From Eledone cirrhosa (lineage: Eukaryota): DNA of 64,000 bases. Under the pieces are notes generated by a model. That model searched no databases. It saw nothing but the letters and a program-made list of their open reading frames with translations, and was not told the origin of the DNA. The stretch spans positions 72,044,001-72,108,000 of the forward strand of contig OZ024746.1 of assembly GCA_964016885.1 (NCBI GenBank). Direction: 5' to 3'. Positions 1-64,000 of this stretch are shown here, one piece after another (the stretch's first letter is position 1; each line of letters starts with the position of its first letter). Both the position numbers and the translations under genes were made by a program.

Positions 1-1565
1 ACTGAATTTTCAGTGTCCTTGAAACCACCAACCGACTTTCTAGAGGAACAAGAGCGACGCACAGAGTCATATCACACGATTGCCAGGAAATCGCGTCGTG
101 TGGAGAGAGCCTCGGAGGCCCAAATAGAGAAGGCCTTGGGAACTGTGCGGGCACGGAAAACCCATATCATCTGTGGCAAGAAATATGCTACTGTGGACGT
201 CCCTTTTGCTACCACCCAGGAAGCAAAATCGCACTCACTGAGGACCCTACGGAGTGATGACAACGTTAGTCCCGTTTTACTGCAGGAAAAAATTTGCAAA
301 GGTCTGGGTAACCCAGGTTCCGCCCTACGTACCCATTCTTTGGCTGGTCGTGTCTGTTCTTGCGGGCATCGAAGATAGAACAACCATTCTGCAGGTACAT
401 AGGTTGGGGAGAGAGGACTGGTCCGCTTTTGGAATGGAGATGCTCATCCAAACCGACCAGGACTGCATCAGCGCTATTCCCGACGTAATAGACCTCGGGA
501 ATAGCTCCCAAAGTGCTTCAACTGTGGATCGAAGTCTCACCTCAAATCCTTCGGCCCAGAAAATAACAAAGGCGAAGGTCTCTCTTCCAATGCCGAAACA
601 GTCAGAGCGCTTGGAGACTGGAATATCTTCAGGCGCTCACAGCCCTCAACCAGTCGGGCAATGTGATCGGTGGAAACTCCACCTTGGCGTTCTATAGAGG
701 TTAAGTGGAGGGGAAGAACGACGACGTACTTGGGGAAACTCTAGGCGTCGACGAAAATCAACTAGCCAATCTCTTCGGAAGAACTTTCGGGCCGGGCCTA
801 TGGACAACTTCCAGAAATCCCTGGCCTGGCAGTGCTACCGAGGAACTTTGCCAGTTCGGGATAAACTCTACAGACATGGAGGTGCCGTCAGGCGGGCATG
901 TCCGAGATGCGCGCAGGGCGACGAAACCGTCCAGCATGCACTCGTCCAGTGTCCGAGCATTGCTGACTTGTGGGTTTATGTCGAACACCTGCTGTCGCGT
1001 GTAGGACGAATCCAGATATCAGCTGAGTCCATCGTGAGGATTGCCTCGCCCTCTTCCTTTAGCCGGGAAGAGCAGGCAATTTTTATCTGTCTGGTGGCCA
1101 TGGCGAAAGAGATAGTATGGTGGACGCGTCTGAAAGGGCTGAAGACGAGCACTTACCTCTTCGAGGATGCCCTGATTAACATTTTTCAAATTTCATTTAA
1201 AAAGGAAAATAAGGGTAGAGAGGGAAGTGCTCTCTTCCCAGCATTTTGTTGAAAGATGGGTGAGAGAAGCAAGTATGGCCCGAGTGAATGGGCCCACTCT
1301 GAGTACGTGTCTGTAAATTAAAGGTGGAAACTGGGAGAGGGCATTTGCCCTGGTGGTCAGGGTCACTGTGGCTTTTTAATAGGCTTTCTCCACGAATGTC
1401 CCTCGGAAGTCTCCCCCGTATTGGGGAATTTTTCATTGTTATTTTTTTTGTTACATCCTCTGTTTTTGTTTTTTACACGCAGGAATGCCCATTTGTACCG
1501 TCCTGTATTGTCCTGTACTGTCCTTAATGTCTACTTTATGTAAACCCTTGTGGTTAATAAAGAAA

Positions 1566-1567
<2 letters not shown>
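1..1567 (+). mobile_element. Internally deleted Tx1/L1-clade non-LTR retrotransposon: ORF1 fragment joined to ORF2 C-terminus and 3' UTR
   Basis: ORF 800-1252 has a zf-RVT-like motif (LAWQCYRGTLPV..CPRC..ETVQHALVQC). ORF1-like pieces lie at 13-560. The 3' end TTGTGGTTAATAAAGA runs into (TTA)n. Homologous to 30690-33330. Confidence 0.8.
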
Positions 1568-1630
<63 letters not shown>

Positions 1631-1639
1631 TATCTCTGA

Positions 1640-3975
1640 ATGATACGCCACGCCAGTTTACGCTCCGTAAGTTTTGTTTGATGTTTTTTTTTGTTTTTTT
1701 TTGTTTTTTTCTGGGGGGTGGGGGTGGGGGGTTAAATATCTTGTTACAAAAGGGGCATAAGGCTTTGCCTTGAAGAAGGGAGTCCCCATAATATTTAGGC
1801 CCTGGACCCAAATATATGAACTTGTATATATGAATATATATGAACCCAAATATTTGAAATCGTACCATAAAATCTTTTTGTAAAAAATGGAGGTTACGCC
1901 CCTCCCCAAATCCAGGCAAAGCGGGCAAATTCTCCAAAAAGCTGGCCTCACGAAAGCGATTTGGACAGCGCTCTCAAGAAAAAAAAACAACAATGTCACC
2001 ACCACCACCACCATCTCCACTACTGAGATTGCCAAAAAGGCCTTCGTCACCAGCAAAAGCAGCAAGAACGACAGCAGCGTCCACAGCAGCCGCATCAGCA
2101 TCAGCGACCACAGCAGCCGCAGCAGCATCAGCGACAACAAGAGCGGTGGAAGCAATATCAGCAGCAACGACTGCAACAACAGCAATAACAACAACAACAG
2201 TTCCAACACTAGTAATGAACTTAGCAGCAGCAACGGCAACAAAAACGTAATTTATAGGACTGTTGCAATAAAATCGAGCCGGACAGAAGTGGCACTTCAA
2301 ATTGAGTGCGAAAGAGCACTGAAACGTATTAAGCCTGATATAGAGTATATTGCCAGAGTCAAGCAATACGCGGCTATTTCAGTCCTCTTCAAAACCGAAG
2401 AGCTGACCGTCAAATAGTCTGTGGTCCCCATTTTGACAGATCAATACGTCCTATGCCCTTCGTACCATGGAAGAAGCAGAATAAGGGTCAGAATCGACGG
2501 TATACTACCACGACTGCACGTCTGGTGGGTCCTAGCCTGTGTGTTACGGAAGAGTAGTGACACACTCTTGGAAGTGAGGCGCACCCGAAGAGAACACTGG
2601 TCGAGAATATGTTTAGACATTTTCTTGCATATCAAACCAGGGAAGATGGAAAACATCCCCGACTTTATTTACCTAGCGATGGCGTGGCGCTAAACATCGT
2701 CATTGAAGACAAAAATCTACGTTGTCATCTTTGTGGAGAAACGGACCACTTAGAGCTGTTTGCCCTCAATGGAACAACCGAACCCCATTGCTGCAAGCAC
2801 CACGAGCTCAACAGCTGCACCAGCAGCAAACAACAACAGTAGCAGCACAAACACCAGTAGCAGTAACTACATCAACAGCATCACCAGCACCAGCAAGACC
2901 AACACCAGCACCAACAGCAGCAACAAAACCACCAACACCAACAAACCTATCAGCACTACCAAAAGCAGCAAAGAAAACATCACCACCACCCACAGCAACT
3001 TCCAGAAGACTCCCAACATACCCTGCCCCTCAAAACACACACACATACATACACTCAATAACACCAGCATGAGTCAAATGACTCACAACAGAAACCTCCT
3101 CTTCTTGCAGCGAGGAAGAGACGAAAACTGAAAGAGTAAAAAAACAAGAAAGGAAATATAAATGCGCAAGGAGATCGAAGTACCCGATCTCCAGCAGAGC
3201 TTATTCTCTCTTGATCAAGCAGCCAACATTGCGATTATGAGTATAGGCTAGATAAATGTTCGTTGCCCGGGGTCATCCTGGAAGCTAGGTCGCTTGCTGA
3301 ACAACCTCAGGTCGCTAGATATGGATGTGACTGCCGTCAAAGTTCAGGATTTCCAACATGTACGCACTAGCACCTATTTCCCCCGACTATCAGATTTCGC
3401 ACCACTTAGTTAGTGGGGATTAGGAGGTGGGATAGCAATGCTGTTTAGGAAAGGCCTGGATCACGAGATAAGGTCGATCTTCCTGGACCCGAACGGTAAG
3501 TTGGTGATCCTGAACAAGAGCAATAGCAAAAATGGTGCCTTTAGACTGGTTGCTGCCTACGCCCCGACCGGGGCCGAACGGACGGATTTTTTTTTGATTT
3601 TTTTTTTAGCCTGGAAGCCTTTCTAGGAACGTTTCCCCCTTTACTGTTAGCGGGGACTGGAACAGCATCTTAGGCGCACGGCGGGATTGTGTGTTGATAT
3701 GAGCAGGGGTGGGGGGGGTGAAAAAGCCTCAAGTACCTGATCAGCCAGTTCTAACTGTCTGGCAGGTATGGACTAGATTTCCCTAATGCGCCAATGTGGA
3801 CCTGAACCATATATAGGTTTTTTTATTAGGTCAATAGATAAGGATAGTATATGTTGTCCACACTTTCAAACGGTCGCCTATTCAGATCACAAGTTTGTGA
3901 TCTGTATGGTCGACCTAGATAAGACAAGTAGGTTAGGACCTGGTTACTGGAAGCTGAGCATGTCGTTTCAGGCCA
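1640..3975 (+). mobile_element. Degraded 5' part of a Tx1/L1-like element (gag-like ORF1 with zinc knuckle, APE endonuclease of ORF2)
   Basis: ORF1 pieces 1887-3072 include a CHLCGETDH..C knuckle split by a frameshift. APE motifs occur from about 3237 (INVR, LVAAYAPT, SDHKFV, GPGYWKL) with stops and frameshifts. Confidence 0.75.
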
Positions 3976-4067
3976 CTTTGTTGACCTCTGTTCTAGACCA
4001 TGCAGTTATACCTATTTACTGTTTAACTACTGCCAGATGTACAACTTACCATTGCTTTTTGTCCTAG

Positions 4068-4170
4068 ATGAACCGGAAAACACGAAGTGTAGTGCCGCCA
4101 TAGATTTATTCAACACAATCCAGAGACCAGAAAGGGATCTTCTCTATCACTTAATCCAACATTTAGCTAA
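4068..4170 (+). CDS. Internal exon of a plus-strand BCR/ABR-like RhoGAP-domain gene
   Basis: Acceptor ttgctttttgtcctAG, donor GTGAGT, phase 1 to 2. Encodes EPENTKCSAAIDLFNTIQRPERDLLYHLIQHLA, a RhoGAP helix homologous to exon 34573-34678. Confidence 0.75.
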
Positions 4171-4379
4171 GTGAGTTTTATTTATTACTTCTTTCTATTT
4201 AACATAGTAAATAATTGTAGTTTTGTGAAATATGTGCTTAGGATTGTTTGAAGGGAAGAGAGTACAATGTAAGTTAGAAATAATGAGTGAAAAGTAGTGT
4301 AGCTTTTATATATTTTTCTCTGATTTTCACTCCTTTATTTATAACTTCTATTGTACGGAGAGTTCTTAGCGTTATTTGA

Positions 4380-6050
4380 GAGAGCCACAGCACCCATACA
4401 AGAGCCTCGATTGGAGGAGGAGTAAACATTACTTTGGATCTTGTGAGGCTGATGGGCAGTCCAAAAGCCCGACAAGACCAAGAAAAATGATTCATTATGA
4501 CTTGCATGTCTTTTTGATTGTGTACAAAATCAGCTGCCAAGTTATTGCTTAACAGATTACCAACCTAGATCTCTCCCTCAGTTCTCCCAGATACTCTCTG
4601 GGAGAACCGACGGACAGATCTAGGTTGGAAATCTGTTAAGCAATAACCTTACCAGCGGCTTCAAGCACACTGATACCACGATGGTTGTTGTATATTGATT
4701 TGGAAGTAATAACTTCTCCATATCGCAAAAGTTAAATTGGTGTCCCATCTAGACCAGGGGCCTTCTTGATATGTATTCCCATAATTGCTGATTCTACCTC
4801 AGCCAGTGTAGATAAATTCATCATGTCTGTAGTTATTTCTGTTTTGACGAGACTGTTGATTACATCTAAATCGAAATTTTCCTGTCATCGCTTCATAATA
4901 CCATCAACATCTTTGCACAAAATATCACCAACTCCTAGACAAGACATGCAACTTGCTTGATGAATTGGTCCCAAACCTTGATTGATGAGGCTGTAGAGTG
5001 ATCTTGAGTCTTTTTCTATTATATGCACTTTGAGTTTCTGAGGCAATGCTAGCCCACCACATATTTTTCATTCTTTTCAGTCCCTCGGTGCAATGTTGCT
5101 TTCAATTGTTCCATCCCACATCCAATCAAACTTCACTTCAGCCCTTTCATAAGCCTTCACTGTCTAATTTTGAAAAGTCAGTACATTTAGGAACCCTAAT
5201 CCTACCACTCTTAATTTTCGCCTGACTCGTAGCTTTAATTTACCCCATAAAAAAGAAATGATCCGTCCCACACTCTGCTTTTCACATTACTTTTACTTGC
5301 AAATCTTGTTTTCCAGTGATGATGCTATCTAATATATGGTCATGTTTCTATCTTGGATGTGTCCATTTGAATATCTTTTTTGTTGGAAAAATATATTGCA
5401 AATCACCAATCTAACTTTTTTACAAAGTTGAGGATGTAACCCATTGTCAACCATTTTTCCCTTGACCAAAATATTATGACCCCGACCTACACAAACATTG
5501 AGGTCACCATGCAAAAGGATCTTTTCTTCCCTAGGTTATAGTCGATGCATATACATAAATGATAGTCATAAAACCAGTCAGTGGAACGTGTAGACGCATT
5601 ATTCTTTCGTTGATATCCTGCGGGCGCTCAATTTAGGCAAACACAACGCCATTTTCTCTCTTCTCGCCTTTCAGTCTCCCTATCCAAAATAAGGTATACC
5701 CTGCTACAGCTTCTGTCAAATTATCTTGCTCATTCAATCTTGTCTCTGCAAGTGCAACACTATCTAAGATTTCACGTGCAAGCTATCTTACAATAATCGC
5801 ATTCCTTCGCTCTGGATTCGCAAAACCATCACGGTCCAGAAGTGTCCGTACATTCCAGGTAGTCACCTTAATTCTCACTCGATTACTCAAACGTCTTAAA
5901 TTTCTGTTATTTCTCCTGCATAAACAAACAGCCACCAAATGCAGGATGCTGGCCAGCCTCCAAAAGTAAGCAGGTGATGTTTAGCTCACCTTTCCTAGAT
6001 TCTTCGCAGAAACTGGGTGAGCAACACTCTTAGATAGGACTTGTCAGACA
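4380..6050 (-). mobile_element. Degraded RTE-clade LINE (APE and RT fragments)
   Basis: Minus-strand motifs TWNVRTLLD..ERR, ALAETRL..GYTLFW, GDLN, and DMQVIMNHFS..FGL.IS..SKVM. Confidence 0.75.
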
Positions 6051-6924
6051 CACACTGTTCCACTAAATTTTATTTCTGCTCAAAAACAATACAGCGATGT
6101 TAAGATAAGCAAAATGCCATCTAACTTGCATGTTCATGACTATGTGCTTCCAACATGTTAAGTCTGCACACAGCGCCAATTCCTCTGTCAATGCTGGACT
6201 TTTGAACAGATATCTGCACATAAGATCTTGATAAAATGTGCTTGTGCAACACACATACCACCCTCTTAATCAACACAACTATATACTAGTGAGTGACAAG
6301 CATAAGCAAGATAAATAGAAGCTGTATTAATCGCGGGGGAGTTACCCCTTCTAGGACCCAGGCTGGAATTTCAAGTACTTTCTAAAAATGGTACACACAG
6401 TTAAGTGAACCACATTAAGAAAGACCGGGGTTTTGATGAATTTTCCATTTAATTAATGAAGGCTGGTGGAGCGTCTGTCATGTTCTTTGATCATACATCA
6501 AGCTTCTAAAGAGCACGATATCCGCACACTACACGTTTGAGCAGGCTTACACATACATAAAGAAGGGAAAAAGTTAAAAATTAAAAGATGAAAAATTGTC
6601 TTGTACATCACCTTTCTTTATTTCCTTCTTCCAGTCACTTTTGTGCGCCAGCACAATTCTCCTTGTCCTCTTCTTTCAATCATTTCTATATTTTGTCTGC
6701 CTGTCTGCCTGTCACCCACCCCTTGAATTGTCTCTCTGTCGACCACTGGCTGCTGGTCTCTGTCCTCTGAGACATTTTTGCCCATCACTGTCATTGACAG
6801 CATCTGGCTGTTTTAACAGGTGTTCTAGCGATCAGATTTCTCATTTTTATATCTGTTAAAATGTATATATAAAGGTATATACATATACAAAATATATAAA
6901 AAATATATACATATGTACACACTA

Positions 6925-7330
6925 TTGGATGGCCATTGACTCTCCTGAGTTCCTACACCCTTTGACGGGTTTTGTTTTTCAACCTGCACAGACAGTGTCC
7001 AGAAAAATCACCCTCATCGCCAAGCAACTTTGGTGAGGTTCCAAGTTTAGTCGCCGACGATCCGACCAGCTGACACGTTGTACTGGGTTACATGTTACCA
7101 GTAGCGCTCGAGATCAACCTGACACAAATATATGTATGTATGTCACTCTTCAGTGCTACTGGTAACATGTAACCCAGTACCTGTCGTATGGTCGGGTCGT
7201 CGGCGACTAAACCGGCAACCCCACCAAGTTGACTTGGTGAGGAGGGTGATTTTGGACACCCTGCAGGACAAAAAACAAAACCTGACAAAGGGCGGAAGAA
7301 CACATAAGAGTCAACGGCCATCCCAAGGTG
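6925..7330. mobile_element. Two tail-to-tail copies of a SINE/LINE-tail family around a (TATG)n tract; a further copy at about 39480-39670
   Basis: Shared sequence GTTTAGTCGCCGACGA..GTACTGGGTTACATGTTACCAGTAGC in opposite orientations. Confidence 0.65.
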
Positions 7331-7999
7331 TGTAAATATGTATATACACATGTATATATGTGTGTATATGTATATGTGTATATGCATGGGTGCATGTGTA
7401 TGTATATGCACGGGGACATAGAAATAGTCGGGCTGGACACCCGATCGTACGGTTAAACCACTGGGAGGGAAGGACCCCTAGCCTTTGTCAGGGCATTCTT
7501 CTAGAAGGCAACACAGGAAACTGGGATAACTCCGATATAAAACCTGCGGCTCAGTAGTTACCGATGATGTTGATCTTTTCTTCTTTTCGGGTTATAGCTA
7601 CTGTCACTCAGAGAGTGGGATTGGCTCAGTGCACAGTCTTTCCTCACTTTAAAAAATATCTTCACGCACAGACATTGCACGATGGAATTAATTAATAATT
7701 ATTAATAATGGTATATCGTGCAATGGCCATACTCGATAACGAGGGAGCAGCCATCATGTATGTATGTATGTATGTTCTTCTGGTTTTATAATTTCACAAA
7801 TATTTGCCAATAGAGAGTCGGTTTCTAACATAGTTACAAGACTCTCTCATTGGAATTTACACATCAACTTGGTAATATGTATGCATGTCTGCATGCATGC
7901 ATGTGTGCAGGTATGGATGTTGTTGTATGTGAGGATGTGGACGTTTTGAGTCGTATGTGTGCATGTGCATACGCTTTGTATCTGTACATGTGTATATGC

Positions 8000-8350
8000 A
8001 GTTATTAGATGCAACATTTTTGGAATGTTTTACATATTTTTACTGTTCCATTAATGGATTGTACTTGTAATTTCCTAATTAGTCGTGTTCTTTCTGTTTC
8101 TGTGAAGCCTAGCTTCTCAAGATTTGTATTGAGGCAGTTACTAACATATCCCAGTGCCCCAATAATCACAGGCATACATTTGAAGGTTTACTCAGGGTGG
8201 AGTATCAGCAAATTTCTCATTAGTTCTGCATAAATATCTCCTTTTCGTTAATCTTTGATATTATATTGGCATCTTATGGGCAGCTAACTTCTACTATTGT
8301 GCATGCCTTCTTTTCCCTGTCCCACATCATTATATCTGGTCTGTTTTGTC
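8000..8350 (-). mobile_element. 3' fragment of an RLE-type non-LTR retrotransposon
   Basis: NRPDIMMWDREKKACTIVEVSCP followed by a P.IIGALG motif. Confidence 0.7.
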
Positions 8351-8747
8351 TGCATTTGTATGTATGTATGTATGTATGTATGTATGAATGTTTGAATGTA
8401 TCTACATGCATCAGAGAGAGTGAGAGAGAGAGATATGTACTGTACTGGCTTTTCCAAAACAATCGTAACTACCTCTTTCTATCGATTGCAGCCGTCTATC
8501 TTTTTCTAACATAAACACACAATATCCCTCTTAGTGGTTATTGCCCCGTATTATAAGCTCTCTTGTGATTACGCAGTACAGAGATATGTTATTCTTTCTT
8601 GAGTTTATGCATAGATATAAAGAGACGTATCACCGCTTTGAACCAGCAATCAAACACACACATAAATACAAATATATATACATACACATACACACACACT
8701 CATATATGTGAGTATGTGTATATATATATATGCGTATGTACATACTT

Positions 8748-8892
<145 letters not shown>

Positions 8893-8922
8893 AATATACA
8901 TTTATATATGCATATTTAGATG

Positions 8923-8956
<34 letters not shown>

Positions 8957-9089
8957 GTGGAACACTGGAAGGTAATATCCGTAGTGGTAGAGCACTCAGT
9001 CCAAGGGACGAGTTAGGTAGAAGTGGTTACACAACAGTTAGTTCACCATACCGAGAACAATTGTTTCACCTTCGCAGATCTTCACCATC

Positions 9090-9129
9090 CCGAGCTGAAG
9101 ATCCGCGAAGGTGAAACAATTGTTCTCGG
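9090..9129 (+). ncRNA. Minimal type I hammerhead ribozyme (family A) in fold-back element 8952-9162
   Basis: CCGAG-CUGAAGA-uCCgcgaaGGu-GAAA-C AAUU G-UU^-CUCGG: 5-bp stem I, palindromic stem III, weak stem II. Confidence 0.7.
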
Positions 9130-9157
9130 TATGGTGAACTAACTGTTGTGTAACCAC

Positions 9158-9227
<70 letters not shown>

Positions 9228-9229
<2 letters not shown>

Positions 9230-9760
9230 CGAGGGAAAAGTGGTAAGGAACCAGGTGGACCATAACGCACCAAAGTACTCAATACTTCGGGTAGTAGAGT
9301 GGGTAATAGGAGTAAGTAAGACCCCGACGGCTGAGCTCAAGCCGTTTCGACGGCTAATTCTGTACTGAATGAAAAATCAGTTCTGGTATTTAAATAGCCG
9401 AACTTGTCAAGGGGCAATTCCATATATGGTCAAAGAGATATGTATTTCTTCAGCCTATTTCCTAGTAATCAGATTCCGCTTATATTTCTTTTCTCTCTCA
9501 GTACCCTTTACAGTTTTACATTTTCATCGTTCTACTTACCGTATTGACCTCCTCCCCCTCCCCCTCCCCTGCCTCCTCTTTGACCTCACACCCAGCTGTA
9601 GCTGGCACCACCAACGCATGAATGGGTCTACTCCTCTTTGACCATATATGGAATTGCCCCTTGACAAGTTCGGCTATTTAAATACCAGAACTGATTTTTC
9701 ATTCAGTACAGAATTAGCCGTCGAAACGGCTTGAGCTCAGCCGTCGGGGTCTTACTTACT

Positions 9761-9765
<5 letters not shown>
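9228..9765. mobile_element. Penelope-like terminal (pLTR) fold-back element, family B, between (TA)n tracts
   Basis: About 130-bp inverted arms (9306-9437 and 9634-9765). Related copies at 17855, 18622, 21359, 22560, 24385, 27381, 40318, 40390, 41330 and 45128. Confidence 0.7.
9657..9749 (+). ncRNA. Type I hammerhead ribozyme (family B, U3-A8 core); inverted copy at 9322-9414
   Basis: CCCC-UUGACAA-g..CGGCUA..UAGCCG.c-GAAA-CGGCU ugagcuc AGCCG-UC^-GGGG. Confidence 0.75.
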
Positions 9766-9817
<52 letters not shown>

Positions 9818-10106
9818 AATATATATATATATATATAGTAAATATAGTCATACATATATGTATTTTATTTGATATCAAAATTTACATGTATGTACATGTA
9901 TTTTGTCATTCAACAAGAATCCAAAATTTCATCTACATTGCTGTTACTCTAAGTCGTTTTGGTTTTGGTTTTCCTTACTCAATTTTTTGTTCAGTATATT
10001 TAACTCATGCTTGGGTTACGGGATATGAACGCAAACATAGACACAAACGTAATCATACACACGGTAATACACACACGAGCACATACACACACACACAACG
10101 AACACA

Positions 10107-10137
<31 letters not shown>

Positions 10138-10464
10138 GCGCGCGCGCGCGAGCGCGAATATACCTTAATGCACCGAAACCAGAGTGATCTGCAGGCGTTG
10201 ACTGAGGAGATAGAACTGTTCGTCTTTCTTTTGTTTTAACCAGTCTTTGTCCTGTGCGTCCCCATTTTTGAATATATATATATTTATATAGAGAGGCATA
10301 ACTATATAGTGCAGTAATACAGAAGACTCTCCTTCCCCATGTAAACTCGTATATCTGAGGAGGTGTCGATTAAGAATCGGGATACGGTCGCTGATCGATA
10401 TTGAAATAGTTGCAATATACAATAAAGTTTCATAACATGCTGCAAATCTGACTTCCTATTTTCA

Positions 10465-10533
<69 letters not shown>

Positions 10534-10657
10534 GCTCTCTCTCTCTCGCTCTCTCTTTCCCTCTCCTCCTCTCTATCTATCTCTCTATATATATATTTAG
10601 ATGCATGAATGTATGTATGTACATATATAAATACATACCAAGACACGCATATAATCA

Positions 10658-10730
<73 letters not shown>

Positions 10731-11024
10731 CGAGCATTTGATGTTTCTGTCTACCAAATTTCCCTTGTATCTCTCCAAAACATTTACGATTGGTTTTTCC
10801 TGTTCTCCAATGTTTCTCACCCAAATATATTTATTTCTCTTCTCCATATTGTTGGTTATCACTTTCAGTATCATATCACTTACTGTCTCTTGGAATTCCT
10901 TCTGCCATTTTTTTCATTTATTTTTCTTTGACCATCCGAGTCATTTATCTTCTTGACTGACTGGATTACGTCCCATTCAAATTCAACATTTTTTATCTAA
11001 AAAAGGAAAAAGAAAATATACCAA

Positions 11025-11285
11025 ATATCAGATCGGACTAATGAAATTATATTTCCATTGGTCTTTCCATTGCTAATAAAATCTTCCGATTGCAACTCTT
11101 GTCGGAAAAAGGAGAGGAGCTAATCGTCAGATCAGACCAAGGAAACTATGCTTCCATTGGTTTTTCCATTGCTGATATTATCTTCCTGTTACAACTCCTG
11201 ACATAAGAAAGGAAAGAAGCCGATCATCAGTTCGGTCTCGGGAAATAATCTGTTCTTGGTTTTCTCATTGCTGATACTATCTACG
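11025..11285 (+). repeat. Tandem array of an approximately 90-100-bp unit
   Basis: Unit contains GATC(A/G)GAC..GAAA..TTCCATTGG..TTTCCATTGCT(G/A)ATA..ATCT; about 3 copies. Confidence 0.75.
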
Positions 11286-12219
11286 CTTACCTTTCTTGGC
11301 AGAGGCGTGAACACCTCAACACTTTTCTTTGATATCCGGCAGGATTTGAACTCAGAATATACAGCCGAATCAAAAACCACAAAGCATCCTTTCCAACAAT
11401 TCCACTAATCCACCGACTCATGGAGAAGACTTGCGCCTTATCTTATGTACTTCGATGATCATATCGAACCCACTACTTATTTCCTCAAGTCTGTTGCTTA
11501 TTTTATCGATCTCGTTTTTCCAAACCACTAATATACGGGACATAAACACAAACACAGACACACACATACTCACAAAAATATACATACACATACACACATA
11601 CATTTATATATGCGTGTGTATATAATCCATGTATATATTAATTTTTCGATGCCCTCCCTGTCTCAACTTCGAAATTTACGTATATGTGTGTTTATTTATA
11701 TAATATATATAGTAGAAGATACTTGCCCCATCGTAACAGGAGGAGGAGTGGGCCCTATGCCTTATGGTTGTGAAGCATACCCCTCAATCTCATAGCCATA
11801 TCTGGGCCTGTTGAGAATTTTGATGTGCTGAAAGTATTCCCGCAATTAGTATACACAACTCCCTCTATGGGATGTTTAATATTGAAAAACAAGCAGTGCA
11901 GGATCTGGTAGTTTTTGGAAAATAAGATTTTGGAAAATATAGATAATGCATATTGGAGTGGATCTCATCTTTAAATATAACTGGTGAAAGTAACGGACAT
12001 GTTTCGGTCTTGGTAGACCGTCTCAGCAGGGCATATTCGACTCTTCGGCAAGACTGAGATCTGCTCAGTATATATATATTTATATATATACATATATATA
12101 TTATATTATATTATATTATATTATATTATATTAGCTGCTGATTTCTGTCCTTTGAGGTAAATTTTACCCGACGCTGTCATGGATGGCATTTTGCTGTTTT
12201 AACAGCTTTCTTGCGTTGA

Positions 12220-12435
12220 GTTCCCATTATTCGGTAAAGGGTCGGACGCCATGTTTTGAAGCATAGAGTTACGGCCCTTTATGATCTGTGTTCAAATCAC
12301 GCCGAGGTTAACTTTGCCTTTTATCCTTACGGGGTCGATAAAATAAAGTACCAGTCACGCACTGGGGTCGATTTAATAAAACTTTCCCCTCCCCCCAAAT
12401 TGCTGGCCTTGTGCCTATATAAGAAACCATTATTC
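12220..12435 (+). mobile_element. tRNA-derived SINE with a Meta-type central domain
   Basis: GTTCAAATC..CGAGGTTAACTTTGCCTT..ATCCTT.CGGGGTCGATAAAATAAAGTACCAGT. Other copies near 22040, 27935, 29020, 29625, 34885-35150 and 47680. Confidence 0.75.
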
Positions 12436-12708
12436 TATGAATTTTAATACACTCTCGTTCCAACTCGATCTTAGAGAAAACTTTGTTTACATATATATAG
12501 GGGGGGGGGGGAGAGTAACGAACAAAATTATATTGCTCCAGTTTGTCTCAATTCAGTCTGATGTGTGCGCGTATCTTTGTGACTATATGATGATGTTGTC
12601 TTTGTGTTTGTTTAGCTTCCAAGTCAACGCCTGATCTAGAACAGATCTTTTTATTAAAGGCATTCCAGCCATGACCATCCCGTCTTTTTTTTTCATTTTT
12701 TTTCATAG

Positions 12709-15700
12709 TGTGTACCTGTTGGCTGCCAAAGAAGTTCCCAGACCTGACGGCCTGATAAAAGTAATCGCTTCCGTTATCCTTATGCCTCACATACCATCGT
12801 ACTCCAACGACGAATTCAAAGCTAAAACCGACGTGTTCGCTGCTGGCCTCAGGTATTTGATCCAGCTGAGGATGCACGGGGTGGAATTTAAGGAAAATGA
12901 TGAAACAGAAAGTGAGAAAGTTTCAGAAAATGGTTCCGCTTCGAAATCCAAAAGAAAAGATTCTAAATCGTCGAAATCTAATAAAACTCAGACTGACAAA
13001 CCAACTGAATCCCGCAAGAATTCACGAAGAGAATCCCGAGCGGAAACCCCTTCATATAGGAGCATTCGATCCGACGCAGAATCTCACTCAGATTCGCAGC
13101 CGAAATCCTATACTACAACCCCCTCAGATTCGCGCCAGAAATCCTATACTACAACCCCCTCAGATTCGCGCCACAAATCCTTTGCTGAAACCCCCTCAGA
13201 TTCGCACAAGAAATCCCGTGCTGCATCCCGCTCAGATCCACTCAAGAAATCCCCTGATAAAACCCACTCAGATTCGGCCAAGCAACCCCGCCAGAAACCC
13301 CCCACAGTTCCTCGTAAGCGACTCGACTCAAAATCTCGCTCAGCTTCACGTAATCGATCCGGCGCGGAATCCGGCTCAGTTTCGCGCAATAGATTCCCCA
13401 CGAATTCAACGAGTGAATCTCCCCCGGTTTCAGGCATTGAATCTCGTGCGGGTTCCAGTACGCAATTCCGTGCTGAAACCCGCCCAGGAACGAGAAAGCA
13501 ATCCCGTGCTGAAACCCGCTCAGATACGGGCAAGCAATCCCGTGCTGAAACCCGCTCAGATACGCGCAAGAAATCTCGTGATGGAACACGCTCAGATTCG
13601 CGAGTGGATGACGACACGCAATCCCGACCTGTTTCAAAAAAATCCCACCAGAAATCCTCCACAGATTCTCGTAAATCAATCGACACAAAATCTCGCCCAT
13701 CTTCGCGTAAACCTGGCGCGGAATCCCGCTCAGTTTCGCGCAATGAATCCTTCACGATTCCACCGAGTGAATCTCTCCCGCCGGTTTCAGGCAATGAATC
13801 CCTTGAGGAATACGGTGCTCAAACCCACTCAGATAGACAGAAGCAATATCGCGATGGAACCCCCTCAGTTTCGCGCGATGAATCGATTTCACCGGGCAAT
13901 AAATACCGTGCGGAATCCACTGCGGAATTCCCTGGAGATTCCCCTGAGTATTATCGTGAGGGATATAAAGAGAAACTCAAAGCGAGACCCAAAGACGGAT
14001 CCAAAGCGGGATCCAAAGCGGGAACCAAAGATGGATCCAAAGTGGGATCCAAAACGAGCTCAGGTGCGGGTTCCAAAGAGAAACCCAAAGCGGGATCCAA
14101 AGAGAAATCTAAAGCGGGATCCAAAGAGAGACCTAAAGCGGGATCCAAAGAGAGATCTAGAGCGGGATCCAAAGAGAGACCTAAAGCGGGATCCAAAGAG
14201 AAATCTAGAGCGGGATCCAAAGAGAGACCTAAAGCGGAATCCAAAGAGAGATCTAGAGCGGGATCCAAAGGGAGACCTAAAGCGGGATCCAAAGAGAGAC
14301 CCAAAGCGGGATCCAAAGAGAGATCTAGAGCGGGATCCAAAGAGAGACCTAAAGCGGGATCCAAAGAGAAATCTAGAGCGGGATCCAAAGAGACACCTAA
14401 AGCGGGATCCAAAGAGAGATCTAGAGCGGGATCCAAAGAGAGACCTAGAGCGGGATCCAAAGAGAGATCTAGAGCCGGATCCAAAGAGAGACCTAAAGCG
14501 AAATCCAAAGAGAGATCTAGAGCCGGATCCAAAGAGAAATCTAGAGCGGGATCCAAAGAGAGACCTAGAGCCGGATCCAAAGAGAAATCTAGAGCGGGAT
14601 CCAAAGAGAGACCTAAAGCGGGATCCAAAGAGAGATCTAGAGCGGGATCCAAAGGGAGACCTAAAGCGGGATCCAAAGAGAGACCTAAAGCGGGATCTAA
14701 AGAGAGATCTAGAGCTGGATCCAAAGAGAGACCTAAAGCGGGATCCAAAGAGAGTTCTAGAGCCGGATCCAAAGAGAGATCTAGAGCCGGATCCAAAGAG
14801 AGACCTAAAGCGGGATCCAAAGAGACACCTAAAGCGGGATCCAAAGAGAGATCTAGAGCCGGATCCAAAGAGAGACCTAAAGCGGGATCCAAAGAGAGAT
14901 CTAGAGCCGGATCCAAAGAGAAAACTAGAGCGGGATCCAAAGAGAGATCTAAAGCGGGATCCAAAGAGACACCTAAAGCGGGATCCAAAGAGAAAACTAG
15001 AGCGGGATCCAAAGAGAGATCTAAAGCGGGATCCAAAGAGGGATCTAAAGCTGGATCCAAAGAGAGATCTAGAGCCGGATCTAAAGATAGATCTAAAGCG
15101 GGATCAAAAGAGAGATCTAGAGCGGGATCTAAAGAGAGACCTAAAGCGGGATCCAAAGAGAAATCTAGAGCGGGATCCAAAGAGAGACCTAAAGCGGGAT
15201 CCAAAGAGAGATCTAGAGCGGGATCCAAAGAGAGATCTAAAGCGGGATCCAAAGAGAGACCTAAAGCGGGATCCAAAGAGACACCTAAAGCGGGATCCAA
15301 AGAGAGATCTAGAGCGGGATCCAAAGAGAGATCTAAAGCGGGATCCAAAGAGAGACCTAAAGCGGGATCCAAAGAGAGATCTAAAGCGGGATCCAAAGAG
15401 ACACCTAAAGCGGGATCCAAAGAGAGGTCTAGAGCCGGATCCAAAGAGAGACCTAAAGCGGGATCCAAAGAGAGATCTAGAGCCGGATCCAAAGAGAAAA
15501 CTAGAGCGGGATCCAAAGAGAGATCTAAAGCTGGATCCAAAGGGAGATCTAGAGCCGGATCCAAAGAGAAACCTAAAGCGGGATCCAAAGAGGAATCACG
15601 TGCTGGATCCAAAAGGGCATCTCAGGCGGGATCCAAAGAGAGATCTAAAGCTGGATCCAAAGAGAGATCTAGAGCCGGATCCAAAGAGAAATCTAAAGCG

Positions 15701-16237
15701 GGATCCAAAGAGGAATCACGTGCGCGACCCAAAAGGTCATCTCGTTCGGGATCCAAAGAGGGATCCCAAGAGGGATCTAAAGTGGGATCCACTGGAGGAT
15801 CACGTGTGGAATCCAAAAAGGGATCTCGTGCGGAATCCATAGATGGATCCCGCGCAGGATCGTACTCGGATTCTGGCAGTGTATACGACTATATTTTTGA
15901 CAGTGAATCCCCACTTGTTTCTGACACTGAAAACGCATCGATTTCTACCACTGAATCCCTAACGATTTCTGCCAGTGAATCCCCGAGCGAATCCGACACT
16001 AGTTCTCGCAGTGGATCCCAAGACCAATCCCGCACTGGTTCTCGTAGTAGATTCCAACGTGATTCTCACAATGGAACCTCCAAAGAAACATTAGCGGATA
16101 TGCCATCAGACGCCGGCAAACGTTCCCACCCTCTTTCACGCCCAAAAGGCCGCGATGTAGCCCACACGAAACCCATCACAGAAACTGTCAAGGGACCACG
16201 GAGTAAATCTCGCCCTGATAAGAAAAGGGAAAAGTAA
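12709..16237 (+). CDS. Terminal exon A of the plus-strand BCR/ABR-like gene: RhoGAP C-terminal helices plus a very long basic low-complexity tail
   Basis: Strong acceptor (T-rich ..catAG at 12707-12708), phase 2, joins exon 4068-4170 as HLAN-VYLLAAKE. Open for 3.5 kb. N-terminal 60 aa homologous to exons 25491 and 30658. Confidence 0.75.
13980..15860 (+). repeat. Coding 24-bp tandem repeat (GCGGGATCCAAAGAGAGATCTAGA-like; AGSKERSR/AGSKERPK), roughly 75-80 units
   Basis: Periodicity visible directly in DNA and protein. Confidence 0.95.
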
Positions 16238-16310
16238 ACGATTTACATTATAGGTTTCGGCAAACATTAAACTGAACTAACATAAGAGAAACATTTACTT
16301 CACGTGCGTG

Positions 16311-16359
<49 letters not shown>

Positions 16360-16406
16360 TGTGTGTGTATACATATATATGTATACGTGTGTGTATCTGT
16401 CTATAT

Positions 16407-16490
<84 letters not shown>

Positions 16491-16576
16491 GTATATATAT
16501 ATATGTGTGTGTGTATGTGTGTGCATATACATATGTGTGTGTGTGTACATATGTATGAATGTATATATGTTTATAC

Positions 16577-16612
<36 letters not shown>

Positions 16613-16792
16613 ACATATATATTTATATATGTTTATATATATATGCGAGTTTGTGTGTGCGCGCGTGTGTGATATGTGTGTGTGGAGGAGTATACATACA
16701 TATATATGTATGTATATCTTTAATTTATATGGAAATGATTTCCACATGACTTGGTGTCTCTCTCACTCTCTTTCTCTATGTATATATATATA

Positions 16793-16872
<80 letters not shown>

Positions 16873-16918
16873 TATATATATATATACATATATATGATTA
16901 TATATATATATATATATA

Positions 16919-17033
<115 letters not shown>

Positions 17034-17126
17034 CTATATGTATATATGAATATATATATATGTATATATATATATATGTGTGTGTGTATATTCATATATA
17101 TATATATATATATATATATTCATATA

Positions 17127-17238
<112 letters not shown>

Positions 17239-17396
17239 TAGATAGATATACATGCATATACTTTTCATTTATTAATATATTGAATATTTACTCCAGTAAC
17301 TGTTGAGTGCTCTATATCAGTTATAAACATTTAAGTTTGTTGGAATCCCAACAAATTAAATATAACTTCTACATATATATATATTCATATATTCAC

Positions 17397-17490
<94 letters not shown>

Positions 17491-17495
17491 ATTTA

Positions 17496-17535
<40 letters not shown>

Positions 17536-17677
17536 ACCAAAAGTTTAACAAGGTTCATTGATTAATCAATGAATAAAGTTTTACAAGAGATTAGAAGCAC
17601 TCAACAGTGAGGTTTTCTGGAGTTATTAGTATTACTTCAAAATATTAATAAATATAGACATTCATGTGATCAAATAT

Positions 17678-17734
17678 TTTTTATTATACATATTTCAGAG
17701 GTACTGAGTTATTTCATCAGTACGTCCTCATCAG
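17678..17734 (-). ncRNA. Hammerhead core with stem I broken by the fold-back junction
   Basis: CUGAUGA-ggacGUACUGA..UCAGUACcucu-GAAA-UAUGUA-UA, inside inverted arms 17630-17715 and 17735-17820. Confidence 0.55.
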
Positions 17735-17815
17735 GAAATAACTCAGTACCTCTGAAATATGTATAATAAAATATATTTGATCACATGAATGTGTATATTT
17801 ATTAATATTTTGAAG

Positions 17816-17857
<42 letters not shown>

Positions 17858-18212
17858 CAAAGAGAATGTGGTAAGATACCACCAGATGGACCATAATGCA
17901 CCAGAGTACTCAATACTTAGGGTAGTAGAGTGGGTAATAGGAAAAGAGTCAGGACCCCGACGGCTGAGCTCCGGGCGTTTCGACGGCTAGATCCGAACAT
18001 ATGGTAACACATGTGGTAACACATGTGGTAACACATATATATATGGCTCCGTGTCCCATGTACTTCAATACTCATCCTTTTTTCCATTCAGAGGGTTTTT
18101 AAAAATCCCAACTAACAGACTAATTATATTAAGTCAAATACGGCGTAAGCACATGTTACTACCTAATTTTCAAATTCGCTAGCCGTTTATAAAGAAAGCC
18201 TGCTTTGTGTCT

Positions 18213-18294
<82 letters not shown>

Positions 18295-18310
18295 AGACAT
18301 ATATATATAC

Positions 18311-18374
<64 letters not shown>

Positions 18375-18375
18375 A

Positions 18376-18439
<64 letters not shown>

Positions 18440-18450
18440 TATATATATAC

Positions 18451-18530
<80 letters not shown>

Positions 18531-18583
18531 CTATATATATATTTATTTATTTATATATATGTATCTATCTAGCAAACTTTATA

Positions 18584-18624
<41 letters not shown>

Positions 18625-18716
18625 CGAATGAATTGTGGTAAGGAACCAGATGGACCATAATGCACCTGAGAACTCAATACTTAGGGTAGTAGAGTGGGTA
18701 ATAGGAAAAAGTAAGA

Positions 18717-18810
18717 CCCCGACGGCAGAGCTCAAGCCGTTTCGACGGCTATTTCTGGACTAAATTAGAATTTTTAGCCTGGTAAATAAATAGCCGAACT
18801 TTTCAAGGGG
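18717..18810 (-). ncRNA. Family B hammerhead ribozyme copy (core UUGAAAA)
   Basis: Same architecture as 9657-9749 with a diverged stem II interior. Confidence 0.7.
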
Positions 18811-19171
18811 GTACTTCCTTATATGGGAAGATTGTAGTTGTCAAGAAGATTGGTCAAAATTTGTTGTAAACAGAAATAAGTCTTATCATGGCATTTGGTG
18901 GAAGGTGGGGGTGGCTGAACTTGCCTGTAGAACAATGAGGGAGTGGGTGGAGCCGGTCAAGCGTTGAAAGTGATATCTATACAGCAGATTCTAAGGATAG
19001 TGTATGAAAGTTGAAAAATTGTTCTGGAGCAAATGGAGGAGGGTTGTTCTAGAATAGGTAAGTCAAATGAGAGTAGGAGACAATATAAAAATAATAGAAA
19101 GAAATATTTAAAAAATATATAAATAGCCGTCGAAACGGCTTGAGCTCTGCCGTCGGGGTCTTACTTTTTCC

Positions 19172-19223
<52 letters not shown>

Positions 19224-19388
19224 TGTATATATGTTTGTGTTTATGAATGCGTGTGTCTACATATGAGTGTGTGTGTGTGTGTGGAGGGGGGGGGGTGCGA
19301 GCATTTATATAATTTATATATCTATAAAGGAATATGTGAAAGGAATAGAAATATACATACAGAAATACGTATGTAGACCTACATATTG

Positions 19389-19442
<54 letters not shown>

Positions 19443-19612
19443 GAGAAAGAGAGAGAGAGAGAGAGAGAGTGACAGACAGACAGACAGGTGGATAAACAGT
19501 GAGAGAGAGAAAGAAAGAGAGGAAAAGAGGGAAGGAGAGCGAGACGGGCAAACCGACAGAGAGAGGCGGGGAGGGAGAGAGAGATGGAGAGACAGACAGA
19601 GAGCCAGAGAGT

Positions 19613-19648
<36 letters not shown>

Positions 19649-19724
19649 GGCAGGCAAACAGAGAGATAGAAAGAGAGTAAGAGAGAGAGAGAGAGAGTGA
19701 GAGAGAGAGTGAGAGAGAGTGAGA

Positions 19725-19766
<42 letters not shown>

Positions 19767-20491
19767 TACAGATGGTTTGTGGATGTGAAGAAACAGATAC
19801 GGATACGGAAAGTCAATAGGAGACCCTCTGATGATTTTAGGAAGAAGGGTCGATATGCAATCCGCAATCTGTCTTTCATTGATCGGAAATCTCTTACTTT
19901 CGATTAAAACATACAGTTTTAATTTCGTTTTTATAATTTCTAAAATATTTTGAGAAGAAAAAGCTATTTCGAAACTGCCTGTTTCTTCAAAAAGAAATGA
20001 AAAATAAAATATCTATAAATATGTTTCTCGTGTTTGTCTTTTTTGTGTATGTAATATTCATAAAATACGTTCCTGCAGTATTCGTTCCGTCATTCTTTAG
20101 GGATATCTAAGACTACATTGAGCGATTTCTCCTTCCTCATCCTCCTCTTCCTCCTTTTGCTGCTGTATATATATACATACATGCACACATGTATATATGT
20201 ACGTATGAATTTACCGTACATTTATTATAATGCTCGGTGTGTTTGTAAATAAACATCCCGAATTAAGCCGTACAGTGTTAAGCAACCATCGTTGCCCTTT
20301 TGTTCAACACTGACAAAGGAACGCTGTACTAGTGTTGTTGTTGTGGATTGTTTGTTTTTTTGTTGTTTTTTTTTCTTTTTTTTTGGGGGGGGGGGGTCAC
20401 CCTCGTCGTTGTGATTAATTTGAATCGTCATATCAATCAAATTTATGGCTCCACAGACCGTCGTTTTCGGGTAGTGTTGAGTAAATTGGTA

Positions 20492-20529
<38 letters not shown>

Positions 20530-20756
20530 TTACTCCATCATTACCAATAAAGGACTTAGAGAGAATTCATCTACATATTTCAACTATCCATACTCAATCT
20601 CCCTCCTCTTCTTCTTCTTAGTATTCTTATTTATATTTTTTTTTTTAATTATTTATCTTTTTTTACGCACGCTTATAACTCCACCCTCTCCGGTTTCAGC
20701 AACTATTCGGACACACTTGCACACCTCTGCCTCTATATATCTTTATACCTATATAT

Positions 20757-20852
<96 letters not shown>

Positions 20853-21144
20853 AAGGTTTAGCAAATAATGAAAAAGTTTCAAAATAAATTTTAAAAAATT
20901 GACTTTACCTACAGTCAGAACGACCAAATTTGTTCTCAACGTTAGTGGAGGTAGTAGTAATAGGATATACGTTCCTTCACGCACAAGGCGCCAAGGTACG
21001 CATGTATTGTCCAACCAAATGCCAGTGTGGTTCAAAGGCGGGTTAATAAATTAACGAGCCAGAACAAATATAAACAAGGTTTAGCAAATAATGAAAAAGT
21101 TTCAAAATAAATTTTAAAAAATTGACTTTACCTACTATAGTTAG

Positions 21145-21224
21145 CTTTACCGATCGGTTTCGAATCCCAAAAATAAAACGGAGACCATACGGCCTTCGTT
21201 GCAAAGAAAGATTCTCGTCAGAAG
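21145..21224 (-). ncRNA. Type I hammerhead ribozyme with long stem II
   Basis: CUU-CUGACGA-GAAUCUU..GGGAUUC-GAAA-CCGAUCGG-UA^-AAG. Confidence 0.65.
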
Positions 21225-21307
21225 GTTCTTTTCATTCAAAGAATATAAAATTCCTGAATTTGGTTGGACAATACATGCGTACCTTGGCGCCTTGTGCGTG
21301 AAGGAAC

Positions 21308-21360
<53 letters not shown>

Positions 21361-21550
21361 AAAATATTTGACCCCGGCGGCAGAGCTCAAGTCGTTTCGA
21401 CGGCTATTTCTGGAGTCCAGAAATAGCCGTCGAAACGGCTTGAGCTCTGCCGTAGGGGTCAAACATTTTCCTATTACCCACTCTACTACCCTAAGTATTG
21501 AGTACTCTGGTGCGTTATGGTCCATCTGGTTCCTTACCACACCTCCTTCG

Positions 21551-21611
<61 letters not shown>

Positions 21612-21663
21612 AATATTAGACAGGAACAAAAAACAGAGAGGCAGTACAAATGGTAATATGTAT

Positions 21664-21779
<116 letters not shown>

Positions 21780-22746
21780 CAAATAAAATCAATTTAGTAT
21801 TTCTGAGGAGGACGTCTTACTGAACAGGGATTTCGAGACTAGAAATAGGCAGTAACTACCATGCTAGTCGGTACATCGATCTTCATCCATCAATTGATTC
21901 TCTTATGCTGATTTTACCCCCATTAGAGATAGCTGTAGTAAAAAAAAGTCTCTCTTAACGTATGGCCCGGCATCCACAGATCAGAATGTCATCTTAATCC
22001 TTCCCCTTTGTTCTACAAGCAAGTTCAGCCCCCCATTGCCATTCTGAGTTCAAATCCTGCCGAGGTTAACTTTGCCTTTCATCCTTACTGGGTCGATAAA
22101 ATAAAGTACCAGTAATGTACTGGTGTTATTGCTGGCCTTGTGCCAATAGTAGAAACAATTAATTTATACCGGAAACGATATATATAATGAATATAATAAT
22201 GGTTGACTATTTTTTTTATCTTCTATTTATTTTGTAAACAAATAATACAATATCAAAACATAAAAAAGTAATGAAAAAAATTCATCAAATGATTCTTTAG
22301 CATGGCCTGGACATTGGCCGCGTACCGGTAGGTGATGGCTCGCGTACTGGCACCGGTCAGCGGACCACCACTTTGAGTAACACTGATATACATGACATCC
22401 CAAAATCATTGACCACTCCCCGTGACAGAAAAGAAAAACAACAATTTTTAGGATTGTTGAATATGATACTTCAACTGTGTTTCGATTGCATGCCCATATA
22501 TGGACTGTACCACTTGCAAAGTTCAGCTCGGTACCTGCCATCTTAATACTACTGGTTTAGTTCTGATCTAGCTGTCGAAACGGCCGGAGCTCAGCCGCCG
22601 GAGTGCAGGCTCTTTTCCTATATATATATATATATATATGTGTATATGTGTGTGTGGATATATATATATATGTGTGTATATATATATGCGTATTTATATG
22701 GGTATGTATATATATATACGTGTGTATATATATATATATGTGTGTG

Positions 22747-22795
<49 letters not shown>

Positions 22796-22818
22796 GTATA
22801 CATATATATATATGTATG

Positions 22819-22891
<73 letters not shown>

Positions 22892-23471
22892 GCAAATATA
22901 TGTATATATATATATATATTGGTAAATGGTTTAATTAGGAATAAAAGAGTATTAGTGATTGTATGGGTTAGTATTCAGTTGTGGTTTTAAGTTTTTAAGT
23001 TTTTACCGGTTGCGCATTTCTAAATGCTTTTAACATAAAAACAGGTAGAATTCCCAAAACTAATCAGATCAGAGCAAACAATACGGACACTCTATCTCAA
23101 AATTATTTTTGAAAAGCATTTAGAAATGCGCAACCGGTAAAAATTTAAAAACTTAAAACCACAACTGAATACTAACCCATACAATCACTAATACTCTTTT
23201 ATTCCTAATTAAACCATTTTTCAACTGTGAACAATTTGTCAGCATTTTCTATTCCGTTTACCAATATATAATAACTTGTGTGTTACACCTCTATTCTTTT
23301 AACTATATATATATATATATAGCGGCGATGAATTAGTTTTGCGAGGTTTTTTATATGAAATCGTGTGTCGAAACAGATATTGTTATATTTGGGGAGGGTC
23401 ATATTTGCGTAATATTGCCAGAATTAATAACAGAACACACTCACTGTTTGGTTGGTTTTCGCTTCTCGCTG

Positions 23472-23512
<41 letters not shown>

Positions 23513-23593
23513 GAAGCGAAAACCAACCAAACAGTGAGTGTGTTCTGTTATTAATTCTGGCAATATTACGCAAATATGACCCTCCCCAAATAT

Positions 23594-23695
<102 letters not shown>

Positions 23696-23768
23696 ATATA
23701 TATATTTATATGTGTGTGTATATATATATATATATGTGTGTGTATATATATATGTATATATATGTATG

Positions 23769-23835
<67 letters not shown>

Positions 23836-24089
23836 GTATATATGTATATATATATGTATATATATATGTATATAAATATATGTGTATATGTATATATATA
23901 TTTATATATATATAAATATTTATATATATATATATATGTGTGTCTATATATATATATGTATATATATATGTATATATATATATGTATATATGTGTATATA
24001 TATATATATGTATATATATATGTATATATATGTATAATGTATATATATATGTATGTATATGTATATATATATATATAAATATATTTATA

Positions 24090-24206
<117 letters not shown>

Positions 24207-24454
24207 GTATGTATATATATATGTGTGTGTGTGTGTATGTGTGTGTATAAGTATATATATATATATATATGTATGTATATATATATATATATTTATACAT
24301 ATATATATACTTCTATATATATGTATGTATATATATATATATAAGTATGTATGCATAAGTATATATATATATATATATAAGTATCGGATTTAGCTGTCGA
24401 AACGGCTGGTGCTCAGCTGTCGGGGTCCTGACTCTTTTCCTATAAGTATATATA

Positions 24455-24498
<44 letters not shown>

Positions 24499-24662
24499 AT
24501 ACTTTGGGAGGGTCATGTTGCCAATATGAAACACACGCACAACAAATTCAAAAACGAAATATATATATATATATATGCAAAGTTTTATTTAAATTGTTGG
24601 GTTACAACGAGTAAATATTTATAACTGATATAAAAGCACTCAACAAGTATTTGGAGTATATT

Positions 24663-24860
24663 TACGATATTAAATAAATGGAAACTATATTTATAAAACC
24701 ATATTTATTTCATTATATATATTTCAGGGATATCATATTAAAAATATGGTATGCCTTCATCATGATGAAGGCATACCATATTTTTAATATGATATCCCTG
24801 AAATATATATAATGAAATAAATATGGTTTTATAAATATAGTTTCCATTTATTTAATATCG

Positions 24861-24862
<2 letters not shown>
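24663..24862. repeat. Perfect 200-bp palindrome centred on a hammerhead core (family C)
   Basis: 100-bp arms with no spacer and centre TCATCA|TGATGA. Each arm reads UGAUGA-stem II-GAAA-UAUAUA-UA. Confidence 0.9.
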
Positions 24863-24891
<29 letters not shown>

Positions 24892-25490
24892 GAAGTAAGG
24901 CGTTTAATGTATCACACACGGTTCAGAATATAGGAAAAAGGAAGTTGAAAATGCAATTGGGGTCTTTATTTACAATAATTTATGACTTTACTGATTTCAT
25001 AAGTTTCATGATTTTCAAACGCAAAAGAGATGGAGAGATATATGGCTATGCCGACTTGTATCTCGCATCTAATTGAATTTGGGAATTTTTTCAGCTTTAT
25101 ACAAACAATCTGGCTCTGATTACTTTATGTTTGAAGTACAGTTTGATAGTTTCAGGAAGATTATGTCATTAGGCCTCGAATTTTTTGGTAATTTCGCGCT
25201 AAAAGTCAGAAGTGTCTCGATCCTTTCAGTTTTTTTACAGAAAACTGACTCAAGTTAAAATTATAATTTGATTAGCTGAGGATTATCACGTGATTATGCA
25301 TCGAGTTTTGTGATACTTTCACGACAGATAGTGTTAGTAATAGAAATCTCAATGGAAACGTTTTCATCATCTCATCTGATGCTCGGCTCCTTCCGTTTGT
25401 AGTTTTCATCCAGCAGACTTATGATTAAAGGTGCTTCACATATGACTATACCCCATCCTTACTTTTTTTTTTCGATTTTTTTTTTCACAG

Positions 25491-26937
25491 TTTGTACCTG
25501 TTGTCTGACAAGAAAATACCAAAACCTGATTGCATTCTAAAATTATTCGCTTCCATCCTTCTTCTACCCCTCATACACCCGTATACCCATACGGAATTCA
25601 GAAGCAAAGCTGAAATGTTTGCCTCAATACTCGAATATTTCGTATTTTTGAGAATGAATGATGTAAGCTTTAGCTCTATAGAGCAACCCACTAAACCTGA
25701 ACCAGAGCAACCCACTGAACCTGAGGAACTCACTGAACCTGAATCAGAGGACCCCAATGAACCTGAACCACCAGCCAAGATTTCCGCGCGCACCGCGAAA
25801 TCTGAGGAGAACTTAGAACCTAAAACCACAGACAAAAGAAAAAAGAGAGAATCACAAACTAAAAAGGTGTCAAACAAGAAACATAACTCAGATGGTCCGT
25901 TGAGGAAGAGAGATGACAACGAAATGGCTGCACCAAAGACTGGGAATGGGAGTAGAAGTGTAAACAGAAGTCCGAATAAGGGGGGTGGAAAGTCAAAGGC
26001 AACTCCAAGTAAGGACAGTGGAAAGTCAAAGACAACTCCGAGTAAGGACAGTGGAAAGTCAAAGACACCTCCGAGTAAGGATAGTGGAAAGTCAAGGACA
26101 AGTCCGAGTAAGGATAGTGGAAAGCCAAAGACAGGTCCGAGTAAAGACAGTGGAAAGTCAAGGACAAGTCCGAGTAAGGATAGGGGAAAGCCAGGGACAA
26201 GTCCGAGTAAGGATAGTGGAAAGCCAAGGACAGGTCCGAGTAAAGACAGTGGAAAGTCAGGGACAAGTCCGAGTAAGGATAGTGGAAAGCCAAGGACAAG
26301 TCCGAGTAAAGACAATGGAAAGTCAGGGACAAGTCCGAGTAAGGATAGTGGAAAGCAAAAGAGAAGTTCAAGTAAGGAGAGTGGAAAGCAAAAGAGAAGT
26401 TCAAGTAAGGAGAGTCAAAGCTCTAAGGCTAGTACAAGTAAGGAGAGTGTAAAGCGAAAGAAAAGTCCGAGTAAGGATAGTGAAAAGCTAACGAGAAGTC
26501 TGAGTAAGGAGAGTGGAAACCTAAAGAAAAGTCCTAGTAAGGAGAGTGGAAAGCAAATGAGAAGTCAGAGTAAAGATAGTGGAAACCTAAAGAAAAGTCC
26601 GAGTAAGGATAGTGGAATGCTAACGAGAAGTCTGAGTAAAGAGAGTGGAAAGCTAAAGAAAAGTCCGAGTAAGGAGAGTGGAAAGCTAAAGAAAAGTCCG
26701 AGTAAGGAGAGTGGAAAGCTAAAGACAAGTTCGAGTAAGGAGAGTGGAAAGCTAAAGACAAGTCCGAGTAAGGATAGTGGAAAGCTAAAGAGAAGTCTGA
26801 GTAAGGAGAGTGGAACGCTAAAGAGAAGTCAGAGTAGGGACAGTGGAAAGCTAAATAGTTCAAGTAAGGAGGGTAAAATCCGTGAAAAGGAGTCAATAAA
26901 TCAAGATGAAGAAGAGACGAACGAGGCAGAAAATTAG
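25491..26937 (+). CDS. Terminal exon B (duplicate of exon A) with an 11-aa SKDSGK..SP repeat tail
   Basis: Acceptor ..tttcacAG at 25489-25490, same phase 2. LYLLSDKKIPKPDCILKLFASILLLP aligns with VYLLAAKEVPRPDGLIKVIASVILMP. The upstream intron is also similar to 12640-12708. Confidence 0.75.
25977..26860 (+). repeat. Coding 33-bp tandem repeat (SKDSGKSRTSP / SKESGKLKKSP)
   Basis: Visible 11-aa periodicity. Confidence 0.9.
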
Positions 26938-27136
26938 CCACGTAAAATAGATATGAAAAAATTAGAATATATAAAACACACACACACACACACACACAGA
27001 TACAAACACACATACACATGCGCGTGCGGAGACGAGCACTCAGCACACACATACTAGTACAAGTAAAGAGACAAATATATTTACAATATAATTATGTATA
27101 TATAATATTATACACACACACACACACACACACACG

Positions 27137-27170
<34 letters not shown>

Positions 27171-27543
27171 GAGTGCTTTGCTAACTCATTCATATTGTAG
27201 GTCGACTTTCCTTGTCCACAGCCAAAGCGATTTTACTAAGCCCCCACATGTATATATATATATAGATATTTATGCGCATATGTTTATATACATATTACAT
27301 ATGTATATATAGAGAGATAGATATATGTGTGTGTGTCTATGAATTTATATATATATACATATATATATATATTTATATATAGGAAAAGAGTCACGACCCC
27401 AGGGGTCCTGACTCTTTTCCTATTACCCACTGTACTACCCTAAGTATCGAGTACTCTGGTGCGTTATGGTCCACCTGGTATCTTACCACACTTTATTTCT
27501 TATATTTATACATACATACATACATGTATGTATGTATGTATTC

Positions 27544-27609
<66 letters not shown>

Positions 27610-29624
27610 CAAACACCTGATGATGATTCTCTGAGGAAGGCTCACTATCCGACGCTGAAACCTAACTTCTATTCTGATCCGGTTTTTGGAGACCTCCGAC
27701 GAGTATCTCCATATTTTGCTGTGAATTACTAAGATTGAGGGGAATATAGACTATTCTGTAACTGCCTGGTTCTTTAAAAAGAATGGGCAAAAATAAAAAA
27801 TAATATCTTTATATGAGGTTGTACTGTTTTTGTTTTTTATCTGTCGTCGGTATGTACGTGTATGACCTTTGTTCATACAAAAGTGATAAGAAACTGTGTC
27901 TTGTCAGTCTTTAAGGGTATGTATTAATGTATGTATGGCGGAGAATTGTCAGATTCGTTAGAGCGTCGGATAGAGTGCTTTGAGATATTCGTTTCTGCTC
28001 TCTGCTCGCAGAGTTCAAATCCGCTGAAGTCAATTTTGCCTTCCATTCATTCGAGATCGCTTAAGAAACGTACCGGTCAAGTCCTGGGATCGATTCTTCC
28101 TTTATATCTCTTTCTCACACTCTATCCTTCACTGGTAGAAATCTGTTGTATTCAGACCTGGAGAGGAGATGGACTTCGCCAGGTATAAAAATGTCCTAGA
28201 AACGTCGTATTTTAATATTAATACGGTGCCTCTACGACTCCCTTAAAAGTTATGGGATCATGCATTAATGTGTGTATATGTGTATTTATGTATGTGTATA
28301 TGTAGTATCCAATGCTAACATCACGAGCAAGCCACTGAAAGGATTTCACGCAGAAGCATCCCACGTTTGTTCTATCTGCCTCTCTGTCGTGCCGAACCGC
28401 AGGTGCATGCTATAGCATGGTTCCAGCGGATAGAATTAAAAAGGCAATGTTGTTTTGGGATCAAATGCGTTCAGGCTACCATAAGGCTGACTAGGGCCTG
28501 TCATTTTTTATTTTATTTATTTATTTAATTATTTATTCAATTATTTATTGCTGTGGTGGAATGAAAGATTGAAGTGCCAGCAGGGGCCCAAAATAACTGA
28601 AAGCCCTGGGAGCCAAGGCCATGGATTAATACTGTCTGTGTCCATTCCGCTTTCGTAAAGGTGTCTATGTTTAGATTTACTTAACATGTCTATGTTGTTT
28701 TTGTCGTAGTTGTTGTTGTTTGTCTTGTTCTTGTCGTCGTTGTTGTGATTGTTGCCGTTGTTTTTGTTGTTGCTGCTGCCGTTGTTTTGTTGTCATTGTT
28801 GTTTAATCCCGTAGTTTAACCCAATTCGATAAAAAAAAAAAGACATGATTAGATGCACTCCAGCCGTGGCTATCATCTTTCCAGCTTTCTTACCAGCATC
28901 TCGAACTAATACCTCTCTTTGAGATCTGCACCTATGGCGGTTGTCAAGCTGGCCTAAATAGTAGAGCCTGCCCTGCATAGATATACACACGCATATTTCT
29001 ATTTATTTATTTTTCAATATGGCGTCGAAATTACAGAGTCTTTGGAGCGTTGAATTATACGCCCCGTTATTTGTTTCGGCTTTCTGAGTTGAAATCCAGT
29101 TATGGTCAACTTTGCTTTTCATCCTTTCAGGGTCAATAACTATAGTAGCAGTTAATGGGCAGTGGATTGATGAAATTGTTCAAGAGCCAGACAGGATGCT
29201 TTGCAGTATATATTCTAGTTCTGTGTTTTCGAAGTTCAAATTCCGTTTCCTTCAGCCAAGTGTAGAAACTATCAAGTACTATTAACAATGGAAATGCAAG
29301 CAGAAACAGTTTATGTTTAAATTTAATAATCAATCCTTTCCTTCTGTGACTCGCAGATAATATCATCAATGGAAAGAACAATGAAAACATAATTTCGGGA
29401 AACGCCTTCTCCATTCTGTCCGCCGGGACTGTGGGTGGGTCCCATCGCATACCGTTGTAGTTTTTGTATACAGATATTAACTCATCAATCCCATTGACAT
29501 ACATAGATACATTGTAGGTTACTTTAACCCGTCTTTTATTATTCAAAAAACTTCTTGCCAATAAATATTTCCTTGCTCCATTGTGACGATCAGCTTCGTT
29601 CTTCTGCCAAGAGCTGTGACCGAC

Positions 29625-29810
29625 AGATAATTGTTTCTACTTTTGGCACAAGGCCAGTAATTACCCAGTGCATTACTGGTACTTTATTTTATCGACCCCG
29701 TAAGGATGAAAGGCAAAGTTAACCTCGGCGGGATTTGAACTCAGAATGGCAAGGGCCGTAACTATGCGTCAAAGCATGGCGTCCGACTCTCTACCGATAC
29801 TGCCAATCCC
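29625..29810 (-). mobile_element. Meta-domain tRNA-derived SINE
   Basis: Reverse complement of the 12220 family, with a B-box-like GAGTTCAAATCC. Confidence 0.75.
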
Positions 29811-30375
29811 CCCTCTGTGACCGACAGATAATATCAGCAATGGAAAGCCCAATTAAATCATCGTTTCCTTGGTCCGATCTGATGATCGACTCTTTTCTTC
29901 TGGCAGGGACAGAATATAAAGAGCAATGAAAACGTAGTTTACTAGGTCATACTAGACGATCAGCTTCATTATTCTGCAAGGAGCTGTGACCGGGAGATAA
30001 TATCAGCAATGGAAAGACTAATAGAAACATTTTCCTTGCTCCAATCTGATAATCAGCTCCCCTCCTTTCTCATGCTAAAAGCTGTGACTAACAGAAAGTA
30101 TCAGTCATGGAAATCAAGATGAAAACCTAGCTCTCTTCTGTCAGGAGCTGTGACCAGTAGATAATATCAACAATGGAAAGACCAATGAAAACAAAGTTAC
30201 ATTGGTTCAATTTGATGATCAGCTCCCTTCTTCTACCTGGAACTGTGACTGGCAGATAGTATCAGCAATGAAAAGGCCAACGGAAACAGTTTCTTTTGTC
30301 CGATCTGATCATCAGCTCTTCTCCTTTCTACTGACAGTAGTGTCAGCAGTATAAAGACTATTGGAAACATTGTTT
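29810..30375 (-). repeat. Tandem array of the same approximately 90-bp unit, opposite orientation
   Basis: CTGTGAC..AGATAATATCAGCAATGGAAAG..TTCCTTG.TCC.ATCTGATGATCAGCT repeated about 6 times. Partial copies at about 29340, 29570 and 56065. Confidence 0.8.
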
Positions 30376-30435
30376 ATTCTCGTCTACCCCTCGCCCCGCT
30401 TTTGTTTTTTAAAAAGAAAACACAACAACCGACAT

Positions 30436-30658
30436 TTAACTGATAGATTGTTTATTGTTAAGTTTTAAATTCTGTTCTATTGATGGATTCTTCATTTCCG
30501 ACATGATCATTGCTTCAAGAGTAGTAGCGAGGGCGTCAACATCCTGCAGTTCTATATCGTAGGCAGTGGATGTAAGAGGAACACCGAGGAATACATACGA
30601 GAACATTCTACATAGCGCAGACAGATGTACATTGTTCTTGCCGTAGTTCTGATACACT
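30436..30658 (-). CDS. Terminal exon of the minus-strand BCR/ABR-like gene (RhoGAP C-terminus)
   Basis: Acceptor ctgctAG, phase 2. VYQNYGKNNVHLSALCRMFSYVFLG resembles the RhoGAP consensus V..NKM...NLA.VFGP.LL. Ends at a stop. Confidence 0.75.
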
Positions 30659-30689
30659 CTAGCAGTAATAGAAATAGAAATAGATATCT

Positions 30690-33330
30690 TTCTTTATTTG
30701 CCACAAGGGCGTACATGAAATGGTACATATCAAGACGTGACGGCGGGGGTTTTACATAAAAATCATATAACTTTAACATTAATAAATAAACTATATATAA
30801 AATAAAATAACAATCGTGTTTTAGACCCCGTTGATAGAACAATCCTCAACACCAGGAACACGTTTTGTAGGTGTTCCCGTCTTCCTTCTGTTTGTCTTCC
30901 TCAATCTACAGGTTTATATACAGAGAAGGCCCATTCACTCGGGCCATTTTCGTCACATTCACCCGCCTTTCAACGAATTTACTGGGGTGTAGCACCTGTC
31001 TCTCCACTGTCACCTTCCTTCTGAAGTGGTATTTAAAGAAGGAGAGGAAGGTGTTTGCCCACAATCCTTTTAACCTCGTCCGCCATATTACCTCTTTTGC
31101 CATAGCCACCAGACAGAGGAAAACTACCTCTCCTTCATTCTTAAATGAAGGCGGCTGAGTGATCCTCACAATGGACTCAGCTGACAACTGGATGCGTCCC
31201 ACACGTGACAGTAACTGTTCGACATAATTCCACAGGTCGGTCACCCCTGGGCACTGAACAATTGCGTGCAGAACGGTTTCGATGTCCTGCTCGCATCTTG
31301 GACAGGTCCTTTTGGCAAGATCCCTGCCAGGGCGCCCGTGCCTGTAGATTTTGTCTCGAACTGGTAGAGCTCCTTGGTAGCACTGCCAGGCCAGAAGTTA
31401 TCCATAGGTCCTGGACGGAAAGTCCTCCCGAACAGACTGGCAAGTTCGTCCTCTTCGATGCCTAGAGTCTACCCGAGAACGTCATAGCAATTATCCTTTA
31501 CTAATGCCCCATAGAATATCGACGTGGAGTCTCCGCTGATTGCCGTTTCCGCTTGGTAGAGGGCTGTGAGCGCCTGAACGCACTGGAGGTGCCAGGCGCC
31601 CATTTTCGGTCTTCGCTTGACCCAGGACTGCAGCTCTGTTAGTGAGACTAGTTGTGGAAAAGCTCGTCACACAAACGACAACCACACCGGTTCACCGGTC
31701 AAGAAAACCTGCAGATGGCATAGCTTCAACGCGTGTTTGCGCATAATCAACCACGGCATCCCTAGCCCTCCGTTAGAAGGGTGTTAGCAACAGGTGGATC
31801 TCCTCACCAACGGAGCCTGTTTCTTCCAAAGGAACTTGAACAGAAGACGTTCCATTTTGGTGAGGTGATCGTGGGGACAAAGCATGATTGTCAAGTGGTA
31901 GTAGATGACGGGCGCTATGTAAGTGTTCGCCAATTCCGCTCGACCTTTTAAGGAGAGTTTGCACCCAGCCCACTCCTGGGCGAGTGCAAACACCTTCGCC
32001 GTGACCTCCTTCCAGTTTTTGTCCACCTGGAGGTCTGGACCAAACCAGACCCCGAGCAATATCCCAGTCCTTCCGTCTAGCGTCCAACGACGCTGTTGGA
32101 CGGCAAGGGTTTGCCTCTCCATGTGCCGAGTTGCAAACCGACAGACTTGTTCGGGTTTAGTCTTGCTCCTGTCAATGTTCGGTATTCCTGTAATAAGTTG
32201 CCGATTACCCCGATTTCCAAGGTTTTCGACACCATTACGGTCACGTCGTCGGCGTAGTCTGACGCTGCGTTTCGCAGTCCTGGTTCAATCGGGATGTCCT
32301 GCAATAGCTCCAGCTTCCGCAGTAGTGGCTCGAGAATCAACACATACAGAATGGAGGAGAGATGACATCCTTGACGGATGGAACGCATGATTTGGAATGG
32401 ATCCATTAGGTAGCCATTCACCTTGACTGCCGAGCATGGCAGCGATCCAGCCTCTGAAGATGAGACCGAAACCGGCCGCCTTGAGAACCGCTTCCAAGTA
32501 TTGATGGTCGACCTTATCATATGCCTTAGATTGATATAATTGATCAAAGCTCCACCGAAGCCAAGTTTACACCCTGCCCTCTCTATGATGTATCGCATGA
32601 GGTGAGGTTGTCGTGTATGGACCTGGTCGGGATTGTATACACGTTTGCGCTTCCGCCAGTTTCTTGATGACGAGCGCCAGCCTCGTTGCTAACACTTTAG
32701 CCAAATTCTTCAATTCTGTGTTGAGCAGAGTTATGGGCCTGAAGTTACTTATGTTATCGCCTTTGTTCTCGTCATCCTGATCGTAGTCTGCTTACAGAAC
32801 TGGGAATTCTCCCGTTCTGCTGCAAATTGCAGTGTAGACCGCTTCGAGGACGCCAGAGAACAAGTCTGACATGCCTATGTAAGACTCATAGGGTAGACCA
32901 TCTACACCGTGTCATTTGCGTTTCCCACAGCGGCCTAAGGCGTCTTCTATTTCGCCCGCTGTGATCGACCTTTCGCAGCTCTCCGCATCTGTGTTCGAGA
33001 GTCGCGGTAGGCCGTCGAGGTAGGAACTGAAGTCCATCACCCCGCTCGATGCACACTCTGCCCGTAGAGTTGTGCAAAGTGCTGCTGGAAGGCCGTGCAA
33101 ATCTGCTTGGATTGAAGTAATATGAGTCTGTCTTGATTTTCCAAAGACCGAATTATGGATTTGTTGCCACTTTTCGCCTCTGCCACTCGAGCCCAGCTAA
33201 CAGCTTTGGCACCCTCGTTCCTCAGAGCACGTGTTCTACTTCTGACAATACAACCTTCATGTTTCACGTTGAAGAGCTGGACTAGTGCCGTTCTCGCCGC
33301 TAGCACGTCAGCTGTACTGCCATTTCAGAT
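30690..33330 (-). mobile_element. 5'-truncated, degraded Tx1/L1-clade LINE (RT and zf-RVT)
   Basis: Motifs NFRPITLLN, SIRQGC.LS.ILY, YADDVT, GVWFGPD and LSLKGRAE; 3' AATAAA end at about 30694. Confidence 0.9.
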
Positions 33331-33349
33331 ATATATATATATATAGATA

Positions 33350-33982
33350 TATTTCTTTATTTACCATAAAGGCATAAAAAGAAGGGACAAATACAAAGGG
33401 GGAGTTTACATACAATCGAGTAAAAAGGGTATAAAATGAAAATAATCGAAAATAACCTCAAAAGGGAGGGGACGTGATGGGGGTTGCACACACACCCGAA
33501 AAAGTGTGCAATCCTTTTCCCGGGGAGCACATGGAGAAGGTGCTCCCCTCTCCTTTACTTCTTTACCTACAGGATGGTATGCAGAGAAGGCCCATTTACA
33601 CGAGCCATTCTCGCCACTATCACCCACCTTTCATAAAACTGCCTGTATATATATATATAGATAGATAGATAGATATATTTCTTTATTAGCCACAGGGGCA
33701 CAAAAGAAGGGGACAAATACAAAGGGGGAAGTTTTACATACAATAAAAACGTGTAAAATGTTATCACAAATGGAATTTAAAAAGTTAGTCGATTTTCCCC
33801 AATAGAGGGAGACAGTTTATATGGGTAACACATACCCCCGAAAAAAAAATGTGCAACCCTCATCTCCAGGAGTACGAAGAGCTTGTACTCCTTTCCTCTC
33901 CTCCTCCTTTTCCTCAACCTACAGGCTGATATAGAGAGAAGGCCCATTCACTCGGGCCATTCTCGCCACTTTCACCCACCTA
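33350..33982 (-). mobile_element. Two tandem 3'-end fragments of the same Tx1-like family
   Basis: Each reads (E)RWV.VARMARVNGPSL plus a 3' UTR ending AATAAAGAAAT, separated by (TA)/(TAGA) tracts. Confidence 0.8.
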
Positions 33983-34213
33983 GATAGATGAAGCATAAAG
34001 AAACGAAAGAGGCAGACAGACTGTGACACGTACACACATAGACAGAGAGATAGATATTACTACTGCTACAATACCATCATCATAACTACTACCGTTGCGA
34101 CTATTACCACTACCCCAATACTACTACTACTACTACTACTACCAGCATCATCACCACCACTACTACCACCACAACCACTACTACTCCCACCACCAAAACC
34201 AACGCCAACGCCG

Positions 34214-34298
<85 letters not shown>

Positions 34299-34424
34299 TA
34301 CTACCACTACTACCACTACTACTAGTAATACTATTACTAGTACTACCACTACTACAACTACTACTACTACTACTACTACTACTGCTGCTACTACTACTAC
34401 TACAACCACCACCACTACCACTAT

Positions 34425-34457
<33 letters not shown>

Positions 34458-34572
34458 AACCACCACAACCACTACTACTACGAATACTAATACTAATACT
34501 AATACTAATACTAATACCACCACCACCACCACCACCACCACCACCACCACCACCACTAATACTACTACTTAC

Positions 34573-34678
34573 TTCACAAGATGTATCAAAAGATAGTTAA
34601 ATATATATTGGTTAGGTTCAGGCAATTTGTTCAGTTTGTTCTTTATATTGTCCAAGCAAACATCCATCTCCGGCGGAG
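34573..34678 (-). CDS. BCR/ABR-like RhoGAP exon (106 bp)
   Basis: tttacAG..GTAAGT, phase 1 to 2. PPEMDVCLDNIKNKLNKLPEPNQYIFNYLLIHLV matches RhoGAP LP..N...L.YL..HL. Confidence 0.88.
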
Positions 34679-34884
34679 CTGTAAAAATTATTTAAATGTA
34701 GAGGAATTGAATTTAATGTTAGGTATGGTCAATACAGTCCAAGCAATAATAAGGAAGATAGCAACAGTGAAAATAGCATGTTGACAAAACACAGGTCACT
34801 CACCAATGTTGTTACAACTCAAACCTATGCAGGTTTAGCTGGCCTTTTTTTTTTTTTTTTTAGATTTTATCGCATAGGAGGCTT

Positions 34885-35150
34885 CTTGTAAGGATGAAAG
34901 GCAAAGTTAACCTCGGCGGGATTTGAACTTAGAACGTAAAGACCCGTAACTCTCTGACGCCTAATAATTGTTTCTACTTTAGGCACAAGGCCAGCAATTA
35001 CCCAGTGTATTACTGGTACTTTATTTTATCGACCTTGTAAGGATGAAAGGCAAAGTTAACCTCGGCGGGATTTGAACTCAGATCATAAAGGGGCGTAACT
35101 CTATGCTGCAAAGCATGCCGTCCGACCCTCTACCGATACTGCCAATCCAA
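34885..35150 (-). mobile_element. Two tandem copies (one partial) of the Meta-domain SINE
   Basis: Near-identical to 29625-29810. Confidence 0.75.
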
Positions 35151-35486
35151 ATAAAGCCCCAAGTCTCATCCTGTTATTATTGTTACAACTTACACCTATG
35201 CAGGTTTAGCTGGCTTCATAGACCACGTGACTTTAATGGTTTTCTCGTCGAACCCATAGCGGTAGAAACGTGATATATTGGGTGCCCGAGAACTATCTCC
35301 CATACTTACTGCGATCGGCCTGGAAATGGCCATCTCCGCAAGAAGAATAAGCCCAGGTTATTAGACTGATATATTCAGTGTTTCACCCTCATCCCACGAG
35401 CTGTCTCCCTTGTTACATGACGAAGAAGGGAAAGAAGGAGGTGAGAAAGTAAATTACTTAATTTATATAAAACCATGTAAACTTAC

Positions 35487-35621
35487 GTATGTCCTTGTCA
35501 TAGCCATTGATACTTTCTATAAGTGGGGATGGTAGATACAGGAGGTAATGTTTGAGCAGGTTGGCTATATCATGCACAGTATACTTGTTGTCCTCTATAG
35601 CTAGAGTCCCAGTAAAACAAC
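35487..35621 (-). CDS. BCR/ABR-like RhoGAP exon (135 bp)
   Basis: ctcAG..GTAAGT, phase 1 to 1. Contains VHDIANLLKHYLLYLPSPLI (RhoGAP signature). Confidence 0.9.
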
Positions 35622-36285
35622 CTGAGTTAATATTGAAAGAAAAATACATTACAATTACTTATGTAGTTTTATTTGCGAGCAGCAACTCATGATGAATCCG
35701 TAGAGGCACTGCTGTAATATATACGACCACTGATTAGTGGTCTCCTCGGTCTCAGCACCGCACCGCAGGCTCTATATATATATGAAATTAACGTGCAAGT
35801 GGTTGCGCATTCTACAGGCAAATGAACCCTTAACGCAATTCTATGTGAGATTCAGCATGACGCAGTATGTGACAAGAGTGGTCTTTTATGTTTCAGGTAT
35901 AGTCCATCTAACGGTCTTCCCTCTACCAAATTTCATTCAGAAGGCATAGGTCAACTTTAGATTATGGTAAATGACACTTGTCCAAGACACCACGCAGCTA
36001 GATTGAATCCGGGACTTTATGGTTGCTAAGTGAGCTTCTAAACCATTTGATCATGTGTCCACATCGTCAATAAAATGACACACATGAATAGCAAGTCTAA
36101 TATTTTGATCAGGCATGGCTGAATGTTTAAGAGATTCGCTTCGTAACGAGGACTGCAAAGTGAATATCCCCACCACTCAGCGGTGCCTGCATCTACACTT
36201 TCGCACCCTATATCAGAATGTAAAGAGAACAAATTTTCAGGTCAGAAGTATAAAGCGTCTTAAGCAACCACTAACCGATACTTAC

Positions 36286-36363
36286 ATATATCAAATACTG
36301 CCAACAGTTCTTCTACATATTCTTGCTTGCCAGCTTGTATATAAATATTTTCAACTTCCAAAC
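36286..36363 (-). CDS. BCR/ABR-like RhoGAP exon covering the arginine-finger position
   Basis: actAG..GTAAGT, phase 1 to 1. GLEVENIYIQAGKQEYVEELLAVFD aligns with BCR GMEEVGIYRVSG..IQALKAAFD. Confidence 0.85.
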
Positions 36364-36745
36364 CTAGTTGTTGTTAATGGCGTTGTTTTAAGGAGAAAGA
36401 AAAAGAGTCATTTTAGTCATTGAAAAAAACACAACACAAAACAAACCCTCTTAGCCACACATTTGTGACCTTGTCAATGACGTGTTTCCACCAATTCTAC
36501 CCACCACCTTAATTGCAATCCATCCCACCATTTTACCCACTTATGGTATTAGGAAAAAGCTGATACTAAAAAATAAATGACAAATGTAAATGGAATTTAA
36601 CAAATGTGTGTGCATTTTGGTATGGCTAAAATTCTTTTTGCGCAATATAATTGCTTTAGTTTCATTAGACAGTGTCAGATCCACTCACGTACAACCCTTG
36701 CTGGAAAGAAAATTGGGTGTTAAATGACACACACACACACACACA

Positions 36746-36814
<69 letters not shown>

Positions 36815-36819
<5 letters not shown>

Positions 36820-37302
36820 GATATTAAATAAATGGAAACTATATTTATAAAACCATATTTATTTTATTATATATATTTCAAGGGTACCAAGACAACATTG
36901 GTACGCTTTCATCAGATAAAATACAAAGTTGTTTTATAAATAGAGACATACCCAAGAAAATCATACCTTATCGGTTGGAAATTCACTGGATAGTGGAAAT
37001 ATATTAGGGATTATTCAAACTTATGTGTGAATATGCAAATGAATATGCAAATGAATATGTAAATAATTGAAAACCAACAGTTTATTTAAACGACACTGGA
37101 GAAAGAGAGAGAGAAGATATACGGGAGAAAGATAAAAATATTACGAGAGAGAGAAGAAATAAACAAGAGAGGATGAATAAAACTCATATAACGTTAATTT
37201 GGGGGAAATATATTCTAAGTATATATCTTAATAGTACGTGTATTTACGATTATTAGTTGTTTAAAATTCGTTTATAATATAATATTTTCTGTTATAAGTA
37301 GA

Positions 37303-37341
<39 letters not shown>

Positions 37342-38122
37342 ATAGATGGGTATATCATGTTATAGATAATTGTTTTAATGAGTTATGAGGGATATTGGTT
37401 TTGTATTTAATGTAAGTAAATATTAAGTTAAATTAAATTAAATTAACTGAGTTAATAAGAATATTTATATTTATATATTTTAAAATGGGAAGATACGGAA
37501 AAACTCCAGTTTAGTTTGTTTATTCGTTATTATGAGACTATTTAGTCAAAATAAGTATAAATGTTGAAAGATATATTTAGCCAGAATCAGTTAGTTGTTA
37601 TAAATCAAAAAAAAAAATATTGAAAAAATATTAAAAATTTGAGAAAATTTTTTTTTTAATAATTTATAAGAGGTAAGTAATTTTTAAAAGAAATAAAAAT
37701 TAAAGAAATAAAAATAAAGAATTAAAAATTATTAAGATTAAAATTACAATTAAAATTAAAATTTTTAAAGAAATAAGAATTATATATGTATATATTTTAT
37801 GAAACTTTAAGAAGTGGAATTATAGCAAATGTTATAGATATTATGATTTAGAGATATCAATATATTAAAACCAAGTGGATAAGATTGTTATGGAAATAAG
37901 TAGAAATGTTATAAGTATAATTATAATTTATATACAGTTCTGAATGTTGAATTCAGGCGATGTCTACAAGAATTAAATAAATTCGTTCTTAGATTAATAG
38001 AGTTCAAAGATTTAAGTATGAAAAAAATTTCCTCAACACACAATTTACAGAATATAAATAAAGCTAATATTTCTACTTATTTCCATAACAATATTATCCA
38101 CTTGGTTTTAATATATTGATAT
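36815..38122 (-). mobile_element. 3' remnant of a Penelope-like element (ORF C-terminus, AT-rich UTR and hammerhead)
   Basis: Minus strand about 38050-37950 reads FCKLCVEEIFFILKSLNSINLRTNLFNSCRH, like the C..C.EE..N.R.EL...CRH tail of PLE GIY-YIG ORFs. Terminal inverted segment 37855-37910 / 38067-38122. Confidence 0.7.
36860..36923 (-). ncRNA. Minimal type I hammerhead ribozyme (family C)
   Basis: UAUUUUAU-CUGAUGA-AAGcGUACCAA uguuguc UUGGUACcCUU-GAAA-U AUAU A-UA^-AUAAAAUA: perfect 8-bp stem I. Confidence 0.85.
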
Positions 38123-38124
38123 AA

Positions 38125-38460
38125 GTGTTGTAATGTGGTTTGATGTGATATCAAATGGAGCATTGTGATGTGGTATAATGTGATGTCATATCCAATGTTG
38201 GGACGTAATGTAATGTGACACCCTTTCCAGTTTTATGACGTATAGTAATGTGACGCCATATCTACTATTATGATGTAGTGTAATATGACGTCATAGCAAT
38301 TGACAGGACGCTGTGTAATGTGACATCATATCCAGTGTTGTGACATGGTGTAATGTGTTGTCAAATCCACTGTCCTGACGCGTTGTAATGTGACGTGGTA
38401 TCATGTATTGTGATGTCATATGGAGTGGTGTGATGCTGTGTAGTGTAGTATAATGAGAGA
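38125..38460. repeat. Degenerate TGTAA/TGTGA-based minisatellite
   Basis: Repeated TGTAATGTGAC..CATATC motifs. Confidence 0.6.
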
Positions 38461-38513
38461 GGTGCAATGAAGTTTTTCTCGCAGAGACCAATGCCATATT
38501 TTATGTTTCATAC

Positions 38514-38575
38514 CATTTTCTTCTATAAACAGAACACATCTTTCTAGAATCAGAGGAATCTGCCGTTTCTCACGT
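38514..38575 (-). CDS. BCR/ABR-like exon, start of RhoGAP domain
   Basis: ttgcAG..GTATGA, phase 2 to 1. REKRQIPLILERCVLFIEEN resembles RERSKVPYIVRQCVEEIERR. Confidence 0.88.
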
Positions 38576-38926
38576 CTGCAAACATCAATAAAAGTATAAT
38601 AAGAATAGAGCAGTACTGGTTAGGTTTACATACATACATTCATATATACATACATACATGTATGTATGCATGCATGCATACATACATCCATACATACATA
38701 CATCCATACATAAATACATGTATGTATGCATGCATGCATACATACATCCATACATACATCCATACATACATACATCCATACATAAATACATGTATGTATG
38801 CATGCATGCATGCATGCATGCATGCATGCATACATCCATACATACATCCATACATACATGTATGTATGCATGAATACATACATACATACATACATACATA
38901 CATACATACATACATACATACATACA

Positions 38927-38958
<32 letters not shown>

Positions 38959-39756
38959 CACACATATATATAAATGCATTGATGCAGACATACTTACATA
39001 AATACATACACACAGACATATATGCATACATACATACATCCATACATACGTACGTACATACATGGTGGCTGCAACTCGTTTTCGAGTACGGCCACTACTT
39101 TATATCCATGTAGGAGAAGCCCTACCGATGCGCTGAACAAGTGTGACTTTTTAGTCCAGCCAGCGGCTTGAAAACTCTGGTACAAACACGACACTTGTGA
39201 CAATTATTGACACATAGTGCTGGGCCCATGGTACCATGTGACGACAAGTGCAGAGAGATCTCCAGATATAAAGCAATGCCTGTGCCGTGAAGCTTTTATA
39301 GTGAGCAAAGGCACTGCACAAAGCCAGTCCCACTCTCTTAACCAAGATGATATTTACCAAGAAGAAGAACAAGTCAACATCATTGGATACCATCAGGGTT
39401 GCAGGCGTTATATCAGAGTTTTCCTTCTCCTAGAATTCTGCCTTGACAAAGGCTAAGGGGTCATCTCTCCGGTGATTTTGGATAGCCATTGACTCTTAAG
39501 ACCTCCTTTGCCTTTTGACAGGTTTTGTTTTTAGTCCTGCAGGATGTCCAAAGTCACCCTCATCACCAAGAAACCTTGGTGGGGTAGCCAGTTTAGTCGC
39601 CAACGACCCGACCATGAGACAGGTTGTACTGGGATACATGTTACCAGTAGCACCAACTGGTGACCTGACATACATACATACATACATACATACATACATA
39701 CATACATACATACATACATACATACATACATACATACGTGTGTGTATATGTGTGCG

Positions 39757-39821
<65 letters not shown>

Positions 39822-39995
39822 GCGTGTGTGTGTGTGTGTGTGCGTGTGTGTGTGTGTGTGTAAATATTCCGGTGAAGGGAATTGGAAGTACTCTCTCCCG
39901 GTTTCTGTCCTGTTTATTATAATAATAGCAGTAGAAGTTGTAGTAATTAGATGTGTGTGTGAGGCCAACACAAAGAACAAATGTAACTCCCTCAC

Positions 39996-40141
39996 ACTGC
40001 AATATCCTCCAAAGTTAGTCCAAAAATAGGGCCCCGCATTGACATTATATAGTCGAAAGCTTCACATGGAACGATGCTCAGCTGTCGTGAGTTATTTTGA
40101 AGGCTTGTGATGTAACGTAGGGACAAAACAGCATCAGCTCT
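39996..40141 (-). CDS. BCR/ABR-like exon, end of C2 and linker
   Basis: ccaccAG..GTGAGG, phase 0 to 2. RADAVLSLRYITS...PIFGLTLEDIA resembles VKLSVKFTS...VFGVKISVV. Confidence 0.8.
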
Positions 40142-40189
40142 CTGGTGGAATAGAAAAATGGTCAATTATATATATATATAGATGTATAC

Positions 40190-40222
<33 letters not shown>

Positions 40223-40230
40223 AGTGTGTG

Positions 40231-40316
<86 letters not shown>

Positions 40317-40446
40317 GAATCTAGCTGTTGAAACCGCCGGAGCTCAGCCGTCGGGGTGGTCTTGAATTTTTTCATATATATATGTATGAGTTCGGATCTA
40401 GCTGTCGAAACGGCCGGAGCTCAGCCGCCGGGGTCCTGACTCTTTT

Positions 40447-40576
<130 letters not shown>

Positions 40577-40744
40577 ATAGAAATAGGATATTTCGCTTCA
40601 AGCATAGCTTTATACAAATATGTATAGAAATTTCGTATTTCTAAAGAAATACGGTATGTTTACAGGAAACATTTAGGAAGCCGTAGCTATGCAAACACCG
40701 GGGCTAACGCCCTCTGGTGGTGTCCAGCAGAGGCAAGGGGGACA

Positions 40745-40788
40745 ACCGTCTATGCATTTCAGGCTTAACTGGCCTTCATCAGGACGGT
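40745..40788 (-). ncRNA. Minimal type I hammerhead ribozyme
   Basis: ACCGUC-CUGAUGA-AGGC caguuaa GCCU-GAAA-UGCA-UA^-GACGGU: stems I and II perfect, palindromic minimal stem III. Confidence 0.85.
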
Positions 40789-40854
40789 CCCTACTACCGC
40801 TTGCAACTGCTGGACTTATATATATAGTTAATAAAAAAATTAGAAACTAAGGTT

Positions 40855-41040
40855 CTTCTTCTTCGCCCATTTATCCCTGAGATGGTCATGGTATCAGAGT
40901 CCTCAAACACTCCTTCCAGCGGGTCCTGTCGGTAGCAACCGTTTCCAACTGATTCGGCTGAATCCCCAAGTGAGACCAGCCAAGCTTATTGATGTTATCT
41001 AACCATCTGGCTCGGGGTCTATCTCTGGGTCTCCTGATTC
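40855..41040 (-). mobile_element. 3' end of an RTE LINE
   Basis: Minus strand RRPRDRPRARWLDNI followed by a short (AAG)n tail. Confidence 0.6.
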
Positions 41041-41203
41041 ATATTTTTTTCCTGTCTATAAGTGCTTATATCCCCAACTTGCACTATTTTCAGCCAGACA
41101 AAAACCCTACTTTGTAGCCATTAACTTTACTCTAAGTTAACTTCATTTTCAAAATTCCTAACTCGTTCAATGCTTATAAAAATAGATTGTTTACACACAT
41201 ACA

Positions 41204-41331
<128 letters not shown>

Positions 41332-41527
41332 CGAAGGAAATGTGGTAAGGAACCAGATGGACCATAACGCACCAAAGTACTCAATACTTAGGGTAGTAGA
41401 GTGAGTAATAGGAACGAGTAGGACCCCGACGGCTGAGCTCAAGCCGTTTAGCCGTCGAAACGGCTTGAGCTCAGCCGTCGGAGTCCTACTCGTTCCTATA
41501 TATATATATATATATAAACGGAAAAAA

Positions 41528-41561
<34 letters not shown>

Positions 41562-41663
41562 GGAAAAAATGAAACGAAATTTCATTTCCCACTCTTAGTG
41601 CGGCTGCTACTTAAATATAAGTATGTATACGTACATACATGTATGTATACAGACGTACAGTAG

Positions 41664-41735
<72 letters not shown>

Positions 41736-41929
41736 CATGCACACATATATATATGTACGTATGGATTCACCGAACATTTATTATAATGCTCGGTGTGTTT
41801 GTAAACAAATATCCCGAATTAAGCCGTACAGTGTCTAGCAACCATCGTTGCTCATTTGTTCAACACTGACAAAGGAACGCTGTACTAGTTTCAAGCTTAT
41901 TAGCGTTCAACCATCTGGCAGGAAGGTAT

Positions 41930-41972
41930 ACGTTGCTGACGATAGCTAATAAGCTTGAAACTAGTACAGCGT
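41930..41972 (+). ncRNA. Minimal type I hammerhead ribozyme in fold-back 41621-42185
   Basis: ACGUUG-CUGACGA-uAGCUaauaAGCUu-GAAA-CUAG-UA^-CAGCGU. Confidence 0.8.
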
Positions 41973-42176
41973 TCCTTTGTCAGTGTTGAACAAATGAGCA
42001 ACGATGGTTGCTAGACACTGTACGGCTTAATTCGGGATGTTTGTTTACAAACACACCGAGCATTATAATAAATGTTCGGTGAATCCATACGTACATATAT
42101 ATATGTGTGCATGTATGTATATATATATATATATATACATACTACTATACGTCTGTATACATATATGTATGTACGT

Positions 42177-42244
<68 letters not shown>

Positions 42245-42249
<5 letters not shown>

Positions 42250-43012
42250 ATGGAGAATAGAATTGGCTGTGTAGTTGCTATTTAAGGTAACTTAAAATGC
42301 AGTGGGAATACGAAGAAAGCAAGAACGGGGGGGGGGTCCTCATCAGTTGTCTACTGGGGGTCTCGGATATTTCTACGCTTTAAAGATAAGATATCTACCG
42401 CCCAGGGCGTTCAATAAATGAGTAAGTTATTGGAAAAACGGAAGAAGGAGGGAAGGAAAGCAATGGGGAAGAAAAGAGAAAACAGTAACAAAACAGCGAA
42501 AAAAACAAACAAACCGAGCAATATGCGAGCAACTATAGGTAGGAAATCCCAAACCACTCGATAAGAGAACTTAAGTCCAAGACTAAGTGGTCGAGAGGAA
42601 AGAGACACACGTCCGATCGCCGCAGTTGTAAGTGAGAAGAGAACTGCTAAAGGTTCAGGCGAGGGGGTGAAAGTGAGAGGGAGAAAGGGAGAGGAAGAAA
42701 GTGGGGTAAGAGTAGATAGGCAGAAAGGGAAGGGAAGAAAGAGGGATGAGAGTAGAAAGTAGCGAAATAGGTAGGTAGAAGGGGAGAGCAAAATGGTCAC
42801 AGCGAAAAACATGATGAAATATATGGAGACTAGAAATGGTTGTGTAGTTGCTATTTAAGGTAACTTAAAATGTAGTGGGAATATGAAGAAAGCAAGAACG
42901 GGGTTGGGGAGTTTTCCTCATCGGTTGTCTACTGGGAGTCTCGGATATTTCTACGCTTTAAAGACAAGATATCTACCGCCCAGGGCGTTCAATAACTGGG
43001 TAAGTTATTGGG
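42245..43012. repeat. Approximately 185-bp direct repeats (42245-42432, 42820-43012) flanking a purine-rich spacer; pLTR-like
   Basis: Direct similarity visible; begins at a (TA)n tract. Confidence 0.7.
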
Positions 43013-43262
43013 AATTACAGTTTGCATCATCAACCATATCAGCTTTATTATAATTTTGAATATATAGCATTTAACGTCCCTTTTTTTTTGTTTCCTAAAT
43101 TTATAGACGCAAAATATGACAGAAAGGAACGTGCTAGAATTGTCTGCGGGAATCGAGCCACGCATCTCTTGTAGACCGATTGTATAAATGCGTCGGTTAA
43201 GTCATAAACACTCTTGGTCATTTGTTTTATATTATAAATATTTATACATGTATATATTTATA

Positions 43263-43331
<69 letters not shown>

Positions 43332-43788
43332 TAAAATAACAGATTAAAGTTTAAGCAAAGAATCGCTGCTTTCACCCTTAACGGGATCTTCTGAAACTAA
43401 CAAAGTCAATCTGTAAACGCAGAAGGGGATATTTCAAAAAACGTTGCAACCGGAGGAAGACAGGAAGACGATACTTTGGTTCGTGGAAACGTTCCCTTCA
43501 CAAAACATACAGGTAATATATACTTACCTATGCAAATAAGTAATAGTATAAACATAACATATACTTACTCTTACTCCGGTTGCAACGTTTTTTGAAATAT
43601 CCACTTCTGCGTTTACAGATTGACTTTGTTAGTTTCAGAAGATCCCGTTAAGGGTGAAAGCAGCGATTCTTTGCTTAAACTTTAATCTGTTATTTTAATA
43701 AATATTTGCTCTACGGTTCTTATATATTTGATATATATTTATCCTTATCGAGCCCTCTTTGGATTTTAGTCTTCAAATTTATTATTAT

Positions 43789-43829
<41 letters not shown>

Positions 43830-43878
43830 TAAGTTATTCCGGGTTGAATCGGAGGTAACCACAGTAAGTAAGGTACTC

Positions 43879-43925
43879 ATTCCTGATGATTTCTCAAGAA
43901 TGAAACAGTTCTAGCCCTGTAGAAT
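43879..43925 (+). ncRNA. Type I hammerhead ribozyme
   Basis: AUUC-CUGAUGA-uUUCucaaGAAu-GAAA-CAG uucuagcc CUG-UA^-GAAU. A degenerate relative lies at 57788-57848. Confidence 0.8.
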
Positions 43926-43933
43926 CTCATATG

Positions 43934-44038
<105 letters not shown>

Positions 44039-44088
44039 ATATGTATATGCACATGTATATATCATATATATATAAATTTATCTCTCTC

Positions 44089-44122
<34 letters not shown>

Positions 44123-44220
44123 AGTGAGTGTATGTGTATATGTATATATATATACATACATATATATACATATGTGTATATATATATATATACATATATA
44201 TACATATATGTATATATATA

Positions 44221-44355
<135 letters not shown>

Positions 44356-44364
44356 ATATATTTA

Positions 44365-44412
<48 letters not shown>

Positions 44413-44675
44413 TGTATATATACTGTATTTTGCAATACACCGTATGCTCAATTAAAAGCATTTCGAAGACCTTACGCTATTGTTTTAGAGTAGTGACAAT
44501 CTCACTTACTTTAAATTTTCAGCAAACAGGGGAGATAAAGCTGACAGAACTCTGTTTCATACTTCTTGGTACTTATCAAAGCTAAGTACTCCACCTGTTT
44601 GCTGAAAATCATGAATGTTTGATTCTTATAGATTCCTGATTATTACTAGAATTCTATAAGAATCAAACATTCATG

Positions 44676-44770
44676 ATTTTCAGCAAACAGGTGGAGTACT
44701 TAGCTTTGATAAGTACCAAAAAGTACGAAACAGAGTTCTGTCAGCTTTATCTCCCCTGTTTGCTGAAAAT
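44676..44770 (+). ncRNA. Full-size type I hammerhead ribozyme, U3-A8 core, extended stem I; inverted copy core at 44539-44583
   Basis: AGCU-UUGAUAA-GUAC caaaaa GUAC-GAAA-CAG aguu CUG-UC^-AGCU. Stem I continues past an internal loop into an approximately 20-bp helix (44676-44696 with 44751-44770). Confidence 0.85.
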
Positions 44771-45088
44771 TTAAAGTAAGTGAGACTGTCACTACTCTAA
44801 AACAATAGCGTAAGGTCTTCGAAATGCTTTTAATTAAGCATACAGTGTATTGCAAAATACACTATATATACATTCATATATTTATCGCTATTTCAGACCA
44901 CCAATTCTAATTTTCAATTTCTGCTTGACCAACAACCGCTCTGTATAATCAGTTCCTGATTATTACTAGAATTCTATAAGAATCAAACATTCATGATTTT
45001 CAGCAAACAGGTGGAGTACTTAGCTTTGATAAATACCAAAAAGCACTATATATACATTCATATTATCGCTATTTCAGAGCACCAATTC

Positions 45089-45784
<696 letters not shown>

Positions 45785-46307
45785 TCGTTTGGAAGCCTCG
45801 ACAATGCAAATGGGTAAATCTCCGGGTAACAAGGTCCGGTGGTGGAGAGAGAGATGTAAGTGGGCGTACGTTGAGATGCGTGGTGTGTATAAGATGTGTG
45901 AGATGTGTAGAATGGAGGGAAGAGTAAAAGGATAAAAATAAAAATAACAACACAAGAGAGAGTTACCTTTGGAGAAATTTAATAGTCCCTATATATTTCG
46001 GATTCACATCCATCAACTGGGGTTTTTTTCCGGGGTGGGGGAAAAGGTTGTCTGTCGGACAAGTCCGGAAGGCGTCTTTCGCTGTTTGCTGTTGTTATTT
46101 TTATTTTTATCCTTTTACTCTTCCCTCCATTCTACACATCTCACACATCTTATACACACCACGCATCTCAACGTACACCCACTTACATCTCTCTCTCCAC
46201 CACCGGACCTTGTTACCCGGAGATTTACCCATTTGCATTGTCGAGGCTTCCAAACGACTTATAGATATTTACTTATTGTTCCACAATGCTTCAAGCAAAC
46301 TTCAATA

Positions 46308-46347
<40 letters not shown>

Positions 46348-46756
46348 GTGTGTGTGTATTACTCCACATTCTCATTAACAAGAATATATGTACCTGTGTA
46401 CTCACGTCTATACATGCTATCGTATGGAGAACTGTCTATTTGCTAACATGCTAGTATATGCGTTAAGCCATGTGTTAGAAGTACAAGAATATACAAAGAT
46501 AACCACATACTTTAGCAGATGGAAACAGTGGAACCACGAGGAATTGGTAATTATCAGACATGGCACTTTTTTCAAGCTGTTGAAAAGAATATGAAATTTG
46601 TAAAACAAAATAACAAAATAATATCGTCTGACGAAGATGAAAAAAATATAACATTTATAGCTCACATATATATTGGTTTAGCTGACCCCATATAAGACTA
46701 TATCACATAGGTTTCTCAGAGGTTTTAATTATTCTGGCCTTACACCTATAATATAG

Positions 46757-46847
<91 letters not shown>

Positions 46848-46952
46848 CGAAACGTTAAGACAGAAGTTACAATCATATTTATTAATTATACCTATTTCTG
46901 TGACACCAGCATGGAGCCGTTGAGCAACCAACTGTATTTACAATTATTATAC

Positions 46953-47029
<77 letters not shown>

Positions 47030-47178
47030 TAGATAATAGTAGAACACTGTTGGGTTATATCCGTAGTAGTAGAGTTGTTTTTCCTTTTCCGTACAACCTC
47101 ATTTAAACCGAGCTGTTGATCCGAATAAGGTGAAACAATTGTTCTCGGTAATGGTGAACTAACTGTTGTGGAACTACT

Positions 47179-47235
<57 letters not shown>

Positions 47236-47303
47236 CTCACAGTTGGGTGCGGATGCATTCATGTATATATGTGTGTGTCCGCATGTATCTGTGTGTTTCT
47301 AAT

Positions 47304-47346
<43 letters not shown>

Positions 47347-47937
47347 GTAGAGGAATTAACTATGGCTACCAATGGAACACTATAAACCAGAGAGGAAAGG
47401 ACAATGCCCAAGACGCTTTGGTACGAAAGGAAGGAAGGAGAGGACCGAAATACTTGACCCGCATGCTTGCCCCTCTGGGAAAGGCCTCCAACGGCTAACT
47501 GGCAGTCTTAAACAAGGAGACCTATTAAGTCTACCACTTAAGTACACCACCGCTGCGGGATTTGAACTCAGAATGCATAGAGACCAAACACTGCAAACTA
47601 TTATATCCGATGCTCTAATAATTCTGCGGATCAACCGCCCAATATTTTGATATTAAAAATAACGGCTTTTAATCTACGCAAAAGGCCAGCAATTTGGGGG
47701 ACACGGAAAGTCGATTAAATCGACCCGGCACTTGACTGGTACTTTATTTTATCGACACCGAAATGGTGAAAAACAAGCTGACCCTGGCAAGAGTTGAACT
47801 CAGTACGTAAAGGGCCGAAAAATACTGCTACGCACTTGTCTCATGCTCTACTGATTCTGCCAGCACACTACCTTCAATAAAAATATTAATGAGAACATTT
47901 CAAAACTAAAACAATATATATATATATATATATTTAC

Positions 47938-48146
47938 GTTAAGTATACCGGCCATAGTTAAATTGAAGTGTTCTTCTGAAAAAGGTGGACGGGTGTAAAT
48001 GGAAATTTTGAGATTCTCTGAAAAATTGAGAGACATTTCAAATGTCTCGCTGAAATTTGGAGTGGTTGATGATAGAACTACCTCTGATTTGTGTATCTTA
48101 CTGAAGTAGCCACTGAAACTGTCCACTTCTAAGGTGAGGTAACTAT
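47938..48146 (-). CDS. BCR/ABR-like C2-domain exon
   Basis: Polypyrimidine + ccAG acceptor, GTAAAT donor. SYLTLEVDSFSGYFSKIHKSEV..PNFSETFEMSL resembles ABR [32 protein letters not shown]. Confidence 0.88.
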
Positions 48147-48509
48147 CTGGAATAAATGAAAGAAAGAAAGAAAAGACAAGGGAATATATGAACTCGGACA
48201 GTTGTATTGTTTCAGTATTCTTAGCTATACGGCAGTGATAGAATTCATATATAATGGTTTTGAATTCAAACACAAAACCAGCGGAGAAAGCTGCTTATAT
48301 CGACCCGTGAATAAGTACCAATCCAGGGATAGTGGATTGACGGAATCGGTACAAAGTCGGGTGGAATTATTTCAGGTATCATTTCCAACTCTGAGCGTTC
48401 AGAGTTGAAATCCCACCGCCGGTCACCAGAAAAGCGGTGATGATCGGCAAATAGTCTACCCCTTCTCGTATGAAGTAATTGACCTAAAACAGCAATCATT
48501 AACATTCAC

Positions 48510-48568
48510 AAATATCAAGTGGAGTATGTTCATGACATTTTGTACTCCAATGTAGGTGGAAATAATGA
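48510..48568 (-). CDS. Candidate small exon of the BCR/ABR-like gene
   Basis: ctctAG..GTGAAT, phase 2 to 1. It restores frame between the 56357 and 48146 exons but has no recognisable homology. Confidence 0.3.
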
Positions 48569-49137
48569 CTAGAGAGACATAAGTGTTACTTTATTTTATG
48601 GATCCTTACAGGATGAAAGCCAAAATTGACTTCGGTGGTGCTGAAACTCAAAGTCCAATGAATTACCTTTTAACGTTGGGGGTTTTTTTTTTGGGGGGGG
48701 GGGGGGGTTACGTTTGTAAAAGTTTAGTGAAGTCCAGGGCTTATCTAGATTTCATGAACTTTGACGACTGAAAATCCTATACTCCGCGCTGGACAGAACA
48801 CTGATGTTCATTAAGAGTTGAGTGAACTAGACAACGTTATATGTGATCCGGTCGGGGAATCAAATCAACGAACTTTTGGTCGTGATCTCACCACTCAACC
48901 ACTGGGCCGTAAGCCTTCAGTACAAACAACTGGAAGAAGTATGGCAAATTATTTTTTTTTTCTAAGCTCAAAGGACTCTGCATGTTGTATCAACATAATA
49001 CATAACAATCAAACTACAAACCTGCATTTTCTCCGAAACTATGGATCTGGTGTACTGTAACATCCAGACTTCCTGTATAGAAACGTATGTCATCGGCTGC
49101 AAAATAAACAGAGATTGTATATGCACGCGCACACACA

Positions 49138-49178
<41 letters not shown>

Positions 49179-49181
49179 GCG

Positions 49182-49215
<34 letters not shown>

Positions 49216-49295
49216 TACACACATACATACACACATACACACACACATACATATACACACATTCACACACACATACACACATACAGACACATACA

Positions 49296-49364
<69 letters not shown>

Positions 49365-49704
49365 ACACATACACATACACACACACACATACACACGCAC
49401 AAACACACGCACAAACACACACACACACACAAACACACATATACACGCACAAACACACACACATACGCGCGCACAAACACACTCACATACACGCACACAT
49501 ACACACACACATACACACACATACACACACACACACATACACACTCATATACATATATAGATACGTACAGAAAGTCAAATAGGATCCACGACGACCTCCA
49601 GGAGTTGACTGATGAGAAAGGACTGTGCTGCGTTTTCTGTTTTTCCGTTTTCCTCGCCCACCCAATTTTTTCAAAAAAAACTAAACCATGGTAGGGAGAT
49701 CGAT

Positions 49705-49793
<89 letters not shown>

Positions 49794-49869
49794 AATAACA
49801 GGAGGCTGTTATTTTATAATATATATAATATATATATATATATAATATATATATATAATATATATATAT

Positions 49870-49923
<54 letters not shown>

Positions 49924-50130
49924 ATATATATATATATATTATAATATATATATATAATATATATATATAATATATATATATAATATATATATATTATATA
50001 TATATATAATATATATAATATATATATATAATATATTATAATATATATATATAATATATATATATAATATATATATATATTATAATATATATATATAATA
50101 TATATATATATTATAATATATATATATAAT

Positions 50131-50173
<43 letters not shown>

Positions 50174-50203
50174 AATATATATATATATATATATTATAAT
50201 AAT

Positions 50204-50234
<31 letters not shown>

Positions 50235-50242
50235 TATAATAT

Positions 50243-50326
<84 letters not shown>

Positions 50327-50670
50327 AATAACAGGAAGCTGGACTGGTGTAATTCCTTAAAAGGTTTATTATATTAAGATCATTTCAGGGACCGGGTTCA
50401 GTATGAATCGGGTGACATCATCAGGTATTAGAAATTTAACAAAGGAATATAATAGACAAAATCCATGGGGCTGAAAAGCAGACACAGGAGGGCGGCCGAA
50501 CATTTACCAGCTTCTAGCCCGGTCAGCCGCCCTCATATCGATCTCCCTACCATGGTTTTGGTTTTCACTTAAGTATAATGTTTTAAATTGATTTTTTGAT
50601 TGGCATTTTATCTATATATTGTATCCATTCATTGAGATGTTTAAGTATACGAGATTAATTAATATTTAAT

Positions 50671-50714
<44 letters not shown>

Positions 50715-50791
50715 CAGGAAAACCCGCCTAACCCATGCTGGCGTGGAAAATGGACGTAAGACGGAGGTGATGAGAATATATGTATATACAC

Positions 50792-50829
<38 letters not shown>

Positions 50830-51181
50830 GAAAGACGTAAAATAAGAAAATTTAAAAAAAAATTAAAAATTAACTTACTTATTAAAATAGTCACTCCAAC
50901 TAATTAGTTTCTGTAATGGGATAAAGATAGTTACGTAATATAACCATCGAGAATTCATTACGTCATCAGGGAGTCTATTTTCAGCTAAGTCTCCAGGCAA
51001 TGCGCGGACACTAGGGACTCATATAAAAATAATAATAATTCGGTGCCATTTGACCAGAGGCAGCTAACTTTTTCAGTGCATGGAATCTAGTCCCCGCTAG
51101 CTGTTCCTTCCACCGAATTATTATTATTTTTATACGAGTCCCTAGTGTCCGCGTATTGCCTGGAGACTTAGCTGAGAATAG

Positions 51182-51263
51182 ACTCCCTGATGACGTAATG
51201 AACTCTCGATGGTTATATTACGTAACTATCTTTATCCCATTACAGAAACTAATTAGTTGGAGT
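51182..51263 (+). ncRNA. Type I hammerhead ribozyme with long stem II; inverted copy at 50893-50974
   Basis: ACUCC-CUGAUGA-cGUAAUG..CAUUACa-GAAA-CUAAUUAG-UU^-GGAGU. Confidence 0.8.
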
Positions 51264-51444
51264 GAAAATTTTAGTAAGTAAGTTAATTTTTAATTTTTTT
51301 TTAAATTTTCTTATTTTACGTCTTTCATATTATTGTTCTGCATCCTCCTGCATTGAACCACCTAGGTACTATGACATAACTTATGTATTTGCTAGCATTA
51401 GTGTACATCTGTACGCATATGTTGGTAGATATACTAATTCTCTG

Positions 51445-51529
<85 letters not shown>

Positions 51530-51543
51530 CATTATCATGATAT

Positions 51544-54500
51544 TAGGTGTGTGTGGGGTGGGGGGGGGGGATGATAAATATGGATTTTTTTCCGGGCCCC
51601 CTTTAAAATATGTAGTGACCCATACCATTCACTGAAATCATACTAAACAAATTTCCCGAGGGCCGGAACCCCCCTGTACATACCCCCTGAAGTTGAGGAT
51701 AGTCGAAAAGAAGGAAAAGTCGGCTATTATTGCACCTATACTCGATATTTTTCGTCAGAATGGGGGTTTTGGGGGTCGATAAACTCATTTATGGTATTTT
51801 TTTTGCATTACGACCATCCACTATGCCGGAAATCCAGGATAGCGACCAAAATCCAAGATGGCGACCAAAATTCGATATGACGGGTACAATCATTTTCACT
51901 GCGAGAGTTATGTTGTCTCATGTAATAAATAGTTTCTCATGTTTAACATCTACCGAATTCGTTGTTGCTTCTTTCTTTAGCCGAACATGTACTTCCCCGT
52001 GATCTCACATGCACCATATCTTTCGTACTTTCAGATTAACGTCCAATTTTTGAAATGGCATACAGGCACACAAAATTACCATTGCGATCGTCCGCGAAGA
52101 AGATTCTTGGTGAACTGGAATATGTGGAAACTGCAGGATTCCCCAATGGACTTCTACCCACAAAAAGGAATGTTATCACGAACATGATGTATCTAATGCG
52201 ACCATCACGAGCAGGCCAGAGTCAGAGATCAAAAGAAGAAGCAGCATTGTCCCTCTCATATGTGCTATCAGAACACTGGATTTTTTGTAACGTATGTACA
52301 GTGACGATAAAACATATAAAACGGAAAATACTTCAATTATATGCAGAATTTCAACGACTATATCAAACGAGGAAGAACAGGAGAAATGAAAAATACTTGG
52401 AGGAGGTTAAAAAATTTAACAACGAAGTGGATTATATATTTGATATATTCTGCGAGAACGCCGTAGTGAGGAAGAGACTAGAAAAGTACCACGGATTCAG
52501 CATGACAGACGATGAGTGGGAATTCCTTCATGATCAGCGCAAGGACCGTGAAATGTTTTGTGAGAATTTCATAGATAAAAAGTGGGAAAAGACAATGAAA
52601 AGGAGGAAAAGTGACATTGAATCTTTGGAAAGACAGATGCAGAGAGCTGAAAAAGAGCAAGAAATGATCCAATTATTTATGTATGTGGTCGGACTCTACC
52701 GAAGACAACGAACAAGTTGCGGACGTTGATTTCTCATCTGACAGTGCTCCGTCGGTTCCTAAGAAGCGTAATGTTGTGGCATCATTGGACTTCGGAAATG
52801 ATCTTCTACCCCGATGTTTCAGACACCTACGAATCAGTGAGGGGATAATAAAGCCGGAAGTATACGAAACTATCGATGAACTGAAATCCATAACTCATAT
52901 GTCTGAAAATCAGGCTAATGCCGCGATAGTTGTTGTTGGAAATAAATTGTTTGAGAGGAAATGGAAGTCACATAACGAAATCGACGTGATCGATCTCGAT
53001 ACTTTACCTCATAAACGTAATATTCGAGAGAGCGGAAAAAGTATTGAAATGATAGCACTGGACTGCATAGTTAAGGAAATCATGTCTTCAGATACCAACA
53101 GCGTGATTACCTATCACGACGACGGGTCCAAAAAACAAGGTGTTGGATCTTTCAGTGTACAGGGCATGACAGTTAGTGGAAAGTACAGAGAGCTTCCTAC
53201 CGACAGCGTCTGAATCACGACAGAACTTGGCTGATTTAAAATTGGCTGTTTTGTCCATACTAGAAGCTGCAAGTGAGGTACCCGTCAAATTGCTCTTCGA
53301 AAAAATTGATTTTGTGATAACTGATCAGACATCACACAATTTCGAGGTTGAGGCGATCCTAGCTGAAAAACTAGAGACTGAACACGTTCCAGACCACCTT
53401 TTCTGTAATGTTCATCCTTCCCTCATGTTCAACAGGGTTTTGACGAAGCTGTGGTCTGAAATTGAAAACGAAATTGGTAGAGACAAAATCTTCTCGAGTT
53501 TTCTAGTGAATGCAACTACTAATGCCTCAAGCGTCACAGAGCAAACCCTCGACTCTATAACAAGATTGATATGCCATGATTTCGACCACAAAAATTGGAA
53601 CAAGGCGAATGACTTTGACTCGTTTATACATCCACGCAAAAACAAGTCCGTTTCATTGAAAGATGAACGGTTCAATCGGTTTACCATAACTTGTGCAGTT
53701 ACGCTGTATCACCTAGACGATGTAGCCGCATACGTTCAGAAATTCGAGCATGTAACTAACCAGTTGGCGTGCATAGTGCGCTGTTTTATGAATATGGACT
53801 TCTTCCGGGTGTTGTTCTGCAGTGGAGTTATCATCGGATTGCAATGTAGAGCCATTCTTATCACTCACGACTGCACAAGCGACGGACTATCCCAAACTGG
53901 CGATAGCATTCAATAAGATCTACGATGATTTGATACATATTGATCCCAGCAAATTATTATCTACCGGCCAACCAGCTTTGAGTTTCGTATCAGAAGAACG
54001 TTTCAGACAGATCCGATATGATGACGAAATGTGCGATGCGATAAATGCGGCGACCAGCGAGTTGAGAGATGATGTACTCAAAGTCATAAAGGTGCTCTTA
54101 CCGAAGTTAGGTGATGGCTTCCAGAAGCAAAAGGGCGACATATTCGGATTTGGAGAAGCTCCATACGCCTTATCAAAGATGGACACTACCAAACTTGAAA
54201 AAGCGCCTATTCACAACCTCGATTCAGAAAGAGGCGTGGGCTTTATTAATTACGAATTGACTCGCCGAGGCGCGAAACAATTGGCCGCCGCTTCTTCATC
54301 TCAAGTAAAGATGAAGGCTAAAGACCTGATCGAAAATGAGTCGGGGTCTTTCGTCAAATACAGGAAGTTGGTTAGAAAAGGCGGCCAAATACCTGAAATT
54401 ATGAAAGCATGGACTGTAAGACAGGAGGAGTTGACACGCGAAGGCCTCGCAAACAAGGAAAATGCCAATATCGCCACCGACAAGCGACGAAACAAGGACC

Positions 54501-55273
54501 TTGATTATCTAAAATCTGTAGGTGGTCCTTTCACTAAAAAGGAGGAGATAGATACATATATGGAGAACGATACAGCTTCGGAAACAGATAAAATAGAAAG
54601 GTTGTATTTAGAAATTAGATATGCAAGGGACACTTCGCTATCGATACCAAAAACCAGCGACATTTTCAAACTGAAAAGCAATTATCGGAAACTAGATGTG
54701 GATACTTACGTGCGAAATCTGAGGGTTTATCTGGAGAAAGTCAGCTGCAAAACGGATGCTACTGTTCAGGACTTTAAAGATGCTTTAGATCACTTGTTGA
54801 ACAATTATAATTTAAAATAAACCAATGATAATGTACCAATGAATCATGCATAATAATTTTTTCAAGCCATAGACTAGAGTTAAGCTCATTTTGTCTTCGG
54901 AAATGCGTTTAAAATATGCCATTCATGAAAAATGATATATTAGTCAATATAGTTGGTTCGATAACAGTTTCCCATATCCGGCATCCTGGATTTCCGGCAT
55001 GTTGGATGGTCGTAATGCAAAAACAATATCATAAATGAGTTTATCGACCCCCCCCCCCCCCCCTTGTGACGAAAATATATCGCGGATAGGTGCAATAATA
55101 GCGGACTTTTCCTTCTTTTCGACCATCCTCAACTTCAGGGGGTATGTACAAGGGGTTCCGGACCTCGGGAAAATATTTTAGTATGATTTCAGTGAATGGT
55201 ATGGGTCACTACATATTTTAAAGGGGGCCCGGAAATTGAGCCTGCAGATTTGTAAATTAACCCCCCCCCCCTA
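51544..55273 (+). mobile_element. hAT-superfamily (hATm/hATw-type) DNA transposon with about 290-bp TIRs and a 7-bp TSD
   Basis: Termini TAGG..CCTA, TIRs about 51544-51840 / 54980-55273, TSD ATGATAT at 51537-51543 and 55274-55280. Confidence 0.85.
52055..54820 (+). pseudogene. Frameshifted hAT-like transposase
   Basis: Four overlapping ORFs. Motifs LLPT..EHW..FDIF..FL.DQR, YHDDGS, FVITDQT, C..H and NLDSERGVG (putative DDE residues). Confidence 0.8.
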
Positions 55274-55929
55274 ATGATATATATGTGTATATATATATGT
55301 GTGTGTGTGTTATGTTTGTACCATAAAACATCCAGCACACACTGTAAATGTGGTTGCAGCCAAGAAGGGCATCCAGCCGTAGAAAACCAGCGAGAAACAG
55401 TGCTATATGAGCGAGACACAGTCACCCGACTCAACTTGCCTCTAAATGGGACAAACCCGTCTAAACCATGCTAGCGTGGAAGATGGACGTTAAACGATGA
55501 TGATGATGATATACATGAACAGACACAAACGAATCAAAATGTGGATGTTGAGAAATATTATATTAATAGTTTGACTTCATGCTTTACCAATAGTTTCATA
55601 CACACATCTAACTCTTTCAGGTGCTTGAAAATACTTAGATTCAAAATCCAATAATTTTATATTCGCTGCATTTAAGAGTAGACAAGGATGTAAACATCAA
55701 AGTTCTCAGTACTCCAGCAATTAACAGTGACTATGTATTATAATTAGCTTTGTAGCTTTGAAAGTCACAACGATACATCACAATTCCTCTAATTTAGCCG
55801 AAACACCGCCCCCTAGGCATAGAGCATATCACCCTCCCCCCCCCCCCCTTTTTTCTTCCGTGACTTAATAGTCCTTGCTTTTTCCCTCCTTTTCCTCTCA
55901 TTTATGGCAGTTATAGTCATTTCCTGGTG

Positions 55930-56060
55930 AAGGCGTGTGGCTGAGTGGTTAGAGAACCGGATTCGCAACCATGGGGTTGTCAGTTCGATTCCTGGACCGG
56001 TCGATGCGTTATGTCCTTAAGCAAGACACTTTATTTCACATTGCTCCATCTACCTAGAGT
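55930..56060 (+). mobile_element. CORE-type tRNA-derived SINE fragment
   Basis: A box TGGCTGAGTGG, B box GTTCGATTCC, then GTCCTTAAGCAAGACACTT (CORE-like). Confidence 0.65.
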
Positions 56061-56356
56061 TGCGACTGATAGATAGTATTAGCAATTGGAAAGACCAACG
56101 GAAACATTGTTTCCTCGGTCCGATTTGACGAAAATCGATTGACAAATTTTTTTTATTTGTTTTATAGTCATTTCCTTTACTTTCCTTTACAACCAGATCT
56201 GCCCTTCTTTACCCCTTCCCCCATCTTCATTACTCAATTTTGTTTTTATCGTTTGTTCTCATATTGTCACCATTTTTTTTTTTTGTGATTATATCCTAGA
56301 AATAAATTCAAATATTTAAAAAAGTTAATAGGTATGTGACTTGTCTGTGGTCGTAC

Positions 56357-56423
56357 CTGACATAAGATGACAGAAGACGAAAGTATAGGTAATCTGCACA
56401 GACAACAGGGGACTGATCTAAGG
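56357..56423 (-). CDS. Candidate exon at the start of the C2 domain
   Basis: ttcatttAG..GTACGA. LDQSPVVCADYLYFRLLSS resembles BCR DESPGLYGFLNVIVHSA. Confidence 0.5.
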
Positions 56424-56695
56424 CTAAATGAAAACAACAACAGCATTAAACAAGGCTAATAATAAACATAAGCAGCAGCAAAAAGAATACCAACAACAAC
56501 CTCAATACACACAACAGCACAACAACAACAACAACAATAACAACAGTAACAAGAGCAACAAACATCAATAACACCAACAACAACAGTAGTAACAAGAGCA
56601 ACAAACAACAACAACAATAACAAGGGCTACAAACATCAACAACAATAACAACAGCAGCAACAACAACAAAAAACAACAATGACATTTTCTTTTAC

Positions 56696-56717
56696 CTTCA
56701 AACCTGAAATCTGGCAT
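56696..56717 (-). CDS. Candidate first coding exon (MPDFRFE)
   Basis: ATG at 56717 with a GTAAA donor whose phase is compatible with exon 56423. Support is phase fit only. Confidence 0.3.
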
Positions 56718-56856
56718 CTTGGGAATCTGTCAAAAGATGGTGGATCTCCATTAAATTAAAATTGCGCACTCACACAAATATATATACACAGGCATACACG
56801 CACCACATACACATACACACGCATGCACACACACATGCACACACGCACACATACAC

Positions 56857-56908
<52 letters not shown>

Positions 56909-57043
56909 ACAGATGTTTATTGGTTGGTTGAATCACACGAAAACTACACACACATCTAAAGAGAGAGAAACACAGAGGGAGAGGCAGAAAGAGAGAGATA
57001 GGCCGTTGTACACAGAGAGAGAGATACAATTAAAGTGCTGAAT

Positions 57044-57076
<33 letters not shown>

Positions 57077-57224
57077 CGTCCCACAAAGGTCTAGAAACGG
57101 CTTAAACTATAGGTCGTTTGATCTATAGGAAGGTTTAACAATATTGCGTTAGCTTTTATAAAGTCGTTTTACAAGCTAGGATTTTACAGAACAAAAAAAA
57201 AGAAAAATTGATGATATTTGAAAT

Positions 57225-57606
57225 TAATCTACCCTCCAGCTTTTATCCATATACTATTTACAGTCCGTACTAACGAAGCAACACTTCCGAAGCAATGTTA
57301 TGCGGTATATTGATGCGTTTCAGATGACGCCCTTTGGAGCTGAAAAAGACCATACTGACTATGGTTATTTCACAACATTTAAAATCCAAGGCCAATGCTA
57401 CAATTTAATCGGCAGTTTACTAACCCAGCCTAATAAGGAAGTTTTATGATTGTTTTGTTTGTCTCTCTCACACACACTCACACACACACACGCATTGTGG
57501 TCTCACCTCATACTGTAAACCAGACAACACATCCAATACAGTCGTTTTCTCTTTTATCCGTCTTTTCTTAACTATTCTCCCGGGAGAAGCCGGGTACCTC
57601 AGCTAG
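57225..57606 (+). mobile_element. Helitron remnant
   Basis: AFQMTPFGA..TFKIQGQCYNLIGSLL (Helitron N-terminal motif), 3' hairpin CCCGG..CCGGG and terminal CTAG|T at 57603-57606. Confidence 0.8.
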
Positions 57607-57619
57607 TATATATATATAT

Positions 57620-57693
<74 letters not shown>

Positions 57694-58021
57694 CGAGCTG
57701 TGTTGCGGGGGTAACTACAGTTAAAGAAAGTACTCAATATGTTGATGGACTATACGCATCTTTTAATTGTTTTTTTTTATTTTATTTTCTACAGGACTAA
57801 AACTGTTTCATTCGTATGAAATCATCGAATAAAACAGTTCTAGTCCTTGTAGAAGTCAGTTCTATATAAAATAATATACAACTAAAACAAAACAAAACAA
57901 AAAAAATGAGTTTTTTTTGTTTTGTTTTGTTTTTTAAACAAAAAGAAAAAAACACGGGTGAAAGTATAAGGAAAAGACATTGAAAATGCAACTGGAGTCT
58001 ATAAAAGAATATTTATTCATT

Positions 58022-58061
58022 TACTTTACCAATTTCACAGTTCTTATTCTTTTCAAAAGTA
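58022..58061 (-). ncRNA. Degenerate U3-A8 hammerhead; inverted copy at 58146-58184
   Basis: Consensus of the two arms: UACUU-UUGAAAA-GCA uaagaac UGU-GAAA-CCGG-UA^-AAGUA. Confidence 0.55.
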
Positions 58062-58608
58062 AAATTGAGATGGAGGGTTTGTGTTTCTGTCGCGGTTTGT
58101 CTCGCATCAGATACGAGACAAACTACAAACCCTCCATCTCAATTCTACTTTTGAAAAGCATAAGAACTGTGGAACCGGTAAAGGAAACAAATAAATATTC
58201 TTAAAAGTCTCCAGTTGCGTTTTCGATTTCTTTTCCTTATATATACATACAGATGTATACGCAGAGAAAGGTAGCGAACAGTAGAGAAAATAGTGCTGAT
58301 TGTCACTGTTCATGTCCTGAGAAAAGCATTATCAATTTAAAAACCTTGCAAAGATATTTAATGGTGTTTGTGCCCCTATAGCATCATGTGTATGCCAATT
58401 GATTGTAAAATGTGTGTATTATCAAATTTGACTCAGGTGTCAGGTTGACACTCAGCATGGTTTAGGAAAGACGCAGAATTCAAAGGAAGTCCCAAATAAT
58501 AATAATAATGATAATAATAATTAACTGGCTTACCAATGCACACTGTGAATTTATTTGTCCTAGGTGTCAGGAAGACACTTGGCATATATCTCGGAAACAA
58601 TGATAGAA

Positions 58609-58694
<86 letters not shown>

Positions 58695-59200
58695 GAGAGA
58701 AAGAGAAATGGTATGAGCATAGGCCAGAGGCGGTGATGGAGAACAGTCAGGTGAAGGTGCTGTGGGATTTTAGGATACAGACGGACAAAAAACTGGAACA
58801 CAATAGACCTGACCTTGTGGTTGTGGACAAAGAAAAAAGATCGTGCCTGATTGTGGATGTGGCCTGCCCGTTCGACACGAGAGTGCAAGAGAAGGAGAGG
58901 GAGAAAATTAACCGATACCAGGACTTAAAGTGGGAGGTGAAAAGGATTTGGAACTGCCATGAAGTCAAAGTGATCCCGATTGTCATAGGCGCACTGGGGA
59001 CTATCTCCAAAGGTTTCCAGGGATGGTTAAAGAAAATCGGCCCCTTCACGCTTTTTGGAACGCTTCAAAAGGCATGCTTGCTTGGAACGGCAAGAACCCT
59101 CCGATACGTCCTGAATATCTGAGGCTGCAGGTAGTGGCTTGATATTCAATCCAACGGACTTTCCAGTTAACCAACATCAATGACTGAGATTCAAGGAATA
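58695..59200 (+). mobile_element. 5'-truncated R4/Dong-clade element (RLE domain) between (TAA)n tracts
   Basis: ORF 58733-59122: LWDF.IQTD..NRPDLVV..IVDVACP..KE.EK..Y.DL..IGALG. Confidence 0.85.
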
Positions 59201-59215
59201 ACAATAACAATAATA

Positions 59216-59279
<64 letters not shown>

Positions 59280-59280
59280 C

Positions 59281-62200
59281 GTACACCTCTTACAGCTGCA
59301 ACCATAACAACATCACCTCAATCAACAACAGCAATGACCATAACTATACTGTTATAATAGTAATAATGATCTCAGTGCCAGCCAGCAAATGCACTACCCA
59401 AAGAGCCGGGCAACTTTCCATGTACGTCCAATACCATGCGTAACGCAAGTATGTACTGCGAGATGAACAAATAAAAATTAATACACAATACCAATTCGCT
59501 TTTCCTATGGTTAATCAGGAAGCGCGTCCACAGGAAGGTGCCAACCTGAGATCGAAAAGTCCTCCTCTGGCACAAACTCTTCTCCAATTATGGAGCTGGA
59601 TGGTCACTTGATCGGGGATTGCCCCAACTCGAGCCCTCCAGATCCACCACCCAAACCACCTCAAAAAGAAAAACCTAAAAGGATGAAATGGACCCGAGAA
59701 GAGTATAAAGAAGTAATATATGCATATTACTATGCATTAGGTAAGCCATCACAAGACAGACACACTTTAAACTCCTATAAAATCTGGAAAACTCGGAATC
59801 AAGCTAGCAGACGTGATATGGATGGAAATAAGTTGGCAAATGTAAGTAGGTATATCTTCAGAAATAATAGACTCACAGACACTGAACTAACTGCGATCAA
59901 GCAGGCTGTGGAGAATGACATAAATATAAATGATGAAAGAACTGAAGAATCTCCTGGAGATAGTAACCAACCACAAGTCTTTACTGAAAGACCTCCATCT
60001 GACCAAATCACAAATAGGTTTGTAGAAATGAGAAGCTCTATTGAACCCGCTGAAAATAGCCAGGAGAGGGACTTAGAAACAGTAATTGAAAACCAAACAT
60101 CTGTTGAAGAACACAGGGAGACTATGAAGAAATTAAAGCAAAAAATACTGAATGAGCTTGCAGTAGTAAGACATTCTAGTATAAATGATAGAGAACCACT
60201 TCAAAAACTCCCAAATACAATCCAAAATAGAAAACAAATAATGATTGGTAATTCTGTGACAAAAGAAATCATAGAAGAACTAGAACCTGATCTTACTGAG
60301 TTAAATGAAATCATTTATGCATCTGCTAGAGTAATTGTAACAAGTTGTTTACCACACAAAAAAACAAAAAAAGTCGAACCTTCGAGGTAAACCAATTTGG
60401 AGGAGTAGAATCGAAAAGGAGATTGACGTAATGAGAGGAGAAATGTCTTTATTGAGTGAGTTAACCGCAGGAAATGATATAAGATCCAAGAAGGTAAGAA
60501 AGCTAAGGAGAAAATATGGACTGTCTTCTAGAGAAGCAATAGTTTCAACAAAAGAATCTGTGAAACAAAAAGTCCAAGTAAAAGCCCAACGAATTCGTAG
60601 ATTCGAGAAGCGAGACAACTTCTACAGGCAAAATAAGTTGTTCTCATCCAATGCCAAGTCATTTTATAGAGAAGTGGGGAAGAAAAAAATAATTAATGAA
60701 GTTGAAAACTTCTGGAGTAAGATTTGGAGTGATGAGAAGACATATAATGCTAATGTAGATTGGATTAGTAGCCTGGAAAAATCCTACACAAATTTAGAAG
60801 AACAGGCGTGGGAAGACATCTCTATAGCGGACTTAAGGACAGCACTCAATAAATCTCATAAATGGAAATCTTCTGGTAGAGACAGGTTACCAAATTTCTG
60901 GCTTTCCTCACTCCCGTGCACTCACAATATATTGGTCAAGCTGTTTAATGGAATTATGAAAGATCCAAAAAATACACCTGATTGGAAAGCAAGTGGCATT
61001 ACCTACCTTCTACCAAAGAACATCGAAACCAAAGATCAAAAAAACTATCGGCCCATAACCTGCTTGTCCACCACTTATAAATTATTAACCTCTATTCTCA
61101 TGGAAAAAGCATACGTGTTTTTGGAGGAGAACAATCTTTTCCCCATTGAACAAAAATGGTGCCGACGAGGTTCATATGGTTGCAAAGATTAACTTTTGAT
61201 TAATCGTATGATCCTTGAGAACTGTCATAATAAGCACAGACATCTCAGTTCTGCATGGATCGATTATAAAAAAGCCTTTGACAGCATACCACACTCAAGG
61301 ATTCTGAAATCAATGGACATCTTCAAAATCTCACCTGTGATCTCAAACTTCCTGAAACACAATATGTCATTATGGAACACAAATCTCCAATTGTCTCATT
61401 CCACTGGGGTACTGTGCTCTAGGAATATAAACATCAACTGTGGTATATTTCAGGGTGACTCGCTTTCACCCTTGCTTTTCTGCATAGCTTTAATACCCCT
61501 TACATCTGAACTTAATAGAACTGGGTACGGTTATAGAATTGACAACAAAAAAATAAGCCACTTATTTTATATGGATGATTTGAAGCTATATTGCAAAGAT
61601 AATGACGAACTGGAAGGCCTTTTGAGGACAGTAAAAAAGTTTAGCGATGACATCAGGATGGAGTTTGGACTTAAAAAGTGTGCAAAAGCTTTGTCAACTC
61701 AGACTCAGTTGAATTGGATGCTGAAACAATCATAAAGGAACTTGAGCAGAAACAAACCTATAAATACTTAGGGATTGATGAGGGCTCTGGCATACAGCAT
61801 GCAAGTATGAAAGAGAGGATAAGGAAAGAATGGAGAGTACGTGCAGTTCTGAGATCAGAACTAAACGCGCGTAACAAGGTGCTAGCCATAAATTCCTTGG
61901 CAGTCCCAGTTGTCACTTATAGCTTCGATGTGTTGAACTGGAATATGAGTGAAATCAAAAGAATCGACACCAAAGTCCGTAATCTACTGACCTGTAATAG
62001 GTACACCACCCAAAAGCAGATGTGGATCGTCTTTACCTTCCTAGAACTCAAGGAGGCCGTGGCCTGATCCAATTTGAACTTGATTACAAGACCACCATCA
62101 CTGGATTGGCCAAATACCTTGAAACAACTAACGACTGTATGCTGAAACTTGTTGAAAAGCATGAGAGAAGTAAGAAGCTTCATTCTATCTTGAAGGAGAG

Positions 62201-63290
62201 CAAAAAATATGCTACTGATCTCATGCTTGATACCCAGGCTAGACAGACTAAAGAAACTGTTGCAACTGATGCTGCTAGGCACATAAAATCACTGGCAAAA
62301 GCAAAAGGGCAAGGACAATTAGCATCAAAGTGGGAGCAGAAACCTCTGCATGACAAATATGTGGCCCGTAGCAAACAAGCTGATGTTGACCAAAAGCACA
62401 CCCATCAGTGGCTTCGTAGTTCAGGGCTAAAGGCGGAGAGTGAAGGCTTCATCTTACTGCCCAAGATCAAATCTTATTGACTCGTAATTACCAGGCCAAT
62501 GTGATGAGAAACGGAATAAACCCAAAGTGCCGATTCTGCAATGCTGAGGTTGAAACAGTGGATCACTTAGTCTCTGGATGTAAAGTTTTAGCACCAGTAG
62601 AATACAAATATAGACATGACAGAGTTGGCCAATATCTACACTGGGTAATATGTCGGCATTACAAAATCAAAGGTGAAGACAAGTGGTACAATCATCACCC
62701 TGAGGCTGTAACTGAAGGAGAAAAAGTAACAATTCTCTGGGACTTTCCTGTACATACTGACAGGACCATAAAAGAAAATAGACCTGACATCATTGTAAAA
62801 GATCAACATAACAAGGTCTGTTTAGTGATAGATATGAGCATCCCATGTGATCACAATATCGCGGCAAAAGAATTTGACAAGCTACGAAAATATAAAGATC
62901 TGCTTATTGAAATTGAGAAAATGTGGCACCTCAAGGCCGTTACAATACCAGTGATTGTGGGAGGACTGGGAATGATCAAGAAAGGAACAGAACAATATTT
63001 GCGAATGATTCCTGGTTTACCCTCTCTGCACGAGGTGCAAAATATTGTTTTAACTGGTACTGGACGCGTATTGAGAAGAGCACTATCTCTGTAAGATTGA
63101 TATCCCTCCTTGTATTTACATATGCATATGCACATGTGTATATATGTATACTGTTTTTTTATAATTATAATCAATGTGCTGTATTAACTGGCTTACCAAT
63201 GCACACTGTGAATTTATTTGCCCTAGGTGTCAGGAAGACTCTCGGCATATATCTCAGAAACAATAATGAAAGAAAATAAAAACAATAATA
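59281..63290 (+). mobile_element. Near full-length, frameshifted R4/Dong-clade non-LTR retrotransposon
   Basis: N-terminal RMKWT motif; RT (YRPITCL, DYKKAFDS, GIFQGDSLSP, YMDDLK); CCHC finger; RHD; RPD..D RLE. Flanked by (TAA)n. Confidence 0.92.
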
Positions 63291-63309
63291 ATAATAATAA
63301 TAATAATAA

Positions 63310-63340
<31 letters not shown>

Positions 63341-63446
63341 AAGAAGAAGAAGAAGAAGAAGAAGAAGAAGAAGAAGAAGAAGAAGAAGAAGAAGAAGAAG
63401 AAGAAGAAGAAGAAGAAGAAGAAGAAGAAGAAGAAGAAGAAGAAGA

Positions 63447-64000
63447 ACGAGGTGGCGGAGGTCATGAAATCGCTCCCGTAAGTTTTGAATTTTTAACATA
63501 TTTAAATCATTTGTGAAATAACAACTCTTAGTACAAATGCTACGTAAAGCACCCGGCTTGAGCCCAAAAAAAATTCGGACCCAAAATATATTGTTATAAG
63601 GCTCAAATATTCAAATATTCAACTTTGTATTGTACACTGTATATCCAAAAAAGAAAATGGCTATAAATGAAAGAAGAAACCCCCCCCCTCCTCTCCTCTG
63701 TCTACACTATATAGAGCAGCCAAACTCACCAACACCAGAAACTAGATACACCACCCACCTCATCACCTGTGTACACTAAACACAACAGCCAGATAACGGC
63801 AATTTCACCACCACCGCTCACTACTGCCATCATTACCACCACTATCCCATCACCACTCCTTCACTCCTTCACTGCTACCACCGCTACAACACCATCACTA
63901 CAGTAATACTAACACATCACCACCACCACTGCCTCGGTATCGACATCACCACCACCACTCTCTCAGTATCGCTACCGCCGCCAGTCCTCCACTTCTTCCA
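63447..64000 (+). mobile_element. Probable 5' end of another Tx1-like element
   Basis: CGCTCCCGTAAGTTTTG..GGACCCAAAATATAT resembles 1661-1820, followed by Thr/Pro-rich low-complexity sequence. Confidence 0.45.

Follow-up and report, generated by a model that had tools for sequence, protein, structure and literature searches.

An inverted insertion at 27379..27503 of the window, the 64,000-nucleotide stretch of Eledone cirrhosa DNA analyzed here, raises the question of why both of its arms should stop at the very nucleotide where a hammerhead ribozyme of the same element is predicted to cut its own RNA. The insertion is flanked on either side by (TA)n-type, TA-rich repeat, the left flank (27251..27378) being the microsatellite target. 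It begins with an inverted, tail-less arm, ATAGGAAAAGAGTCACGACCCC, on the reverse strand (27379..27400), which by sequence and family alignment covers element positions +22 to +1, counted from the predicted cut. A single extra A on the forward strand (27401) separates it from the sense arm, GGGGTCCTGACTCTTTTCCTAT (27402..27423, forward strand), which by the same evidence starts at +1 and leads into a 'tail' of about 80 nt that was delimited by family alignment (27424..27503, forward strand, end approximate). The GGGG opening the sense arm at 27402 corresponds to the 3' strand of hammerhead stem I and to the predicted 3' cleavage product's 5' end. The arms pair at 21 of 22 positions, with a single mismatch (27394/27408), and their fold has a z-score of -7.5, with none of 200 shuffles being equally good. 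Together with the arm coordinates, this bears out the initial annotation's claim that both arms end exactly at the predicted cleavage site. Short-read contigs from four runs were compared with the locus; two of the runs, from one sample, yielded two 55-letter pieces that span the junction, which is under the bridging bar of 31 letters per side. The same A junction recurs at three further loci with unrelated flanks (L002, L003 and L016), and the window's own subfamily contributes 14 near-site matches at 8 loci.

Judged from its sequence, this is an inverted insertion into (TA)n of a Penelope-like retroelement (PLE) of the Hydra clade. We aligned 14 pieces of the family from the 64-kb window, and one 24-base tail motif occurs 27,597 times in the 3.0 Gb genome. 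One copy (L042, 3270-5402, reverse strand) carries a 710 aa open frame containing the motifs YRDD and VIY..YIG, along with several Hydra-clade features, namely DKTGN (DKT), the linker CNCPDRSIC (CxCx5C), CNLC (CxxC) and CKH (CxH), and no CCHH; the (TA)n targeting typical of that clade is likewise seen in this family. The copy has RWR where the Hydra clade has RWK. As a Pfam search with this frame gave 0 families at E 0.1, the assignment to the endonuclease-bearing (EN+) PLEs rests on these motifs: a single frame predicted to combine a reverse transcriptase with a C-terminal GIY-YIG endonuclease, linked to the terminal sequence. A MITE or another DNA transposon was considered and rejected, given that there are no fixed terminal inverted repeats, that the junction ranges from +8 to beyond -300 and that one end is tailed.

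The hammerhead and tail lie at the 3' end of the L042 copy and also 5' of the open frame in long copies, directly so in 20-22 of 30. In partial-tandem copies the tail continues into the 5' region of the reverse transcriptase-endonuclease frame; such an upstream tail, running on into the frame's 5' region, is present in 22 of the 30 long copies, most with a hammerhead ahead of it. Since hammerhead and tail precede the frame, the 3' cleavage product would form the coding unit's 5' end. The insertion ends at +20 (CCTAT) and about +100 (CGTTAT) lie near this 5' end, and both finish in TAT, like the target. Two of 22 frame-bearing copies (L256 and L262) start exactly at the predicted cut.

The reference intact hammerhead of the family, identified by stem pairing and covariation, lies at 9655..9751 on the forward strand. 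It comprises stem I (CCCC/GGGG), the core UUGACAA (a U3-A8 variant), a long stem II, GAAA, stem III and GUC^, with the site GUC^GGGG at 9743-9749 and the predicted cut between 9745 and 9746. For the family as a whole it is of type I with the core UUGANAA, a G10.1-C11.1 pair and a stem III of 5-6 bp. Among 31 full cores, 24 have U3-A8 and seven the mismatched C3-A8, while N7 is unconstrained (15 G, 6 C, 6 T and 4 A) and the neighboring positions are fixed. An alignment of 12 copies has 90% of its cells paired and four pairs changed on both sides, three of them in stem II and one at the 3-8 pair in a degraded row; the shuffle control for this covariation does not preserve the relatedness of the copies. 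With three stems around (C/U)UGAN(G/A)A, GAAA and an NUH site, the motif has the makeup of a type I hammerhead, and cleavage is predicted. The unconstrained fold of 9655-9760 has its minimum at -27.7 kcal/mol and is not the hammerhead, versus -27.2 for the constrained hammerhead; the centroid contains stems I-III. An Rfam scan of the window returned no hammerhead among the best 150 of its 231 matches, only microsatellite-driven miRNA noise; the core is a variant one and stem II is long. Another copy that has both a tail and a full hammerhead, here with the core UUGAAAA, occupies 18624..18826 on the reverse strand.

Insertions of this family ordinarily take the fold-back form, as do those of PLEs generally, for which inverted 5'-truncated copies and one-sided tails are known (Craig et al., 2021, PMC8557442). 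In the window, the typical form is represented by a longer inverted copy at 9230..9762 in which both arms read through the site, and further inverted copies have their junctions about 40 nt (21359..21551, the modal class) and about 20-30 nt (41331..41496) upstream of it. To characterize this form we took an unbiased sample, the first 80 stretches around tail-motif matches on one contig (L031-L110), the anchor lying wholly downstream of the site; the initial DNA search was left out of the breakpoint counts, its query biasing the matches. An inverted tail-less arm abuts 68 of the 105 sense arms in this sample. The break falls at -31 to -50 in 62 of the 105 sense arms and in 53 of the 68 inverted arms, while five sense arms start, and no inverted arm ends, within -2 to +3. 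Overall, the arms extend past the hammerhead site in about 97% of cases. The -31 to -50 mode shared by both arms falls within or next to the 3' strand of hammerhead stem II, and structure, a protein footprint or a second RNA end are candidate causes. A general symmetry of the arms was rejected: their ends are at most two bases apart in 18 of 68 junctions (by eye, hairpin alignment artefacts excluded), about what chance gives from so narrow a mode.

The inverted form is pervasive in the window, with insertions of unrelated families by (TA)n at 4541-4647, 22924-23219, 43328-43701, 44409-44876, 45782-46260, 50828-51328 and 57965-58241. Fold-backs at 9020-9160 and 41732-42117 belong to two other (TA)n-inserting families with predicted minimal type I hammerheads (CUGAAGA..GAAA..GUU^ and CUGACGA..GAAA..GUA^, respectively), and those of a further family at 17633-17817 and 24665-24860, the latter a perfect 196-bp palindrome, have their junction at a CUGAUGA core. 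The window also holds long GA-rich tandem arrays at 13978-15851 and 25968-26855 (24/72-bp and 33-bp units), resembling low-complexity coding exons, and two diverged copies (69%) of one 690-bp sequence in opposite orientation (628-1301 and 30921-31578).

Against this background, ends at the predicted cut form a distinct minority class. Of the 10,307 tail-bearing arms in the TTACT(G/T)G subfamily, 352 have their start at +1/-1, and control patterns for neighboring positions gave 28 starts at -3/-4 and 49 at +5/+6; the resulting excesses, about 11x and 6.5x, are to be read as rough values, as pattern efficiencies differ between test and controls. The initial annotation had allowed that its single case might be due to chance and had proposed a search for a breakpoint peak at GUC^GGGG; that search was positive, and the genome-wide excess of ends there speaks against chance. 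For most classes, the counts were made by eye on the first 100 matches listed. Nine among the first 100 of the 352 matches were false positives from slippage in runs of five Gs, and 71 were site-starting sense arms with an abutting inverted arm. In 57 of these 71 the inverted arm also ends at the site, compared with 0 of 68 in the unbiased sample (Fisher p 5e-26). Seven of the other partners end at +5 to +11 and seven read through the site, four of them with GG microhomology; the remaining matches were 15 solo or unclear cases, four short tandem repeats at one place and one inverted tail. Among 30 site-starting loci that we fetched, the partner ends at the site in 16, at +5 to +11 in one and reads through in two, the rest being five slippage cases, five solo arms, no tandem and one inverted tail. 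Among the 49 arms starting at +5/+6, about 20 have an inverted partner ending at +1/+2. At G000:C2:332357183-332361056 and at L194 there are short direct repeats repeatedly restarting at GGGG, as if the polymerase had re-jumped from the +1 end several times.

Loci in which both arms reach the site and are separated by 0-2 bases number at least 247. The 250 matches to the blunt-type junction correspond to about 117 blunt and about 15 CpG-decayed loci, estimates scaled from 94 and 6 among the first 100 matches listed; the blunt class, CCCCGGGG, could equally be a -1/-1 join through a two-base CG microhomology. One-base inserts are A/T at 62 loci and G/C at 18. The 35 two-base inserts comprise AA/TT (10), AT (9), AG/CT (5), CA/TG (4), GG/CC (2), CG (2), TA (1), AC/GT (1) and GA/TC, the templated pair, in only one case. 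Longer inserts often repeat nearby element sequence, e.g. AGTA or AGTAAG. The excess of AT over TA (9 to 1, p 0.02) fits the addition of one A to each cDNA 3' end. CpG decay was rejected as the source of the A: such decay, present in about 6 of 53 blunt loci, predicts about one A/T locus versus the 62 observed. The A at 27401 is hence very likely a run-off addition, a non-templated base added to the 3' end of the inverted-arm cDNA. An intramolecular snap-back of a single strand is unlikely, because a hairpin needs a loop longer than 0-2 bases and because AT is commoner than TA between the arms. Thus, of the earlier proposal that a self-cleaved RNA was copied to its 5' end and then either folded back or primed from both sides, the copying is supported and the two-sided priming fits the data, whereas the folding back is unlikely.

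Neither symmetry nor short inserts are exclusive to the site, as the control junctions indicate. Those at -5 to -15 (202 matches) are nearly all GAGCTC microhomology joins in the first 100, without A/T inserts. Those at +3 to +13 (149 matches) are spread over many positions, with a symmetric class at +13 (GAAC/GTTC) making up about 22 and short A/T inserts about 12 of the first 100 matches listed (by eye). In the unbiased sample, 15 of 68 junctions have 1-4 extra bases, alignment-end effects included. Of two other families of the window, both with minimal hammerheads, neither shows such a peak: one has 9,350 arms and 10 near-site loci, a single one of which is site/site, and the other has three near-site loci, none clean, in an uncounted total of arms; these two control families may also differ in processivity. 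Near-site matches per arm in the searches of the present family were 582/38,704 and 162/20,978. By subfamily, the rate is roughly 2% for TTACT, 0.8% for CTACTCG, about half of whose full cores have the C3-A8 mismatch expected to weaken cleavage, and 0.5% for ATACT, with a shorter stem III; a minimal-hammerhead family has about 0.02%. The subfamily rates of site-ended insertions may track ribozyme strength.

We consider it quite probable that both arms end at the predicted cut because two DNA copies were each extended to, and off, the 5' end of a self-cleaved RNA. The endonuclease would nick both strands of (TA)n, and reverse transcription would begin at two sites inside the RNA (about +20 and +100), each of which ends in TAT, so that priming from both target strands yields a tailed sense arm and a tail-less inverted arm; the arm at 27379-27400 would then be cDNA primed at the inner start site (CCTAT). 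In about 97% of events the RNA would be uncleaved or re-circularized, with both copies passing the site and mostly stopping at -31 to -50. In the remaining few percent it would be linear and cleaved, with both copies ending at +1; such run-off ends would often gain an A before being joined head to head. The sign of cleavage is an indirect one, the genomic peak at +1, from which we infer it. In keeping with this scheme, a PLE protein was seen in vitro to cut both strands and to extend them from a pair of internal start sites bracketing the tail; cleavage of the RNA was nevertheless unnecessary there, and no Anolis RNA-seq reads ended at the site, according to the sections covered of that study (Frangieh et al., 2024, PMC11167929). 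Also weighing against run-off are the CG microhomology that would equally explain the blunt class, the similar symmetric class at +13, the short inserts at unbiased and +3 to +13 junctions, the roughly 7 of 71 partners that read through and the mismatch in 7 of 31 cores.

One rival reading has the reverse transcriptase stall where an uncleaved hammerhead is folded, at its three-way junction or stem III, with cleavage unneeded: the main stop mode in or beside stem II indicates that structure may stop the enzyme, and the blunt class fits -1 stops joined by CG. Such stalling is nonetheless rather unlikely, as at stem III it predicts -1/-2 stops, hence templated inserts, while G/C (18) and GA/TC (1) are outnumbered by A/T (62) and AA/TT/AT/TA (20), and independent stalls do not yield co-termination in 57 of 71 pairs. 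The shared fate of both arms and the same +1 stop would be equally expected if the cleaved RNA were re-ligated to a circle whose odd junction linkage (2'-5' or 2'-phosphate) sometimes blocks the enzyme, or if the RNA were cut during copying; the roughly 97% of arms that cross the site would agree with this too. There is no direct sign of such a linkage, and RtcB-type ligation leaves a normal bond, making this version, which would still imply cleavage, distinctly improbable. RtcB-type ligation has been reported for animal retrozymes (PMC7229834), and circular intermediates have been proposed for PLEs (Cervera and de la Peña, 2014, PMC4209133).

A fixed 5' end that explains co-termination could also be a transcription start site at +1, which would have to match the NUH site to the exact base. 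Moreover, a cap would tend to leave an extra G/C, as for L1, and here G/C inserts are the minor class (18 versus 62); so, despite the promoter described in the PLE pLTR (PMC6765202), we regard a start site as very improbable. Truncation by chance, an originally longer palindrome that later lost its center, or an assembly artefact is hardly credible. Symmetric microhomology joins do occur at GAGCTC. Long inverted repeats are also unstable, but deletion would not insert A/T at one fixed position in loci with unrelated flanks. Chance and artefact are disfavored by the breakpoint peak, the neighbor-position counts and the insert classes, and short-read contigs span the window junction, albeit under the bridging bar.

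If run-off from a cleaved RNA is accepted, site-ended insertions likely record self-cutting RNA at work in the germ line. The peak at the cut and the co-ending arms would then offer evidence, from the genome alone, for germ-line cleavage and two-sided priming, bearing on whether PLE hammerheads cut in vivo and on how inverted PLE insertions arise. The count of breakpoints can be repeated in any assembled animal genome. We are evenly divided on the broader proposition that inverted PLE insertions constitute a fossil ribozyme assay, in which the site-ended share measures in vivo cleavage per family, both arms are copied from one RNA and the majority of insertions derive from RNA that is uncleaved or circular.

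This type of element, its inverted form and the shaping of 5' junctions by a ribozyme cut site (in R2) are already known; our literature search, with subscription papers and supplements outside it, found no earlier report of PLE breakpoints at the hammerhead site. In L1 twin priming, a single RNA with two primers yields an inverted 5' part that is attached through microhomology, and the arms copy different, non-overlapping parts of the RNA, whereas here both copy the same 5' stretch. The Hydra-clade PLEs, in the sections covered of their description (Craig et al., 2021, PMC8557442), share with the present family the C-terminal GIY-YIG, DKT, CxCx5C, CxxC, CxH, hammerhead, (TA)n targeting, inverted 5'-truncated copy and one-ended tail; they differ in RWK rather than RWR and in a tail of 30-40 rather than about 80 nt, and the present family has tens of thousands of copies. 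Those sections call hammerhead function 'still unclear' and do not mention breakpoints at the ribozyme site. The PLE hammerheads of Cervera and de la Peña (2014, PMC4209133), for which the covered parts note an 'absence of in vivo evidence' for cutting, likewise have a U3-A8 covariant core, G10.1-C11.1 with an unpaired stem II base, and motif pairs on opposite strands 100-700 bp apart; unlike those minimal, dimer-dependent motifs, the present one has a stem III of 5-6 bp and could work as a monomer. As with PAc Poseidon in vitro, both target strands appear to have been cut and extended from start sites that bracket the tail; there, by the covered sections (Frangieh et al., 2024, PMC11167929), most template is unprocessed RNA, cleavage is dispensable and no reads end at the site, whereas one genomic class of the present family ends precisely at that position. 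A parallel for the junction itself is the HDV-like ribozyme of R2, whose cut site sets the genomic 5' junction, with non-templated run-off bases; by the sections covered, R2 is a LINE with one cDNA and with cleavage as the rule, while here a hammerhead would set the junction of two cDNAs joined head to head, in a minority class (Eickbush et al., 2013, PMC3774820).
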